This document shows, one piece after another, positions 1-64,000 of a stretch of DNA of 64,000 nt (the stretch's first letter is position 1; the number at the start of each line of letters is the position of its first letter). The translations under genes were made by a program, and so were the position numbers. The DNA is from a virus. Its lineage: Duplodnaviria > Heunggongvirae > Uroviricota > Caudoviricetes. The DNA is taken from IMG/VR virus record IMGVR_UViG_3300031993_000014, positions 50,987 to 114,986 of that record, one strand, 5' to 3'. The notes under the pieces are model-generated. The model did no database searches. It saw only the letters and a list, made by a program, of their open reading frames with translations, and was not told the DNA's origin.

Positions 1-33
1 CATCAACCTCTGCCTGTGTTCGCTCTTCGTATG

Positions 34-228
34 TCATACTGTTTCGTCCGTATTCATCGATACAAATAAGGATTCTTTCTTGATTTGTTGATCAAGCTCT
101 TTCTCTGTGTTCAGAAGTTCCTCCAGACGCTTGCTTTCAGCAGAATAAGCAGCACGGAGTTCTTTCTTCCTCTCGATACAAGCTTTGATCTCTTCAAGAA
201 TCTCCTTATGTTTAGAAATTGGATTCAT
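34..228 (-). CDS. small coiled-coil hypothetical protein
   Basis: 64-aa ORF with GAGG RBS (gaggtagaatATG), heptad-rich; stop overlaps ATG of the next gene (ATGA) that runs off the window. Confidence 0.7.
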   Translation of the reverse strand: MNPISKHKEILEEIKACIERKKELRAAYSAESKRLEELLNTEKELDQQIKKESLFVSMNTDETV

Positions 229-252
229 ATTCTACCTCGATAGAAAGTTCAG

Positions 253-1584
253 CTAAACATTTCTACCGTTCGGATATACGCACTTCAGTGTAGGGAATCT
301 TAAGCTCGGTAAACCTGTCTTGTCATCAACAGTCTCTTCAAAGTACTGGACACAGATGGTTTTACCTATGATGCGGCCAGGATGTTCGGCCCAATTAAGG
401 GATTCGTCTCTAGAGATACCGCTGCCGACCGTAACCTTGTTACCTTTGAACGTTATGTTCAGTCCGGTGCAGCAGTTATCAAACTTGACGTTACCGCGTC
501 CTGCCATGCTGTAGGTCTTCTCACCTACTTCGATGCTTTCTACGATGAACTCAGCATCTTCAAATTCTTTAACCTTCAATAAGGACTTCTTTCTTCCGCT
601 TTCATACGGTGCATCTTTACGAAGCATGAAGCCTTCCCAGTTGCCTTCTGCAACTCGTTTCTTCCACATCAGGAAGTCTGCTTCCGAGGTGATTCTTTCT
701 TGTTCGAGTGGATGAATAGCACAATACAGAGCATCACGGTCATGAGAGTCAGACATGGCTTCATTGAATAATTGTTTCATCGTCTCATAGCGTTCGCTGA
801 AGATCGGGCTGGTTTCTTTCATGTTAAACTCAGCTTCTGTCAGGAAATCGAACACGCGATAAGACGGGTTGGGAATCTGGAAATCCTTTTTAGAGATAAC
901 CTTCATGATAGACTTAAAGTCTTCATCGCCTTTCTCATCCACGATGCAGCACTCGCCATCAAAGACGTAGTTGCCATCGGTTTCAATATGAGAAGCCACT
1001 TCCCTGATGAAAGGCTTAAGGTTTTCCAAAGTAGTAAATCTGTGGTTGGTACGAGAGATAAAATCAACATCGCTAACATCACGGTTGACAACAGTAAAAT
1101 GTGTTGTACACCTTACGCCATCAAGCTTACGGCTTCCGAACCAAGTGCCGTCCGTTGGGTCTACACCCTTGACGTCCTTGATGTTCTTGGCTAGCGATAC
1201 TTCGTACTTGGTTTCATTGGGGTATGCGATCTCACGGTATGTCTTACCCGTGATACCGATCTTCATGTTGTGTTGAAGGACACAGTCAAGATATTCTTGG
1301 TCTTCTTCTCTGAACAGAGAGATAAGCTGTTCAACAGCCGACACAGCTTCATTTCCTGTGATCTCTCTAGCTGCAAGCCTCCTCAGAAGATCATGGAATT
1401 CCGGATAGTTCGCATCCAGAGTCTTTGTACCGACGGAGTCTACATTGTACTTCAGTACTCCGTATACCGCTGTAGTGTAACAGTCTTCCAAGATGGGCTT
1501 CAGTATTTCAAGATTAGCTCTGAGAATGTTGTGTTTTTCAGAACCGGGGGTTTGCTTGATTTTGTCAAGAATTTCTCTGATCAT
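253..1584 (-). CDS. lig: ATP-dependent DNA ligase
   Basis: KxDG adenylation motif (RKLDGVRC), FDGE, EGFMLRK, LLKVK and SLRFPT motifs; start moved to ATG 1584 (ttggagattacATG). Confidence 0.93.
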   Translation of the reverse strand: MIREILDKIKQTPGSEKHNILRANLEILKPILEDCYTTAVYGVLKYNVDSVGTKTLDANYPEFHDLLRRLAAREITGNEAVSAVEQLISLFREEDQEYLDCVLQHNMKIGITGKTYREIAYPNETKYEVSLAKNIKDVKGVDPTDGTWFGSRKLDGVRCTTHFTVVNRDVSDVDFISRTNHRFTTLENLKPFIREVASHIETDGNYVFDGECCIVDEKGDEDFKSIMKVISKKDFQIPNPSYRVFDFLTEAEFNMKETSPIFSERYETMKQLFNEAMSDSHDRDALYCAIHPLEQERITSEADFLMWKKRVAEGNWEGFMLRKDAPYESGRKKSLLKVKEFEDAEFIVESIEVGEKTYSMAGRGNVKFDNCCTGLNITFKGNKVTVGSGISRDESLNWAEHPGRIIGKTICVQYFEETVDDKTGLPSLRFPTLKCVYPNGRNV

Positions 1585-1600
1585 GTAATCTCCAAGATTT

Positions 1601-1634
1601 AAAAATGAAACGGGAGACACCGAAGTGTCTCCCG
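1601..1634 (-). terminator. intrinsic terminator
   Basis: perfect 10-bp stem CGGGAGACAC-UUCG-GUGUCUCCCG followed by UUUCAUUUUU. Confidence 0.85.
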
Positions 1635-1709
1635 CCCCTTAACCTAACCAAAGGAGTAAACAGGACGTGGAACCATACGCCCTCAGCCATCCTCTCATGA
1701 GGCATAGCC
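1601..1709 (-). ncRNA. candidate phage small RNA with anti-Shine-Dalgarno tract
   Basis: AACT-N6-TG promoter at 1709-1720, 5' hairpin, single-stranded GUUUACUCCUUUGGUUAGGUUAA, then a C(UUCG)G terminator; no RBS-led ORF inside. Confidence 0.6.
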
Positions 1710-1720
1710 AATGGTTAGTT
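1709..1720 (-). promoter_or_regulatory. AACT-N4-AWTR phage promoter (small RNA)
   Basis: AACTAACCATTG on the minus strand, exact match to the motif seen upstream of 19 other genes. Confidence 0.65.
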
Positions 1721-2545
1721 GAACGCCCTTTTCCCGTTTTTAAGGATGCGGCAAAGAGGCAGAACGATCTCTTCCAAAACTGGGTTCAGGTCTATGTCGT
1801 CTCGGAATTCATCCGGGAAGTCTCGATAGATGTGTTGAACCATGCCAGATACCGTGTGTTGAAGACGGAGTGTCATTGGAATGAATCCTGTCTTCAGGCT
1901 GACATAATACGATTTTGGTGCTCGTCGTTCCATGAGCTCTAACTTTAACTTTCTCAGGTCTGGAAGCAGAGCTATGGATTTCTCACCACGCTCAAGCCGT
2001 TTAAACCAGCCGAGAAGGAGCTTACCTATTCCGTCATTGAACGCTTGCCTAGCATTTTCCCCTACTCCTTTGATTTTCAGACTCCGTAAGTCTTTGTTGA
2101 CGAACACAGTGAATCGATTGAGCCGTAGATATCCGGCATACTCCTCAGCTCTTCTAAAGTGAACCTCGCCGAAATCTAATCTAGGCACTATTGTTCGATG
2201 TTCCATCACTGTGACGGAGTCATTGTTTATGGCTAAGAGATTTTCATCCGAATAGTCATTTTCTTGAAGAAAGTTCCTCACAGATTCTCGAATCCCGCGA
2301 GTGAGTTCCTTAGAGAATTCTGGATCTTTTGCTCTAATCTTTCCTACAACGATGTTCCTCTCAAGCTTAGGCATTGCCGACAGCATGGAGATATCCTCTG
2401 GAGAGAGAAGCTTTCGATCCTTGATGACAGAGAGACCCGCACTGCTCATGTCGTATTCACGAATGAGATAGGGCGAGAATCCATACAAAAATTCGATAGT
2501 CGGGTCTATGTAGGATGACTTCATAGCCAACTTTTCGGTCATCAT
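1715..2545 (-). CDS. conserved jumbo-phage protein with family-B polymerase palm-like motifs
   Basis: IREYDMSSAG (motif A-like), INNDSV (motif C-like), LKIKGV; resembles from memory a family conserved in AR9-like phages; RBS ggagactagatATG. Confidence 0.5.
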   Translation of the reverse strand: MMTEKLAMKSSYIDPTIEFLYGFSPYLIREYDMSSAGLSVIKDRKLLSPEDISMLSAMPKLERNIVVGKIRAKDPEFSKELTRGIRESVRNFLQENDYSDENLLAINNDSVTVMEHRTIVPRLDFGEVHFRRAEEYAGYLRLNRFTVFVNKDLRSLKIKGVGENARQAFNDGIGKLLLGWFKRLERGEKSIALLPDLRKLKLELMERRAPKSYYVSLKTGFIPMTLRLQHTVSGMVQHIYRDFPDEFRDDIDLNPVLEEIVLPLCRILKNGKRAFN

Positions 2546-2547
2546 AT

Positions 2548-3072
2548 CTAGTCTCCGAACAGAATGTCTATGGCTTTATCAAGATCCTTGATAATCGAGT
2601 CATCGAGTGACGCATAGATGTTGGCATACGTTTGGTCTGCCATTTCCAGAACCTTGAATTCAGACTTGATATACTCTGGGTCACGGCTTGGTCTTGAAGC
2701 ACAGCACTTTTCCAAATCTCTGTAGACACCCAGACACTTGGTAGTAGAATTCTTCAGACATTGAGCAATGTATCTGAAATCTTTGATACCGTCACCGTTG
2801 AGAATAAAAATCTGAATTCTCTGCTCTTTTCCATCCATGATACTCCCATAGGAGTTCTCACCAATGTGAGTAATTCCTACGAGAGAACTCGCTAGCTTCT
2901 TGAATTCGTCATGTGAAACGAACTTGTACTCATCGGGAGACTCGCCCTCTCGTCTAGGACGAGTAGTACACTGAGTCGCCTTCACGTACTTATCGGGAAA
3001 CATTTGAACCAAGAGTTTCACGAGCGTTGATTTTCCTGACCCTGATGGGCCACAGACGATTAAGTTTTTCAT
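2548..3072 (-). CDS. gmk: guanylate kinase
   Basis: GPSGSGKST P-loop plus TTRPRREGE..EYKFVS GMP-binding signature. Confidence 0.9.
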   Translation of the reverse strand: MKNLIVCGPSGSGKSTLVKLLVQMFPDKYVKATQCTTRPRREGESPDEYKFVSHDEFKKLASSLVGITHIGENSYGSIMDGKEQRIQIFILNGDGIKDFRYIAQCLKNSTTKCLGVYRDLEKCCASRPSRDPEYIKSEFKVLEMADQTYANIYASLDDSIIKDLDKAIDILFGD

Positions 3073-3121
3073 AGTAATCCTCGCTACTTTATTTAAAGTT
3101 AGGAGGATTCTCTAAACAGCA

Positions 3122-3337
3122 CTACTTATGTTCTTCTTGAGGCTTCGGCACTTCTGCTTCCACAGTAATTACTGAGTCATCCTCTGATGCGCCTTTAGGC
3201 TGTTCATCGGATTCGGCTTCAAGTTTCTTCTGTCTTTCGGCTAACTTCTCTTGAAGAATCTTCATTGCGGCAAGTCCAGCTGCACAAAGAGCTTTCTGAC
3301 CGACATTGACTGCGACTTTAATAAGAATTGGGTTCAT
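3122..3337 (-). CDS. hypothetical protein, acidic C-terminal tail
   Basis: 71-aa ORF, RBS acggagaatctATG, early-type promoter at 3367-3378. Confidence 0.7.
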   Translation of the reverse strand: MNPILIKVAVNVGQKALCAAGLAAMKILQEKLAERQKKLEAESDEQPKGASEDDSVITVEAEVPKPQEEHK

Positions 3338-3366
3338 AGATTCTCCGTTTTAAGTGGGTGTTGCTG

Positions 3367-3378
3367 TTTCTTTATATA
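3367..3378 (-). promoter_or_regulatory. early-type promoter motif TATATAAAGAAA
   Basis: same motif at 16258(+), 42844(-), 57474(-), 47344(+). Confidence 0.55.
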
Positions 3379-3407
3379 TTTTTTCTTCTCTATTTAAACT
3401 CAAAGAA

Positions 3408-3438
3408 AATAAAAAGAGGTAGCCTTTCGGCTATCTCT
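3408..3438 (-). terminator. intrinsic terminator after infA
   Basis: agagatagcc-gaaa-ggctacctct followed by a T run. Confidence 0.8.
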
Positions 3439-3657
3439 CTATTTGTAACGGAATGTGATAAATCCCCTCGTAAGATCATAGGGACATATCTCAATCTGTA
3501 CACGATCGTCAGGCAAGACTCTGATGAAGTTCTTCCTGAGTTTCCCCTTAATGGTACAGATTACTTCATGGTCATTGTCAAGCTTCACCCTGTAGCGCCC
3601 ATTACTGAGACACTCAAGGCAGGTAGCATCAACCTTAATTCCTTCTTCTTTAGCCAT
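3439..3657 (-). CDS. infA: translation initiation factor IF-1
   Basis: 72 aa MAKEEGIKV...RVKLDNDHEV...GKLRKNFIRVLPDDRVQIEICPYDLTRGFITFRYK is typical IF-1; RBS gaaggagaagaATG. Confidence 0.93.
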   Translation of the reverse strand: MAKEEGIKVDATCLECLSNGRYRVKLDNDHEVICTIKGKLRKNFIRVLPDDRVQIEICPYDLTRGFITFRYK

Positions 3658-3667
3658 TCTTCTCCTT

Positions 3668-5047
3668 CTAGCCGGACACAAGGAAGTCAAGTCCAACTCG
3701 ATAGTCTTTTCTTGGGAGGAAGTCCTTGCTGACTTCTCCGTTGTTGAAATCAAAGACGAGATCAAACGGTCTGATATTCGCAAACGCTTTTTGTCCGTTA
3801 TTTGGTAATTCAAACAGATTCAAGACGTCACCGTCAAGGTCTGCATTAAGCGGTGTGAATATCATCACGCTGATGTTCATAGTGCAATCTCTCGGATCGC
3901 GTTTGATCTTGGTAACTCTAACTTTCTGAAGAGACCCAAGTGCAATACTCGGATTTCGGTTCAAGATAGCCGGGAAGCCATTTTCTCCAAGCTCTTCGCA
4001 AGCGATGTCATACACCGTCTCGTCAAATTCTCTCTGTGCGTTTTCTACACGCACCTTGGCATCTTCGATAGGCATCTTGTACTCTCTATGGAGTCTTCCC
4101 ATAATCTGAAGCTTCATCAGTTCCAGTCCTGCCACATACGGGACATACACTGCATCCGGTGCTTCTTCAAGAGGAGTAGGAATAATCACACAGCGAGCCG
4201 AGAAGTTCAATCGACCTGCCAACATGAGGTTTCTAATGATACCAGTCTTTCCATTCAGAGATTCGATGATGGTCTCATACAGTTCATTCACAAGCTGTTG
4301 CATCTTAGCAAACAGTGGGAAGACCGACAGAGGTTCATTGTCAAATCCGAGCGTTCTATAACAAGATACGAGCCTAGTAAGTTGCAGGTACTTGGTGTTC
4401 AGTTCATCCTGAATCACGTGCTTACCTTTCACCAGACACGGTCTAAGTTTAGATGAAATTACTGGCAATTTAGAAATGAAGACTTTGTCTCTGTTAGCTC
4501 TGATAAACTGATAGAGACGCATCTTTTCAGGGTCTTTTCCAGCATTGGGCTTAAACAGCTCCATGATGGAATCAAAATTCGCTTCAAAGTCCGGCAGACC
4601 CAAACCCGTCAATTCCGGATAGGGATTGTTTGGTGTTTTTGGTTCCTTGGACTCACATACATTACCGTCGATATCGATGGGTATTTGTGCATACAGAATC
4701 GACTTCAAGCGCTTACTGCCGATGTATCTTTCAATGAAAGGATAGATGGCAGGATGAATGATCTTGAATTCGTTGCTGATATCGATCCATCCCAAATTTT
4801 CGATTTTACTTCCGCTTTCGTGACATGCAGTATGGCAATCTTCGCAGATAAGACCATCATTGGTTCTTCCTCTGAGATTGCCGCAAGCACAGCTGAAAGT
4901 CTTTTCAGATCCGTCCAGTGTTCCAAACAGTGCCGGACTGAAGATGGAGTCATTAGCGAAAGTTCCGTCTTTGTTCAGAGCTTCGCTGCTTGTGATAACT
5001 CGTGTAGGGTCAAACTCTTCGTCTATGTTGTATATTTCTAGTCTCAT
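3668..5047 (-). CDS. RNA polymerase beta'-N catalytic subunit (probably non-virion RNAP, AR9 gp270-like)
   Basis: CACG..CEDC zinc site, GRLNFSARCVI, LNRNPS, catalytic NADLDGD; overall layout matches recalled AR9 nvRNAP beta'-N. Confidence 0.88.
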   Translation of the reverse strand: MRLEIYNIDEEFDPTRVITSSEALNKDGTFANDSIFSPALFGTLDGSEKTFSCACGNLRGRTNDGLICEDCHTACHESGSKIENLGWIDISNEFKIIHPAIYPFIERYIGSKRLKSILYAQIPIDIDGNVCESKEPKTPNNPYPELTGLGLPDFEANFDSIMELFKPNAGKDPEKMRLYQFIRANRDKVFISKLPVISSKLRPCLVKGKHVIQDELNTKYLQLTRLVSCYRTLGFDNEPLSVFPLFAKMQQLVNELYETIIESLNGKTGIIRNLMLAGRLNFSARCVIIPTPLEEAPDAVYVPYVAGLELMKLQIMGRLHREYKMPIEDAKVRVENAQREFDETVYDIACEELGENGFPAILNRNPSIALGSLQKVRVTKIKRDPRDCTMNISVMIFTPLNADLDGDVLNLFELPNNGQKAFANIRPFDLVFDFNNGEVSKDFLPRKDYRVGLDFLVSG

Positions 5048-5065
5048 GTTTGTCCTTTTGCGGTT

Positions 5066-5077
5066 TAATTATTAGTT
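5066..5077 (-). promoter_or_regulatory. AACT-N4-AWTR phage promoter
   Basis: AACTAATAATTA upstream of the beta'-N RBS; early-like TATATTAAGA just upstream (about 5086-5096). Confidence 0.6.
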
Positions 5078-5191
5078 ATCAGCATCTCTTAATATAGGAT
5101 TGAAGGACGGTCTTTCTAAGATCCGTAAAATTTTGCAGCTTGACAGTTTAATAATTCATGAACAATAAACCAATAGCTCAGGAGGCTTACT

Positions 5192-5479
5192 ATGAATCTG
5201 GAACAAGCAAAAACAATCATCCTCTCTAAGAAGAATTCCTTTACGTCTGACTTTGTCTGGTGTCTTGAAAATATTATTCTTAGAGGCAATGACGACTTAG
5301 CTGAAAGCATGCGTTGCTTTCTCCTTAATGGAACTATGTGGGATTCAAATCATAAGAATTACACGCAGTTCATCGAGGATTTGAAGAATCTCAAAGAAAT
5401 CGTCAATGAAGACAAGGATGCTGTGAAATACATTAATGGTTATTTGAACCGTGACATCATGGTTCTGAATAACATTTAA
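5192..5479 (+). CDS. hypothetical protein
   Basis: 95 aa, RBS caggaggcttactATG, followed by a terminator. Confidence 0.75.
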   Translation: MNLEQAKTIILSKKNSFTSDFVWCLENIILRGNDDLAESMRCFLLNGTMWDSNHKNYTQFIEDLKNLKEIVNEDKDAVKYINGYLNRDIMVLNNI

Positions 5480-5495
5480 GAAATTTCCTTCTAAC

Positions 5496-5530
5496 AAGCG
5501 GTGGCTCGAAAGAGCTGCCGCTTTCTTTTT
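5496..5530 (+). terminator. intrinsic terminator
   Basis: aagcggtggctc-gaaa-gagctgccgctt plus T run; near-copy at 11810-11843. Confidence 0.85.
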
Positions 5531-5558
5531 ACATTTATTTTAATAGGAGAAAAATAAA

Positions 5559-5729
5559 ATGGCAACAATAACCGCAAGGTACGGAAAGCAGATTGTCGCA
5601 GAGCATATTGAAAGCTACGACTATCCGCCTGGTACACGTCCTTTCTACGAGGTCGAAATGACCTCTGGAGCGAAATATCTTGTTAGCAAGTCAGAACTCG
5701 GGAAAGTATTTCCCGAAGTTCTTAGATAA
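5559..5729 (+). CDS. small hypothetical protein (56 aa, not in ORF track)
   Basis: MATITARYGKQIVAEHIESYDYPPGTRPFYEVEMTSGAKYLVSKSELGKVFPEVLR, RBS taggagaaaaataaaATG. Confidence 0.7.
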   Translation: MATITARYGKQIVAEHIESYDYPPGTRPFYEVEMTSGAKYLVSKSELGKVFPEVLR

Positions 5730-5814
5730 TACTAGCGGTAATAGCCGCTTTTATTTTTCTATGATCCTAACTTTGTATAGAGTGTAAACAGCTGTATATA
5801 AATAGAGGATTATT

Positions 5815-6081
5815 ATGAACAGGAAACCTTATAGGTTCAATAGTATCTCGGTAAGGGTTGGCGAGAAGAAGATTCTCGGACGGTGGACTATCTGCGAGAC
5901 GGAGTGTATCTTCGTATGCAAAGAGAAGCTACCGGAAGCTATTGGGCGACTGTTTAGAATAACTGTATCTGTAGATCCTGATACTTTGAAGCCATTCTCG
6001 TATGGGCTTCATATCCCCTCTTCTTATGACGGATTTGAGGATCTACGGAGAAAACTACACAACAAAAAGGAAACAGCATAA
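5815..6081 (+). CDS. hypothetical protein
   Basis: 88 aa, RBS agaggattattATG, abuts the AAA ATPase gene. Confidence 0.7.
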   Translation: MNRKPYRFNSISVRVGEKKILGRWTICETECIFVCKEKLPEAIGRLFRITVSVDPDTLKPFSYGLHIPSSYDGFEDLRRKLHNKKETA

Positions 6082-7377
6082 ATGTCATCTATCGCAACTA
6101 TCGACAGGTTCGTCCGATATGCACTCACACCCCATATTACTTTGGGTTTCGAAGGTCTTCATGGCGTAGGAAAAACTTCCTATGCCAAATTTACAATGCC
6201 TCTGTTGCTTGCGGAACGCTTCAAGGTTGATCCGAGTCGTGTTCATGTCATCGATAAGTGTGCTTCACAGCTCGAACCTGCTGACCTCATTGGTGGCTTC
6301 CGTGAACACATGGGAAGAACCTATAACTGTCCTCCCATCTGGATCCCTGTGGCAAAGTCCTACGATGACGAAATGATCAGCATCTTCGGGGCAGACAAGT
6401 ATAAACCAGTCACTAACTATGACGACTATTACATCTTGTTTATCGATGAATGGCGTCGTGGAACTCCGCAGATTGCCAATGCACTGATGGAACTGACTTC
6501 ATCACAAAGAATCTTCGGTGTTCCTCTTCACGAAAAGTGCTTCGTGGTTGTGGCCGACAATGACGACCTTTCTATCTACAACGGCAATACTAGCATCGAC
6601 CCTGCGCAGATTGACCGTGTTAAGAACTTCCAGTACGCTCCCACTGATGAAGAATTCCTCTCCATCTACAAACAGCGTGTCTCCGAAGACTGGATCCACC
6701 CGGCTGTTCTCGAATATCTCCTGACTTACAGGGCGGATATTGTTGCACCACGCGAGACAATTCGCGCATGTGCTCTCAAACATGAAAAGACCGTATCTCC
6801 AAGAGCATGGGAAGAACTTGGTCATAGCCTCAATACTGCTAGACACAATGGTTATGACTATGTTGAAGAAGCAGCTGCTCGTGTTGAAAATGCAGATGAA
6901 CTTGAAGAAGTCGCAAGATCCCATATTGGAGATAGAGGCTCTGCGTTCTCGCTCTTCTGCCAAGACCGTAAGGGCATGACGGTTGACATCAATGCAGTTC
7001 TCTATGGCGGCGGTTCAGCTTCTTCCGAAACGACACGCAAACAGCTTCTCGAACGTGTTAAGGAAATGAAGCCATTGTCGTTCCCGGTATTCGCCTATAA
7101 CTTGTCTAGGACACTTGCCGAAAAGAAGCTTCCGAGACCGGAATATGGAAGGAACCTATTGGAACTCATGGGTTGTCTTCCGGATGAAGCCATCACTGCA
7201 TGCTGGACTGACTGGAGCAATGCTGATGCTACAACAGCAATGAACTGGATGAACTACTCCGGTGCCAGAATGAACATGATTTACAAGACTTACGGTGGAT
7301 ATAAGTCATGGTCTGCTACCCAGAAAGCTAAGGGTATCGACCTCACTTCGGATGAACCCATCATCAAGGCGGCGTAA
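6082..7377 (+). CDS. MoxR-like AAA+ ATPase
   Basis: Walker A GLHGVGKTS, LEPADLIG, Walker B LFIDEWRRG, DPAQIDR arginine finger, SPRAWE sensor. Confidence 0.85.
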   Translation: MSSIATIDRFVRYALTPHITLGFEGLHGVGKTSYAKFTMPLLLAERFKVDPSRVHVIDKCASQLEPADLIGGFREHMGRTYNCPPIWIPVAKSYDDEMISIFGADKYKPVTNYDDYYILFIDEWRRGTPQIANALMELTSSQRIFGVPLHEKCFVVVADNDDLSIYNGNTSIDPAQIDRVKNFQYAPTDEEFLSIYKQRVSEDWIHPAVLEYLLTYRADIVAPRETIRACALKHEKTVSPRAWEELGHSLNTARHNGYDYVEEAAARVENADELEEVARSHIGDRGSAFSLFCQDRKGMTVDINAVLYGGGSASSETTRKQLLERVKEMKPLSFPVFAYNLSRTLAEKKLPRPEYGRNLLELMGCLPDEAITACWTDWSNADATTAMNWMNYSGARMNMIYKTYGGYKSWSATQKAKGIDLTSDEPIIKAA

Positions 7378-8570
7378 TGGCGGTAAGCATTGAGAAACTT
7401 CTAAAGAAGAATATCAACATTCTCTCTTTGTCAAGTCCTTATGCTTTCAATTTGCTTATCCGTATCTTCGTGCAACTCAGCGAAGATGTCGGTACTATGG
7501 GAGTAAGAGTGAATCACGGATTGTTCGACTTGAGATATAGCGAAGAATTCGTAAGACCTCTCAAAGTCTCGATGCGAAGCTTCGTGCTCGTACATGAGTG
7601 TTTGCATATATTGTTGCATCACTGCACGGACTATCGTAGACCAGCAAATCCTGACAGTGCGAAGATAGACAATATCGCAATGGACTTAGCGGTAAACTCG
7701 CTGATAAACTGTGATAATATCCTGCTAGAGAGACCTAAAAAATTCGATCCTGCCACCGGACAATTCGGCGAAGAGATTGGAATGTTTCCGGAGAAATTCG
7801 GGTATCCTTCTTATCTCTCCTATGAAGAATACCGCGATCGCATGAATGAAGACATCAAGAACGGCAAGCTTTCCATTGAAGTTCTAAGGATTCTCTTAGA
7901 GAAGAATGGATTTGACGAGCATGATGAATTCACTGATGACGCATCAGCAGATTCCAGAGCAAAGGCATTCTTCGAACATTGCGACCGTAACCATATGTGG
8001 GGTAAAATGTCTCTTGAAGCTCTTAACCAGATTAAGATAGCCCAAAGTAGACAGATTCCCTGGAGTCAGTATCTCAGATTCTATGCTGGGAGACTTATAG
8101 CTTGGGAAAAGCAACCCACACGAAGAAGATGGCACAAGATGTTCGGGAAACCGTTCCTTGGCGAAGAATATAAGACCAATAGCCCTATTGGATGTTATCT
8201 CGATGTTTCCGGCTCTATGAACGATGAAGATAAATCTTTGTTCCTTGGAGAAATGCGGAGACTGACAGAGTATTGTCCGATCTACCTTTGGACGTTTGAT
8301 GCCGAGGTGGAGAACCCAGAAGAGTTCCGTCTTCTCACGGAGAAGGACTTCATGGGGGTAACACTCGGGTTAGCTGGCGGGGGCGGTACAAGATTCCAGC
8401 CTATCGCTGACCATGCAGTGGCACATAATATCCGCAGCATAGTGATACTTACGGATGGCTATGCCGAACCAATAGGTGTATTACCGCCGGGATTCAATGT
8501 ACTATGGATCATTACAAAAGACGGTAAGCATAATCCGACCAACCCAGGTCAGATGGTGCACATGAAATAA
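7377..8570 (+). CDS. VWA-domain protein with N-terminal HEXXH metallopeptidase-like domain (DUF2201-like)
   Basis: HECLHILLHH, NIAMDLAVN, MIDAS DVSGSM, GGGGTRF, LTDG; stop/start overlap with the ATPase. Confidence 0.85.
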   Translation: MAVSIEKLLKKNINILSLSSPYAFNLLIRIFVQLSEDVGTMGVRVNHGLFDLRYSEEFVRPLKVSMRSFVLVHECLHILLHHCTDYRRPANPDSAKIDNIAMDLAVNSLINCDNILLERPKKFDPATGQFGEEIGMFPEKFGYPSYLSYEEYRDRMNEDIKNGKLSIEVLRILLEKNGFDEHDEFTDDASADSRAKAFFEHCDRNHMWGKMSLEALNQIKIAQSRQIPWSQYLRFYAGRLIAWEKQPTRRRWHKMFGKPFLGEEYKTNSPIGCYLDVSGSMNDEDKSLFLGEMRRLTEYCPIYLWTFDAEVENPEEFRLLTEKDFMGVTLGLAGGGGTRFQPIADHAVAHNIRSIVILTDGYAEPIGVLPPGFNVLWIITKDGKHNPTNPGQMVHMK

Positions 8571-8574
8571 AGTT

Positions 8575-8602
8575 GAAGCTCCTTCGGGAGCTTTTCTTTT
8601 TT
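8575..8602 (+). terminator. intrinsic terminator
   Basis: gaagctcc-ttcg-ggagcttt plus T run. Confidence 0.85.
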
Positions 8603-8710
8603 GACCTTTATAGGAAAAATGAAAGAATAAACTCTTTCATTGAAGAACGCTAGTTCTTTCTTCGAAGAAAAACTAACAGAAAGTCACCTAACGACTTTCG
8701 GAGGAAAATT

Positions 8711-9499
8711 ATGGCCTATAAAGGAAATCCTTACGGTTTGGAGAGAGGAACTGCGAACGTAAAGTTCCAAAGTCCCTCTGTCGATAACATTACTAAAGAT
8801 ACCTTCTATACTGGTGCATTTAACACACGTACTCAGCCGATGGATCCGCTCGTAACGGGTTACTCGTTCATCAAGTGGATCAGACTTCCGGATTGGCTTA
8901 CCAAGAAGTATCCGTGGTTCGCTTCTCTTACTGAAAAGAACCTCAAGTCCTTCAATGGTAACGACGATGTGGAAATCAGCACTGTCTCTGCATCGCTCGG
9001 TTTTACGGGTAATGAATCTCAGTTTGCTGGTGCTATCGGTTCTAAGGGTGTCGGTTTCTCGATGACTCATCTTGAATACTCTGACTCTCCGGTTACTGAA
9101 TGCTACGACTTCTGGGCATCCTCTATCCGTGACCCGCATTCTGGTATCGCTACCTATCCGGGCTTTGCTGGATGTGACTATGCCGCTCGTAACCATACGG
9201 GCGAACTCTTGTACGTTGTGCTTAAGCCGTCTGTTGCCCGTGCTGGTGAACAGGGTCGTGCCGTCTACAAGGATATCGAATCTGCAACGTTCTATACGAA
9301 CGTGATGCCGACGAAGATCTCTAGAAGCCACTGGAACTTCACCGCAGGTTCTCAGGAAGGCGTTAACATCGATATGCCGTTCACTGGCGATAGATGGTTT
9401 GGAGGAGGAGTTCTCGAATACGCCGCTTCCGTGATTGAATCCTTCGCAAGCATCAACTGTCTCCATACGGAAAATGAAGGCTCGTTCGCGACAGAATAA
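8711..9499 (+). CDS. putative tail tube / virion structural protein
   Basis: DPLVTGYSFIKW, W...IRDPHSGIA, and beta-rich pattern resembling gp19-like tube proteins of jumbo phages; strong RBS ggagg and highly biased codons. Confidence 0.55.
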   Translation: MAYKGNPYGLERGTANVKFQSPSVDNITKDTFYTGAFNTRTQPMDPLVTGYSFIKWIRLPDWLTKKYPWFASLTEKNLKSFNGNDDVEISTVSASLGFTGNESQFAGAIGSKGVGFSMTHLEYSDSPVTECYDFWASSIRDPHSGIATYPGFAGCDYAARNHTGELLYVVLKPSVARAGEQGRAVYKDIESATFYTNVMPTKISRSHWNFTAGSQEGVNIDMPFTGDRWFGGGVLEYAASVIESFASINCLHTENEGSFATE

Positions 9500-9518
9500 T
9501 TGCGACCTCATCTTTTTG

Positions 9519-9553
9519 ATAATATCTACTTCGAAAGAAGTAGATATTATTTT
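9519..9553 (+). terminator. intrinsic terminator
   Basis: ataatatctacttc-gaaa-gaagtagatattat plus T run. Confidence 0.8.
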
Positions 9554-9561
9554 ATATAAAT

Positions 9562-9573
9562 AACTTGTCAATG
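9562..9573 (+). promoter_or_regulatory. AACT-N4-AWTR phage promoter
   Basis: AACTTGTCAATG directly upstream of the endonuclease RBS. Confidence 0.6.
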
Positions 9574-9591
9574 GAGAAAAACGAGGTCACA

Positions 9592-11208
9592 ATGAAGTGC
9601 GAAATTTGTCAACGTGCTACATTCAATGATGCGAGATCACTATCACTGCACATTGCATGTTGTCATAAGGGAACAGACTATAAAGACTACTACGACAAGT
9701 ACCTTAAGCAGCCGGGAGAAGGAAAGTGCAAATGCCCAGGATGCGACAATCCGACGAAGTTTATGGGTATAGCTCAAGGTTATAGGGCATACTGCTCAAT
9801 AAAGTGCAATAGCAAGGCTAACAGAGGAAAAGAATCTGGATACTGGGATAAGCTCCGGGATAAGTGCATGACAGAAAACGGTGTCAAAGCGTATTCCGCC
9901 ATCCCTTCAGTTCAGGAAAAAATCCATAAGACAAGGGAGAAAAAATACGGGGCTTTCCATTCTGCTGAAACCTTGGAAAAGATTAAGGAATCAACTAAAG
10001 CATCTACTGGTGTTGAGTGTATCCTTTCAGATAAAGCCAAACGAGAAGAATGGGCTGAAGAAAGGCAGAAACGCACAGGATTCAAGTATAGCGTAGAAAA
10101 CCCAGAAGTTAAGGCTAAAGCCAAGGCGACAAAGCAGTCTCTCCCATTCATAAAGCGATTTCGAGAACAGTTTAGACCAGCATTTGAAGCTAAATTGTCA
10201 GCGGTAAACTGCCGTCTTCTTGATATCGTTAATACTGACGAGGTGTCTTTCGAGTGTCTGTCTTGTGGGTCTAAGTTTACTGATTCTAGAATCTTCGTGT
10301 TCTCAGACCGTGCTGATAAAGGTGTTTCGCCATGCTTAACTTGCAAGCCTAGGCACGGTTTTACTTCCATAGAGGAAGAACAGCTTGTGAAAGAGATAGA
10401 GACCTTCTATGACCCAACAAAGATTATCCTTAATGACAGATCCATTCTAGATGGAAAAGAGCTTGACATATTCTTCCCGGAAGAAAATCTAGCCATTGAA
10501 TTTGATGGTCTATTCTTCCATAGAGAGGATAAAGTTGGAAGAAACTTCCACCTAGACAAGACAATACACTGTATAGAGAAGGGAATAAGACTCATCCATA
10601 TCTTCAGTGACGAGTACGAGCTCAAGCATGATATAGTTATCTCCAGACTCAAGTCTCTTCTGCATAAGAGCGATCGCGTCATCTATGCTAGAAAGTGCGT
10701 AGTTAAGGAGGTCTCTTCATCTGTTTCCAACGAGTTCTTAAAGACATCACACATACAAGGAATTTGTCTGTCCTCTGTTAGATTAGGTTTATACTATAAC
10801 GAAGAGCTAGTAGCCCTGATGACTTTTGGCAGGTCTAGATATGCAAGAGAACATACAGAACTCTTGAGATTCTGCAATGCTCTTAATACCAATGTTGTTG
10901 GTGGAGCAGGGAAACTTCTGGCTGCCTACAGACGAATGCACCCTGATGAAACTATTGTCTCTTATGCTGACCGCAGATGGAGCGATGGGAATTTGTATAA
11001 GAAACTGGGCTTCAAGCTAGAAGGAATCTCTAAACCCTCTTATTCCTACTTTAAGAGCAGAAGAGAAGGAAGAATGAACCGCCTTGCTTTCCAGAAATAT
11101 AAGCTTGTGGAAGAAGGCTTTGACCCAAACTTGACGGAAGAAGAGATTATGCGCCAACGTGGATTTTTCAGAATCTACGATTGCGGTCAGTATAAATTCA
11201 TACTGTAG
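9592..11208 (+). mobile_element. free-standing Hef-like homing endonuclease (zinc fingers, PD-(D/E)xK-type nuclease, C-terminal GNAT/Mom-like domain)
   Basis: CEIC..H..H and CPGC/YCSIKC zinc motifs; ELDIFFPEENLAIEFDGLFFH; ALMTFG..ELLRFC..SYADRRWSDGNLY; start ATG 9592 after gaggt. Confidence 0.7.
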
Positions 11209-11228
11209 GATCTATCTCCAAATACCTT

Positions 11229-11260
11229 ATACTCGTATCTTCGGATGCGAGTATATTTTT
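11229..11260 (+). terminator. intrinsic terminator
   Basis: atactcgtatc-ttcg-gatgcgagtat plus T run. Confidence 0.85.
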
Positions 11261-11293
11261 CGTAAAATTTTGATGGCGAAATGTATATTAAAC
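11261..11293 (+). promoter_or_regulatory. early-type promoter (cGTAAAA-N16-TATATT)
   Basis: same 23-nt spacing as cGTGAAA-N16-TATATT at 47321-47349. Confidence 0.5.
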
Positions 11294-11364
11294 TATGACC
11301 TATAAATAGCAAAATCAAGGTCTCTATGGCAATCCCGCTATAGATTCGTCTCAGGGGGACGATA

Positions 11365-11784
11365 ATGTTCCAGCATAAACTTTACAAGCAATTTATCAAT
11401 GATGCCGCTTATACATTCCAGACAGATATTCTGTCTCTCTTGAAAAAGGGAGGAGAGGTGTCTGTAGATGTGACTATCAATGATAATCTTCCTGCGTGCA
11501 TGAGCAGTTACCCTAAACAGTTCAAGGAAAGGGTAGCGAAAATCTATCGCTCCAAAGAGTCTCCAATAAAGTTTGCGCATTTTAAGATCTACGAAGGAAA
11601 TACGGCTTTCTATTTCACTATTGCTAGCGGAAGTGGCCGAGAAGATTTCGTCGGTCTTATTATGACATTCGATTGTGAACCTGGATTCGCATACAAGCTT
11701 GGTTGGGGCGAGAATGGCAATATTGCTGTTATGGATTGGAAGGAAGAAGAAACTGATGACAAAGTTCCGGTACTTGTCCAATAA
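11365..11784 (+). CDS. hypothetical protein
   Basis: 139 aa, RBS agggggacgataATG. Confidence 0.7.
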   Translation: MFQHKLYKQFINDAAYTFQTDILSLLKKGGEVSVDVTINDNLPACMSSYPKQFKERVAKIYRSKESPIKFAHFKIYEGNTAFYFTIASGSGREDFVGLIMTFDCEPGFAYKLGWGENGNIAVMDWKEEETDDKVPVLVQ

Positions 11785-11809
11785 GGTATAACTCCTAAGT
11801 CAAACAAAC

Positions 11810-11853
11810 AAGCGGTGTCCGAAAGGATGCCGCTTTCTTTTTTGCATATAAAC
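11810..11853 (+). terminator. terminator fused to early-type promoter
   Basis: aagcggtgtcc-gaaa-ggatgccgctt, T run, then catataaac. Confidence 0.75.
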
Positions 11854-11882
11854 TATAGAACCATTAACCAAAAGGATAAATA

Positions 11883-12431
11883 ATGGCTTATACTATCGAA
11901 AAATTCCTTGACGATCTTGACAAGGCTCTCTATCATTTCCAGATTGGTGATATTGTTACGCACGAAGAAAAGTGCCAGTGCGGATTACTTCATGGTTCTA
12001 CTGACATCAAGAAAGTATCCCTCATTTGGGAGCACAAAGAAATTGCTAATGCTCTCATGGACATCGATACTGGCCTGGTTACCGTTCATGCCAGAAAGAC
12101 CATTGACGGGGAACTGAAGTCTATTCATCCTTTCTTCCTTAAGAGCTGCATCAGGTCATGTCTTGGGCCTGTAATCAAGTGGATTCGTGGAAGAAACAAG
12201 ATTGGCGAAATCTTCGATGATATCCACTATGCGGAAGATTTCCCAATGCCGTTGGAAAATAGACGGCGTGTCATTTTCCCTCTTGTTGATCGTAGTATCA
12301 GAGTAAACACAGACACCGAGAGTGGTCTCATATCTTTCATCGAAGGTCTCATCAAGTGGTATGGGAAAGACAATGTTATCAAAGTTCAACGCATCCAACA
12401 AACGGAGGAACAGAAAGATGGCAATGGTTGA
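11883..12431 (+). CDS. hypothetical protein
   Basis: 182 aa, RBS aaggataaataATG. Confidence 0.75.
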   Translation: MAYTIEKFLDDLDKALYHFQIGDIVTHEEKCQCGLLHGSTDIKKVSLIWEHKEIANALMDIDTGLVTVHARKTIDGELKSIHPFFLKSCIRSCLGPVIKWIRGRNKIGEIFDDIHYAEDFPMPLENRRRVIFPLVDRSIRVNTDTESGLISFIEGLIKWYGKDNVIKVQRIQQTEEQKDGNG

Positions 12432-12449
12432 CTTTAAAGAGGAGAAATA

Positions 12450-13304
12450 GTGGAGATAAGACGAATGAGGATGTTCTGTCCAGACTTGGGATTGGATATC
12501 TCCATCGATCCGGGTAAGTGCAGATGCATTGTTGGAGCTAACGGTTCTGGAAAGACTCTGTTACTTTCTATGACCCATGCTCTGACAGAGTTTGCAGTTA
12601 CCACGAAACCATATGCTCTGTTAAACCTTCTCAGAGAAGTGCGTATAGACTCCTTCGACTGTAGACACGTTCAATGGCATGGGTTCTTCAAGAGTGCTTC
12701 CGTGGAATTCGATGATAACTCCATAGCTTCTATTGAAAACATTAATAGCAGCAATGGAGAATTTCTTTGCGAATACCGTGGAAATTCTCTCTCATTGTCC
12801 GATGAACCCATACCGAAGGACTACGAGTCTCCTATCACCTTTCTGAGATCAGACCGGGAAAGCTATTCAGGGCAAGTTCTAGGAGAGCTTTTACACAAGA
12901 ACGGCGGATCCATTCCAAAAGAGACGGTGGAAAAGTTTTGTACAGGTGTTCTGGATATAGGAGCAGCTCCGAAGTACTTCAGTCCAATGCCCAAGGAAGA
13001 AGACTTTAAGGGCAGAAATGCTTGGTATAGTTCCTTAGATAAGTGGCTAGACTCATTCTCTCATGGTGAACGAGAGATAATGCGTCTTGTCATGGCTATG
13101 GAAGGAACCAAGCAGAGCACTGGTATACTGTTTATCGACAATATGGAAATGGGTTATCACATAGCCTCGCAAGAGGTATTGGGCAAGCTGATTCCTACTC
13201 TTATCGAGAAATACAAAATCCAGCTAATCTACACAACCCATGCTCCGCACTTGCTTCTGGATAAGGAACAATGTACAGGCATGGATGAATTCCGGAGGAG
13301 TTGA
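12450..13304 (+). CDS. ABC-type ATPase (AAA_15/AAA_21-like)
   Basis: Walker A GANGSGKT, signature FSHGE, Walker B LFIDNME, H-loop TTHAP; GTG start after gaggag. Confidence 0.8.
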   Translation: MEIRRMRMFCPDLGLDISIDPGKCRCIVGANGSGKTLLLSMTHALTEFAVTTKPYALLNLLREVRIDSFDCRHVQWHGFFKSASVEFDDNSIASIENINSSNGEFLCEYRGNSLSLSDEPIPKDYESPITFLRSDRESYSGQVLGELLHKNGGSIPKETVEKFCTGVLDIGAAPKYFSPMPKEEDFKGRNAWYSSLDKWLDSFSHGEREIMRLVMAMEGTKQSTGILFIDNMEMGYHIASQEVLGKLIPTLIEKYKIQLIYTTHAPHLLLDKEQCTGMDEFRRS

Positions 13305-13305
13305 C

Positions 13306-13539
13306 ATGGGTAAAGACGATGATACCTATGAAAATTATTCTTGTGAGGTGAAGGAACGAAAAGAAAGAGAAACCAAAATCTTCTTGTGTATTTTCGGTCT
13401 CGTAGTTTCACTGATACTTCTAATCCTTCTAGAAGTATTTTATCCAACTAATCTCAACCAAAAGGTAATAATAAACAATGATCGAAATTGCTGCGGCTGT
13501 CTTTGGACTGATCCAAGGTGCTCTGATAATGTTCAATAA
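13306..13539 (+). CDS. small single-pass membrane protein
   Basis: RBS ggaggagttgacATG; hydrophobic IFLCIFGLVVSLILLILLEVF; 3' end overlaps pnuC. Confidence 0.55.
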   Translation: MGKDDDTYENYSCEVKERKERETKIFLCIFGLVVSLILLILLEVFYPTNLNQKVIINNDRNCCGCLWTDPRCSDNVQ

Positions 13540-14032
13540 AAGATCCAACTGGATCTTCTATGTCATACAGATGGTACTATTAGCTATCTTCGCATGGGAG
13601 AATCATCTCTACGGCGATCTTGTTAATAACATCATCTACGTTATCTGCGGCATAGTCGGATGGATATTCTGGGGGCAAAACGTTGGCAAGGATGTGAAAT
13701 GTAACGATGCTAAGGGGAATATTATCCTTGCTATCTATGTATTGTTCTTTGCAGGTGCCACCATGTACTTACTTGGAAAGACAGATGACCCTCTTCCATT
13801 CCTAGATGCCTTCACAACAGCGACATCGTTTGTGGCAACATACCTGATGATTGATCGCAAGATCGAAGCATGGGTTATATGGTTCATCAACGATATCCTG
13901 TATGTTATCGAGTACTGGCTATTACCGAATCAGGCTCTATACTTGCTCGGTCTGAACGTCATCTGGACATTCATGGCAGTAGGATCTTTCATTATGTGGC
14001 GCAAACAACTCAAAGCTCAAGAGGCTAAATGA
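13478..14032 (+). CDS. pnuC: PnuC-family nucleoside/vitamin transporter
   Basis: multi-TM; RSNWIFY, NLVNNIIY..GIVGW, PFLDAFTTATSFVATYLM.DRKIEAWVIW..NDI. Confidence 0.88.
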   Translation: MIEIAAAVFGLIQGALIMFNKRSNWIFYVIQMVLLAIFAWENHLYGDLVNNIIYVICGIVGWIFWGQNVGKDVKCNDAKGNIILAIYVLFFAGATMYLLGKTDDPLPFLDAFTTATSFVATYLMIDRKIEAWVIWFINDILYVIEYWLLPNQALYLLGLNVIWTFMAVGSFIMWRKQLKAQEAK

Positions 14033-14535
14033 TCAATCTGTTCTATACCGGGACTTACAGCACTTGGCACGCTTACATTAATCCCAGCAATGTTAGGGAT
14101 AAGCTTCGTGACGACTTTAGGTCTCGGCTTGTCGAAAGAATTGATGACGTGATCTATGCTAGCGACGGGGTAGTGACAAAGAATCCCAATGTAAGATACG
14201 TAGGCGGTTTCTACTATGAGAAATCTAAAGGTATCTACAAAACAGAAACAGAAAACGTGGTAGCTGCAGAGCTTGAACAGATAGAGCGATGCGACATTCT
14301 CGTAGCAAACTTGTTAACTCATGCTGCTATCGGGAGTGTGGTTGAATTGTTCCATGCTGCTAAGCACAACAAAGCTATCCATGCGTTTATTGAAGACAAG
14401 GACGACGCATTTGCCGTAACTGGCGAATACTGGTTTCCTATTTACACGTTGCAGCTTTACAGCAGCAATATAACCATCCACAAAGTGAAGTCTGACAGAG
14501 AGATCTATGACTTCATCATGAACCTCAGGGAGTAA
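14029..14535 (+). CDS. nucleoside 2-deoxyribosyltransferase (NDT/Rcl)-like protein
   Basis: LFYTG near the N-terminus, ELEQIERCDILVANL, IGSVVELFHA (GxxxE motif). Confidence 0.65.
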   Translation: MINLFYTGTYSTWHAYINPSNVRDKLRDDFRSRLVERIDDVIYASDGVVTKNPNVRYVGGFYYEKSKGIYKTETENVVAAELEQIERCDILVANLLTHAAIGSVVELFHAAKHNKAIHAFIEDKDDAFAVTGEYWFPIYTLQLYSSNITIHKVKSDREIYDFIMNLRE

Positions 14536-14538
14536 ACA

Positions 14539-15009
14539 ATGGCTGAAAACATCGAAATTACCGATATCATCATCGAAGGCACTGATGGCGTTGGCAAGAC
14601 CGAAACTATCGAACGTCTCAAGAAAGAATTGCCTTACTATACATTCCATGATCGCAACAAGGAAGTTATCTCCGCCAAGATGACTAAGGACACTCCGCTT
14701 AAGGACAGAGCAGAGATGTATGAGATCTTCCTCAATGCTAAAAAGAATTTCCTTACTATCGTGCTTATCAATAATGACGGCGAAGAACTGCTCCGTCGTG
14801 TCAAGACTCGTAATAAGCCGATTTCTGACTTTGACCTCGAAGCTCCGTTCTATAATAAGCTCTATCGTGAAACCTATGAATACATGAGAGATAATGGTAT
14901 GCTTTGTGGTCGTCTTAAGATGGTAGACGTTACTGGGATGAGCATGGACACACAAGTTCAGGAAGTGATTAATGCTGTCCATCTTTATGAAAGAGGCGGT
15001 TGGGTATGA
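14539..15009 (+). CDS. nucleoside/nucleotide kinase (TMPK/dNK-like)
   Basis: IIIEGTDGVGKT P-loop, FHDR, ELLRRVKTR lid. Confidence 0.7.
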   Translation: MAENIEITDIIIEGTDGVGKTETIERLKKELPYYTFHDRNKEVISAKMTKDTPLKDRAEMYEIFLNAKKNFLTIVLINNDGEELLRRVKTRNKPISDFDLEAPFYNKLYRETYEYMRDNGMLCGRLKMVDVTGMSMDTQVQEVINAVHLYERGGWV

Positions 15010-15602
15010 ACCTCAAGACAGGTAACTTAGTAAACACTGAACGCAAGTTCATCATTGTGCCATCGAAGGTTGATGCGAAGGCTGGAGAAAACTGGCAGAA
15101 TGTTCATATCTTCAGCCCGAAGAAAGAGACACTAATCATTGATCAATTCTATATCGACGATGTTAAGTATCGGCGTCTCGTTGACCCAGACAAAGAAGAA
15201 GAGCTTATGGATAACGAATACCTTAAGCACTCCGACCGATGGGGAAATGAGTACACGGGTTATACCAAGAATGTCAAGAAGGGTGATATAACGGAAGTAA
15301 CCCGTATCACCGAACTGGAGTACAGAGGAGCATTGGAGAAAGCGGGAAATATTGTCATGTCAAAGACAAGAAATTCTATGATCTATAAGCAGGACTCCGA
15401 GCATGAGTATAATATCGACACCGATATTTATTATGCGCACAATCTGTTTCCAAACATCATCGAAGTATCAGGGAATGAGCTGGATAAGTTCGTTCCTCCT
15501 CCTTACTTCAAGGAAGTGACAGGTGACCCCATGTTCAGTGCTAAAGAAATGTACAAAAGCTTGTGTGAAACTGTCAGACGCCAAATGGAAGAAATGCCAT
15601 GA
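15006..15602 (+). CDS. CYTH (triphosphate tunnel metalloenzyme) domain protein
   Basis: TERKFII N-terminal motif, QFYI, KTR, IIEV, FKEVTGDPMFS C-terminal motif. Confidence 0.7.
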   Translation: MNLKTGNLVNTERKFIIVPSKVDAKAGENWQNVHIFSPKKETLIIDQFYIDDVKYRRLVDPDKEEELMDNEYLKHSDRWGNEYTGYTKNVKKGDITEVTRITELEYRGALEKAGNIVMSKTRNSMIYKQDSEHEYNIDTDIYYAHNLFPNIIEVSGNELDKFVPPPYFKEVTGDPMFSAKEMYKSLCETVRRQMEEMP

Positions 15603-16219
15603 GTATAACCAGAGATAAGAAGTATCCAGAGATCAAATATCCGGAAGACTTGAAGAATAAGATTAAGCTATTCAAAGAAAGTCTCTCTTCGGAAGCAGAG
15701 TATAGAAAATATCTCCTTCAGCACGCGGACTATATGACACGTTTCGCTAATGACGAAGAAGATATAGAAATAACGGATATGGAAAATGACCTTAAAGACG
15801 CTGTGGCTCTTATAGAAAAGATCAAGAAGTGCCAAGATCTTAGTATCAAGAGCGATCTTGTTACAGTGACTATTGAGGAATTGGAAGAAGACTTGAAGAA
15901 ATTCTGGGAGGACAGATGTATCTATAGCCCTCTCGATTTTGACAGGATGCACTCCGGTTTCTTCATGCACATAAGATGTCTGCGTATCGATCATCGTTAT
16001 ACTAGCAAGATATCAATAGAAGGCGAAATGTTCTTCCGTTGCTGTGAAGACTTTGGTTCGACATTGGGCGCTCATCGTAGTTTTAGGTTCATGAAGAATG
16101 GTGTACTGGGTTTCGGGCTTACAGAAGATCCCATATACCACGAACTTACGAAAGATCAGTTCAATACCGAACTGTCTATAATGACAGATAAAGCAAAGTC
16201 TGGGCTTACCATAGAATAA
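15599..16219 (+). CDS. hypothetical protein
   Basis: 206 aa, translationally coupled (ATGA) to the CYTH gene. Confidence 0.7.
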   Translation: MSITRDKKYPEIKYPEDLKNKIKLFKESLSSEAEYRKYLLQHADYMTRFANDEEDIEITDMENDLKDAVALIEKIKKCQDLSIKSDLVTVTIEELEEDLKKFWEDRCIYSPLDFDRMHSGFFMHIRCLRIDHRYTSKISIEGEMFFRCCEDFGSTLGAHRSFRFMKNGVLGFGLTEDPIYHELTKDQFNTELSIMTDKAKSGLTIE

Positions 16220-16221
16220 AC

Positions 16222-16270
16222 AAAGGCATCGCAAGATGCCTTTTCTTTTTTGTATCACATATAAAGAAAT
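16222..16270 (+). terminator. terminator fused to early-type promoter
   Basis: aaaggcatc-gcaa-gatgccttt, T run, then catataaagaaat. Confidence 0.75.
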
Positions 16271-16291
16271 AGCAATCACAAAGGAGAAAAC

Positions 16292-16900
16292 ATGATTGGC
16301 AATTCATTAGAAGAAGAACACAAAGTCCTGAAAAGGATATACACGAAATTTATCACTTTCCTTGAAAGCGAGGAAAGCTGTCTCAAAGCGGGTTTCTCAT
16401 TCTACAAGAAATACCCGTGGCACTATGACGGAAATGCTGCCATAGCATACATCATAGCCAAAGACAACCCCCAAAAAGAATATATCAGAACCGACTTTAC
16501 GTGCGACCTTAGATACGACAACGTGTATCAGTTGCAATCCCATCTGGAAGGAAAGAACTTCATGGAGTTCATTATTGACTTTCTGTTTAAGAACTGTCCT
16601 GAAGTATGCCAGCATCCTTCATTCTTTGAAAAGAATATTCTTGACCGTAAGTCTAGCGACTGCTATCTTATTCATTCTCAGATCTTTACAAAGACGATGG
16701 AGATCGTTAAACCTCTCCGTCCTCTGAAGGTTGTTGAAGATATGCAGGATAGACTTAACTTTATCAACATCTTCCCATCTCTTCATTCTAACCAGCATTG
16801 CGGCATGAACGAGACGGAAGGTTTCACAATGAGGAATCTGGAGACCTCGGAGAAGCTAATCGATGCTATCATCAACGGCGAGGCAGCCAAATTTATATAG
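16292..16900 (+). CDS. hypothetical protein
   Basis: 202 aa, RBS aaaggagaaaacATG. Confidence 0.75.
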   Translation: MIGNSLEEEHKVLKRIYTKFITFLESEESCLKAGFSFYKKYPWHYDGNAAIAYIIAKDNPQKEYIRTDFTCDLRYDNVYQLQSHLEGKNFMEFIIDFLFKNCPEVCQHPSFFEKNILDRKSSDCYLIHSQIFTKTMEIVKPLRPLKVVEDMQDRLNFINIFPSLHSNQHCGMNETEGFTMRNLETSEKLIDAIINGEAAKFI

Positions 16901-16911
16901 GAGAAATAACA

Positions 16912-17304
16912 ATGTGCGGTGGAGAACTGGTGTTCATAATACCGTTAGCAGGACTGGCAATAATCTGGTTGATTGTTGTGTCCTACAAGCTTATGTACAA
17001 GAGGGTGAAGGCAGATGCCGGATACCATCTCTGGTACAGATACTACAATCGTTTCACTGGAAAACTCAGCCATGAATACTGGAATGAATGGCCCGACTGT
17101 AGCGGGATCGAGATAAAGATCAAGCATACGAAGGACGGCTTTATATGGAGGCGTTCATGGTTAAAGAGATTTCCCGGTGCCTATGACATGTGGGCTCCGT
17201 ACTATGAGCACACTAGAAATGGTTTCATGGAATGTGATGATAGTCAACGCGACAAAGCCGTTCATGACTTTGTTTGGGACTGTGGAGTAGACGATGACCC
17301 CTAA
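16912..17304 (+). CDS. membrane-anchored hypothetical protein
   Basis: start at ATG 16912 (taggagaaataacaATG); N-terminal TM, aromatic-rich remainder. Confidence 0.7.
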   Translation: MCGGELVFIIPLAGLAIIWLIVVSYKLMYKRVKADAGYHLWYRYYNRFTGKLSHEYWNEWPDCSGIEIKIKHTKDGFIWRRSWLKRFPGAYDMWAPYYEHTRNGFMECDDSQRDKAVHDFVWDCGVDDDP

Positions 17305-17911
17305 TCAGATTAATAGATTCATTGATGACTTTAATAATGAGCCAAGGTCATGGCTCTTGAACTTAAAGGCAGAGCCTTACGTATGGCTCACCGAAGACAG
17401 TATAGCTTGTGCTATAATGTTCCAAAGAAAAGGGCCAGTAAACAATACAACTGTCCTCTCTGTGAGAATGGATCATAAGGTTGAAGGGAATGGCAATAAG
17501 AAAATCCTGTACTACGACCATAAATTCCACAGCTCTGACATAGACACGAATCCTAATATCACAAGGAAGGAAAAGAACTATCTACGAAAGTATTATCTAC
17601 GTTTAACAGAAGGATCACCTAAAGCTATGGCTGATAGAAAGAAACAACTGACTAAAGAAGAATGGGACTTCCTAGTATGCCCTGCTGAGATAGCAGAAAA
17701 GGTATTGACGGCAGCTGGTTACAGCTACGAGGGCTGCAAGATATACGAAGGACAGAAATCGACTAATCCCTTTACCGGAAAGAAGGAAGTTGCCGTTACT
17801 TGGAGAACGGTGGCTAATCATCTTAAGGACAAAGGTGTTATCACAATGGAAGACCAATTCCAATGTACTCGTGCTGTCAAGGAATACTATGCGAAACTCA
17901 TGGAGAAATAA
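17294..17911 (+). CDS. hypothetical protein
   Basis: 205 aa, RBS ggagtagacgATG. Confidence 0.7.
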   Translation: MTPNQINRFIDDFNNEPRSWLLNLKAEPYVWLTEDSIACAIMFQRKGPVNNTTVLSVRMDHKVEGNGNKKILYYDHKFHSSDIDTNPNITRKEKNYLRKYYLRLTEGSPKAMADRKKQLTKEEWDFLVCPAEIAEKVLTAAGYSYEGCKIYEGQKSTNPFTGKKEVAVTWRTVANHLKDKGVITMEDQFQCTRAVKEYYAKLMEK

Positions 17912-18240
17912 TGTCTAAAGACTTCAATCCTATAATGAAAGATTCCATCTTAAAATTCTTCGGCACAGTCTTTGTCAACGGAATGGCTAGAGGAGTTAAT
18001 AAAGTCTCCTTCCATTTTAGCTTAGCGTATATTCTGTCAGATCTCGGATCAGAAAGAATTGAAAGCAAGCGCACCAATGGCTATATTCATTATAAGCATC
18101 ACTGGGGCAATAAGACATACGACTTCACTGATCATAAACAATTTCTGGAATTTAGAGATATAGTGAAGAAAGCGTACAAAGAAGAAGAAGAATTCTGGAG
18201 AAAGCGTAAGCAACGCAAACATAGAAATAAGGCATCTTAG
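17911..18240 (+). CDS. hypothetical protein, basic C-terminus
   Basis: start MSKDFNP at 17911 (tggagaaataATG). Confidence 0.65.
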   Translation: MSKDFNPIMKDSILKFFGTVFVNGMARGVNKVSFHFSLAYILSDLGSERIESKRTNGYIHYKHHWGNKTYDFTDHKQFLEFRDIVKKAYKEEEEFWRKRKQRKHRNKAS

Positions 18241-18272
18241 GATGCCTTTCTTTTTGTACTGTATATTATAGA
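18229..18272 (+). terminator. terminator fused to early-type promoter
   Basis: aaggcatc-ttag-gatgcctt, T run, then gtatattataga. Confidence 0.75.
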
Positions 18273-18305
18273 AAGTATAGACCTTAATCACAAAGGAGAA
18301 AACAA

Positions 18306-18872
18306 ATGACAAAGAAAGACAACAAGACCGTAAAGCATACAAGAGTCATAGCTGAATGGATACAGAAGCTTTCTACGGAGAGCGAAGTAAAAGACTTCTT
18401 GAGTACAATAAAGGATCCCTTCGGTGATCCTCAGTTCGACTTCTATAAAGACAAGGATGACGTGCTGTATATGGCAGGAAGCGGTTACAACGAAGACCTG
18501 AAGGGTCTCTTGTTTGATATTCTCGGAAAGGAAGAAATGGCTAAACCTGAAAGAGATATCTTCTATCCACCTGGAGATGACTGTAGCATATTCGACGAGA
18601 AAAATATCGATTACGACAAGCTAGAAGCGTATCATAAAAAATACGATAAGCTATTCTTAGAAGACTACAATATCATAACCTTCTATGAGAATAACTATGG
18701 TGGTAACACTACACAGGCTTATCTCTTCTATGTAGTCTCTTTCGATAAACGTGTAATGTATACCTTTGGATACGAAGAATCGAACGAAGGAGACGAGAGT
18801 GGTTTAAGCCATCGTATGACCACCAATCTTGATACCCTCGAAGTGATCTGGGAATCACCCAAACTGATTTAA
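18306..18872 (+). CDS. hypothetical protein
   Basis: 188 aa, RBS aaaggagaaaacaaATG. Confidence 0.75.
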   Translation: MTKKDNKTVKHTRVIAEWIQKLSTESEVKDFLSTIKDPFGDPQFDFYKDKDDVLYMAGSGYNEDLKGLLFDILGKEEMAKPERDIFYPPGDDCSIFDEKNIDYDKLEAYHKKYDKLFLEDYNIITFYENNYGGNTTQAYLFYVVSFDKRVMYTFGYEESNEGDESGLSHRMTTNLDTLEVIWESPKLI

Positions 18873-18889
18873 CAAGAACTGAGGTAATC

Positions 18890-19339
18890 ATGAAAGATCT
18901 CTATATGTTTGGCGTGAATATTGCAAAAGCCGATAATCCCGGCAACGTATACAATGAAGTAACTAAGGCCATAGAAGCGGGAATAATACTGGGAAAGAAG
19001 AATCTTAGGATCATCTGTGCTCCAGTGTCAGATTCCAAAATAGCTACTGGGCCTTGGCCCATCAAGACCGCAGAGGAGATTGTCGGAAATCATCCTGAAG
19101 ACGAGACTACAGGAGTAGCCTTTAATTCTGGTTTCTACGATCTGTCTACTGTGACCGACGAAGAACGAATATCATTCATGAATGGTGCTATGCTGAAATT
19201 CGGAAAGTTGGCCTTGTCCTATACGTACAACATTGCCTTCCGGACAATAAGCGAACCGAATCATTATTGTATCATTGCAGATCTGAACTGTAAGAACAGA
19301 ACAAAATTCGATTTCGAGAAAGGGAGAGATACAAAATGA
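18890..19339 (+). CDS. hypothetical protein
   Basis: 149 aa, RBS gaggtaatcATG. Confidence 0.75.
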   Translation: MKDLYMFGVNIAKADNPGNVYNEVTKAIEAGIILGKKNLRIICAPVSDSKIATGPWPIKTAEEIVGNHPEDETTGVAFNSGFYDLSTVTDEERISFMNGAMLKFGKLALSYTYNIAFRTISEPNHYCIIADLNCKNRTKFDFEKGRDTK

Positions 19340-19905
19340 TCGAAAATGCTGTCAGGACTAAGCTTGAGGCAGTCTTCCGTGGTGCTTCAAACTCAGGCGA
19401 AATCTATGTTCCATTATTCTTGGCTAAGGGCGAGCTTCAGGATAGGCATTACTACATTCACCCCGCCAATATAAGACTGGATGTCTTCAGGAGTATGCTC
19501 GCTGTCAACGATAGACTTACGATTTTTATTCCAGACGACTTTGAACAGCTTTCTTCCATTCTTAAAGAAGTCGATACATACGAAAACTGCTATTTTGCTA
19601 ATACGTCAAGCTTTTGGGAGCTTGACGATCTCAAAGAAAATGAATATGGCATTATAGCCGTGAATTCCGACTTAGATATCTATAAGATCATCTTCAAGCA
19701 ATACGCAAATAATCTTCCTTACTTTATCAAATCGGCTTTTTACAAGTTCAATCTTGAAATGGACAGAACCTTTATCAAAAAGCTGTTGGCGTTCAATGAT
19801 AAATGTTTTGAGCCTGCACGTAAAAGGATAGCTGCATTCGACACTCTTGACGTGTTTGTCAGGCTTAGACAGAACTTTATTGAAATCACTCAATCTGGCA
19901 TATAA
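19336..19905 (+). CDS. hypothetical protein
   Basis: 189 aa, ATGA overlap, RBS gggag. Confidence 0.7.
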   Translation: MIENAVRTKLEAVFRGASNSGEIYVPLFLAKGELQDRHYYIHPANIRLDVFRSMLAVNDRLTIFIPDDFEQLSSILKEVDTYENCYFANTSSFWELDDLKENEYGIIAVNSDLDIYKIIFKQYANNLPYFIKSAFYKFNLEMDRTFIKKLLAFNDKCFEPARKRIAAFDTLDVFVRLRQNFIEITQSGI

Positions 19906-19917
19906 AAGGAGGTAACA

Positions 19918-20580
19918 ATGGATAATCAAGAGATCAAAAGACCAGAATCGACATATATTTATGTTGATGTTACCGGGAAATGCGACGATGACTTCGGTAA
20001 TAAAGCAGAGTATACACAGTACTACGTAAAGGCTCATGCTGACGCATACTTTGACTATCTTGAGAAGACTATTGGAGAATTAAAATCTAAACTAGCAGCA
20101 AAAGGAGAAATAATGGCAAAAACAAAAATCATTGTAGTAGACATCGACGGAACGCTCTCGGATGCTACAGACAGAGCCAACAAGTATCTTGGAGAAAATC
20201 CCGACTGGGATAGTTTCTACAAAGCTTGTGGTAGCGATGCACCGATCAAACCAGTTATCGAACTGGTTGAAACGTTGTCATTCGGCTACAAGGTTGTGTT
20301 CTGTTCTGGAAGAAGAGAAAGCTGTCGTACGGACACGGAGGCATGGATAGACAAATATGTCCTTCTGTATGGCAATAACACCAAGCCATTTACGTTCTTG
20401 TTCCGCAAGGATGGCGACACGAGACATGATGTCATCGTGAAACCTGAAATGCTTGACAAGTATCTCTCTGAACACCCTGACGAAGAAGTGTTCTGTACCA
20501 TTGAAGACCGTAATTCAATGGTACAAAAGTGGAGAGAGCTGGGTTATCTCTGTATCCAGCCCGCTGATGGCAACTTCTAA
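19918..20580 (+). CDS. HAD phosphatase (T4 PseT/PNKP phosphatase-domain-like), second in-frame start at 20113
   Basis: VVDIDGTL, FCSGR, KPEM, TIEDR HAD motifs; RBSs at both 19918 (aggaggt) and 20113 (aaggag). Confidence 0.85.
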   Translation: MDNQEIKRPESTYIYVDVTGKCDDDFGNKAEYTQYYVKAHADAYFDYLEKTIGELKSKLAAKGEIMAKTKIIVVDIDGTLSDATDRANKYLGENPDWDSFYKACGSDAPIKPVIELVETLSFGYKVVFCSGRRESCRTDTEAWIDKYVLLYGNNTKPFTFLFRKDGDTRHDVIVKPEMLDKYLSEHPDEEVFCTIEDRNSMVQKWRELGYLCIQPADGNF

Positions 20581-20586
20581 AATTTT

Positions 20587-20636
20587 AGGTCTACCTTCGG
20601 GTAGGCCTTTTTCTTTTTTTGTATAGCATATAAACC
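20587..20636 (+). terminator. terminator fused to early-type promoter
   Basis: aggtctacc-ttcg-ggtaggcct, T run, then catataaacc. Confidence 0.75.
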
Positions 20637-20665
20637 TATAGTGCAACTATCATAAAGGAAACAAT

Positions 20666-21001
20666 ATGCCTAAACACAAAATTATTTGCGAGTTTTGTTT
20701 CAGTGACTATGCCCCCATAGACACTAAAATCATCGTCATGAAATTCATGAAACATTTTATGAAGAAGAGAGCAGACGTGGACTTCAAAGGTAAGATAGAA
20801 CCAGACAAGAAAGAAGGAGTACTAGTCTGTTGTACCAAAGAGAGAATCAAGGGATCCGCAGACTGGAGATCTAGAAATTTTACCTTTGGTGATCTTCAGG
20901 AGTTCATTGTTGGTCTCGTCACGAATGATATAGCAACCACACGTGAGATCATTGAAGCATCAACGGAAGTCTGTACCTATACGGAAATAAGAGGCGAATA
21001 G
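20666..21001 (+). CDS. hypothetical protein
   Basis: 111 aa, RBS aaaggaaacaatATG. Confidence 0.7.
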   Translation: MPKHKIICEFCFSDYAPIDTKIIVMKFMKHFMKKRADVDFKGKIEPDKKEGVLVCCTKERIKGSADWRSRNFTFGDLQEFIVGLVTNDIATTREIIEASTEVCTYTEIRGE

Positions 21002-21022
21002 ACCATACTCAGGGAGATAAAA

Positions 21023-22057
21023 ATGGAAATGTCAACATTAGAGCTAGCGCATCTCTTTCACCTTGCACCCATCGGTATTAATTGCAGAATGGGCGATCCT
21101 TTCCAACCGACGCAGTGGGAAGGAACCATGCGCAGACTGTTGGAGCTCAACGCTTGCGGTCACGCTGGCCCGGTGATTCTGGTAACGAAATCAATGATCT
21201 ATGATGAACAGATCACTTGGCTGAGCCGTTTCACTTCGAATCTTAACCTATTCGTGTTCTTCTCCATCACCGGACTCTGGGAGAGGTATAAGCTTGAAGA
21301 GAACCTTGACAACTTTAAGAACTTTGCTTCCAAGATCGTCAAGGTTAAACCTATCATGTTTATGCGTCCTATCATTCCGGGGGTGAACACTAAGAACGGG
21401 ATTCTTGAACCGATCATTGAGACTGCTAGCCAGTATTCTGCAAAGAAGATTATCTTCTTCCGTAGCTACAAGCCCAGAGAAGGTAACGAAATGTTTACTA
21501 CACCGTACCTTGATAAGCTCCAAAATCTCTGTGACAAGTATGGAGCCATCAATGGCGGTGATAGTAAATGGCTTGCAGAAACATTCAACATCCCGTCACT
21601 GAAGAGACTGGAACCTATGGGCGATGATGAAGCTAACAGCTTCATTGAAGCTATGAGATACACCGATGTCTTCCGTGCAACTAACGGCGAGATTACTACT
21701 ATTGCAGAGAATACTCGTTATCTTACACAAGGCGATGCTAACTTCTTCAAGATGTTCACTCGTCTCAATGTAGAAAATGACGCGATTTTCCGTAAAGTAG
21801 CTTACATGACAAGACCTCTGCTCGGCTTCGTTCAAGCTAATGTCGAAAGTAGCTGGCTTGGATGGGGCGAGAATAAACATTGCGACATCGGTTGTACATA
21901 CTGTATTGCCAACAACAGCTATGATACAATGATACAAGAATACGGGTATAACTTTGATCTCATTGTTGATCGTAAGATCAGATATGATCTCATAAGGAAT
22001 GCCCTCATCAAAGAAAAGAAACCATATCAGGAGACTATAGAATGCAACCAAAATTAA
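21023..22057 (+). CDS. radical SAM-like protein with C-terminal CxxxCxxC (DUF1848/SPL-like arrangement)
   Basis: GDPFQP, LVTKS, FFSITG, MRPIIPGVN core motifs; CDIGCTYC near the C-terminus. Confidence 0.65.
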   Translation: MEMSTLELAHLFHLAPIGINCRMGDPFQPTQWEGTMRRLLELNACGHAGPVILVTKSMIYDEQITWLSRFTSNLNLFVFFSITGLWERYKLEENLDNFKNFASKIVKVKPIMFMRPIIPGVNTKNGILEPIIETASQYSAKKIIFFRSYKPREGNEMFTTPYLDKLQNLCDKYGAINGGDSKWLAETFNIPSLKRLEPMGDDEANSFIEAMRYTDVFRATNGEITTIAENTRYLTQGDANFFKMFTRLNVENDAIFRKVAYMTRPLLGFVQANVESSWLGWGENKHCDIGCTYCIANNSYDTMIQEYGYNFDLIVDRKIRYDLIRNALIKEKKPYQETIECNQN

Positions 22058-22422
22058 TGATCATTTATAACTTCAGCGATGTTGCGTTTCCACTCTGCGG
22101 ATTCATTGATGAAGACAGACGGAAAATGCTCATCGACATCTTCACCAGACAAAAGACATACGTTAATGATAACACGATTAGTTATGAAATCTCTGAGAAT
22201 TATTTCTGCGAAATGAGCACTAAGGAAGTTCTCGATGCTCTTAACAGACCGTTCGATATCGATGTCAGTAATATTCCTGCCGAGATCTTGCCATTCGATC
22301 CTGCCACTGCTATAGCAGAAAGTGAAGGATGGGTAATCAAGGTTGATGGTCAGGATGACTATAGACAAACAACCGTGGAAGAATACAAAGAAATAACAGG
22401 GAATGATGATTACTATGTTTAA
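22042..22422 (+). CDS. hypothetical protein
   Basis: 126 aa, RBS aggagactatagaATG. Confidence 0.65.
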   Translation: MQPKLMIIYNFSDVAFPLCGFIDEDRRKMLIDIFTRQKTYVNDNTISYEISENYFCEMSTKEVLDALNRPFDIDVSNIPAEILPFDPATAIAESEGWVIKVDGQDDYRQTTVEEYKEITGNDDYYV

Positions 22423-22711
22423 AACAGTATTTGTAATGTACATTAGTCTTAGTACTGGCGGTATTAACACAGACCTTCAATTCAAGGATGCTGCCTCTTG
22501 CGAAAATGCGAGACACCAGATTGCAGTAACAAGTAGACCACACTTCTCTACGTTTACTTCGTGTGTTAAGATGGATATCCCGCTTAAGAAGACAAAGTGC
22601 AAAATCATTAACAAGACAGACTATTACAACAGCGAAAGCAATCGTTCCTATAGAGCAGTACCGATGAACGGATACCCGTATCCTGTTGAAATGATCTGCG
22701 AAGAACAATAA
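22403..22711 (+). CDS. small secreted/membrane-anchored Cys-containing protein
   Basis: hydrophobic N-terminus, FKDAASCENAR..SCVK; start could be 22415. Confidence 0.6.
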   Translation: MMITMFKTVFVMYISLSTGGINTDLQFKDAASCENARHQIAVTSRPHFSTFTSCVKMDIPLKKTKCKIINKTDYYNSESNRSYRAVPMNGYPYPVEMICEEQ

Positions 22712-22726
22712 CCGAGGAGACATACA

Positions 22727-23116
22727 ATGACTGAAGAAAAAGACAAAATCGAAGAGATGGGTTCGGCTGTTAGAACAATTACACGAAGAAGAGTCGAATT
22801 TCTTGATGCTCTCAAGAAATATAATTTCTCTATTCGTGGACTCGAACAGCGTATCCTCTCAGTAGATGATAGCATAGAGTTTATAGCTACAGGTATCCTT
22901 AATAGTATGGCGTCTGTAAGGATTACCAGAACATATAAGGCCAATGAAGTAACACAGCTTATCGAATATAAGATCGAAGAAGCTGCCCGTGGTACCTTCG
23001 CAGAACAGAAGTGTCTGGATAACCACCTTGACGCGATTTTCGCTCACATTGGGAAATTCAATGCTCTGTCTATTTATGATCGTAGGCACGACAAGGTAAG
23101 ACCTAAGAAAGATTAA
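22727..23116 (+). CDS. hypothetical protein
   Basis: 129 aa, RBS gaggagacatacaATG. Confidence 0.7.
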   Translation: MTEEKDKIEEMGSAVRTITRRRVEFLDALKKYNFSIRGLEQRILSVDDSIEFIATGILNSMASVRITRTYKANEVTQLIEYKIEEAARGTFAEQKCLDNHLDAIFAHIGKFNALSIYDRRHDKVRPKKD

Positions 23117-23120
23117 ACAA

Positions 23121-23150
23121 TGGCTAGGGTAAAACCTAGCCTTTTCTTTC
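23121..23150 (+). terminator. intrinsic terminator
   Basis: ggctaggg-taaaa-cctagcc plus T run. Confidence 0.7.
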
Positions 23151-23219
23151 TGGATTAAAACTTTATGAGTCTTTAAGAGGAAAAATGCCCAAATGTAGCA
23201 TAAGAGAATGATGTTAACA

Positions 23220-23262
23220 ACCCAGAGGAAACTCCGGGTTTCTTTTTTATAGTATATAAAAA
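23220..23262 (+). terminator. terminator fused to early-type promoter
   Basis: acccagag-gaaa-ctccgggt, T run, then gtatataaaaa. Confidence 0.7.
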
Positions 23263-23297
23263 AGAGAAAAATAAAAACCTAAAAACAAGGAGAGAAA

Positions 23298-23597
23298 ATG
23301 AAAAACGCTGAAGAGATTAGGAGAGAAGTCGAAGCAGATAATCTAGACAAAAGAGTTAAGAAAGTCTGTGATAACATTGAAGAACTGATTTCTGAAACAA
23401 TGAAGTACTCTTGCTTTAAGAGTATCAAGGTTTCTATAGAACAGGACACCGTCAATGATACTACCGTTTCTCATGTTATTGACAAACTTCGAGAAGCGGG
23501 TTATAGAATCATGGGCGAAGGTACTATCTGGTCTGCCAATACTAAGAAGCAGGCAAACTCGTACACTATCTCATGGGACTATGGGATAAAGCATTAA
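23298..23597 (+). CDS. hypothetical protein
   Basis: 99 aa, RBS aaggagagaaaATG. Confidence 0.75.
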   Translation: MKNAEEIRREVEADNLDKRVKKVCDNIEELISETMKYSCFKSIKVSIEQDTVNDTTVSHVIDKLREAGYRIMGEGTIWSANTKKQANSYTISWDYGIKH

Positions 23598-23619
23598 CCT
23601 CAACATCAAGGATACACAA

Positions 23620-24024
23620 ATGGAAAAAACCAAAATGAAAGAAGTAAAAGTTACAGCTGACAAGCAACTGACACCCGAACAGCTTGAACAGGTATTTAAG
23701 CAGGGTACCCACATTTTTAAGACTGTCGAAGCCACGATTCAGACAGCTCTTAATGAACACAAGGCGGAAGTTAATACATTGGCCGACGCTCTCAAGTTTG
23801 CTTGGGAGATCATTAAGGAACTCCCGGCTATCTTGGATGATAATCTTCCGTTTTACAAGGCTTTCATCAAGCCGCTTAAGCTTGGCAAGGACAGAGAAGG
23901 CATGGTCTACTCCTACGTAGGCAATGTCTTCGTTACACCTATCGTCATGGCTACGGTAGACATGTGGTACAAAGAACTGGAAGCGGAACGTAAAGCACCT
24001 AAGACTAAGGAGATTGCTTCCTAA
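23620..24024 (+). CDS. hypothetical protein
   Basis: 134 aa, RBS aaggatacacaaATG. Confidence 0.75.
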   Translation: MEKTKMKEVKVTADKQLTPEQLEQVFKQGTHIFKTVEATIQTALNEHKAEVNTLADALKFAWEIIKELPAILDDNLPFYKAFIKPLKLGKDREGMVYSYVGNVFVTPIVMATVDMWYKELEAERKAPKTKEIAS

Positions 24025-24197
24025 TGTTGGACAGCAAAGCCATAAGAGAACACAAGAAGATGCGACATATCTTTAACTCTTTGAGTAGAAAATTCATTCA
24101 AAGCAAGGATTATAGACGCGCGCATCATTCTAAGAAATGGTATAAGGCTTATATTAAAGAAATGAGCAACGAATTACTGGAGAACCTAGATGGATAA
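24024..24197 (+). CDS. small basic protein (57 aa, not in ORF track)
   Basis: MLDSKAIREHKKMRHIFNSLSRKFIQSKDYRRAHHSKKWYKAYIKEMSNELLENLDG; TAATG overlap, RBS aaggag. Confidence 0.6.
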   Translation: MLDSKAIREHKKMRHIFNSLSRKFIQSKDYRRAHHSKKWYKAYIKEMSNELLENLDG

Positions 24198-24477
24198 GCA
24201 AAGACACGAGAACAGAAGCCATAAACAGAGACGCTATGTTCTCAATAACATTCTTCGAAGAGAAATCAGGAGCAAAAGCTTGCGCAAGTTCTGGAGAAAA
24301 CATAAGTGGATAGACATCTATCTGCTTTCGTTCCTAGACAAGCACTACTGCTTTGCGGTTACACCACACAATCAGTGGGAACAAGCTTATATGTTCTTCC
24401 TTGGTATTGCTTCCGAGAGATATGACCTTGAAGGTTATCTTCTTAAGAAACAGGAGAAGGAAGAATGGCACTCCTAG
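24190..24477 (+). CDS. basic hypothetical protein
   Basis: 95 aa, overlaps neighbours, RBS ggag. Confidence 0.6.
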   Translation: MDKQRHENRSHKQRRYVLNNILRREIRSKSLRKFWRKHKWIDIYLLSFLDKHYCFAVTPHNQWEQAYMFFLGIASERYDLEGYLLKKQEKEEWHS

Positions 24478-24920
24478 CAGATTCCTGTATGAATGCCTAC
24501 CAACGAAAACATGCGAAGAGACTTGGTGAAATAGAGAAAGACGTCACCGAGATAATCGATAGCCTTACTTCAAAGCTTCCACAACAGATCATGAAGACCC
24601 TTGAAGACTATTGTGATGTCTTCATTAATGATGGAACCATGAAGCTTGTTGTTAAGCTGGTTCCAGAAGACGAATCAGTGTATCGGTTGACGGCTCCCGT
24701 TTCTCGTGGTGACCAGGTTTACAATATTCTGCATCTAATAATTAAAAGCAAGGCATTAAAACAAGTTATAAATTTCTACGAAAAACAACAAGTGAGCGTG
24801 AAATTAAAGAAAGCAATTTTAAGCCTTCTAGAGTCACTTGGCGACAAAGTAGAACTTGGCACGGACTGTACTAACCTAGAATTCTCGTACATTGTAAAAC
24901 TACGAGATCCAGTGAGGTAG
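24465..24920 (+). CDS. hypothetical protein
   Basis: 151 aa, RBS aaggaagaATG. Confidence 0.7.
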   Translation: MALLADSCMNAYQRKHAKRLGEIEKDVTEIIDSLTSKLPQQIMKTLEDYCDVFINDGTMKLVVKLVPEDESVYRLTAPVSRGDQVYNILHLIIKSKALKQVINFYEKQQVSVKLKKAILSLLESLGDKVELGTDCTNLEFSYIVKLRDPVR

Positions 24921-24996
24921 CATCCTATAAATTATTAAGCCCACTAACACTGGGCTTTTATTTTTTGCTCTGAGAGACACATTAACCAATCTAAAG

Positions 24997-25008
24997 AACT
25001 AGAAAATG
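24997..25008 (+). promoter_or_regulatory. AACT-N4-AWTR phage promoter (recA)
   Basis: AACTAGAAAATG, about 88 nt upstream of the recA ATG. Confidence 0.6.
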
Positions 25009-25095
25009 GCCGAAGTACTGCGTCATCGACGTATTGCGGACAGCTACAGTTCACTTACTCAACAATCAACAAACATCTAACTAACAGAGGTTACT

Positions 25096-26352
25096 ATGTC
25101 TCTTATGTCCAAATTCCGTGAAAAGACTATGGGTGCTCAGCGCAAGGGTGAGTATTTCAAGGATCATGCCATCCCGACTGGCTTCACGCTCATCGACCTT
25201 GCTAACGGTTGTATCGATCAGGAAAATAACTGCTTTGAAGCAGGTCTTCGTACTGGTCGTATCTTCTCCGTTTGCGGGTTCTCCGGTTCTGGTAAGTCTA
25301 CGCTTATTGCGCAGCTCACATTCCCGATGGCGAAGCAATTCGAGAATGCTGACGTCTTCTGGTTCGACGCTGAAAAGGCTGCTAACGGTAAGTCCCGCTT
25401 CATTCAGCTTTACTGCGGTCATGACAAAAATCCGGAATTGCTCCAAAAGTTCTACGAACAGGTTCGCATAGAAAGTGAAAACACTTATCTTGACAACCTT
25501 GCTGAGTTCATCAAGGAAACGCACGATTTCAAAATGCAGCATCTTGAAGAACTCACCGAAGAAATTGTGGGCTACGACGGCAAGAAACATCAGGTTCTTG
25601 CTCCGACAATTATTGCGGTTGACTCGTTGGCTGCTACATTCTCCAAGTCTTCTTCTTCCAAGGCTGAGGATGACGGCGAATTGTCGAATAAGACAGCTGG
25701 CGCACAGCAAGCCATTGAAAACAATGACTTCATGCACAAGTCTCTGAACATGCTCTATTCTGCGAATATCATGATCGGGCTTGTATCTCACTTGAACACA
25801 AAACCCACTATGGGTACACCTGAAGTTTCTAAGATCCCGTTCCTCCCGCCTAACGAAAATATCAAGGGTGGTTCCGGCCCGGTGTTCGATGCCGACTTCA
25901 GTGCCAAAATCTTTAAAGGAACAATTCTCCATGCGGAAAAGGACTATGGCTTCGACGGTTTCGTCAACTATATCCAGATTTTGAAATCGCGCTCTAATGT
26001 GGCTGGTCGCAAGTACCCGTTGGTATTTGACAGTACACACGGTGGTGTCTATGATAATCTCTTGTCTAACGTACAGTTCTTGTATGAAACAGGCGATATT
26101 AAAGCTGCTGGCCCGTACAGCGTGTTGAACTCTCTGCCTAGCGTCAAGTTCACTAAGAAGACGGTTCGTGAAGTGGTTGCACAACACCCGGAACTCGGTG
26201 ATGCTATTGAAGCAAAGGTTATTGAGATCATGACTGGCAAGATGTACCATTGCCCGATTGTCACAACGGATTCTACTGTCTCTGTTGAAGAAGCACAGAA
26301 GATCCAAGCGGAAATGGGCACAAAGGTTACGAACGCTGCTGAAGCTAAGTAA
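25096..26352 (+). CDS. recA: RecA/UvsX-like recombinase
   Basis: IPTGF..ID, Walker A GFSGSGKST, WFDAE, Walker B IAVDSLAA, GGSG..FDA, ILKSR. Confidence 0.88.
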   Translation: MSLMSKFREKTMGAQRKGEYFKDHAIPTGFTLIDLANGCIDQENNCFEAGLRTGRIFSVCGFSGSGKSTLIAQLTFPMAKQFENADVFWFDAEKAANGKSRFIQLYCGHDKNPELLQKFYEQVRIESENTYLDNLAEFIKETHDFKMQHLEELTEEIVGYDGKKHQVLAPTIIAVDSLAATFSKSSSSKAEDDGELSNKTAGAQQAIENNDFMHKSLNMLYSANIMIGLVSHLNTKPTMGTPEVSKIPFLPPNENIKGGSGPVFDADFSAKIFKGTILHAEKDYGFDGFVNYIQILKSRSNVAGRKYPLVFDSTHGGVYDNLLSNVQFLYETGDIKAAGPYSVLNSLPSVKFTKKTVREVVAQHPELGDAIEAKVIEIMTGKMYHCPIVTTDSTVSVEEAQKIQAEMGTKVTNAAEAK

Positions 26353-26356
26353 ATTA

Positions 26357-26391
26357 AATAGAGTATCCCCTTGAGGGATACTCTATATTTT
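26357..26391. terminator. bidirectional terminator
   Basis: tagagtatcccc-ttga-ggggatactcta between convergent genes. Confidence 0.8.
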
Positions 26392-26950
26392 AAGAGCGTG
26401 TAATGCACAAGGCAATGGCGGTCTTAGAAGACACAGAAAACTTATCTGTATCAAGATTCAACTTAGTGGCTAGTCTTGAAATGAAAGACAGCTCCCGACC
26501 ATAGATACGCTTGTACAGAGTCTTTGATTCTACAAGCTTACAAAGATAGTCAAATACTTTCCATAAACTTTTTTCATCTGGTTCTCTACTGATTATAAGG
26601 TCTTTTGATCGGTTAAGTTTTTCGCTAAGATACTGTTCCAAGTTCTCAGCTTTCTTGATGTACAATTCTCTGCTTATAGCTCTAGCGAGGAGCTTGTGAT
26701 CCATATCGCGGATATCTTCAAAGAAGAAACCTTCTTGACCAAGGATGTTAGCCGTAGCCATAAGGCTCTTCTCTTCGAGACCCTGCTTGATGGTATGAAC
26801 GCGTTCGTTGATCTTCTTTAGTATCGTTTCATTATCAGAAGATACAGCGAGGCGTTCACCATAATCAAACCACTTCGAGAGAGCTTTAGCAAAGATTGCG
26901 CCAGCTTTTTCTGTGTCTCCGTACGCATATACTTTTTCAGGTGTATACAT
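26390..26950 (-). CDS. hypothetical protein (possibly virion)
   Basis: 186 aa, RBS taggagtctcctATG, same operon as two paralogous genes. Confidence 0.7.
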   Translation of the reverse strand: MYTPEKVYAYGDTEKAGAIFAKALSKWFDYGERLAVSSDNETILKKINERVHTIKQGLEEKSLMATANILGQEGFFFEDIRDMDHKLLARAISRELYIKKAENLEQYLSEKLNRSKDLIISREPDEKSLWKVFDYLCKLVESKTLYKRIYGRELSFISRLATKLNLDTDKFSVSSKTAIALCITRS

Positions 26951-26967
26951 AGGAGACTCCTAGGGGA

Positions 26968-27606
26968 TTACTTCTTGCCGTTAGCGAGAGCGTTGTAGCG
27001 GGATTTAGCCATCTTCAACACTTGCTCCATACCGGGGAGAAGCTGTTTAGTTTTGTTACGGATACGGTCAAGATTGTCATAGCGGTCGCTAACTACGAGT
27101 CCGCCGCCAATGAGACCGATGAGACCGAAACCGACACCCATAAAGGCGAGCCACTGGAAGGAGAGCAACCATCTGAAGAAAGCTTCAAACGTGAGTCTGC
27201 CTTCGACAAAGTCCTTCATCTTACGAATATCATTTTCGATCTGGTCGATGAGAGCATTGACTTCAAGAGAAGTCGAAGCTGTCTTGATCTCATCACGGTA
27301 GTAGTCGATCATCTTAGTACGGTCGGAGTTGAGGTACTTGTCGATGAAACCATTAACACGGGCATCTGCACCTTCCTTAGCAGGGAGCATGCTCATGATG
27401 GTATCATAACGATCTTGAACTTCCATGAGAGTTTCGGCAGCAGTCTTAGCATCGAGTTCATCGAGCAAGATCTCTTCATCGTTGTTAAAGTTAGCTGCAA
27501 GGAACTTGCGTTTCTTTTCGAAAGCGTCAGCAACAACGCCTTCGTTAGCGGTGATGAAAGCAGCAAAGTCTGCCTTAGAAGCACAAACGGGATTGAGTTT
27601 CTGCAT
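26968..27606 (-). CDS. putative internal virion protein, paralog 1
   Basis: shares IDKYL.SDR.KM..Y and DFV.G..TF..F.R..hydrophobic segment with 27618-28310. Confidence 0.6.
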   Translation of the reverse strand: MQKLNPVCASKADFAAFITANEGVVADAFEKKRKFLAANFNNDEEILLDELDAKTAAETLMEVQDRYDTIMSMLPAKEGADARVNGFIDKYLNSDRTKMIDYYRDEIKTASTSLEVNALIDQIENDIRKMKDFVEGRLTFEAFFRWLLSFQWLAFMGVGFGLIGLIGGGLVVSDRYDNLDRIRNKTKQLLPGMEQVLKMAKSRYNALANGKK

Positions 27607-27617
27607 ACTTGTTCTCC

Positions 27618-28310
27618 TTATTCATCATCGTCGTCGTCATTGTCAGCACTGGAATCACCGCGATAGTTTGCGGAGTTCTTCACCTTGCCATACATCATGT
27701 CTTTCTGTTTCTTCTTAGCCTTACGGAAAACATCGTACATGACGGGCATGAGACGCTGAGTCTTTTGACGGATCTTTTCAACTTTGTGGTACTGGGTAGC
27801 GATAAGCACGATCGCAGCCGGAGCGCACATAACCGAGATACCGATGGCAATCCAGAGGGCTTTCCAAGACACCATGAAGCGAACGAAGGAAGCGAAAGTC
27901 ATTTCGCCATCAACGAAGTCTTCCATGTGTTCAATATCATCAGCGATGTCATCAACGAGCTTGTCGATGCGGTCTTGCGTAGTAGCAAGTTCAACCTGCT
28001 GTGCGTACCATGCAACCATCTTAGAACGGTCACTGTACAAGTACTTATCAATGATGCCGTTAGCCTTGGCATCAACAGCCTCTTGAGCCGGAACAGCACT
28101 CCAGAGTTTGTCCATTTGAGCTTGGACTTCTTCGAGAGCCTGAACAGCAGCTGTAGAGTCGATAGAGTCGAGAGTTACAGAGAGACCCTTATTCTCGGAA
28201 GCAAGAGCCGTTGCGCTTTTAATAATATCTGCAATCTTGCCTTCGCCAGTTTGCAGATACATCTTGAAATCATCAACGGTAGCTCCAAGGGGCTTCAAAA
28301 TTCTGCTCAT
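27618..28310 (-). CDS. putative internal virion protein, paralog 2
   Basis: start MSRILKP at 28310 (aaggagatatctctaATG); paralogous to 26968-27606. Confidence 0.6.
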   Translation of the reverse strand: MSRILKPLGATVDDFKMYLQTGEGKIADIIKSATALASENKGLSVTLDSIDSTAAVQALEEVQAQMDKLWSAVPAQEAVDAKANGIIDKYLYSDRSKMVAWYAQQVELATTQDRIDKLVDDIADDIEHMEDFVDGEMTFASFVRFMVSWKALWIAIGISVMCAPAAIVLIATQYHKVEKIRQKTQRLMPVMYDVFRKAKKKQKDMMYGKVKNSANYRGDSSADNDDDDDE

Positions 28311-28329
28311 TAGAGATATCTCCTTAATG

Positions 28330-28707
28330 TTAACATTCGCAGGAGGATTGCTCACCCGGGCCACGAGTAATATCTTTGAAAACTTTACAGCACGTTCCGT
28401 CCTTGTTGACGAAATAAATCAGACCAGCGATATCCGTAGAATCATGGAATGTTCCTGCGGTAACTGGGATCTTTGTTCGATCGAAATGTTTGGGAAATGA
28501 AAGAGCCTTACAGCCCTTTCGCCGAAGAAGAAATGCACCAAAGCAGTTCAGTTCTCGCTCAGTCAGACGAATCACACCTCTATATGGAAAGCTCCCTACG
28601 ATTTGTCTTTTTCGTCTTTCCCAGTATCTAGTCTCAATATCCGCAATGGATCCAGACTGTGCTGTAGAAGTGCTAGCACTCAAAGAATTCTTGCATCCAC
28701 AAGCCAT
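28330..28707 (-). CDS. Cys-rich hypothetical protein
   Basis: start MACGCK after gaggt RBS, directly downstream of the AACT promoter at 28723-28734. Confidence 0.55.
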   Translation of the reverse strand: MACGCKNSLSASTSTAQSGSIADIETRYWERRKRQIVGSFPYRGVIRLTERELNCFGAFLLRRKGCKALSFPKHFDRTKIPVTAGTFHDSTDIAGLIYFVNKDGTCCKVFKDITRGPGEQSSCEC

Positions 28708-28722
28708 AGCAAACCTCTTGTT

Positions 28723-28754
28723 CATTATAGAGTTATCCATCGAACTTATGATTG
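28723..28754. promoter_or_regulatory. back-to-back pair of AACT-N4-AWTR promoters
   Basis: AACTCTATAATG (-, 28723-28734) and AACTTATGATTG (+, 28743-28754). Confidence 0.65.
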
Positions 28755-28792
28755 CGGAGAAAGCAAAGTTGCAAATTCGCAAAGGAGACAAC

Positions 28793-29050
28793 ATGTTTAT
28801 GCGATTGTTAGATCTAGTGAGAGAGACTAGAGCAGCACTAGTGCAGAAGAGAGTTTACGCCCGTATGGAGAGACATGGGTTGTCTGCAACCGTTCTCGTG
28901 TGGGAACTTGATGGAGACAAGAGACTGAAGTTTGTAGGCGAGTCCACAGTGGACGCTGAAACAGTCTGTACAAAGAAAGAAATTGAAGAAAAAGCAAAGT
29001 TGATACTCGAAGAAAAGCATATTCATGAATACAAGCTTGAGGTGTTCTAA
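28793..29050 (+). CDS. hypothetical protein co-transcribed with DNA polymerase
   Basis: 85 aa from ATG 28793 (aaaggagacaacATG); TAATG overlap with the polymerase gene. Confidence 0.65.
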   Translation: MFMRLLDLVRETRAALVQKRVYARMERHGLSATVLVWELDGDKRLKFVGESTVDAETVCTKKEIEEKAKLILEEKHIHEYKLEVF

Positions 29051-30987
29051 TGACATTTAAGGAATCTTACATCCAAACAGTTTGCAAGCTGTACAACACT
29101 CTGACGAACAGAGTGGCTCCACCAGAGTTTATCAAGGAAGTGGAAGCTCTGTATGATACAGCCATTGTGAACACCAAGAGCCAGAATGAGCTTATCATTC
29201 ACAACCCTGAAAAGCACACTGTGCAGGAAATCCAGACCGAAGAAGTGCTGGATATGGTGTACTCCGGTGATTATACCATGAGCGCTTACGGCGTATTGGT
29301 TGACTCCTATGCTCGTAATCCGTCTCCATTATCTGACTTCCTTATCTTCTTACAGGAAATGCGTAAGAAAGAAAAGAAGCTCAAGTTCGAGCATATTAAC
29401 GACGTTGACAAGTTCATCATGCTTATCCATGACAAGATGCAGCTCTTGTTCAAGCTCGTTGGTAACTCGGAGTACGGCGGTGCAGGTGAACGCAACTACA
29501 TTCTCGGATCTCCGAATACCGGGCCGGGTACTACTTACAATGGTTTTGCTATCATTACATCTACGATTTACTTCGTAGAATCCCTTATGGAAGGCAACTT
29601 TTGGTTCTTCTCTACTGACGACGCTCTCCGTTATATCGAGGAAGTCCGTCTTCACACTGAAAAGTACCCTGAAACCATTGCTTCTTATGTCGATGAAATG
29701 ATCGACAATTGGGAGATTGTCTATGACGAACTCTGCAAGCACATTGCAGAAGACGCAGATTTCTCCCACTTGACTCTCAAGGCAGCATTACAGAATCTCG
29801 ATTCCGAAATGCTTACCAGAATCTTCTATACGAACAACATCTACAGATTTCTTGAACAGAAGGCTCAGATGGCTGTGCTGTCTAACACTTTCTCTACGTC
29901 ATTCCGCGATCCTAACACACCGCCGGATGACATCAAGGAACAGATGACGACGATCAATGACAGAATCCGCCAGTATGTGGCTCATCCATATATTCACTGG
30001 AACCGTGCCGAGATTGTGAAGAACCTCAAGAGAAAGAGTATTCTCGTAACTGACACTGACTCGGTATTTTGCCTTCTTTATAATTTCATATTATTCTATG
30101 AGGATAAGTTCTACAAATCTGTCGAACAGGATGATGAAGCACGTATCTCTATAGCAATGATTGCCAACAATATTCTTGGGCAGCAATTACAGGCTATATT
30201 GGATGCTGTGACGGGAGGCCTGTCGGTGGATAAGAGATTGATGCCAAGAATCAACATGAAGAGTGAATTCCTCATGAAGAGATTGGCACTTACTCGCAAC
30301 AAGAAGAACTATTCATCGATTACTCTTGTGCAAGAAGGAAAGGTGCTTACACCACCTGCTTTTGATGTCAAGGGATTACCGATTAAGAAAAGCTCGACAA
30401 ACAGAATTGCGAGAAATTATTTCTCTGACCTACTCGAGAACCAAATACTCAAACCGAAGGAAGTCAGTCCGAGGGAAGTACTTCAGGGTTACATGCGTTT
30501 TGAAAGAGAAGTGTATACTTCTTTGAAGGAACGCCGTGACACTGTGTATCTGACTCCTGGTAAGTACACTTCGTGGGGTGCGTACAAGGATCCTACCAAG
30601 AATTCTACAGTACGTGCTGTAACGATGTGGAACACGCTCAATCCGAATGACAAGATACAAGACTACTCGAGAGTGAATCTCATCCCGATAAGGGAAGTGA
30701 AGAACTCGGAAGGATTCGCATATCTTAAGGAAATAGATGAGCATCTTTACGAAAACGCCATCAGGATATTTGAAGAGAATGCTCAGATGTTCCGGTCTTC
30801 TGGTGTGAAGGCGATTGCACTTCCTAAGAAGAAAAAATCGATCCCGGAATACCTCCTACCGTTGATCGATACGGACAAAATAGTGGAGGCGAACTTGAAA
30901 AGTGCTTATACTATCATGGAAAGCATCGGCTTCGTGCTGTTGCCTAATGGTAACTCTAAACACTTCTCCTCGTTCGTAGACTTATAA
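29050..30987 (+). CDS. family B DNA polymerase, phiKZ/AR9-type polymerase subunit
   Basis: motif B QLLFKLVGNSEYG, motif C VTDTDS, KKNY, FDVKGL; no exonuclease domain or DxxSLYP in this ORF. Confidence 0.88.
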   Translation: MTFKESYIQTVCKLYNTLTNRVAPPEFIKEVEALYDTAIVNTKSQNELIIHNPEKHTVQEIQTEEVLDMVYSGDYTMSAYGVLVDSYARNPSPLSDFLIFLQEMRKKEKKLKFEHINDVDKFIMLIHDKMQLLFKLVGNSEYGGAGERNYILGSPNTGPGTTYNGFAIITSTIYFVESLMEGNFWFFSTDDALRYIEEVRLHTEKYPETIASYVDEMIDNWEIVYDELCKHIAEDADFSHLTLKAALQNLDSEMLTRIFYTNNIYRFLEQKAQMAVLSNTFSTSFRDPNTPPDDIKEQMTTINDRIRQYVAHPYIHWNRAEIVKNLKRKSILVTDTDSVFCLLYNFILFYEDKFYKSVEQDDEARISIAMIANNILGQQLQAILDAVTGGLSVDKRLMPRINMKSEFLMKRLALTRNKKNYSSITLVQEGKVLTPPAFDVKGLPIKKSSTNRIARNYFSDLLENQILKPKEVSPREVLQGYMRFEREVYTSLKERRDTVYLTPGKYTSWGAYKDPTKNSTVRAVTMWNTLNPNDKIQDYSRVNLIPIREVKNSEGFAYLKEIDEHLYENAIRIFEENAQMFRSSGVKAIALPKKKKSIPEYLLPLIDTDKIVEANLKSAYTIMESIGFVLLPNGNSKHFSSFVDL

Positions 30988-31005
30988 AGAAGGAAAAACA
31001 CAACA

Positions 31006-31764
31006 ATGGCATACAATAACAAGCCCAACAACAATTTCGGCAAAAGCAACAACAATGGCAATAACGCAGGACGCGAAAAGGAATACTTCCGTTCTGCTGC
31101 TCTCTTCTGCCATGACTCCAATCTTACAATCGGGGTTATGACAAGCATGTACGGTGAAATGTCCGCATTCCTCCGTCTTGCTCGCCGTCTTCCGGATGCT
31201 CCGGCGGAAGCGAAGAAGGGTGATAAGATCTACGACCATAACAATGAAGTCTTCATTGCATTGGGCGTGAATCAGGCTATTCGTCTTCAGGCCGAAATCA
31301 ACTATCTCGAAGCGTCTGAAAAGTCGCAGAGAGCAGTGTTCATGCTTGGTATTTGGAAGTTGGAATTCATCAAGGGCGAATACCTTGAACATCCGATCAA
31401 GAATGCTATCTTCATGAGCATTGAAAACACGGATACAAAGCAGCGCGATGCGTTCGTGTTCGAAAACAAACCGATTTCTTTGGACAACATCGAAGGACAG
31501 CAGGAAGGATTCATTTTCATCCAAGATTTTGAAATCTTCAAGCAGTGGCTTCAGGCCGTCATCCCGGAAATGTTCAAGCCTCATAAGATGTCGTTTGCTC
31601 GTATGGGCCAGCCCACTGGACAGGGTGCTAGAACGTCTGCAGCCGGAAATCATTTCAAGCAGCGTCCGTCCAACTCTAACCAAACTTCTCAGGAGACACA
31701 GCAGGAAGCTTCTAACCCGCAGGACTACGTTCCGCAGGGCGAAGATCAAGACTTGCCGTTCTAA
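31006..31764 (+). CDS. single-stranded DNA-binding protein (putative)
   Basis: follows the polymerase; beta-rich core, Q/N-rich linker, acidic tip EDQDLPF. Confidence 0.65.
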   Translation: MAYNNKPNNNFGKSNNNGNNAGREKEYFRSAALFCHDSNLTIGVMTSMYGEMSAFLRLARRLPDAPAEAKKGDKIYDHNNEVFIALGVNQAIRLQAEINYLEASEKSQRAVFMLGIWKLEFIKGEYLEHPIKNAIFMSIENTDTKQRDAFVFENKPISLDNIEGQQEGFIFIQDFEIFKQWLQAVIPEMFKPHKMSFARMGQPTGQGARTSAAGNHFKQRPSNSNQTSQETQQEASNPQDYVPQGEDQDLPF

Positions 31765-31772
31765 GTTTGATT

Positions 31773-31815
31773 AAAAGATCCCCTTGGAGTAATCCAAGGG
31801 GGTTTTTATTTTTTT
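31773..31815. terminator. bidirectional terminator
   Basis: cccttgga-gtaa-tccaaggg flanked by A and T runs between convergent genes. Confidence 0.8.
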
Positions 31816-33295
31816 AGTATGTGAGCGTGTACAGAGCTTGTACTGGCTCAGAACCGATCTTTCTGGATACGCCACCAGTAAGGTCAGTTATATTTTTTGG
31901 TGAGTAGATGTACTTCTCGATCTCGGCATTAGCTTCCTTCGTGAAGAGCATCTTGATAACGACGGTATCGCCATCGAAGTCAGCATCCATAGCCTTAAGG
32001 ACAGCCGGATGAAGCTGTGCTGTATCATTCCATTTCACCGGGGTCACAGAAAAATCCGGATAGAACGGATCATCACCGATCTTCGTAGTGGCCTCGGTTG
32101 TGATAATCACCGGACGATGGCAAGATACGTTACGGTAGTCTTCAAGCGGATAACGAGTGACCAGCACATGCTTGTCCTTGATTGCTTCCTTAGTGATATA
32201 ATAAAGGATGTCGGTATTGTTGATAGGTCTACCGAGCTCACCGAAGAAGCCGAAGTCCTTGAAGTCTAGCGGTTTGCCATCGCTCTTGAGGATGAAGAAC
32301 GGCTCTGTACGGAACTCTCTGGTACGGGCGTAGTTGGCTATAAAACGCTCTGCGTAGTCCGTGGAGAGCGACTCAAAGGCAACCTGAGTGTACTTCCCGT
32401 GGCTCTCTTCGACCAGATAGTAGTCCTCTCCAAGCTCGTTGAAGAGCGCCTTGAACTCGTAGGAAACGAACGGAAGAGCAAGAGCAGCCATCTGGTATAG
32501 AGGAATACCGACTTCTTCGAACTTGATCATCGTATCTTTGTATGTCGGAGCTGCTGCAATGTGTTCAGCTGAGATAACAGCACGAGTAGTGTAGTCGATG
32601 TTCTTACCAAGCATTGTAGCATGGATGAGGCCATTCTTCTTAGCGATCTTGCCGATGAAGTAATCCATGATCTGAACGAGCTGTTCTTGGATCTTGCCTT
32701 CAAGAGCATAGGTAGTGAAGAATCCGCCTTCATTCTTGAGTGACTGGCATTTAGAGATCAAACCAACATACATATCACCAATCTCATCGATGGAGATACG
32801 AGAGAGTTCCTTGGTGAAGTTTATGTCATAATAGAAAGCCGGAACAGTAATCCACTTAGTACAGAAGATTTCATTGCGCTTATAGAGCTTCAGGAGCTCA
32901 ATACGGTTAGAACGAGAACGGTTGTTACGGTCATCGAACTTGATCTTATCCCAGTTCGAATAGAGCCATTCAATTCCGGTGCCACCTTTTTCGTCTTCAA
33001 GGAGTTCACCCCTTGAAGATACGGAAAAGTTTTTGGCTCCAGTAACAATAGCAGAAGCTTGAGAACAAATTCGGCTGAATTCTTTATACGCCAATGGGTG
33101 CATAAAGTGTCTTCCGAGATCGATGTAGGCGTACTGAAGCTTACGTCTCTTGGAACCCGGTCTGCCATAGATCTTATAAGAGAAGATACCGTCATCCGTC
33201 GGTGTCTTATCGGCATTGATGTATACCGGATTAGACACTTCGGGAAGCTTATTCTTCTCGATGATGGCATCGATATCTGCTATTTCAATCTTCAT
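31814..33295 (-). CDS. second RNA polymerase beta'-N catalytic subunit (probably virion RNAP)
   Basis: DGIFSYKIYG, AYIDL, LGKNIDYTTRAVI, VTRYP, catalytic MDADFDGD. Confidence 0.88.
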   Translation of the reverse strand: MKIEIADIDAIIEKNKLPEVSNPVYINADKTPTDDGIFSYKIYGRPGSKRRKLQYAYIDLGRHFMHPLAYKEFSRICSQASAIVTGAKNFSVSSRGELLEDEKGGTGIEWLYSNWDKIKFDDRNNRSRSNRIELLKLYKRNEIFCTKWITVPAFYYDINFTKELSRISIDEIGDMYVGLISKCQSLKNEGGFFTTYALEGKIQEQLVQIMDYFIGKIAKKNGLIHATMLGKNIDYTTRAVISAEHIAAAPTYKDTMIKFEEVGIPLYQMAALALPFVSYEFKALFNELGEDYYLVEESHGKYTQVAFESLSTDYAERFIANYARTREFRTEPFFILKSDGKPLDFKDFGFFGELGRPINNTDILYYITKEAIKDKHVLVTRYPLEDYRNVSCHRPVIITTEATTKIGDDPFYPDFSVTPVKWNDTAQLHPAVLKAMDADFDGDTVVIKMLFTKEANAEIEKYIYSPKNITDLTGGVSRKIGSEPVQALYTLTY

Positions 33296-33320
33296 AATTA
33301 CCTCTTTTCTATTGAAGAGT

Positions 33321-33980
33321 TCACCACTTTGGGAGGAAGCTCTTTATAGTAAGCTTGGAATCCTGAAGATTCTGTGCATATCCTTCCATGATAGCTTTGT
33401 TGTAGCCAAACTCAGGGAAGGCAATGTACTTGGACTGATTCTTAAAGCGTTCAGCCACGTCAAGCAAGCACATTGGATTGTCGTCAACAAATGTATCGAA
33501 GTCTGGGAAGTTCTTCTCGATGTAAGCACCCTTGGACTCCTTGAGAGGGAGTTCAACATACTCGTAATCGAGCATACCAAAATTCTTTTTTACCCACTTC
33601 TCCTTGGACTGGTTGCAGAGACCGTCAATGACATGGGTAAGGAAGATGAGCTTATTACCAACACCTCCGGAGATAAGCGAAGCACCGAAGCTAGACAACG
33701 GAAGATCATCATAGAACTGACCGTTCTCCGTATAAGACTTGTAGAAGAGGTCTGCTACAGTATCGCTGATACCGAGGAACTTGATAAGATCGTAGAATGG
33801 TCTGGAAAAGACTTCGGAGAAGAAGAGATTGTGGTCATAGGTGCTTTCAAGAGCGATGTTGAGTCTCTCAGTACGCTTCATGATAGCAGGGTGTTGCATA
33901 GCCGACAGAATCCACTTCGGGGCCATATACACAATTGTATCGTCAATGTCGATGATTTGGATCTTGGGTTTCTTTATCAT
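33321..33980 (-). CDS. HAD-family 5'(3')-nucleotidase-like phosphatase
   Basis: IIDIDDTI, FLTH, FVDDNP, PEFGYN. Confidence 0.7.
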   Translation of the reverse strand: MIKKPKIQIIDIDDTIVYMAPKWILSAMQHPAIMKRTERLNIALESTYDHNLFFSEVFSRPFYDLIKFLGISDTVADLFYKSYTENGQFYDDLPLSSFGASLISGGVGNKLIFLTHVIDGLCNQSKEKWVKKNFGMLDYEYVELPLKESKGAYIEKNFPDFDTFVDDNPMCLLDVAERFKNQSKYIAFPEFGYNKAIMEGYAQNLQDSKLTIKSFLPKW

Positions 33981-33993
33981 GGTCTACTCCTTT

Positions 33994-34005
33994 CAATTTT
34001 TAGTT
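33994..34005 (-). promoter_or_regulatory. AACT-N4-AWTR phage promoter
   Basis: AACTAAAAATTG upstream of the RBS aaaggag. Confidence 0.6.
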
Positions 34006-34015
34006 CAGAATATTC

Positions 34016-34048
34016 CACAATAAAAATGATCTCTCCACGAATGGAGAG
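34016..34048 (-). terminator. intrinsic terminator
   Basis: tgatctctcca-ttcg-tggagagatca plus T run. Confidence 0.85.
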
Positions 34049-34058
34049 ATCAAAAAAA

Positions 34059-34577
34059 TTAACCTTGAGACGCAAGAATCTGCTTGATCAACCACGGCTT
34101 ACCATAGCGGAGCGGACGCTTCACATCAGGAGCAATGGCTTTAAGGTAGTCGTCGAGTTCTTCAACCGTCTTAGATTCCAGAGTGGCTTTGTCAAGCTTT
34201 TCCGGAGTCGTCACGGTATCAACGACAGCTTCAGCAGGAGCTTCAGGTTCTTTGACAGGTTCAGTATTGGCTACAGGTTCTGGTGTAGCTTCAACTTGCA
34301 CTGGTGTTACTGGTGTTTCTGCGGGTTTAGCAGTTTCAGTGGCAATCTTTTCAGCAGCGATGACGGATTCCTCTACCTTCGTAGCAGGTTTCCTTTCAAC
34401 CTTCTGAGAGACGTTCTGTACAACAACCTTTGGCTTAACCTTGACACCAGTGATTACCACCGGATAACCCAAGGCACAGACGGTCTTGTACAACTGGTCA
34501 CTGATCTGTTTATTGGTGAATGGCCCTTTACCAATACCCGGAATCACTCCAGTGTAATTTGTAGATACAACTTTCAT
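34059..34577 (-). CDS. protein with P/E/T/A-rich linker and C-terminal Rho-N/HeH-like module
   Basis: C-terminus LESKTVEELDDYLKAI..GKPWLIKQILASQ fits a helix-extension-helix pattern; RBS taaccaaaggagtatcttATG. Confidence 0.55.
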   Translation of the reverse strand: MKVVSTNYTGVIPGIGKGPFTNKQISDQLYKTVCALGYPVVITGVKVKPKVVVQNVSQKVERKPATKVEESVIAAEKIATETAKPAETPVTPVQVEATPEPVANTEPVKEPEAPAEAVVDTVTTPEKLDKATLESKTVEELDDYLKAIAPDVKRPLRYGKPWLIKQILASQG

Positions 34578-34602
34578 AAGATACTCCTTTGGTTATACTG
34601 AA

Positions 34603-35310
34603 TTAGTCATCGAGGAAGCCGAAGAGGGCAGATTCGTACTTGAGGTCGTCATCAGCACCGTCGCCGTCACCGAGACCCACGACTTCTTCGTCGCTGTCCT
34701 TGCCTTTCTTCTTGTTTTCATCATCGTCGTCACCCGTTTCATCCGGATTCTTGGCATCATCTTCCGGATCGGCAGCAGCCGGAGCAGCAGCGATTTCATC
34801 ATTGAAGACATCGTAGAATTCTTCAGAGGATGCAAAGGCTTCGTCTACTTCATCAAACTTGAAGCATTCATCGCCGTCCTTGACATTCTTGGAAGCGTTG
34901 TCAGACTTGTCGTCCTTATCGTCATCCTTCTTGTCATCATCTTTCTTATCATCCTTGTCGTCGTCGCCCTTCTTGTCTTCGTCATCGTCTTTCTTATCAT
35001 CCTTGTCGTCGTCATCTTTCTTCTTGTCGTCCTTATCCCCGTCACCCTTGTCGAGATCAGAGATATCGGCCTTAGCACCGTTCTTGGCATCGTCTTCGAT
35101 GTCATCGTCAGCGTCTGCGAGGAAAGCCTGTTCGTCGAAGTTGAAGTTTTCGAAAGCGAGAGACTGGCAAGACTTGCCACATTCTTCAGCGTTTTCCGGA
35201 TCCTTTTCTTTATCCTTGTCCTTATTTTCTTCTTCATTGAAGAGGTGCATAAGGTCGAGGTCGTTGTGTTCTTCAGAAGCGAAGATATCGTCAATACTGT
35301 TGACTGCCAT
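34603..35310 (-). CDS. highly acidic D/K-repeat protein (candidate prohead core/scaffold)
   Basis: DDKKDDDD-type low-complexity core; AACT promoter at 35338-35349. Confidence 0.6.
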   Translation of the reverse strand: MAVNSIDDIFASEEHNDLDLMHLFNEEENKDKDKEKDPENAEECGKSCQSLAFENFNFDEQAFLADADDDIEDDAKNGAKADISDLDKGDGDKDDKKKDDDDKDDKKDDDEDKKGDDDKDDKKDDDKKDDDKDDKSDNASKNVKDGDECFKFDEVDEAFASSEEFYDVFNDEIAAAPAAADPEDDAKNPDETGDDDDENKKKGKDSDEEVVGLGDGDGADDDLKYESALFGFLDD

Positions 35311-35337
35311 AATAATCTCCTTGTAAGATTTTTACTT

Positions 35338-35349
35338 CATTGAGAAGTT
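35338..35349 (-). promoter_or_regulatory. AACT-N4-AWTR phage promoter
   Basis: AACTTCTCAATG. Confidence 0.6.
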
Positions 35350-35411
35350 AGGATGAATCTAGAATAAGTTGAAATTTCCCCGTGCAATTTGGAGAAATTT
35401 CAACTTTTATT

Positions 35412-36665
35412 TTAACTCTTATAGTCGAATGTATCGAGAATATTTTCACGCAGATTCTTCAGGATGAAGATAGCTGCCGGGAGATAGTAGTAGTCCGTAA
35501 TCAGACCACACGGGTTGATTCTCTCCAATAGCGGAACAATCTGGTCGATATCTCTCTTCTCATTGAACCAGAACTTGATAAGCTCGCCGTATCCGGATGC
35601 GTCAAGGACATCAAACTTGATGGTATCCGTCTGGTCTCTAAGATACTCCCAAAGATTACCGAATACACGCTGATACCCGAACATACAAGGATTGACAGTC
35701 TCAGAAGCACAATACTTGGCTCCACGGACAAAGACATCCCTCAAGTGCCTGCCCGGTACTTCTTCACGGTAAGGTACAATCATGTAGATACCGAGATATG
35801 GCCCCATGTGCCAGAAGTTATGATGCTCTAATGCCCACCAAAGACTGTGCGTATAGAACCTGTACAGTTCATCGTAGTCTCTTACATCAATCTTCAGAGG
35901 AACACGGTCTCTACGGAAGCTGAAGTTACGATAGAAGACATTTTCCTTAGATGCAAAGTAGTGGAGAGCTTCATCCCAGAGGAGATAAGTTCCTTCCATC
36001 ACAGGGAACATGTAGCAATCAGTGCGCTGATCGTAGAACATTTCCACTTCGTCCACAAGGAAGTCAAGCTTAGCTTCAATAGCAGCACAGATGTCTGCTT
36101 TAGAATCTTCCACAATGGCTGTCTTGTTTACAGAATGGGAAGATGCAATCACACGGAAGACACGAGCAACCTGCTTGTCAATATCACCAGTACCGGAGTA
36201 TACCTGATACAAGTAATAAGTGATCTCATAGAAGGATTGACCCTTGATGTTGGATCTCTTCACATGGTTCACACGGAAGATAGCCTTCTTATGACCATAC
36301 CAAGGAATAGTGAAACAGTCGTCTTCTCTCGGCATTAGAGAACCCGGAGATACAATGGCAGTACCTTCCACCTGTGCTTCTGTACCCGCTTCGTCAGAGT
36401 CCTCTGGGTCTACATCAAGGTTACTTGCTTTGTGAAGCGGAAGATCCTTAATAAGATTGAAGACCACCGGAGAATCATCACCGACAATCTCTTGAACCGT
36501 GCCGAGGTTCACATCATGAGTACTTTCGGCATGGCTCTTACTGTAGTAATTCACTAATAGCGGGAGGTCATTAAAGTATACCTTATAGGTATCAAGAGAC
36601 GCTTTAAGATGAGCTCTTTGGGTCTCGACAAAGTTCTTGTCATTCGCAACTATTCTTGCCATCAC
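35412..36665 (-). CDS. virion structural protein, possibly T4 gp14-like neck protein
   Basis: MPREDDCFTIP..AIFRVNHV..GQSFYEI resembles the gp14 P.EGD.IYFP..LFEI pattern. Confidence 0.45.
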   Translation of the reverse strand: MMARIVANDKNFVETQRAHLKASLDTYKVYFNDLPLLVNYYSKSHAESTHDVNLGTVQEIVGDDSPVVFNLIKDLPLHKASNLDVDPEDSDEAGTEAQVEGTAIVSPGSLMPREDDCFTIPWYGHKKAIFRVNHVKRSNIKGQSFYEITYYLYQVYSGTGDIDKQVARVFRVIASSHSVNKTAIVEDSKADICAAIEAKLDFLVDEVEMFYDQRTDCYMFPVMEGTYLLWDEALHYFASKENVFYRNFSFRRDRVPLKIDVRDYDELYRFYTHSLWWALEHHNFWHMGPYLGIYMIVPYREEVPGRHLRDVFVRGAKYCASETVNPCMFGYQRVFGNLWEYLRDQTDTIKFDVLDASGYGELIKFWFNEKRDIDQIVPLLERINPCGLITDYYYLPAAIFILKNLRENILDTFDYKS

Positions 36666-37111
36666 TTACCTCCGGCTTTCTTTACTGGTTTGGCGTTCTT
36701 GTTGATAATCTTGAAAGCTTGTCCATAGATAGACTTTGTCTTGTACTTTTCATCAATCACAAAGTCATAGTCAACCTTGCCTCTGTCTTTCTTGGGAGTG
36801 TTAATCATCGCATAACAAGCTTCCATTTTCCACTTTACGCTGTTCACAGCATCATAGGCAGGAGTAAACATGTGGTCATGTCTGTTTTTGTATGCCGTAA
36901 GAAGCTTAGCATACTGGTCTTTCAGCCACTTGTCGTCATCCTTATGTTCCTTAAGAGACTTGAAGAACATCTTGCAACCAAGCCATGTACTGAAATTCCA
37001 AAATCCATAGTACAATCCTATCACTACCCCTGAGAGGACGTCAGTACCAATCATCGTTGTGGAATTGTAACTGAAGTCTAAGTCTTCGGGTTTCAACAAC
37101 TTTTCCGCCAT
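36662..37111 (-). CDS. hypothetical protein
   Basis: 149 aa, RBS gaggtaatatATG, AACT promoter at 37121-37132. Confidence 0.7.
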   Translation of the reverse strand: MAEKLLKPEDLDFSYNSTTMIGTDVLSGVVIGLYYGFWNFSTWLGCKMFFKSLKEHKDDDKWLKDQYAKLLTAYKNRHDHMFTPAYDAVNSVKWKMEACYAMINTPKKDRGKVDYDFVIDEKYKTKSIYGQAFKIINKNAKPVKKAGGK

Positions 37112-37120
37112 ATATTACCT

Positions 37121-37132
37121 CATTCATGAGTT
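37121..37132 (-). promoter_or_regulatory. AACT-N4-AWTR phage promoter
   Basis: AACTCATGAATG immediately before the RBS. Confidence 0.6.
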
Positions 37133-37139
37133 TTTACAA

Positions 37140-37174
37140 AAAAAGAAGTGCGTATCGAGCGATACGCACTTTTC
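37140..37174 (-). terminator. intrinsic terminator after helicase
   Basis: aagtgcgtatc-gctc-gatacgcactt plus T run. Confidence 0.8.
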
Positions 37175-37175
37175 A

Positions 37176-38762
37176 TTAAGCTTCTTCCGGATTGACTCGT
37201 TTGAAGCGATTTCCTCTTGCACCTGCCGGAGCAGATTCTTCGAGTCTATCGCCCCATGTAGTACGGACACCCATAGATTCGCTCTTACCGAAGTTGCAGA
37301 CCAGACGAGCTGTGTCTCCTTCGAACGGAATAGCGACCATAGAGAACGGACATTTCTTTGCTTTGTAACGCTGTTTCAGACGACAGATCATCATATAATG
37401 AACACCTTCCGGGTCTTTCAGGTTTCCAAGCATGTAAGTACCGTCAGCATTTTCGTATGCTGCAATACTATTGCCCATGTCTGCGCCACTGAACTTACCT
37501 TCAAAGGATTGTCCCTTCTGTGCAAGTTCCGAAGCCTTACGGACTGCTTCTCTCTGGATCTGAGAAGCGTCGATAACAGGGATCTTGTATCTCTTAGCCA
37601 AGATCTTGAAATCATTTACTGCGGAACCAAGATCAAACGTCGGGTCATCAATATGATTGATAGCTCTGATACGCTTAAGATAGTCATGAACGACACAGAC
37701 GACTTGGTATCCACGCATGGCGAGCTTTTCGATTTCGCTCTCGATATCTGCCACGCTGATAGACATATTGTCTTTGTACTTTCTCTTGAACGGAATTCTC
37801 CAACCGTTCTGTACATACAGATCGTACAATTCTTCCGGAGTTCTATCAATGTAATCCTTTTCGGAGGATATGGCTTCCGGCAAGCCAACGGAGTACTGTC
37901 TTTCCAAGCTTTCTTCGAGAGAGTTTTCTTGGGTGACATAAAGGACAATGGGCTTCATGCCTTCCTTCAGCGTGCTAGGATCATATCTGTTCATCGAGCA
38001 AGCCCAGTACAAGACATTCTCCAACATGAGACTCTTACCAGTACCCGGTGCTCCCAAGAACACATATACGCGTCCTGCTCTGAACCCACCGCCCAGAAGC
38101 ATATTGAGTTCTCTGCATCCTGTACGGACTACAGACTTCGGACTCTTTGCTTCATCAATAGATCTTTGTTGTCCTCTGATAAACGATTCTTCGCCGAAGA
38201 TCATTTCATCAGAATCGTCTCTTTCAATTTCCGCCCTGTTCATTGAACTGATAAGCGGAAGCACAATGTCTCTAAATTTCTTTGGAAGTGCTCTAGCGTT
38301 ATGAGCATCGAGATTCTGTAATTCTTCGACGAGAGATACGAGAGGATTCACACTTCCGTACAACACCTGAGACTCCGACAAGTCTGAGAATGATTGTACA
38401 ATGTATTCGGCTGTATCTTCGTTAAGAATCAGCCCAGTGGAAGTAATTTCTGTTTTCAAGGTTTCCAGAATCTCATCTGCGTTCGGGCAGGTTCCCACTA
38501 CGGTATCCCTAAGAATTTTCCCGTCTATGGTACGATCTTCTACAACCTTGTTAAAGATGCCGAGAGCTATCTTGATAAGCCCATTACGATACGAGTCTTC
38601 ACCGTGTTCCATAGCAATGTTGGAACGGATAAGAATATCACGGATACTCTGGGCATCCCAGACCGTGAGCTTCGTGGTGAAGAGTAATAGCTGAATGGAA
38701 CGTTCAAGTAATTCATTGCTGATAGGCAAGATGATTGTCGGTGCTCTTCTGCGTCCTGGCAT
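37176..38762 (-). CDS. dnaB: DnaB-like replicative helicase
   Basis: TGCRELNMLLGGG, GAPGTGKS, YVTQEN, VVHDYL, ASQIQR, RLKQRY. Confidence 0.88.
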   Translation of the reverse strand: MPGRRRAPTIILPISNELLERSIQLLLFTTKLTVWDAQSIRDILIRSNIAMEHGEDSYRNGLIKIALGIFNKVVEDRTIDGKILRDTVVGTCPNADEILETLKTEITSTGLILNEDTAEYIVQSFSDLSESQVLYGSVNPLVSLVEELQNLDAHNARALPKKFRDIVLPLISSMNRAEIERDDSDEMIFGEESFIRGQQRSIDEAKSPKSVVRTGCRELNMLLGGGFRAGRVYVFLGAPGTGKSLMLENVLYWACSMNRYDPSTLKEGMKPIVLYVTQENSLEESLERQYSVGLPEAISSEKDYIDRTPEELYDLYVQNGWRIPFKRKYKDNMSISVADIESEIEKLAMRGYQVVCVVHDYLKRIRAINHIDDPTFDLGSAVNDFKILAKRYKIPVIDASQIQREAVRKASELAQKGQSFEGKFSGADMGNSIAAYENADGTYMLGNLKDPEGVHYMMICRLKQRYKAKKCPFSMVAIPFEGDTARLVCNFGKSESMGVRTTWGDRLEESAPAGARGNRFKRVNPEEA

Positions 38763-39964
38763 TAGTTTTCTCCGGATATGATAAGACGTATTTTGTCAAG
38801 CTCAACTTTCGTGAGGAACTTCGTTTCAAGGAACTTCTGTATCTTCTCACTGTAGTCGAGAGAAGGATCTGCAAGGAACGCAAGCTCGTTTTGTTCCTCT
38901 TCGGTCTCTTCCATTTCTTGAGTTTCGTCGGTCTTAACTTTGTCTACGGCTCGTTTGATTTGGAAGTTAAGATTGCGAGCGTCTGTGGCAAAATCAGACA
39001 CAACTTTTTTAATTTCGGGATGCTCGCTAGCAAGCTTTTCTGACATGACAAATCGATAAGAAACCGCCGGATCGGTTGCTGTAGCAGCTAACGTCTTGAC
39101 GAATACCTCAATATTTCCAGCAGAGCCGTTATAAAGATCATCTACAGAGAATGACTTATATACAGGTGCGTCAAGGTTCTCTTCGAATTCATGGTCGAAT
39201 GTCCCGTTCTTGGGATTGTAAGTATAGATCATGAAACCTTTAGACTTCGGTTCACCTTGAGAAGTTCTAGAGAAGCTTCCATGATAGAATACTTTTTCCT
39301 TGTAGTCGCAAGCTACATGGATATGACCACCAGTGACAGGGCCTTTGCATACTCGAATCAAGTCTTCGCTCTTAAACACTGGTGCAGATTCCATCGGCAT
39401 TTCGCTCTCGTAAACCTGAGAAGCAAACGACTGAAAGTCCATTGTGCCGTGGAAGAAGATAAAGTCATAAGCCTTGTCTGGAGCTTCATAGATGTATTCT
39501 TTGTAGAATTCTCTCATGTCCTTCGGATACTCTTCCGGAATGTAGAGAACCTTAAAGCCTTCGTAAAGCTCTTCGACAGTGCATGTCGTAATAGTCTTAA
39601 AGCACTTGTAACCGCTGAGGAAGAGACCAAGGGTTTCAACCTGTCCACGGTCATGAGACAATGTTCCCTGAAGGAGTCTTACAGGAATGTTATTGCGTTC
39701 ACAGATGTTGAGCGTTCTGGAAAAGCATCCTGCTAAAAGTCTCATCGTACTGGAAGACATCTTGATTTCCTTATGGAAGAGGTCTCCAGATATGACCACA
39801 AGGTCAATCGCGTCTGTGTTTGATTCAATCAGCTTATTGAAGTAATCGTCGTATTCCTTGGCAAGATGCTCATCATCCTTAGCTCCGAAATGGAAGTCTC
39901 CCGCATCAATAGCTACGAAAAGTCCATCGCCCTTGGGCTTGTAAAAGCTCTTTATGGTATTCAT
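38762..39964 (-). CDS. sbcD: SbcD/Mre11-like nuclease
   Basis: GDFHFG, SGDLFH, GTLSHD, FHGT, GGHIH calcineurin-like motifs. Confidence 0.88.
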   Translation of the reverse strand: MNTIKSFYKPKGDGLFVAIDAGDFHFGAKDDEHLAKEYDDYFNKLIESNTDAIDLVVISGDLFHKEIKMSSSTMRLLAGCFSRTLNICERNNIPVRLLQGTLSHDRGQVETLGLFLSGYKCFKTITTCTVEELYEGFKVLYIPEEYPKDMREFYKEYIYEAPDKAYDFIFFHGTMDFQSFASQVYESEMPMESAPVFKSEDLIRVCKGPVTGGHIHVACDYKEKVFYHGSFSRTSQGEPKSKGFMIYTYNPKNGTFDHEFEENLDAPVYKSFSVDDLYNGSAGNIEVFVKTLAATATDPAVSYRFVMSEKLASEHPEIKKVVSDFATDARNLNFQIKRAVDKVKTDETQEMEETEEEQNELAFLADPSLDYSEKIQKFLETKFLTKVELDKIRLIISGEN

Positions 39965-39981
39965 TGTATACTCCTTTGCAG

Positions 39982-40014
39982 CAATGATAAGTTACGGGCA
40001 TAAACTTATCAATG
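39982..40014. promoter_or_regulatory. back-to-back pair of AACT-N4-AWTR promoters
   Basis: AACTTATCATTG (-, 39982-39993) and AACTTATCAATG (+, 40003-40014). Confidence 0.65.
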
Positions 40015-40037
40015 AATAACACCATTTTGAGGATTCT

Positions 40038-40967
40038 ATGAAACGTCTTTCTGAATTGTCTATTATTACTGAGGAAAGTAAGGCGGCTACGGCTAAGAAG
40101 ATTACTCTCCTCAATCCGAAGCTTGATACTGCTCCCAAAGCCTTTATCACCGAAATGGTTCAGCAAATGCAAGCCAGAGAGAAGCGTCCTCTTCGTGCCA
40201 GACTCATCAGCGAAATTGAAAACGGAACCGTTGTTCCTGTCTTCTCTCCTGCTGCTTATGGCACTGGTCTTCCGTTCCTCCCGGTCTGGGTTGCTAGAAA
40301 TGGTTCCGAAGCCGTTGGTGTTGCCAACTTAACCAATCGTTTCAAGGTCGATAAGAAAGGCGAAATCGCTTCCAACCCGAGACAGTTTTACAATCTCTGT
40401 GCTGCTGCCTTGATCTTTAAGGAAATCACCCTCAACCCTGAAGCCTTCACCCGTAATGTAAAGCTAGTCACTGCTCTTAGCCGTATCTATTCCAAGATTA
40501 TGACCAAGGTGACTGACAAGCTCTACGGGATTAGCTACAATGAACTTGTGCTTGACCAGATCCGTTACCTCTATGCGAAATTCTTTTTGATTTCTTCCAT
40601 CGGTAAAGCTGGTGAAGCTGCTTCGCTCATTGCTCTTAAGTCTGTCAAGAATTCTTCTAGACAGGCGGTCATGGACATCGACAGATTGGTTCCGACAGCA
40701 GACTACGAGAACTTTGATAAGTTCACCGACCGTCTTGCTATCACATTCAACAACCTGAGCAAGATTTCCATGCGTTCTGTCATTGCAGAAATCGTGAAGT
40801 CTTATGGTTCAACTTCGTTCCTCATTCCAGAATTTGCGCCTATGTTGATCATCAACGTAATGCTTGCAATCTGGGATAGCGGAATCAACGTCTCCTTCGC
40901 TTACAATTCTGTACTCGAAAAAGACGGTGAAGATGTCCTGACTGAAATTCAGAACATCATTAAATAA
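40038..40967 (+). CDS. conserved hypothetical helical protein
   Basis: 309 aa, strong codon bias, RBS gaggattctATG. Confidence 0.75.
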   Translation: MKRLSELSIITEESKAATAKKITLLNPKLDTAPKAFITEMVQQMQAREKRPLRARLISEIENGTVVPVFSPAAYGTGLPFLPVWVARNGSEAVGVANLTNRFKVDKKGEIASNPRQFYNLCAAALIFKEITLNPEAFTRNVKLVTALSRIYSKIMTKVTDKLYGISYNELVLDQIRYLYAKFFLISSIGKAGEAASLIALKSVKNSSRQAVMDIDRLVPTADYENFDKFTDRLAITFNNLSKISMRSVIAEIVKSYGSTSFLIPEFAPMLIINVMLAIWDSGINVSFAYNSVLEKDGEDVLTEIQNIIK

Positions 40968-41000
40968 AAATAGAGAGAGATCTTGCGATCTCTCTATTTT
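40966..41000. terminator. bidirectional terminator
   Basis: aaaaatagagagagatc-ttgc-gatctctctattttt. Confidence 0.8.
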
Positions 41001-42808
41001 TACTGCTCTCCAACGAAGAAGTCATCATAGACACCTTCAACGACTCTCTCATACGTGTCGATTTCTTGAAGCTTCTTACGAAGATTCTCGAACGACAGGA
41101 TCGTAGAAAGATTCTTGGTGTTGATGCCCTCGCTCAATCTGAGAACAGTAATCGGGCCAGTATCTGGCAACGAGAAGTCTGGTTTGTTTCCATTGATATC
41201 TCTCAACAGTGCCGACAAGATCGTTTCTGCATGAACAGATACAATCGGAATCTCACCATCAACGATATACTTGAGGAACGCATTTGCGATAGCCACATAG
41301 TTGTTACCGATTCCGTTATGGCTGTCGGTCTGAATCAAGCTAATGAGATTCATCAATGCTTCGTTAAGCTCAACACTCTGACGACGCAACGTAAACAGTT
41401 CTTCGCTGTCTTCGATGTTGATGTTATACTCATGCTTGTATACTTCGAGTTCCTCTTTCACTCGTCCTGTCGGATACAGTGGTACAGGAAGATCGAATGT
41501 TTCCTGTGATTTCTTGTTCTTCACAGTCAGTCTGTTGACCACCAAGTTTCCTTCATCGTCTTCACCAAGGTCTTCTCTTGCGATAGAGAACTTGCGAAGA
41601 TCCTTTCCGGAAAGCAGCACATTCTTAGATTCTTCAAACAGTTCCGTGAATCCAGCTGGCCACTCGATGGGCTTAGTCTTTGCCATGAGAAGATGCTTTG
41701 CAGACAGAAGTCTCTGTGTCAAGCATGATGTAAGCAACAACACACCCACAGACCCAACACGGTAGTGTTCTTCGTTTGCCATATCGAACAAGTCGCCATA
41801 GCATCTTCTACAGATACCTGTCTTGCATGAACAAGTGATCGGGCTATAAATCTTAATCTTGCCTTTCATTCGTTCAAACTGTTCGGCACTTCCGTCAATC
41901 TTCTCTCCTGATTCCGTATATCTTCCTATCAGGCGAGTAAATGTCTTCATGTTCGGAACATCCACTTCCAACGGATGCTTCGTGTCACAGCACTCTTCAT
42001 CTGACAATACAATGTCAGATGTGAGCAACAGCAACTTTCTTGCAAGGTATCCTGAGCGTCTCACTTGATGGTGAGAGATAACCAGTGCCTTTCTTGCACC
42101 AGTTGCAGATACCCAAAAGTCTTCAATACTTCTAAGTCCACGGATAAAGCTCGTGTTCACTGGGTGTTCGCAGATATTGTCATCGAGGTCTGGCTTCAGA
42201 CCTACACACGCCACCATCTGAGTCAGCTGTTTCTTGTTAACAGCTTCTCCTCGGATCAATTCTCTATACGGAGAATCTGGGGCGGAGAATACTCTACCGA
42301 CTTCTTCAGTCAGCTTGGACATATCTTCTGACATTTCATCCAAGGTCTTGTGCTCATCGAGTTTGAAGTCGATGAGTTTCTTGGCTTCAGGATTACTCTT
42401 ATACATCTTTGCAAGACTGTATAAGTCAACGGTAATACCGTGGATCTCATTTGTCTTTGTGGACAGAATGAGAAGATCCTGAATCACCTCAAAGATTTTC
42501 TCTTTCAGATTGTCTACTCCGGCTTCTCTTGCCATGTTCGCTAAGCGTCTGATATACGCATCAACGTCCTTGGCACTATCACCGTCAAACAAATCGCTCT
42601 CATCGAACTCCATGTCCAAACCCTTGGACACAGCTCTCAATGCCGTAAGAGAGATGATGGCTCGACCGACTGTCGTATCCTTGGTCAAAATCTTGATCGG
42701 AGTAGACTTTCGTTCTGCAATCGTTCCCTCTCCGTTAAAGAGGAATTCCCTGAGACCAGTGTAGCTCTTTTCAATGCTTTCACTTGTCAGCGAAGTAATG
42801 CTATTCAT
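41000..42808 (-). CDS. RNA polymerase beta'-C subunit (non-virion RNAP, AR9 gp154-like)
   Basis: VNTSFIRGL, GARKAL..QVRRSGYLARK (bridge helix), SPITC..GICRRCYG zinc site, TQRLLSAKH (trigger loop). Confidence 0.9.
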   Translation of the reverse strand: MNSITSLTSESIEKSYTGLREFLFNGEGTIAERKSTPIKILTKDTTVGRAIISLTALRAVSKGLDMEFDESDLFDGDSAKDVDAYIRRLANMAREAGVDNLKEKIFEVIQDLLILSTKTNEIHGITVDLYSLAKMYKSNPEAKKLIDFKLDEHKTLDEMSEDMSKLTEEVGRVFSAPDSPYRELIRGEAVNKKQLTQMVACVGLKPDLDDNICEHPVNTSFIRGLRSIEDFWVSATGARKALVISHHQVRRSGYLARKLLLLTSDIVLSDEECCDTKHPLEVDVPNMKTFTRLIGRYTESGEKIDGSAEQFERMKGKIKIYSPITCSCKTGICRRCYGDLFDMANEEHYRVGSVGVLLLTSCLTQRLLSAKHLLMAKTKPIEWPAGFTELFEESKNVLLSGKDLRKFSIAREDLGEDDEGNLVVNRLTVKNKKSQETFDLPVPLYPTGRVKEELEVYKHEYNINIEDSEELFTLRRQSVELNEALMNLISLIQTDSHNGIGNNYVAIANAFLKYIVDGEIPIVSVHAETILSALLRDINGNKPDFSLPDTGPITVLRLSEGINTKNLSTILSFENLRKKLQEIDTYERVVEGVYDDFFVGEQ

Positions 42809-42824
42809 TAGCTCTCCTTGTGGA

Positions 42825-42856
42825 TAATTTATAGTTACTTCAATTTCTTTATATAC
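42825..42856 (-). promoter_or_regulatory. tandem early-type and AACT-type promoters
   Basis: GTATATAAAGAAA (42844-42856) followed by AACTATAAATTA (42825-42836). Confidence 0.6.
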
Positions 42857-42859
42857 AAA

Positions 42860-42889
42860 AGAAAAGACTCTAAGGAAGTCCTTAGAGTC
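42860..42889 (-). terminator. intrinsic terminator after sbcC
   Basis: gactctaagg-actt-ccttagagtc plus ttttctttt. Confidence 0.8.
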
Positions 42890-42895
42890 CTTGTA

Positions 42896-45679
42896 TTACT
42901 TTTCGTAATTAAAGATGATTGTCTTGTTAGCCATGAGAGTTTCGTTGTTAGTCTCGATACCGTGATTCTTCAATAGGATGAGGTTACATGGTTCTTGCAT
43001 GAATTCTCGGTTATGGCTAATGACGAAGCACTGTTCCACCTTGAGATCGGCAATCTGTCTTCTCAGCATCTTGACAAACCCAGTACGGTTCTGTTCATCA
43101 AGCACACCGTCTACTTCATCAAGGTATACGATGTTGTAGGAGTTGTTGATAGCCTTATTCAAGATAGCCAGAGACAGAGCTTGCTTGACAAACGACTGTT
43201 CAGCACCGCTTCCGAGCTTGCAGTCATCCAAGACGGTTCCATTGCTCTTCACGATAGGGATAGAGAAATCCTTTTCTGTGATAACAAAGTCGCCGATGAG
43301 CAGCTCACCGTTAAAGGCAATCTGGAGCAGGTGGTTAGCCTTCTCACGGATCTCTTCAAGGTAAGTGTCAATGAGGTATAACGGAATACCCTTGGTCTGG
43401 TCGCAAGCAGCCTTAACAGCTTCAACGGCATTGTACTCGTCCTGAATCTTGGCAATGCTAGCTTCGAGTTCATCACGCTTCTGCCTTTCGTACTTGTAGT
43501 TGTTAAGCTCGGTCTCCATAGCCTCTTTTTCCTTACGAGCATCAGTGATCTTTGTCGTAAGTTCCAAGAGAGCTTGACGGCTCTTAGCAATATCAGCAAG
43601 ATATTGAACCATCTTTTCAACCTTAGCCTTGTTCTCTTCGATTTCCTTTCGTTTCTCTTCAAGAACAACAAAGGCTTTCTTCAGGTTCTTCAGATGTTCG
43701 ATACGATCGCTGATAGAAGTAACTTCCTCGTTAGCAGCTCTGAAGCCTTCTTCTTCGGTACTGTAGCTAGACTGAAGCTCTTCGACCTTAGACGATGCCT
43801 TGGAGAGAGTTTCTCTGGCTGCACCAATGGCTTCGGCTTCACTGCTTACAGCCTTGAGCTGAAGCTTAGCATTAGCCAATGAAGAACGAGTATTTTCAAG
43901 TTCAAGTCTGGCATTAACGTAATTCTCGATATCGGAGACATCAAACAAGTCAAACAGCTCGTCTTCAGTACCCTTCAAGTACTTCAGATAAGTCATCGTG
44001 TCGTTCAGCATCTGGATCTTAGAAATCAACCTGAGAGACAGCTTCTTCGAGAGTTCTTTCTTGAAGTTCTCGTAAATATCGCCACAGGAAGACAAGAAGC
44101 TAATCTTGTTGGTAAGATACATGGCTTCATTGTTCAATGAGTCACGGTCAATGGAAGCGAATTCTTCCTGTTCCTTCCTAAGAGCTGCAAGACGGATGAT
44201 GGAACCCTTAGCTTCAACAGCTGCTGCAATGAACGGACAAGAGTCATTCTTACAAGAAGCCGGACGCTTGTTCAGCACTTCTTCAAGCTTAGCCTGAGCT
44301 TCAAGGAACTTGATGTCACTAGCGATAGTGATAATCTTGTTACGCTTTTCTTCAAGCTTTTTTAGCTCGGTTGTAGCCTCGAACAAGAGCTTGTTCACAA
44401 CAGAGTGATCTGTCAAATCAACATCAGACAGGTCGTAAGACTTCAGCTGATCACGAATGCCAGAAAGCAGAGTGTTAGCTTCGATGGATTCTCTCTTGAG
44501 AATTGCCAGTTCAGCTGCTCCGTAAGTGGTAAACTTCTTGTACTTGATATCCACATACTTAGACTTCATTTCTTCTGTGCATTGCTGAAGCTTTGTTTCG
44601 CCATCAGCGATCATTTCATTAAGACGATCCACTGTTCCCTGAGAGTCTTCAAGAGACTTCAGCTTAGCCTCTGCTCTTTCCTTTGCTTCGATGGCTTCAT
44701 TAAGACCAGTCTTAGCGTTATTCATCATAACAGAATGAGTAGTCTTAGCTTCTCTCGCTTTATCAAGGTCAGGCTGAATATGCTCTATCTCTTCATCAGC
44801 ACTTGTCAGAGAGAAGCCTTCCGGAATCTCAGCTTTCTGAATATCATAGATGCTTTCGAGTTCCTTGATCTTCTCATCGACCGGATTCTTACCTGTTCTT
44901 GCGAATACACGGAGTTCAGGGATAGACTTATCAGTCTCTGTCAGGATCCCATCAATGATACCCTTTTCCTTTCCGTAATCCTTGTTAAGATCTTCAAGGA
45001 TGGTATCCTTATCCTTGATAGCGATCTCAAGATTATCGATAGCGACTTGGCACTTCTCCTTGGAAGAGAGCTTGAGGAGTTCATCCTTGAATGTAGCCAT
45101 CTGTCTACGGAGAGCCGTAAACTGTTCTGCTGCTTTCTTGTGGAAATTCAAGTATGGGTCAATAGCCGGAAGGAACTGTCCGATGAACTTCTTACGATCG
45201 CTCTTAGAAAGGTCAACGAAGTTAGCAATCCCACCAATACGACCGACGACGAAATAGTCTTCGGTTACGCCAAGATTGTCTTGAACACAGTCTCCGTATG
45301 ACTTAATCTTACCAGACGAGTTCAGATTCTGCCATCTGCCGTTTTCAAGCTTGTAGAAGAAACACTTAGACTCATGTCTCTGTTCTTCATCGTTCCATAC
45401 GTAGTTGATAACGGACTTGAAGACATTGTTCTCATCTTTCCTGAAGATGAGTTCCTTCATACCGTTTTCTTTTTCAATAATGATACGCTTACGGTTATCA
45501 AGAGAAGAAGGGAACGGATGCAGAACAGAAATGAGTGTAGTCTTTCCAGAGAAGTTCTTACCGAAGAGCATTGTAATAGGCTCATCGAGAGACTTCGTAA
45601 AATCGATTTCCAAAGTCCTGAGACCCATGCCTGTATAGAACCCAGCAAAGTTCTCAAACTTAGCTTTCAATATAATCAT
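42896..45679 (-). CDS. sbcC: SbcC/Rad50-like SMC ATPase
   Basis: GKNFSGKTT, long coiled coils with central CKNDSCPF hook, GSGAEQ signature, YLDEVDG, ISHN. Confidence 0.9.
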   Translation of the reverse strand: MIILKAKFENFAGFYTGMGLRTLEIDFTKSLDEPITMLFGKNFSGKTTLISVLHPFPSSLDNRKRIIIEKENGMKELIFRKDENNVFKSVINYVWNDEEQRHESKCFFYKLENGRWQNLNSSGKIKSYGDCVQDNLGVTEDYFVVGRIGGIANFVDLSKSDRKKFIGQFLPAIDPYLNFHKKAAEQFTALRRQMATFKDELLKLSSKEKCQVAIDNLEIAIKDKDTILEDLNKDYGKEKGIIDGILTETDKSIPELRVFARTGKNPVDEKIKELESIYDIQKAEIPEGFSLTSADEEIEHIQPDLDKAREAKTTHSVMMNNAKTGLNEAIEAKERAEAKLKSLEDSQGTVDRLNEMIADGETKLQQCTEEMKSKYVDIKYKKFTTYGAAELAILKRESIEANTLLSGIRDQLKSYDLSDVDLTDHSVVNKLLFEATTELKKLEEKRNKIITIASDIKFLEAQAKLEEVLNKRPASCKNDSCPFIAAAVEAKGSIIRLAALRKEQEEFASIDRDSLNNEAMYLTNKISFLSSCGDIYENFKKELSKKLSLRLISKIQMLNDTMTYLKYLKGTEDELFDLFDVSDIENYVNARLELENTRSSLANAKLQLKAVSSEAEAIGAARETLSKASSKVEELQSSYSTEEEGFRAANEEVTSISDRIEHLKNLKKAFVVLEEKRKEIEENKAKVEKMVQYLADIAKSRQALLELTTKITDARKEKEAMETELNNYKYERQKRDELEASIAKIQDEYNAVEAVKAACDQTKGIPLYLIDTYLEEIREKANHLLQIAFNGELLIGDFVITEKDFSIPIVKSNGTVLDDCKLGSGAEQSFVKQALSLAILNKAINNSYNIVYLDEVDGVLDEQNRTGFVKMLRRQIADLKVEQCFVISHNREFMQEPCNLILLKNHGIETNNETLMANKTIIFNYEK

Positions 45680-46281
45680 GAGAGAAACACCTCACGGTAG
45701 TTAATGTTGAAGTGGTCACGAGAGAGTTTAAGTGTTTCGTAGACCGAAGAGTAATCCGTAGGCTCGCCGTTAAACTTGAACCACAACGGGTTGATCAGTT
45801 CTTCCTTCTGGAGAAGAGTCTTAAGACCGTTAGGAAATCTTTTCAAGAAGTACATGTTCATTTCAATGAACACCTTAGAGCGTTCGAGAACATTCATAGA
45901 CGGAAATACATTGTTTTCTCGCTTCACTGTTCTCCAAGTCTCTTCCTTGATAGCTCCTGCCGTCCTTGTAAGGAACGTACCAAGAGCGTAGTCCTTAGCT
46001 TCCATGAACGGAGTTACCCAGTAGATCTTTTCATTAATGGCGTCAAGCCAGTTGAACCTGTCGTAGTTATCCGTTTTCATGTCGTTCGGGAAGCTGTCAA
46101 GAAAAGCGTCCATAGTCATGACACCCTTCGTCTTATCAAACTGTCCAAGAGCTTCAAGCGGCGATACTACGGGGATAGGCTTGACCTTTGCAAGCATATG
46201 GATCATTTCTTCTAGCAAGTCCATTCTGTTAATAAATGGCACGAAGAAAGACATGTCTACTACAATATTAAACATAGTCAT
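45676..46281 (-). CDS. hypothetical protein
   Basis: 201 aa, RBS aaccaaaggagaaccATG, ATGA overlap with sbcC. Confidence 0.7.
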   Translation of the reverse strand: MTMFNIVVDMSFFVPFINRMDLLEEMIHMLAKVKPIPVVSPLEALGQFDKTKGVMTMDAFLDSFPNDMKTDNYDRFNWLDAINEKIYWVTPFMEAKDYALGTFLTRTAGAIKEETWRTVKRENNVFPSMNVLERSKVFIEMNMYFLKRFPNGLKTLLQKEELINPLWFKFNGEPTDYSSVYETLKLSRDHFNINYREVFLS

Positions 46282-46296
46282 GGTTCTCCTTTGGTT

Positions 46297-46337
46297 CGAT
46301 ATAAAGTTCGGGGTATGGATTCTTGAACTTTATAATG
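46297..46337. promoter_or_regulatory. back-to-back pair of AACT-type promoters
   Basis: AACTTTATATCG (-, variant, 46297-46308) and AACTTTATAATG (+, 46326-46337). Confidence 0.6.
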
Positions 46338-46353
46338 AACATATAAGGAGTCA

Positions 46354-47250
46354 ATGATGAATACTCTGTCTCTCAAGCTCAAAGAACTTCATTACATCAC
46401 TATGCTTAACATTTCTGCCAACGAGGATCCTAACCTCAACGTCCCGACTATCCTCATCGGTAACGGTACGTCTGATGTGAAGAAGGAAATTCATGACAGA
46501 TATATGGACAAGCTCCGTGACATCGTGAGGAAGTCTGAATCTGAGTACAAGGGACTCAGTGATGGCTATGCTACGATGTTCGATCAGTTCATTAAGTCCT
46601 ACAAGGAAAAGCTTGCTGGCAACATCAAGATGTCCAAAGAGCACAATAAGGAACTGGACGGATATACGCCTACTTCTAGCTTCAACATCAGTGTCAAACC
46701 TTATGTGCTTGACTTGAAGACTAAGACCGATGCTCACAAGATGGCAATCACAGAATTGCTTCAGAAGTACTTCATTCCGAAACTTGCTGTTATCACTAAC
46801 AAAGTCGATACTTCTAGATTTGAGGGCCAGTGGAAGGATATTCTCCTGACTTCTGTAACTAGAACAGGAAAGGCTCCTGACGATGAGTTCAAGACTGTAG
46901 AGGTTCCGCCCAAGGTTATCTCTGAATACCTTGAAGGATTTGGAATCAACAACTTGACAATGCTTCAGGATCAGCATACTGAAATCGATAACTTTGTAAA
47001 GCGTCTCAGAGAAAACATTGAAGGAGCTATCAATAAGCTCAAAATCGATGTCGATAACTTTGACGTTCATAAGGCAAAGGCCGAAAGTACTGAAATCGAA
47101 GGTAGAGCTAGGAAAGTGGCCAAGTTGCTTTACTTATTCAAGGATCTGAAAGATTCAATGGCATTGTCCAATAGTATCACTATGGACAGACTTGCCACTG
47201 GAGAACAGATAGTTAAAGCTGTCCTCAACCTGAAAGATCCTCAAGAATAA
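46354..47250 (+). CDS. hypothetical helical protein (possibly virion)
   Basis: 298 aa, RBS aaggagtcaATG, terminator at 47255-47290. Confidence 0.7.
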   Translation: MMNTLSLKLKELHYITMLNISANEDPNLNVPTILIGNGTSDVKKEIHDRYMDKLRDIVRKSESEYKGLSDGYATMFDQFIKSYKEKLAGNIKMSKEHNKELDGYTPTSSFNISVKPYVLDLKTKTDAHKMAITELLQKYFIPKLAVITNKVDTSRFEGQWKDILLTSVTRTGKAPDDEFKTVEVPPKVISEYLEGFGINNLTMLQDQHTEIDNFVKRLRENIEGAINKLKIDVDNFDVHKAKAESTEIEGRARKVAKLLYLFKDLKDSMALSNSITMDRLATGEQIVKAVLNLKDPQE

Positions 47251-47254
47251 ATTT

Positions 47255-47291
47255 ATACCTCCATCGTGGGATGGAGGTATTTTTATTTTTT
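47255..47291 (+). terminator. intrinsic terminator
   Basis: atacctccatc-gtgg-gatggaggtat plus T run. Confidence 0.85.
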
Positions 47292-47320
47292 ATAGGTTAT
47301 TATAAAGAAAAAAATAAAAA

Positions 47321-47354
47321 CGTGAAAAATGTCTCCTAAGTCATATATTAAAGA
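47321..47354 (+). promoter_or_regulatory. early-type promoter (cGTGAAA-N16-TATATTAAAGA)
   Basis: matches the spacing at 11261-11289 and the TATAT.AAAGA core. Confidence 0.5.
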
Positions 47355-47391
47355 ATGTAGTTAAAAACCATTAAACCAGGAGACAATAAAA

Positions 47392-48510
47392 ATGGCTGAA
47401 AATGAAAACTATGAAAAGATCGAAGTTGCTCTTAAGGAAACTCTTGAAAGAGCCAACGGAGACGCTCGCAGGGTCAACATGCGAGTATTCTGCGAGAATC
47501 AGGGGTTCGATTATAAAGAAGCTGCGAGTGTCATTCGCACCTCTTCAGAACTCCCGATCAAGTGGGTTGACAGGGAACAACTTCTTTCGACTTTCCCGAA
47601 GCCGGAAGAGGAAGAGAAGCTCCCGGCTAAGTGCTATGCTGACGCAGCAGATATGAGCAAGAGGAAGCGCAAGAAGATTCGCGCAATGTTTTGGAGCAAT
47701 CCGAAACTGACCGTTCAGGAATTCTTGGCTCATCAACCAGAAGGATGTCAGGTTACGGAGAAAGCTCTCCGCGAAATCTTAGGGGAACTTTGGGAAGAAA
47801 GATACGAATATAAGAAACCCAGAAAGGACTGGGACTCCTATGTTGAAATCTTGAGATCCCTTCCGGAGAGCAAGTCCGTTGCATCATTCTGTCGAGAACA
47901 GGGTCTCAAGCAGGATCAGTTCAAGAAGAACTGTCCTCCGGATCTGTACGAGGCTCATAGCCCAGTTCGCATTAATTGGGAGCTTCATATTGAGGCTCTC
48001 AAGAGCGGCGACATCTCTTATCAAGAGTACTGTAAACGGAACAATATCAGGGTTCAAAGTTTCTGCTATCATTGTGACGCCGAAACTCTTGAGAGATTCG
48101 ACGAAGCGAAAATGCGGGACAGAGAACGTGCTGCAAAGTACGATCCCGAAAAGACTGTTCGCGAGAACGCTCAAATCTTGGGTGTTACCGAACAGTACAT
48201 GTCCTTGTGGATTAAGGACAAACTCCAGGTCATTGATCCGGAAAAGTATGGTCGTATTCACGAAGTCCGCAAAGAGAACCGCTTGACGGATGAAGAGAAA
48301 AAGATCCTCGCTCTCGAAGCGATGGTCGAAACACTCCGCAAGAAGAATCTCGAAAAGGAAAGCGAGAACGCTTTGCTCAGATCAAAGATCTCGTCGCTGG
48401 AAACTTCCAATGCCGCTCTTCGTGGTGGTAAGGAAGCCCTCAATAGGGAACTCCTTGATCTTAAGCACAGGATCAAGGAAAACCTCATGGGTGTTATCAG
48501 CTCCCTTTAA
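47392..48510 (+). CDS. multi-HTH DNA-binding protein with C-terminal coiled coil
   Basis: repeated S...FC.E.G / EYCKRNN / TVRENAQILGVTE HTH-like units. Confidence 0.55.
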   Translation: MAENENYEKIEVALKETLERANGDARRVNMRVFCENQGFDYKEAASVIRTSSELPIKWVDREQLLSTFPKPEEEEKLPAKCYADAADMSKRKRKKIRAMFWSNPKLTVQEFLAHQPEGCQVTEKALREILGELWEERYEYKKPRKDWDSYVEILRSLPESKSVASFCREQGLKQDQFKKNCPPDLYEAHSPVRINWELHIEALKSGDISYQEYCKRNNIRVQSFCYHCDAETLERFDEAKMRDRERAAKYDPEKTVRENAQILGVTEQYMSLWIKDKLQVIDPEKYGRIHEVRKENRLTDEEKKILALEAMVETLRKKNLEKESENALLRSKISSLETSNAALRGGKEALNRELLDLKHRIKENLMGVISSL

Positions 48511-48515
48511 ATAAT

Positions 48516-48550
48516 AAAAGAATCGGTCTGTACAACCGATTCTTTTTTTG
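48516..48550. terminator. bidirectional terminator
   Basis: aaaagaatcggt-ctgtaca-accgattctttt. Confidence 0.8.
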
Positions 48551-49363
48551 TTATTCTCTGCTGGCATAGAAAGCCTTTTTATTCTGCGATATACGCAGAG
48601 CTTTCTTTTCTTGTACAGCCTCATCCGAAAGGAGGTAATCCCCGTTGGCGAAAATATCTATACCGTAATTCTTAAATTCTTCATAGATACGATTATAGAC
48701 ACGGCGCTCGTCATTAGATAGATCAGATCTTGAGTGCTTGCCAAGACTAATAAGGTAATCGCGACATGGCTTCACTGCAGACTTCGCATTGCTTTGCCTG
48801 TCTTTTCTAAAATTGTCAATGAAAGCGGTGTCCTTGTACCTTCCATCAGAAAAGATATCTATACCATACTTTCGATTGAAGTATTCTATGCGTTTATACG
48901 CTAATTTTTCTTCTTTTGTTAGTTCTGGTATCATCTTACCAAGCGACAAAAGAAATTTTGCTGCTGGCTTGTCTTTCTTTTTGTTGTTATCGGAAACTCT
49001 TTGAATACGTGTTCCATAGGTAACATTATACTGGCGATCGCACCATTCCAAATTGTCGTATCTATTGTTTTCTTGGTTTTCATCTTTATGGTTCACCTCA
49101 AGAAAGTGAGTCGGATCCGGATTATGAACGAAAGCTTCGGCTACAAGGCGATGAACATAAAAAGTAACATTATGTCTCGATATACGCATATAACCTGATC
49201 CAGTCTTTCCTATGTGAGCATCAATAAAGTCGTCTTCGCTAAAATCAGCTGAAAGAGCTCTGCTGTTAGCAGGAACCTTGATTTTTCCATCAGGAAAAAC
49301 TAGAAATGTAAACATTTTTCCATTTTTCTTTTCCTGTAATCTTACTGGTTTGAGTTTTTCCAT
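48551..49363 (-). mobile_element. free-standing HNH homing endonuclease
   Basis: YVHRLVAEAF..EVNHKDENQENNRYDNLEWC; two C-terminal repeats. Confidence 0.85.
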
Positions 49364-49395
49364 AAAAATCTCCTTAATGCGAACATTAAGGAGAT
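49364..49395 (-). promoter_or_regulatory. hairpin/terminator sequestering the HNH RBS
   Basis: perfect 12-bp stem atctccttaatg-ttcg-cattaaggagat containing aaggag, then tttttATG. Confidence 0.75.
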
Positions 49396-49415
49396 AAATC
49401 TTTTGCGAAAATTAG

Positions 49416-50138
49416 CTAAAAAGACGTGAAGATTTTCCTGCGATTTGCCGATAGATGCATGTTCTGACGGAACTTTTCGAGAAGTTCTCTTCGTTCATTA
49501 ACGGCATCTTCGTAAGTACCAGTATACAGTTCAATCTCAGACTGCGTAGTATTCACATTCGTAAATACATGGCGGAATCCAAGAATGTCCATACGGATAT
49601 CGCAAGCCGCAAGCTGGAGGATATACTCACGGAGACCCGGATGGAATTCCGTAAAGTCAGAGTGAGCGACCTTAAGCTTTAAAGCCATTCTGTTGTCATT
49701 CATTCCTTCTGGCGGGTTAGGAGCAATGTTTATCTTGTTAGGAGGCAGGAAGTGTACTGTGTACGGGATAGCCGTGAAATTGGCAATCTCATCCTGCAAG
49801 AAACTCAAGACAAACTCAAACGGACAAACACGGTAAAAGCGATCGTAGAATGTAGTTGAGCTTCCGATACCATTGAGAGATGTCAGAAGTTCAGCACCAA
49901 GAAGCTGCGTAGGAGTTTCAACATAGTACATCCCCGGCTGTCCGTCAACCATGTCGTTCTTCATATCCACGATGTAGTGGATTATCTTCGGGAAGTATAC
50001 AGAAAGCGTCGGTAAGGTTTCATCTTTAAGAATTTCAGCGATAGCATCATCGTCGAGTTCGAGATTTCTCATTCCCGCACCGACACGAGCCTTTACACGC
50101 TGAATAATCTTGGAAGTACTAAGCCACAAATTATCCAT
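49416..50138 (-). CDS. neck/head-completion protein (T4 gp13-like)
   Basis: IIQRVKARVGAGMRNLELDDDAIAEIL resembles the gp13 N-terminus; in the protease operon. Confidence 0.55.
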   Translation of the reverse strand: MDNLWLSTSKIIQRVKARVGAGMRNLELDDDAIAEILKDETLPTLSVYFPKIIHYIVDMKNDMVDGQPGMYYVETPTQLLGAELLTSLNGIGSSTTFYDRFYRVCPFEFVLSFLQDEIANFTAIPYTVHFLPPNKINIAPNPPEGMNDNRMALKLKVAHSDFTEFHPGLREYILQLAACDIRMDILGFRHVFTNVNTTQSEIELYTGTYEDAVNERRELLEKFRQNMHLSANRRKIFTSF

Positions 50139-50149
50139 AGCAGAATCCT

Positions 50150-50548
50150 CTATTTAGTTTTATTCTCGATTAACGTCTTTACGCTGATAACAATTTCCGT
50201 TAGCCGATCAACTTTCTCGGCTATCTTTTCAACTGTTTCAACTCTCTGTACCATGACAGCCTGTCCTTGTTCAAGTGCCTTAGTAGAAGACTTGAGAGTT
50301 TCTATGCTCCGATAGTCATTGTCTAACTTAGTCTTAATGGTTCCCATGTCCTTAGTCTTATCTTTTAGCTCGGAGATTTCCTTATCGGAATTCTCTTTTG
50401 CTGTTTCTAGAGCTTTGATACGGGCTTCCATAGATTCGCCTTGCGTGGTATTTGTTTTGCTTTTCACATAGGCCGTACATGCAGCTATGAGACCAGCAAG
50501 ACCTGTTAGAACACCTATGATAGCAAAAGTTAATCTCGGATCTTCCAT
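50150..50548 (-). CDS. single-TM coiled-coil protein (holin-like candidate)
   Basis: N-terminal TM LTFAIIGVLTGLAGLIAAC followed by a coiled coil. Confidence 0.45.
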   Translation of the reverse strand: MEDPRLTFAIIGVLTGLAGLIAACTAYVKSKTNTTQGESMEARIKALETAKENSDKEISELKDKTKDMGTIKTKLDNDYRSIETLKSSTKALEQGQAVMVQRVETVEKIAEKVDRLTEIVISVKTLIENKTK

Positions 50549-50551
50549 TAA

Positions 50552-51316
50552 CTAACCCCCGAATACGTCATCCAAAACAGAGAAAGTCTTGGATCTCAAG
50601 TCACAGATAGAAATCATCCCATTTCCACCCTTAAGGTTCACAACACCCTTGTTGATAGATGCTGTCTGCACCTTACCGTCAAGCATGTCCTCAATAGCGA
50701 ACAGAGAGTTGATACCTTCAGATCCGAGCACTTCCTTCACCTGTTCATCAGTAACAGCGATATCATCGAGCTTGATGAACGGATTTGGAGATTCAGTGGC
50801 AGATACCATTCGTGCAGCAGCATGAGACGGTACTGGAACCCAGTCATAGGTAGTGATCTTCAGGTTAACAACACGGAAGTGGTCTTGTTCTTGTTTAAGC
50901 TTGTGAAGTCCTCTCATGGAGAACGACAGCACCTTCTGCTTATCCACTTCTTTCTTCATCCAAGAGCCATTCTGGTTGACAGTCGTAGTAATGTCGCCAT
51001 AGAACTTGTTGGCTTTCTTGTCGAGTTTCATGATAGCATGAGACACTTTAGTATAGTCCGTATAAAGCTGTCTTTTGATACTCGTATCGAACGGGTGTCC
51101 TGCTTCACCATACCAAGTGCCGCACTGGAGAGCTTCTTGGAGAAGCGGATCATTCAATGCTGCGTCAATCAAACCAGTTGGATAAATCTTGCGGTTACGG
51201 TTCAGGATATCACCATCTTGCAAAATAGCACGAAAAGTCACGTCATCGTCAGTTTCTTTGATGATCGAAGGATTCGATCTTGCTTCAAAGTTGTTGGCTA
51301 AAAACACCGAAGGCAT
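50552..51316 (-). CDS. prohead core protease (T4 gp21-like)
   Basis: NRNRKIYP, YGEAGHP, SFSMRG, ITTYDWVPVPSH; start MPSVF after aaggag. Confidence 0.85.
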   Translation of the reverse strand: MPSVFLANNFEARSNPSIIKETDDDVTFRAILQDGDILNRNRKIYPTGLIDAALNDPLLQEALQCGTWYGEAGHPFDTSIKRQLYTDYTKVSHAIMKLDKKANKFYGDITTTVNQNGSWMKKEVDKQKVLSFSMRGLHKLKQEQDHFRVVNLKITTYDWVPVPSHAAARMVSATESPNPFIKLDDIAVTDEQVKEVLGSEGINSLFAIEDMLDGKVQTASINKGVVNLKGGNGMISICDLRSKTFSVLDDVFGG

Positions 51317-51336
51317 AAGCTCTCCTTTTGATTTTT

Positions 51337-51348
51337 CAATATGAAGTT
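51337..51348 (-). promoter_or_regulatory. AACT-N4-AWTR phage promoter (protease operon)
   Basis: AACTTCATATTG. Confidence 0.6.
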
Positions 51349-51472
51349 GCCATAAGATAAAGAAATAGAAATAGGTCAAAGACCTATTTCTATGAAATGT
51401 TACTTATGCTTTCCGTAGATGAAAATCATCGAGAGCACCGATAATGGAACCATAAGTATAGCTTTCAACGTC

Positions 51473-51994
51473 TTATGAAGCTTTTTCCTCATTGGCAACC
51501 TCACTTGTACTAGGGAGGTCAAGGGGCTTGTCGCCTTCATCGTTCGGGATAAACTGCTTGTTCTTTTCGTAGAATTCTTCCGAAGAGACCGCACAGTGTT
51601 CGAAGTATTCCGGGAAGGTTTCATTCAACAGTTTAGTTTCTTCGCCGTTGCAGATCCACTTCTTACCGATAATGAACTGCTTGTTCGTTTTGTCTCCCTT
51701 GATGATTTCGAAAGCACACCAGTGGATAGTGATACCGTTATCAGAGATAACAGCAACAATACACTTGTCACCACCAGCCAATACGGAGATATCGCACTCC
51801 TTCTGTTCCTTGATATTGGCTTCAGAGATTTCGTTGCAGTCGCAGTCAACGATACGGCTGATTCTCAAACCATGAAGTTCGAGAGCATGACCCTTCTGGT
51901 CGAAACCCTTGTGAATATCCTGTTGCTTGGAGAATTCGACAAGGTAGAGTTTCTTAGAGTCAAGATAGGGTTTGATGTTCATTCCTTCGGGCAT
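51473..51994 (-). CDS. hypothetical protein (possible 22-aa in-frame extension to 51404)
   Basis: 173 aa, RBS aaggagtaaacATG, biased codons. Confidence 0.7.
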   Translation of the reverse strand: MPEGMNIKPYLDSKKLYLVEFSKQQDIHKGFDQKGHALELHGLRISRIVDCDCNEISEANIKEQKECDISVLAGGDKCIVAVISDNGITIHWCAFEIIKGDKTNKQFIIGKKWICNGEETKLLNETFPEYFEHCAVSSEEFYEKNKQFIPNDEGDKPLDLPSTSEVANEEKAS

Positions 51995-52088
51995 GTTTAC
52001 TCCTTAATTGATTTCATTTTTATAGTTCATACAATTCTTTGAAAGAGCAAAAAATAAAACCGGGTTATCTTTCGATACCCGGTATTCT

Positions 52089-52637
52089 TTAGTCTAGATG
52101 TTTTGGAGCAGGAATCTCACCTTCGAATTCGAAGTCAATCGGGACAATCTGTCTCTTGCCTTCAAATGTTTCGATGATCTTACAACGCTCAAATTTATGA
52201 ACAACATCCTTCGTTGCATTATACAGCTCCTGTAAAGCCATAGCCCAGATAGCAAAACTTCCATTAGGCTTATTCATCCTGTAGACGTCTCGCTCAAGTT
52301 CGTCGGGTTCTTGATGCCAGCATACTAAGCTCTTCATCTTTCCACGGACTTCATCCGTTATAGATCTGAACATAATGTAAGCATGGTTGAATTCCGGGCC
52401 GTGGCCTGAACAACAGTACTGTGTTTCTACCCCTTCAATGCTGTTCAAACACAGAATGGGCAAGAGAATAGCATCATCAATATTATGGTATCCTTCCATA
52501 AACAGCTTTGCGCGGTCATAGACATCAGGCCACTGTACGATGTATTTCTTCTCTCTGAAGTTAACAAAGGCTTGGGATGTAGAGGTGCTGTTAGCACCAT
52601 TACACACCAAGTCAAACGCTAATTCGTCTGGCGTCAT
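52089..52637 (-). CDS. hypothetical protein with T..CCSGH motif
   Basis: LNSIEGVETQYCCSGH..AYIMF; ATGA overlap with the beta-C gene. Confidence 0.65.
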   Translation of the reverse strand: MTPDELAFDLVCNGANSTSTSQAFVNFREKKYIVQWPDVYDRAKLFMEGYHNIDDAILLPILCLNSIEGVETQYCCSGHGPEFNHAYIMFRSITDEVRGKMKSLVCWHQEPDELERDVYRMNKPNGSFAIWAMALQELYNATKDVVHKFERCKIIETFEGKRQIVPIDFEFEGEIPAPKHLD

Positions 52638-54526
52638 TTCTTGATCCTTAATCCGAGTCCGCTGAGATAACCGTTAAGCATACTCTTCGGAACATTGTTG
52701 CCTTTCCTTTCGAGAATGATCTCTTCGCCTTCTTTCTTTTTGATGAGAGCTTGTGCAAGCGCTAATCTATCTTCAGAAGACTGAGAAGAGAACGACAACA
52801 AGTCAGAAATGTCTTTGAGGTTTCCAGAGAACATCAGGTTGGAGGTTTCTTGTTCACCAAGTCTAATCGGGGTCTTGCTAAGAATATCAGTACTCTTCGC
52901 ACTCTTACTCTTGTTCGGCACACCCTTGGAACTAAGTAAGCCGACACATCTTGCAGACTGCTTGCCAGACGGTTCTTGTTTCAGACGCATAAAGTACGCC
53001 TTGGCAAACGTCAACGGACGGTCGATACCCTTGAACTTGGTCTGTTGAATTCCGAGTTCTTCAACCAGGTCAGCGTATTCTTCGAAGCTGATGTTATCAA
53101 AGAATGGCGGCATGTGAATCGGGAAGCCCTTGTCGTACATCTCATTGATGAACGTCGTCAGAGCTGTTTCATCCAACGACTCGATGTACTTATCAAAGGA
53201 CTCCTTCTGGTCATAGTTCAGAGCAAGATAACATTCACGAATACCTTCGATCTTCCCATCGAGTTTATCGTTCATGTGTCTCTTTCTGAAGTTGTCCGCT
53301 ATTTCGTTGATTGCAAGTTCAAACAACGCACCGGGGTTCAATCGACCGATGATACCGAGAGGCGACATACAAACTTCTGCATGGTCTCCATCAATGGTTT
53401 CCGGCATCTGGTCATCGGGCAGGATCTTAGAAATCACGCCCTTAGAGCCATAGCGATTTGTAATCTTACAACCTTCTTCAAGCGGTCTCTGATGACAGAC
53501 TTTCACGTTCAGATACAAGAAGTCAAATTCATTCTTAGCTATCCACGGCTTCTTTTCGCTATGCGGGCCGTTCACCGACTCCGTATACCTAGCTATCGCA
53601 TACGATGCATCCGGTGTAAGCAAACCCGTTTGCTTATAGGGCCATAAAGTTTCAATGATTTCCAACCAGTATCTTTCCTGATTTTCCAAGATATCTCTAA
53701 TCTGCTTCGACCACGGTTCGTTCAGAACTTCGGACGCAACGTTAGAGTATACCGTAATGTCTTCCACATATCCTACTCCACTGAAGACTGCGTCTGATGC
53801 GATAATCTTCTGTGCTGTAGCATCTGTAAATCTTGCAAACGAAGAACGCTTTTCGTATCTACGTCTTGCACAAATGATACCATTACTAATCTCTTGGAAG
53901 ATATCCGGGAGACACTTGTAGTCATTGCTGTCGCCGTAAAGATTAAGTAACACGTCGTTCGAGTTGATAAGAACGCCGTATTCCATGATCTCAGTGAAAG
54001 CCATCTTTTGCGCAGCTGTTTCCGATACCAAAATGGCGTCTTCGATGGTTCCATCCTTATGGTTATAGAAGATCGTTTTCAGATTCTTTCCATAAGCCAA
54101 GTTTAAGTGGTCGTCATATGCCGAAGCCGAGCTAATCACTTCCCCTGCTTCAATTTCCATTCCTTCCGTAATGTTCTCGAAATCGGGAACACGGTTAAGA
54201 TAACCGAAGTGCTCGGTGAGTCTCTTCGAGCTTGTGATTTCTTTAAAGTCAATCTTTTTCGTCTCTTGATCTTCTAGTATCAAGGCATAAGTAGAGTCGT
54301 TCTTTTTGATAGCCTTGACTACCTTCTGCTTATGGTCATATCGAAGAATGGACGAAGAAACTTCTCCGACCTGATTCTCGAAATTCGTAAAGAGCAGAGG
54401 CGGTTCCGGATCATCCAATACAAGAGCCTGATTTAGATGGTTGCAGACCATGTTAAGTCTTGGGCCATCGATCTTGTTCGCATTGGGAACCAGCAGTTCA
54501 CTTTCGAGAAAGCTGTGATCTGCCAT
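52634..54526 (-). CDS. RNA polymerase beta-C subunit (non-virion RNAP, AR9 gp089-like)
   Basis: PNANKIDGPR, EPPLLFTNFENQVG, EDAILVSE, GCKITNRYGSKGVISKI, PLGIIGRLN, RLKQEP, TPIRLGEQE. Confidence 0.92.
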   Translation of the reverse strand: MADHSFLESELLVPNANKIDGPRLNMVCNHLNQALVLDDPEPPLLFTNFENQVGEVSSSILRYDHKQKVVKAIKKNDSTYALILEDQETKKIDFKEITSSKRLTEHFGYLNRVPDFENITEGMEIEAGEVISSASAYDDHLNLAYGKNLKTIFYNHKDGTIEDAILVSETAAQKMAFTEIMEYGVLINSNDVLLNLYGDSNDYKCLPDIFQEISNGIICARRRYEKRSSFARFTDATAQKIIASDAVFSGVGYVEDITVYSNVASEVLNEPWSKQIRDILENQERYWLEIIETLWPYKQTGLLTPDASYAIARYTESVNGPHSEKKPWIAKNEFDFLYLNVKVCHQRPLEEGCKITNRYGSKGVISKILPDDQMPETIDGDHAEVCMSPLGIIGRLNPGALFELAINEIADNFRKRHMNDKLDGKIEGIRECYLALNYDQKESFDKYIESLDETALTTFINEMYDKGFPIHMPPFFDNISFEEYADLVEELGIQQTKFKGIDRPLTFAKAYFMRLKQEPSGKQSARCVGLLSSKGVPNKSKSAKSTDILSKTPIRLGEQETSNLMFSGNLKDISDLLSFSSQSSEDRLALAQALIKKKEGEEIILERKGNNVPKSMLNGYLSGLGLRIKK

Positions 54527-54592
54527 TTTTCTCCTTGAGGTTAAAGATAGGAGAATCCCAAGCGTTTCCTGAGATTCTCCTTATCTAATATA

Positions 54593-55486
54593 CTATTTTA
54601 TGGCATTGCTGACAAACGTGCCATCAACATATTCGCCCTTAGTGAGCTTACAGTAGATCTTGTGAAGGGCTTCTTCGGAGATTTCTTGTCTTTCTCCAGA
54701 AGGCCATTCCAGAATAGTCGTGTAGATCTTTGCTACAAGATTAGTGCCAAGCGACTTGCGAGGGTCGCTCATACTGAATTGCTCAATAGGGAAAGGCCTT
54801 GCTACAATCCACATGCACCTGCCGGACGGTTCATCGAGCTCGACGGCGTTAACTAAGTGGTTGACATTGACGTAGATAGCGTTGCATCTTCCGTTATACG
54901 TCTTGACCTTTATCTTACTTCCGAAGTTAAGACACTTAATCTGGTTATCTTCAAAGTAAGTGTATTCCTTAATCGTTTCCTTGATGTCGTAATCCTTCGG
55001 ATTCCTGTCTTTGTAACGGACAGTAACCGAGCTAACGAAACTGCCTTCAGTGTTAAGCACGGAGATAGGCCATGTTCCTTCATGGATCTCGACTTCTCTG
55101 TAATTCTCGAGTCTACGAGAGCAGAGAGTTCTCTTGTTAAGCGTCTCTACTTTACGCTCTTTGTCATAGTTGTAGAGGAATTCCTTTTTCATAATGAATT
55201 CCGGGCTGACAAGCACAGAGAAATTCATCTTGCCACAGTCATCAAAGAAGTCGCAAGTATAGACATCATTTCTCGGAAGCAGAGCTTTGAAGCCGTGAAC
55301 ACGAACAAAGCTAGACTGCTTGTAGATTTCCGGAAATGACTTAAATATTGTTGTCTTGTCCTTGTCAGAAATGTCGTCAAGAGCAAGCATCAAACTATAC
55401 GGGCCGAAGTGTCTTCCCGTAATTCTGAAGGATGTGAAGAAGCTACTTCCGTCCGTAAGGAAAGTGCGTTTGGTGAAAATACCCAT
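54593..55486 (-). CDS. hypothetical protein
   Basis: 297 aa, RBS gaggcataagATG. Confidence 0.7.
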   Translation of the reverse strand: MGIFTKRTFLTDGSSFFTSFRITGRHFGPYSLMLALDDISDKDKTTIFKSFPEIYKQSSFVRVHGFKALLPRNDVYTCDFFDDCGKMNFSVLVSPEFIMKKEFLYNYDKERKVETLNKRTLCSRRLENYREVEIHEGTWPISVLNTEGSFVSSVTVRYKDRNPKDYDIKETIKEYTYFEDNQIKCLNFGSKIKVKTYNGRCNAIYVNVNHLVNAVELDEPSGRCMWIVARPFPIEQFSMSDPRKSLGTNLVAKIYTTILEWPSGERQEISEEALHKIYCKLTKGEYVDGTFVSNAIK

Positions 55487-55487
55487 C

Positions 55488-55760
55488 TTATGCCTCTGTC
55501 AGATAGCAGAATGTTACTTCAAGATCCTTCCGTGCTTTTTCAATTTCTTCTTCGTTTCCTTTTCCGATAGTTGCGAGCAGAGTGGCACCTCTGTCATACG
55601 CTTTGAACAGAGCGACACACTTGTCGTAGATTTCTGTATTGGACTCGCTATAGTCCTTGACTTTCGGGTTACGGCTCTTCAGAATTTCTTCCGGAATCAC
55701 TCTGTTGATTTCTTCTTTAGAATAGCCGTTGATTGAGGTTAAGGCTTCTACCAATGTCAT
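55488..55760 (-). CDS. hypothetical protein
   Basis: 90 aa, RBS taggtacgcttATG. Confidence 0.7.
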   Translation of the reverse strand: MTLVEALTSINGYSKEEINRVIPEEILKSRNPKVKDYSESNTEIYDKCVALFKAYDRGATLLATIGKGNEEEIEKARKDLEVTFCYLTEA

Positions 55761-55768
55761 AAGCGTAC

Positions 55769-56764
55769 CTATGCGTTTGCTACAACATACTCGTTAAAGC
55801 TAAGCATCTCTCCATATAGAGACTGTGCAGCATCCTTGAAGTTCTTCAAAGCTACTGGCTCATCCCCTCTGGAGTTGATGATGAATCTTGTAACTACGAA
55901 CGGATAGAAGAATGAGAAGTCTACTATCGCCATCGTAGCTAAAGCTTGCGGGAATGTCGTAAGTGAATTAAGGATTTCTTCTTTGAATCCTCTCACCGTT
56001 CTGGTGTCAGAAGAGAGGATGTAATTCTCTTTGTAGTCTTCTAGAAAGAGTGTCTTGATGGTCTTTTCTGTTCCCGGTATCACAAGCGTATCGAAGAATT
56101 TCGTGCTATTGAAGAATGTGAAAAAGTTCTCGGCGGGACTATACACACTCAAGAAAGTAGCGGTGATAACAAGGATACGGTGCAGAAGAGAAGCATCATA
56201 GACATAGCCATCACGGATGGCGTTTCTTGCCGTAAGACCGAGAATTGTGGTTCTGTCAAAATGCTTAATGAGTTCCGTTCTAGCTAGTCTCGGATCCGGA
56301 ATCAACAGAGGAATACCCTTAGACTTCGTGCGAAATTCTCCGAAAGATGTCGGGAAGAATTCACTATCGAAATTATCTAGAGCCTTGTCTGAAGCGGAAT
56401 CAGAGAACATGGCTAGATACGAATTGCGAAAGACATTCATAGCCATAGAGAGGGAGCTGCCAACATACTCAGACTCGATGTACTTGCTGATAGCCTTATA
56501 CCTTGCTGCCTTTTCGCTTGGCGATATAGACGCAGCAAAGACCTCATCGGAATCACTCTTATCGAGTTCTTCGAACGGTTTGAATGTAACATTCTCCCAG
56601 CTGAAGAATCTCTCGAACAATGTCTTGCGTCTATGGATAGACTCAAGGCCATCTATGATATCCCTGACATCATTTGCGCAGCTGCTATTCTCGTTAAGAT
56701 AGTTAGATACAGCCTCGTAGATAGTGTCGATGATGTTAAAAGCGTTTCGTATATTATTTGCCAT
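55769..56764 (-). CDS. hypothetical protein
   Basis: start MANNIR after gaggacat; AACT promoter at 56780-56791. Confidence 0.7.
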   Translation of the reverse strand: MANNIRNAFNIIDTIYEAVSNYLNENSSCANDVRDIIDGLESIHRRKTLFERFFSWENVTFKPFEELDKSDSDEVFAASISPSEKAARYKAISKYIESEYVGSSLSMAMNVFRNSYLAMFSDSASDKALDNFDSEFFPTSFGEFRTKSKGIPLLIPDPRLARTELIKHFDRTTILGLTARNAIRDGYVYDASLLHRILVITATFLSVYSPAENFFTFFNSTKFFDTLVIPGTEKTIKTLFLEDYKENYILSSDTRTVRGFKEEILNSLTTFPQALATMAIVDFSFFYPFVVTRFIINSRGDEPVALKNFKDAAQSLYGEMLSFNEYVVANA

Positions 56765-56779
56765 ATGTCCTCGCATGTT

Positions 56780-56791
56780 CATTGTAAAGTT
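56780..56791 (-). promoter_or_regulatory. AACT-N4-AWTR phage promoter
   Basis: AACTTTACAATG. Confidence 0.6.
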
Positions 56792-57454
56792 CTACCTCAA
56801 AATCTTCATATACCTAATGAGGATTTTGTATTTCTCATGTTCGGTAAAGAGGATCGGGTAGATAAAATTGTCGTCGCTAGCTTCAATAGAGACATAACAG
56901 CCCTCTCTTACATTGGGCTTTGGAACAATCTTAGAGTCAATGTAAAGCACAGGGCCGAGAGTATCTTCTTCGCCCGGTCTGTAGAGATTCCCAGTTTCGA
57001 AGTTGTACTTGAGAACATCGAACTTGTCCGGTAAGTCAAGTACAGCCCATTCAAGCTGTTCTACCAAGGCGAAAGGATTGTCTTTTCGTTTATTCCCCCA
57101 TGAGTGTTCCTTAAGAGCAACCCTTGTAGATGGGTCGTCCATAGTCGGAATCTTTGTGATAATCACCTCTCCGTTATCTCGTCTGATGTCGGTGATAACA
57201 TTCGGTTTCTTCAATTCCTTCAGAGTTGCCATCGGAACAGAGAAAAACCAGTCAGCCCCAACTTCAGGAGCAAGCAGAGAATGGTCATTGTTAGCCACAA
57301 AGATCTCTGTAATCCCACGTTCCTTGGAGAAGATGCAAGAGGCATAATCACCCTCGAAGGTGACTGTCTCAGGCTTCTCTCCGAAGGAGTTGGTGAGTTT
57401 GTAAATAGTCTCAAAGACCTTTTTGGCGGATTTTGACACAGATTGTATAGCCAT
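56792..57454 (-). CDS. hypothetical protein
   Basis: 220 aa, RBS aaggagatttATG, early motif at 57474-57486. Confidence 0.7.
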   Translation of the reverse strand: MAIQSVSKSAKKVFETIYKLTNSFGEKPETVTFEGDYASCIFSKERGITEIFVANNDHSLLAPEVGADWFFSVPMATLKELKKPNVITDIRRDNGEVIITKIPTMDDPSTRVALKEHSWGNKRKDNPFALVEQLEWAVLDLPDKFDVLKYNFETGNLYRPGEEDTLGPVLYIDSKIVPKPNVREGCYVSIEASDDNFIYPILFTEHEKYKILIRYMKILR

Positions 57455-57473
57455 AAATCTCCTTGTGTGACTA

Positions 57474-57486
57474 TTTCTTTATATAC
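57474..57486 (-). promoter_or_regulatory. early-type promoter motif GTATATAAAGAAA
   Basis: identical to 42844-42856. Confidence 0.55.
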
Positions 57487-57488
57487 TG

Positions 57489-58940
57489 CTAATCCCTTAT
57501 TACTTCTTTCGCAAGAGTTTCTACAATTATCTTGCGTCTACGGTTGAAGTTGCTCTTCGTCTTGGGGAAAGAGATATCAAAGATATCGTAGACAAAGTAC
57601 GGAGTCGGATGGTCTACTCTTCCACGGATACGACCAAGTACCTGTGTAAGCTGAATGTCGCTGGTAATTGGAACAGTGAGAATGAGATTATCGATGGCGC
57701 TATCAGTAGCACTGTCCATAGACTTCTCCGTGGATAGGATAATCTTCTTCTTGAGCTCTAAGATACGAGTCTTGGTAGAAATCATAGAAGTAAAGTTACC
57801 AATCGGAATCTCAGGATAGTCCGTAGTGAGACCATCATAGAGCCACTGAACGAGATCGAGAGTACCAACTAAGATAGCGATCTGTCCATCCGGGTTTACC
57901 TTAAGAATCTCATCAATAGCGGTTTTGATCTTTTCATAGAGCGCTAACTGTGCCTCTTCGCACTCCATGAGATACCCGCAGTATACACTCATTCTAACAC
58001 CGACAACATTGTTGAACTGCTTAGCCCAACCGCTACAGGAAGGTGTCGTGAATGGTCTCGGACAGTAGGTGATAATCTTCTTATCAGCAACATAGACGTT
58101 ACTGCGGAATGTATCCATCTCTGGTACGATATACTTGAAGATCTTGTTTTCCTTATAGTCAACACGACCGAGAGTTGCAGTAAGGTATAGTGTATACGGC
58201 ACACAAGATAGCATGTTGATATAGAACACGCTGAGGAGTTCCTTATGGGCTTCGTCAACAATGTTCATACCGATTCCAAGATCAGCGTACATGTTTCTGA
58301 TGATTTCTTCGCCGTCGGCGCGTCTTGCAAGTACTTCGAATGTACGATGAACACAGATAAAAATCTTGTACTTATCTTTGTTTTTGATAGCCTTCGGGAT
58401 ACTATCGGCACCTTGAATTACACAGATTTCGTCACGCTGAATATCAGTGAATTCTAGAATGTCTTTAATCCACGGTGTTTCAATCATCGTTACTTTGTGA
58501 ACAAAGATACACGCCTTCACGCTAAGTCTAGATGCAGCACACAAAGCGAGGAATGTCTTTCCGGATCCTGTCGGAAGGTCAAGCACACGAATTCTTGTTT
58601 TAAATCTGTTCAGGGAGTCGAACATGTAGTCCAGTGCTTCTCGCTGAAGGTCATCTTTAGGTGTGTACTTCATGTTGATGCGAACAGCCGGAGCTTTGAT
58701 AAACGCATTATCATTATCCTGATTGTCTACTTGAAGACTGTTATTGTAAACAAGAAACTTCCTTGGGATGAATCTTGGGAGAATAAGATCTCCGTTAGAT
58801 CTTTCCAAGATAGCTGTCCAGAGAATCTTGGGCCACTTACAGTAGCTATCGTAGACAGCCAAGACAGACTTTAAGAATTTCTTGGTTTTCTCCGATACGT
58901 CAGAGATAATGAGTCTGAAAGGTTCTATTGTTAGTTTCAT
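57489..58940 (-). CDS. SF2 helicase (UvsW-like)
   Basis: Q motif DDLQRE, LPTGSGKT, IVDEAH, LTATLGR, QVLGRIR. Confidence 0.88.
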   Translation of the reverse strand: MKLTIEPFRLIISDVSEKTKKFLKSVLAVYDSYCKWPKILWTAILERSNGDLILPRFIPRKFLVYNNSLQVDNQDNDNAFIKAPAVRINMKYTPKDDLQREALDYMFDSLNRFKTRIRVLDLPTGSGKTFLALCAASRLSVKACIFVHKVTMIETPWIKDILEFTDIQRDEICVIQGADSIPKAIKNKDKYKIFICVHRTFEVLARRADGEEIIRNMYADLGIGMNIVDEAHKELLSVFYINMLSCVPYTLYLTATLGRVDYKENKIFKYIVPEMDTFRSNVYVADKKIITYCPRPFTTPSCSGWAKQFNNVVGVRMSVYCGYLMECEEAQLALYEKIKTAIDEILKVNPDGQIAILVGTLDLVQWLYDGLTTDYPEIPIGNFTSMISTKTRILELKKKIILSTEKSMDSATDSAIDNLILTVPITSDIQLTQVLGRIRGRVDHPTPYFVYDIFDISFPKTKSNFNRRRKIIVETLAKEVIRD

Positions 58941-58952
58941 ATACGCTCCTTG

Positions 58953-58964
58953 CAATGTTTAGTT
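58953..58964 (-). promoter_or_regulatory. AACT-N4-AWTR phage promoter
   Basis: AACTAAACATTG. Confidence 0.6.
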
Positions 58965-59055
58965 AGGAATAAGCCTCTATGACTGTTTTTCTGTTTGTTT
59001 TTTTATTTTTAATAAAAGAGAAAAAAAAACAAATCTCCGCGAGGGAGATTTATTC

Positions 59056-59292
59056 TTAAATGGGTTTTAATAACAACATCTTATCAGCGACAGAGTTGAA
59101 GTTAGGCTTAGAGATGACTTCATCATCCATCTGCAGCTCGATGATGTCTTTATAGTATACTTGCATCGGAGTGCCATTAGTGGTCTTGAACGTAAAGTAG
59201 TCCTGCATTGCGATGAAGGAATCGGCAGCAACAGAGTAGACGTTCGGAAGAGTAGAATAGCCTTTAGTCTTTAAACGAAGTTCGCAGATCAT
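59056..59292 (-). CDS. small beta-rich hypothetical protein
   Basis: 78 aa, ATGA overlap, terminator at about 59025-59052. Confidence 0.65.
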   Translation of the reverse strand: MICELRLKTKGYSTLPNVYSVAADSFIAMQDYFTFKTTNGTPMQVYYKDIIELQMDDEVISKPNFNSVADKMLLLKPI

Positions 59293-59783
59293 CTTACCTC
59301 CAGATTCTTTAAGACTCTTTCCATCTTTTCATAATCGTATTCATCAATGTCGAGTATCTCACCATCGATAGACATTTCAAGGATCTCGTCATAACGGAAC
59401 ATGTTGCTAGCAAATCTGAAGTCACGGATGGTAAGATTCTCCGGATTAGCAGTAAACATCACAGAAGAGAATGTCTGACAGCACTCTTGACAACTACGGA
59501 AGAAACGAATGGTACAACTGTGTCCTATCTTATTCGGGATCTGTCCTTTGTAAGACGGATACGAGCATGAATCAAGGAGAGCTTCTACATTCTTCGGGAA
59601 AGGTCTATCAAGAACATTGTTATCTATCCTTAGATAAATGATATCACGAACACGAGTGGATATCTTTACTTTCCCAGAATGTTCGATCTCTAGTACGTCG
59701 CCGAACAAAATGACGTCACCTAGACCAGTGAACTCGCTCTTCACGCCGTATAAGTTGTATTTTATTTGGATAGAGTGCAGCAT
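59289..59783 (-). CDS. hypothetical protein with two repeats related to neighbouring small ORFs
   Basis: DIIYLRIDNNVL and DEILEMSIDGEIL echo KDIIELQMDDEVI of 59056-59292. Confidence 0.65.
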   Translation of the reverse strand: MLHSIQIKYNLYGVKSEFTGLGDVILFGDVLEIEHSGKVKISTRVRDIIYLRIDNNVLDRPFPKNVEALLDSCSYPSYKGQIPNKIGHSCTIRFFRSCQECCQTFSSVMFTANPENLTIRDFRFASNMFRYDEILEMSIDGEILDIDEYDYEKMERVLKNLEVR

Positions 59784-59796
59784 AATCTCTCCTTTT

Positions 59797-59833
59797 CATT
59801 AGGAAGTTACCCTATGGTGTCAACTAGTTAATG
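59797..59833. promoter_or_regulatory. back-to-back pair of AACT-N4-AWTR promoters
   Basis: AACTTCCTAATG (-, 59797-59808) and AACTAGTTAATG (+, 59822-59833). Confidence 0.65.
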
Positions 59834-59864
59834 ATGTTTGCATACTTCAAAAGGAGATCTCATT

Positions 59865-60284
59865 ATGCAGATTCAACTTACTTGGAAAGAACACGGCAAT
59901 AACTTTGCTGGTGTTTATGAATTCTCTTCTATGGAAGCACAGCATGACTTCCTCGTTCTTCGTACTAGTGCTGGTACTGTTACGGTTCCGTACAAGTGCA
60001 TGACAGGTGCCATTGTTGGTACTAATGACGCTATGACTATCTTCAATCAGGAAGCTTTTGCCGACGAGATTACTGATTTGCTGACAGAAGACAAGAAGTT
60101 CCCTGAACTTCCGTCTACTCAGATCGAAGACCTCGAACCGACATATCCGGATACGGACACTAAACCGGACAAGACTCCGGCTGAGGCACAGGAAACGAAT
60201 GGAACGCAGACTCAGGGTGGCTCTGATCCGGCACCGAGCGGTGAAGGTGGTCAAGGAGCTGGCGGTTCTGATCCGAATACCTAA
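59865..60284 (+). CDS. hypothetical protein with disordered acidic/Gly C-terminus
   Basis: start MQIQLTW after aaggag. Confidence 0.7.
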   Translation: MQIQLTWKEHGNNFAGVYEFSSMEAQHDFLVLRTSAGTVTVPYKCMTGAIVGTNDAMTIFNQEAFADEITDLLTEDKKFPELPSTQIEDLEPTYPDTDTKPDKTPAEAQETNGTQTQGGSDPAPSGEGGQGAGGSDPNT

Positions 60285-60303
60285 GGCCAAAATTCTTTTG
60301 CCA

Positions 60304-60349
60304 TTAAAGAAATATTCTCTATACCTAAGTGGTATAGAGAATATTTTTA
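60304..60349. terminator. bidirectional terminator
   Basis: aaatattctctatacc-taagt-ggtatagagaatattt. Confidence 0.8.
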
Positions 60350-61747
60350 ATACGCTTCGGTAGGAACTGTGAAGTCTGTAGTCCACTTGCAAGCCTTGCA
60401 GACTGCAAGCTGAGCCCAAAGGCCACATATTCCATTGCCTTCGCCTGATTCAAAGCTGGTTATGAGAATTTTTGACGGCATTAGTCCTATCCACTCGTCT
60501 AATGTCTTAGTAACAGAGTTTTCGTTCGTTATGGTTGTGCTTAAAGCTAGAGTAGCGTATAATTTTCCATCGACGAATACATATAGATTACTCGTATCTA
60601 CAGTTACAGCAAAATGATGCCAAGATGCGATCCAAGTTGTAAAATATGGGCCGCCTTGTGCAGAATCAGGATTTATTCCATCTGGTTCAAAACCTAATAA
60701 TTTATGGTCATCTGTATATTCATCAGTTAGATATAAGCCAATATGGGTATCATTAGGATCTTCTGAGTCAAGGAACCTTGATATCTTTAAAGCTAAATGT
60801 AGTTCATTAGGATCTTCAGGTCTATATTTAGCAGCCCCGATATAGAAAATAAAATTATGATTAAATTCATAAGGTTCACGACATGCAAAGAATGTTTCTA
60901 CAGTAAATGGGGTAGATATATTGCCAGAATCAAATGAGAACGCTAAATCAGTATGCCACCCGTAATCGCAGGTTACTGTAGCAACTGGTGTACCAGAACT
61001 AATACCATATTTGCTGCAATCTATTGGGCTTCTATTATCCACTAAGGTAGCTCCAGCAGTAGTATCGTCAAACATAGATAAATTGGAATCCCATTGGTAT
61101 AAGTCATCATACCAATCATTAGGAACGGTCGTTACCCATTGACCATTATCAGGCGTACCTATACTATGTCCACTTATAAAATTCTGAAGAAGCACATATT
61201 CAACACCTTCACTTGGCGGGTCAATGAATTTGTCTATCCGCCAACATTGTCCAACTACACACAGCTGATAGCATTCGCCCGGTAATACAGTTAATGTATT
61301 TCCAGTAACCGGACAGTGTAAAGTTTCGACACCAGCATGCTCGGTAGCATTAATCGTCCAAGTTACATTTATTTTTAGCGTTTCGATTGATGCACCTGGA
61401 TCAATATGGATGTCGATAACAAAGTTAGGGAAGTCGTGAGTGCTGCTTGTTGTTACATTAAAGGTGATATTATTACAGGAGTCAACAGTAACGTTCCTAT
61501 AAGAATTATTATCGATTTCGATTGTGGCATCGTCAGGCTTATTGTTAAACCATTTTAACGGCGTGACATACTTCCAGTCATATCCGTTTTCGGTCTTGGT
61601 CAATACTTGGCCAGCTTCTCCTCCGGTTGGAAGATCTGAACCGCCACCAACTGGTTTTCCGCCAATCTCGGTGACTTTATCTTCTTCGATAGTCAAAGTT
61701 AAGGAGTTACCATTTTCATCCTTCTTAGCTCTTTCCGCTAAAAGACT
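60347..61747 (-). CDS. tail fibre/receptor-binding protein with LamG/concanavalin-like C-terminal domain (no own start; in frame with upstream ORF)
   Basis: GGEAGQVLTKTENGYDW fibre linker, FTVETF, SWHHFAVTVD..YVFVDGKL; frame open from the TAG at 61748-61750. Confidence 0.7.
   Translation of the reverse strand, partial: SLLAERAKKDENGNSLTLTIEEDKVTEIGGKPVGGGSDLPTGGEAGQVLTKTENGYDWKYVTPLKWFNNKPDDATIEIDNNSYRNVTVDSCNNITFNVTTSSTHDFPNFVIDIHIDPGASIETLKINVTWTINATEHAGVETLHCPVTGNTLTVLPGECYQLCVVGQCWRIDKFIDPPSEGVEYVLLQNFISGHSIGTPDNGQWVTTVPNDWYDDLYQWDSNLSMFDDTTAGATLVDNRSPIDCSKYGISSGTPVATVTCDYGWHTDLAFSFDSGNISTPFTVETFFACREPYEFNHNFIFYIGAAKYRPEDPNELHLALKISRFLDSEDPNDTHIGLYLTDEYTDDHKLLGFEPDGINPDSAQGGPYFTTWIASWHHFAVTVDTSNLYVFVDGKLYATLALSTTITNENSVTKTLDEWIGLMPSKILITSFESGEGNGICGLWAQLAVCKACKWTTDFTVPTEAY
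61647..61735. repeat. 89-bp perfect direct repeat, copy 1
   Basis: identical to 61890-61978; encodes ERAKKDENGNSLTLTIEEDKVTEIGGKPVG. Confidence 0.9.
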
Positions 61748-62023
61748 CTAGCCGTTGATTCCTGAAACGAAAGTTACTGAATTAGAATCGCCGATAGCCT
61801 CATTACTAGAGTCAAGGATATCATCACCGTTAGAATCTTGGATACTACTGCTGACTGTAGTTTCAGTAATACTAACAGAAGAGCCACCGCCAACTGGTTT
61901 TCCGCCAATCTCGGTGACTTTATCTTCTTCGATAGTCAAAGTTAAGGAGTTACCATTTTCATCCTTCTTAGCTCTTTCAGCCAGCAAACCTGCGTTGCCG
62001 AAGCCATTAATAAATTCGCTCAT
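61748..62023 (-). CDS. N-terminal module of tail fibre gene, ends at a single in-frame TAG
   Basis: 91 aa, RBS taggagattttctatATG, AACT promoter at 62050-62061. Confidence 0.7.
   Translation of the reverse strand: MSEFINGFGNAGLLAERAKKDENGNSLTLTIEEDKVTEIGGKPVGGGSSVSITETTVSSSIQDSNGDDILDSSNEAIGDSNSVTFVSGING
61890..61978. repeat. 89-bp perfect direct repeat, copy 2
   Basis: identical to 61647-61735. Confidence 0.9.
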
Positions 62024-62049
62024 ATAGAAAATCTCCTATAGATATTAGA

Positions 62050-62061
62050 CAATTAGGAGTT
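62050..62061 (-). promoter_or_regulatory. AACT-N4-AWTR phage promoter
   Basis: AACTCCTAATTG. Confidence 0.6.
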
Positions 62062-62107
62062 TGTGCTATAAAAAAGTACTAACCATTACTGGTTAGCACC
62101 TTAAAAT

Positions 62108-62716
62108 TTAGTCATAATACGAATCCATAGGGATAAGAATAGCTTGCTTTCCAAAAATTCTAAAAGCAAACAAATTTTTAATGCTTGTAGTTGAAATACT
62201 ACTAGGAGGATTAGACTTTAGCTGAGCAAAATTGTTGATATAATTTTTGATGTACTCTTTGATATTGAATAAGGGTAAATCTTCCCTATCTGGCATTTCG
62301 GCATATATAGCTAAAGAATCTTGTAGTTTATATTCTCCGACTGTCTGAATCACAATATCATAGTAATCATTAGCTTCAATGGCAGGAAGTTTTACAAATA
62401 TCCCACATAGATCGTATCCTTCTGAAGAAGGAGCTGTTAATTGGCTAATGTCTATAAAGTACATAGTATTGTTTTGAACTTCTAGGTCAATATGATCGCC
62501 GTATATGTCTGCGTTCGTTAGAGTTTTATTAACGACTGTGTACTTTCCGCTTCCTCCGCTGCTTCCGCCAAATTCACTAAACGGAATATTGATATCAGTC
62601 GTAGCACCATCAGCAGTGGTCTTGCCCTGAGCTAAGATAGTAGCTGTTTCTTTAAACTTGGCTTTTTGTTCGGCTGTAAGTTCGCTAAGTTTTTTGTATG
62701 AGCTGGCTTGGGCCAT
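62108..62716 (-). CDS. tail fibre-associated protein
   Basis: 202 aa, GGSSGGSG linker, beta-rich C-terminus; RBS gagaggtttatATG; AACT promoter at 62744-62755. Confidence 0.55.
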   Translation of the reverse strand: MAQASSYKKLSELTAEQKAKFKETATILAQGKTTADGATTDINIPFSEFGGSSGGSGKYTVVNKTLTNADIYGDHIDLEVQNNTMYFIDISQLTAPSSEGYDLCGIFVKLPAIEANDYYDIVIQTVGEYKLQDSLAIYAEMPDREDLPLFNIKEYIKNYINNFAQLKSNPPSSISTTSIKNLFAFRIFGKQAILIPMDSYYD

Positions 62717-62743
62717 ATAAACCTCTCATGTTATAATGTTTAA

Positions 62744-62755
62744 CAATTTGGAGTT
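62744..62755 (-). promoter_or_regulatory. AACT-N4-AWTR phage promoter
   Basis: AACTCCAAATTG. Confidence 0.6.
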
Positions 62756-62763
62756 TAAGTATA

Positions 62764-62792
62764 AAAAGGACTAGCCTATGAAGCTAGTCCTT
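62764..62792 (-). terminator. intrinsic terminator
   Basis: aaggactagc-ttcatag-gctagtcctt plus T run. Confidence 0.8.
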
Positions 62793-62798
62793 ATAAAT

Positions 62799-64000
62799 TT
62801 AAGACACAATTGTAGTATTCATGGTAATCCAAGCATAAGTCGGTGTACCGTTAGTCATTGTACAAGTCAAGATATAACTACCATTACCTGACGGAGCTGG
62901 AGGGAGAGTCATCCGTGGCTTATCATCAGCTACAACTTGCCAAAGTGTATTTGCGCCAGTATAAGACTGTGTTACAGAAGCTGTACCTTCATGCATCACA
63001 TGCGCAATAAACTTGAAGTTCGTATGCTTTGCAGGGTCATTATCTGCTTGGCCAGTCGTACCATCATTGAAGTAAGCATACCAAGCCGTGTTATCCTTTT
63101 CAACTACGCCAATATTAGAAATGAGGTTAAAGTTGATAGGAGTAGCATAAGAAGAGTCATAGATATTGTATCCACTAATCTTGCCATGTTTAGTGATTCT
63201 ACCGATATCAAGAGTAGCATTGATTTCTCTCATCTTGTATGTCTCGTCAGAATACAGACCCTTAGTAGAGAATCTAAGCTCAGTATCGAGAATACCAGTA
63301 TTCACAGTAACGTTGCTGTTAACGAACTCGATTGCAGAATTGTCTACAAAGGTATCCGGAACTTCAATGCTAAACTGAGGATAGCATGGCTTTATTTCAG
63401 GAGACGAGATAAATGAAGGTTCATCATATACATTTCCGAGTACAGACGAACTGATAGCGCTCCTACGTTTATACCCATAGTCTACTGAGAATAGGTGTGT
63501 TTCAACAATTATCTCTGAAGACGCAATAAAGCTACAATGGAAGAACGGGAGTCTATCAGCCGGGTTAGTGCCATTACCAATAGTCAGAGTATCTGCTATG
63601 ATAGATAATCCGTTAGGGCCAATCGGATCAGACAAAGCAGCAGCACCTGAATCGTATGTCTTAAGGTATACTCTCGGTGCATTAGCATTAATACCTACGC
63701 AACCATAGAAACCACGCTGTGCGTTAAGTGTAAAATCAGCTTGATTTGTTGCATTAAGTCTTATGCTAGCTCCTGTCATTTTGAACTTAGAAAGATCAGC
63801 AATAATTTCGTCAGAATTAATTTCAATAGCAAATCGTTCAGTCGTAGTTGACGTAGATATATACGGAGATTTTGCTGCATCAGTATTGAACTGAACAAAG
63901 TATTTTGATTCCAAGACAATATCACAGGCAGCAAACCTACTGTTTTCATAGTACAAATATCCTTCAGTTTTCAGTCTGAAGGTGTTTGCACAAACACCGT
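62799..64000 (-). CDS. tail fibre/adhesin-like protein, 5' end outside the window
   Basis: frame open to the window edge; C-terminal LPPAPSGNGSYILTCTMTNGTPTYAW fibre motif. Confidence 0.6.
   Translation of the reverse strand, partial: GVCANTFRLKTEGYLYYENSRFAACDIVLESKYFVQFNTDAAKSPYISTSTTTERFAIEINSDEIIADLSKFKMTGASIRLNATNQADFTLNAQRGFYGCVGINANAPRVYLKTYDSGAAALSDPIGPNGLSIIADTLTIGNGTNPADRLPFFHCSFIASSEIIVETHLFSVDYGYKRRSAISSSVLGNVYDEPSFISSPEIKPCYPQFSIEVPDTFVDNSAIEFVNSNVTVNTGILDTELRFSTKGLYSDETYKMREINATLDIGRITKHGKISGYNIYDSSYATPINFNLISNIGVVEKDNTAWYAYFNDGTTGQADNDPAKHTNFKFIAHVMHEGTASVTQSYTGANTLWQVVADDKPRMTLPPAPSGNGSYILTCTMTNGTPTYAWITMNTTIVS

Follow-up and report, generated by a model that had tools for sequence, protein, structure and literature searches.

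The question raised by this locus is what occupies the short gap between two minus-strand genes in the window, by which we mean the whole stretch of 64,000 nucleotides that was analysed. The upstream gene (1715-2545, minus strand) encodes a 276-aa protein of unknown function (phrog_21037), with no Pfam match and, in the Atlas, a weak link to clusters of DNA_pol_B (0.88, 11% of members), and downstream lies a DNA-ligase-like gene (253-1584, minus strand; Pfam DNA_ligase_OB_2). Between them, the minus strand of 1601-1720 carries a phage promoter motif, a structured RNA of ~105 nt and a strong intrinsic terminator. An earlier note had proposed that a stand-alone small RNA with an exposed anti-Shine-Dalgarno (anti-SD) sequence is encoded here, and all of its coordinates were confirmed on the sequence. 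Positions 1709-1601 (minus strand) of this rumen jumbo phage, which resembles AR9 and phiR1-37, are best explained as a putative non-coding RNA gene with a product of ~105-109 nt.

Comparison of related genomes indicates that this structured RNA gene of ~105 bases is common to a group of uncultivated giant phages of the cattle and sheep rumen. The element was found, each time as a single copy, in all 8 of the related rumen phage lineages fetched, which are those retrieved through the upstream 276-aa protein, and in every one it lies directly 3' of the stop codon of that protein, including lineage L042, where the downstream gene is a different one. A covariance model (CM) search of two genomes gave one copy per genome and no paralogs. 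Nucleotide identity between the window and relative G001 is 82% in the element versus 66-68% in the flanking coding DNA, and between the window and L042 it is 73% versus 58%. CM searches detected no element in the syntenic loci of the cultured relatives AR9, phiR1-37, LPJP1 and MarsHill, nor beside 16 distant ligase homologs. Structure-aware patterns added zero new lineages from IMG/VR and the JGI metagenomes, and in IMG/VR the exact 18-mer and the loop-plus-tract patterns matched, beyond the known relative, only an unrelated repeat or the opposite strand of ordinary RBS+ATG sites. Rfam 15, including C4, DicF, 6S, SRP, tmRNA and the riboswitches, gave 0 matches at the gathering threshold over the whole window, and the search of 1560-1760 returned noise only (E of about 10), in agreement with the earlier impression that the RNA belongs to no recognised family.

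No conserved reading frame accounts for this conservation. The element holds no SD-led ORF, as the earlier note had read it, and no conserved ORF on either strand. That note had also named the alternative that would undo its proposal, namely that plus-strand 1645-1670 is simply the RBS of a translated gene. Across the relatives, the GTG frame that follows the AAGGAG there runs from 5 to 91 codons in differing frames, and a plus-strand gene behind AAGGAG is ruled out, since neither its frame nor its length is conserved.

The promoter motif, AACTAACCATTG, is at 1709-1720 (minus strand) and occurs once in the window as an exact 12-mer. It fits a genome-wide motif, AACT-N4-A-W-TG, which the 179-kb genome contains 51 times; 44 copies fall in the ~10% of the DNA that is non-coding, and 32 of these 44 are 10-32 nt before a start codon, just upstream of SD+ATG. 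One-base variants occur in 10-23 copies each, with only 0-3 non-coding, and the motif is also found upstream of the phage tRNA-Met gene. At the element, the upstream gene ends within the motif, its last codon and stop codon sharing bases with the AACT; all 8 relatives retain the motif, although the stop codon is not always in the same place. The late promoter of AR9, used by the non-virion RNA polymerase, is AACA-(6N)-TA/G, with the last base as the transcription start site (PMC5312081). Both motifs have the same layout, with a 4-nt element, 6 nt and a T followed by a purine start, and both are found 10-30 nt before start codons and also drive a phage tRNA gene (PMC5312081). They differ in the fourth base, which is T in this phage and A in AR9, and AACA-N4-A-W-TG is not enriched in this genome (10 copies, 2 non-coding). 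The RNA polymerase subunits of the phage are closest to those of phiR1-37 and AR9. The motif therefore has the AAC(A/T)-N6-T-purine form of AR9-type promoters and their intergenic enrichment just upstream of genes, and the AR9 layout places the predicted start of transcription at its final G, at 1709, which is the first base of the first hairpin of the RNA. The phage promoter proposed in the earlier note thus gains a genome-wide motif and conservation in 8 relatives.

At the other end of the element, a terminator scan detected an intrinsic terminator (1638-1601, minus strand) formed by GGGGCGGGAGACAC-UUCG-GUGUCUCCC(G) and a U-rich tail, with a stem of 14 pairs. Between lineages, 8 of the 10 modelled terminator pairs covary, so that scan and covariation together bear out the C(UUCG)G terminator seen earlier.

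Between promoter and terminator, the relatives point to two hairpins. Hairpin 1 (1685-1709, minus strand), GGCUAU-G-CCUC[AUGA]GAGG-AUGGCU, has 10 pairs by RNAalifold and pair counts, with 100% of the cells paired, and its inner stem is CCUC/GAGG, CUUC/GAAG or CUCC/GGAG depending on the lineage. Hairpin 2 (1662-1683, minus strand) joins a variable stem of 6-7 bp, with double-sided changes in 5 of 6 pairs and again 100% of the cells paired, to the loop AUGGUUC(C), which is identical in 8/8 lineages. In the whole model of two hairpins and terminator, 97.6% of the cells are paired, compared with 38-51% when the partners are slid, and double-sided changes affect 16 of the 26 pairs, compared with 0-3 when slid; 0 of 500 shuffles reach the observed values. 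Invariant G-U pairs are compatible with the minus strand only. Covariation thus points to a conserved secondary structure, which differs from the single hairpin of 9-12 bp with AGGAUG in its loop that had been proposed; AGGAUG instead forms part of the 3' arm of hairpin 1. Other foldings were discarded: the large hairpin of the first reading (CCUCA/UGAGG pairing) is broken in lineage L039; the outer stem CUAACCA/UGGUUAG of the first fold is located before the predicted +1, and relatives do not keep it; a third hairpin given by RNAalifold, CCUUUGG/UUAAGGG, is weak, rich in G-U pairs and missing in L042; and the pairing of GAGAGGA of hairpin 1 with the tract described below, which is the minimum free energy fold in three lineages, is lost in relatives with GAGAAGA. 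Simple seed pairing does not explain why the loop of hairpin 2 and the central part of hairpin 1 never vary, and this weighs against the regulatory reading given below.

Hairpin 2 is separated from the terminator by a segment, UUUACUCCUUUGGUUAGGUUA, that hardly varies between lineages and for which folding predicts little pairing. In the window this tract reads GUUUACUCCUUUGGUUAGGUUAA (1639-1661, minus strand) and contains an anti-SD core, CUCCUU, as well as GGUUA; we take the tract as the predicted seed. A 25-nt block is identical in the window and in a 235-kb relative, and from UUACUCC to GGUUA the tract is invariant in 7 of the 8 lineages, the exception being L042, with UUUUACUCC--UGGUUAGGU. 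Partition-function folds gave mostly high unpaired probabilities along the tract. The predicted RNA therefore contains an invariant stretch of 21-25 nt that is probably accessible, as the earlier note had supposed when it described the tract as apparently unpaired. Pairing in cis with the SD of the ligase gene or of the upstream gene amounts to only 3-4 bp and is not conserved.

The tract is complementary to a box, (U)AACCAAAGGA(G), that recurs in the leaders of phage genes. This box is enriched before genes in two genomes, and orthologous leaders keep it while their flanks diverge, in at least 4 orthologous gene pairs. The best predicted target is TAACCAAAGGAGTA (34582-34595, minus strand), a perfect 14-nt complement before the ATG of gene 34059-34577 (172 aa), of which 15 nt are kept in the orthologous leader of G001 and 14 nt in that of L193, with divergent flanks. 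A second predicted target, AACCAAAGGAG then GAACCAUG (46283-46296, minus strand), is in the leader of gene 45676-46281 (201 aa) and includes an 11-nt complement at 46286-46296 (minus strand); the G001 ortholog keeps 13 nt, and the same leader also carries GAACCAU, which is complementary to the hairpin-2 loop. GAACCAU likewise precedes UAACCAAAAGGA in a third predicted target (11858-11876, plus strand), in the leader of gene 11883-12431 (182 aa), and is present in 3 box leaders. The predicted target AAGGAGTAAACA (51994-52005, minus strand) overlaps the ATG of gene 51473-51994 and matches the 5' half of the tract by 12 complementary nt, 10 of which the G001 ortholog keeps, and a further 10-nt complement is at 14529-14538 (plus strand). 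The complementarities of 14, 12, 11 and 10 nt that the earlier note had listed for genes 34059-34577, 51473-51994 and 45676-46281 and for the kinase at 14539 were verified. Among the predicted targets are an HU-like protein and a number of proteins of unknown function, the 172-, 201- and 182-aa products included.

Complementarity at the best target is kept in four lineages, and RNA and leader appear to have changed together in a deeper clade. The L067 and L068 leaders of the orthologs of gene 34059-34577 match the L042-type tract over 11+3 nt, both RNA and leader being different from those of the other lineages, and an extra U in the RNA (UUUUAC) is mirrored by an extra A in the leader (GUAAAAC); these leaders are tied to the L042-type RNA solely by matching levels of divergence and by co-occurrence in one sample. 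For the altered tract, the boxes expected would be (U)AACCAGGAG and GGAGUAAAACA.

Any CUCCUU tract pairs with any SD. Controls for the leader matches were made by shuffling the flanks with the CUCCUU core retained. Leaders with a match of at least 11 nt number 7 in this genome against 0.95 expected (0 of 500 shuffles) and 9 in the relative against 1.6 expected (p = 0.004), and therefore the leader complementarities exceed chance. Duplexes of -18 kcal/mol or better number 19 versus 8.3 and 30 versus 9.9 expected in the two genomes. The enrichment is significant but modest: it amounts to ~2-3-fold by energy and is greater for the longest exact matches. In both genomes, the 5-mer most often found ahead of AAGGA leaders is AACCA, and the box could instead be a translational enhancer with a function of its own.

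Taken together, the tract and its enriched, ortholog-conserved complementary sites suggest a trans-acting RNA that would occlude ribosome-binding sites and control a small phage regulon, a reading to which we assign a probability of about 0.55. The multisubunit RNA polymerase of the phage would transcribe the RNA from its own AACT-N6-TG promoter, and the RNA would also be made as the 3' end of the mRNA of the 276-aa gene; in either case transcription would end at the strong intrinsic terminator. The product would consist of a 5'-terminal hairpin, the hairpin with the AUGGUUC(C) loop, single-stranded UUUACUCCUUUGGUUAGGUUA and the terminator. Over 10-15 nt, UUUACUCCUUUGGUUAGGUUA may pair with the (U)AACCAAAGGA(G)UA box, which includes the SD, of a few phage mRNAs, UCCUUUGGUUA being the segment proposed to pair with the leader box for repression. 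Such pairing would block binding of the 30S subunit and repress translation of the targets, as a post-transcriptional switch in the phage programme. The start, independent expression, pairing in vivo and repression as the direction of the effect are what we infer from these features. Thus, promoter, stems, tract, boxes and the lack of an ORF all agree with the stand-alone anti-SD RNA that had been proposed, while its hairpin architecture and its suggested role as a CsrA sponge do not stand.

The RNA could also act purely in cis, as a 3'-UTR or operon punctuation that stabilises the upstream mRNA and sets a low read-through, with the tract kept for some role in cis, for instance as a site for a nuclease or protein, or as the partner in an attenuator. 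RNA libraries give this some weight. Words of the RNA are present in libraries from 8 rumen studies, with DNA carry-over possible in the low-depth runs, and in 3 libraries contigs span the element and the upstream gene contiguously. Small shares of words in further runs and parts of the window that no RNA contig covers were given no weight. In one rumen library, contig depth falls from ~143 to ~3.5-5 past the terminator into the ligase gene, a drop of ~30-40-fold, and the RNA-bearing contig (143) is only ~1.2 times as deep as the upstream gene (119), a ratio as compatible with a 3'-UTR as with a separate abundant sRNA. The element always accompanies the upstream gene, and in neither clade does a separate promoter motif precede the downstream gene, which must rely on read-through, the distance from the U tail to the ATG of the ligase-like gene being 16 nt. 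However, every lineage keeps a dedicated promoter motif exactly at the foot of hairpin 1, and the most conserved part is the unpaired 21-25-nt stretch rather than the stems. There is no conserved antiterminator pairing, and the arms of the terminator are wholly different between lineages while the tract is invariant. The downstream gene also depends on the clade, being unrelated to the ligase in the L042 clade, and therefore the element is not a ligase-specific leader; without constant linkage to the ligase, and with an invariant tract beside varying terminator arms, it does not have the properties of a cis leader or attenuator of that gene. Since a role in cis would also leave the enriched, ortholog-conserved boxes unexplained, we regard it as unlikely.

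A decoy, sponge or scaffold directed at a protein or the ribosome seems more doubtful still. The RNA repeats WUGGYU (AUGGCU, AUGGUU, UUGGUU, UAGGUU) and has an anti-SD-like tail, and it might imitate the 16S rRNA 3' end or sequester an RNA-binding protein of the host or the phage; the AUGGUUC(C) loop and the GAUGG of hairpin 1 are invariant beyond what seed pairing needs, and an IF-1 homolog is encoded four genes upstream of the RNA and is syntenic in all relatives. The layout of hairpin, short linker and CUCCUU loosely resembles helix 45 and the anti-SD of 16S rRNA, but nothing beyond CUCCUU(U) is common to the RNA and the end of 16S rRNA with its GAUCACCUCCUUA tail, and this shared motif is all that favours the 16S mimic suggested in the earlier note. 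A scan of 596 Gb of bacterial genomes for the 16S-like tail CACCTCCTTTGGTTA (a 15-mer) returned more than 120 taxonomically scattered matches, about the chance level. The CsrA-type sponge fails because no loop contains GGA: the loops are AUGA and AUGGUUC(C), and the only GGA of AGGAUG is in the covarying 3' arm of hairpin 1, unlike in a CsrB/RsmZ-type sponge, which displays several GGA motifs in loops of hairpins or in single-stranded spacers. The AACCA repeats of the target leaders explain the UGGUU repeats equally well. A micro-peptide is very improbable. A 19-codon minus-strand frame from an AUG at +5 to a UAG, M(P/L)HE(R/K)MAEVDGSPPAYSFG, is open with the same UAG end in 6 of the 8 lineages, but it has no Shine-Dalgarno sequence and starts inside hairpin 1, indels put the window and L042 copies out of frame (46 and >40 codons of unrelated sequence), and its substitutions compensate each other pairwise in stems rather than being synonymous. 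A bolder form of the regulatory reading, which we consider speculative and rather improbable, makes the RNA the master of a translational regulon, in which leaders with an AACCA-repeat enhancer and a short SD would be recognised at two sites, GAACCAU by the hairpin-2 loop AUGGUUC and UAACCAAAGGAG by the tract, and the whole class would be switched off or handed over at a set time of infection. At its extreme, the RNA would serve as an anti-SD on its own and compete with 16S rRNA for leaders with an extended SD.

The preferred reading, a trans-acting RNA that occludes ribosome-binding sites, makes this RNA a new sRNA family of a mechanistic kind that is already known. RsaE/RoxS-type C-rich sRNAs of Firmicutes and prophage DicF have in common with it a size of ~100 nt, a 5' hairpin, an intrinsic terminator, an unpaired conserved seed complementary to the SD and several predicted targets that share a motif. 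Unlike them, it is found in a virulent-type jumbo phage, behind a promoter for the phage RNA polymerase, and its predicted regulon consists of the phage's own genes with the extended (U)AACCAAAGGAG box; there is no sequence or Rfam relationship, and its function is a prediction. The c4 antisense RNA of P1/P7 (Rfam C4) is also a phage RNA that blocks translation of phage mRNA at the RBS region, as proposed here, also belongs to the same transcription unit as protein genes and may also use two recognition sites, which here would be the tract and the hairpin-2 loop against the box and GAACCAU. However, c4, which controls immunity (ant), acts within its operon on a target just downstream, whereas the targets predicted here are scattered over the genome, and the RNA does not match Rfam C4 at either threshold. 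In phiKZ, dRNA-seq gave a single sRNA candidate of 75 nt, which a northern blot failed to confirm and for which no regulon was proposed (PMC8244752). Both are candidate non-coding RNAs of phages with their own multisubunit RNA polymerases; unlike the phiKZ candidate, the putative RNA described here has covariation support and conserved predicted targets.

Little is known of how lytic and jumbo phages use RNAs of their own for control after transcription. Here, comparative genomics alone provides a structured RNA that covariation supports and that has a defined promoter and terminator; its seed is invariant, and the few conserved targets predicted for it include an HU-like protein. The resulting hypothesis is concrete and can be tested by compensatory mutations. 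The leader motif (U)AACCAAAGGA had previously gone unnoticed in these phages. The two-site regulon, if true, would be the first described case of a temporal switch driven by an sRNA in a jumbo phage that carries out its own transcription. Should the RNA be abundant in the rumen, it would also mark active infection by these phages. More broadly, the polymerases of AR9-like phages may transcribe regulatory RNA genes besides tRNAs.

The element at 1709-1601 (minus strand) lies between two genes of an IMG/VR record of 178,986 bp (completeness about 69%; the window is its bases 50987-114986), and re-reading the sequence at 1601-1720 recovered the features that the earlier note had described. The upstream gene (1715-2545, minus) encodes a 276-aa protein of phrog_21037 that gave no match in a Pfam search, and the downstream gene (253-1584, minus) is DNA-ligase-like. 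The split RNA polymerase beta' gene is nearest to those of Yersinia phage phiR1-37, Bacillus phages AR9/PBS1 and Staphylococcus S6-like phages (about 27-33% identity), which are jumbo phages transcribed by their own multisubunit RNA polymerases. Four genes upstream of the element, and immediately downstream of an RNA polymerase beta' fragment gene, lies a homolog of translation initiation factor IF-1 (72 aa; 3442-3657, minus; Pfam eIF-1a, 8.5e-19), a synteny kept in all relatives. The region was found in DNA and RNA libraries of bovine and sheep gut (rumen), and this group of phages is apparently both active in transcription and abundant in the rumen of cattle.

The 12-mer AACTAACCATTG occurs exactly only once in the window and is one instance of a genome-wide motif, AACT-N4-A-W-TG, with 51 genome copies. 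Non-coding DNA makes up about 10% of the genome and holds 44 of the 51 copies, 32 of these 44 with a same-strand start codon 10-32 nt downstream; one-base variants (AACA..., AAGT..., TACT... and ...TC) have 10-23 copies each, of which just 0-3 are non-coding. The motif shares its layout with the AR9 late (non-virion RNAP) promoter, AACA-(6N)-TA/G, whose mapped start site is the last base, but has T instead of A as its fourth base (PMC5312081). By this analogy, transcription of the element would start at the predicted +1 G, where hairpin 1 begins. Another copy stands ahead of the phage tRNA-Met gene (genome 7692-7764, beyond the window), and therefore this polymerase/promoter class already produces a stable RNA. 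At the element the motif is kept in all lineages despite AACT overlapping differing codon/stop arrangements (FN*, FNS*, NN*), and a promoter with hairpin 1 at +1 is the layout expected of a dedicated, 5'-protected small transcript. Motif copies (in the window, for example, 9562(+), 28723(-), 28743(+), 39982(-), 40003(+), 58953(-), 59797(-) and 62050(-)) are frequently arranged as back-to-back divergent pairs. Those with no start codon inside 60-430 nt (window 24997(+); genome 487(+), 29856(+), 49366(-), 141155(-) and 146966(+)), some followed by hairpin-like sequence, may mark non-coding RNAs besides this one, or leaders that are long and structured.

Nine relatives (99-53% identity) were found with the upstream protein as query, and the element, present in one copy per genome, directly follows the stop codon of this gene in every relative contig examined (L037/L038, L039, L040, L041, L043 and the deep-branching lineage L042). 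G001, a 235-kb IMG/VR contig whose ligase is 68% identical in amino acids, shares the intergenic element, including one block of 25 nt that does not differ from the window. Conservation in relatives, a check that the earlier note had named, exceeds that of the coding flanks, since nucleotide identity to the window is 82% in the element versus 66-68% in surrounding coding DNA for G001, and 73% versus 58% for L042. The element was not found beside 16 more distant ligase homologs, nor in AR9, phiR1-37, Listeria phage LPJP1 or Staphylococcus phage MarsHill, where convergent genes lie 41-84 nt past the upstream-gene homolog (still adjoining guanylate kinase in AR9 and MarsHill), and pattern scans of IMG/VR and JGI metagenomes gave no additional lineages. 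On L042, a public call (2280-2678) lays a 133-aa gene over the element and is probably an artefact; the true ORF downstream begins at 2421, matching the ENA copy of the contig. Two unrelated viral contigs, L019 (IMGVR_UViG_3300010149_000279) and L021 (3300006752_000949), carry a different repeat element, with units of about 50-60 nt in tandem (…ttcgcaggataccttgca.tgtatgt.aaaggtgactg…), and the same 18-mer as in the RNA element, TTTACTCCTTTGGTTAGG, follows one of these units.

The element region folds better than all 200 shuffles (z = -4.4), and an eight-sequence alignment analyzed by RNAalifold and explicit pair counts gave three helices. Hairpin 1 has 10 pairs from the predicted +1, a bulged G, an AUGA loop and an inner stem reading CCUC/GAGG, CUUC/GAAG or CUCC/GGAG by lineage, while hairpin 2 has 6-7 pairs, double-sided changes in 5 and an invariant loop, AUGGUUC(C). 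The intrinsic terminator (1638-1601, minus), found by a terminator scan, has a 14-bp stem, a UUCG loop and a U-rich tail, with covariation in 8 of 10 modelled pairs. Standard pairs fill 97.6% of cells versus 38-51% after shifting the partners by 1-3 columns, both-sided changes affect 16 of 26 pairs versus 0-3 in the shifted controls, and none of 500 shuffles reached the observed values. Covariation with relatives thus bears out two hairpins and a terminator, and the invariant G-U pairs assign the RNA to the gene (minus) strand. The single 9-12-bp hairpin with an AGGAUG loop proposed earlier lacks support, as its CCUCA/UGAGG pairing is broken in L039 and AGGAUG falls within the 3' arm of hairpin 1. 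A third hairpin suggested by RNAalifold was weak and not kept in L042. Between hairpin 2 and the terminator, the tract (1639-1661, minus) reads (C/U)UUACUCCUUUGGUUAGGUUA without variation in seven lineages and UUUUACUCC--UGGUUAGGU in L042, and it is mostly unpaired in partition-function folds. Rfam gave no match at gathering threshold across the whole window, and only noise at E ~10 in a permissive search of 1560-1760, in keeping with the first impression that this is not a known RNA family.

A micro-peptide could be read from a minus-strand 19-codon frame starting at +5, which is open in six closely related lineages; indels put it out of frame in the window and L042, its start lies inside hairpin 1 and it has no Shine-Dalgarno (SD) sequence. 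On the plus strand, where the earlier note had considered that the RBS might belong to a translated gene, the frames that open at a GTG after AAGGAG range from 5 to 91 codons, and their register differs among lineages. With frames unconserved on both strands and no SD on the minus strand, the element is non-coding, and no conserved ORF contradicts the reported absence of an RBS-led one. Another rival is a purely cis-acting 3'-UTR or punctuation element. RNA-library contigs from three studies run unbroken over the upstream gene and the element and end at 1637-1646, and in the deepest library contig depth is 119-143 on both versus 3.5-5 on the ligase, these being contigs, which give neither transcript ends nor strand. 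The element region is therefore also part of the upstream gene's transcript, and the drop in depth past it indicates that the terminator works. This deepest library is a small size-fractionated RNA library of 36 million letters (window 1201-2100 compared). The constant neighbor of the element is the upstream gene, not the ligase, and a ligase-specific leader is argued against by the L042-clade downstream gene, which is unrelated to ligase. The alignment holds no conserved antiterminator alternative pairing, because the terminator arms vary freely while the tract stays fixed. A free, promoter-derived RNA may exist alongside the longer transcript. Such an RNA could still be a protein- or ribosome-directed decoy; GGA is absent from all loops, so that it is not a CsrB-type sponge, and the CsrA-type reading offered before fails.

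The best-supported model, drawn from sequence comparison, is a trans-acting antisense RNA controlling a small class of phage mRNAs. Its exposed tract would cover the SD and 5-8 flanking bases of target phage mRNAs and so would block translation initiation; pairing would take place in vivo and would repress instead of activate. The complementarities to phage gene leaders listed earlier were verified, but a box that recurs in leaders tells more, and our results demonstrate that complementarity is both enriched and conserved. In G000 (the phage of the window) and G001, the two genomes complete enough for leader counts, AACCA is the commonest 5-mer directly before AAGGA-type SD sequences, and leaders combining both number 4 genuine cases in G000 (leaving out the antisense site of the RNA locus itself) and 7 in G001, versus about 0.2 expected. 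Against controls that retained CUCCUU and shuffled its flanks, leader matches of at least 11 nt numbered 7 versus 0.95 in G000 (a count that none of 500 shuffles reached) and 9 versus 1.6 in G001 (p = 0.004), and the leaders whose duplex scored -18 kcal/mol or better numbered 19 versus 8.3 and 30 versus 9.9, respectively.

The complementary box is preserved in orthologous leaders whose flanks have diverged between the two genomes: TAACCAAAGGAGTA in the window and TAACCAAAGGAGTAA in G001 for the top target (34059-34577), AACCAAAGGAG and AACCAAAGGAGTA for gene 45676-46281, and CTAACCAAAGGA in both for an HU/IHF-like DNA-binding protein (genome 25790-26143, minus, some 25 kb ahead of the window; L194:94-444; Pfam Bac_DNA_binding 6.6e-24). 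In two more orthologous pairs the box is still present, as a variant that is G-U-compatible or interrupted. The leader of the top target reads AACCAAAGGAGTAA in a third lineage (L193, from a sample shared with L039) and CCAAGGAGTAAAACA in the deep clade L067/L068, where it pairs over 11+3 nt with the L042-type tract UGUUUUACUCCUGG. An extra U in this tract has its counterpart in an extra A of the leader, and the duplex is the best among the 14 leaders available in that clade. This covariation is suggestive only, because L042 and L067/L068 are joined as one phage solely by similar divergence (50-54%) and co-occurrence in one ENA sample. Three box leaders additionally contain GAACCAU, which is complementary to the invariant loop of hairpin 2; this suggests a two-site recognition of targets by tract and loop, which would explain why this loop is invariant. 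One to three AACCA repeats joined to a short SD, e.g. UUAACCAACCAAAGGAG and GAACCAUUAACCAAAAGGA, form a leader class (window 11858-11882 (+), 46283-46296 (-) and 34582-34595 (-); genome 161014-161038 (+) and 26144-26165 (-)) that is kept in G001 and may itself act as a translational enhancer.

The predicted RNA resembles, in mechanism, RBS-occluding sRNAs with C/U-rich seeds, and its nearest likeness among phage RNAs is c4 of P1/P7. For jumbo phages, we found a single sRNA candidate in the literature, in phiKZ, and it was not confirmed (PMC8244752), and the examples returned by a keyword search of a 2025 phage sRNA review come from temperate phages and prophages (PMC12197685). We therefore class the element as a new family of sRNAs whose kind of mechanism is known; it is confined to one clade of jumbo phages from the rumen, and its predicted regulon is unusually clear and testable.
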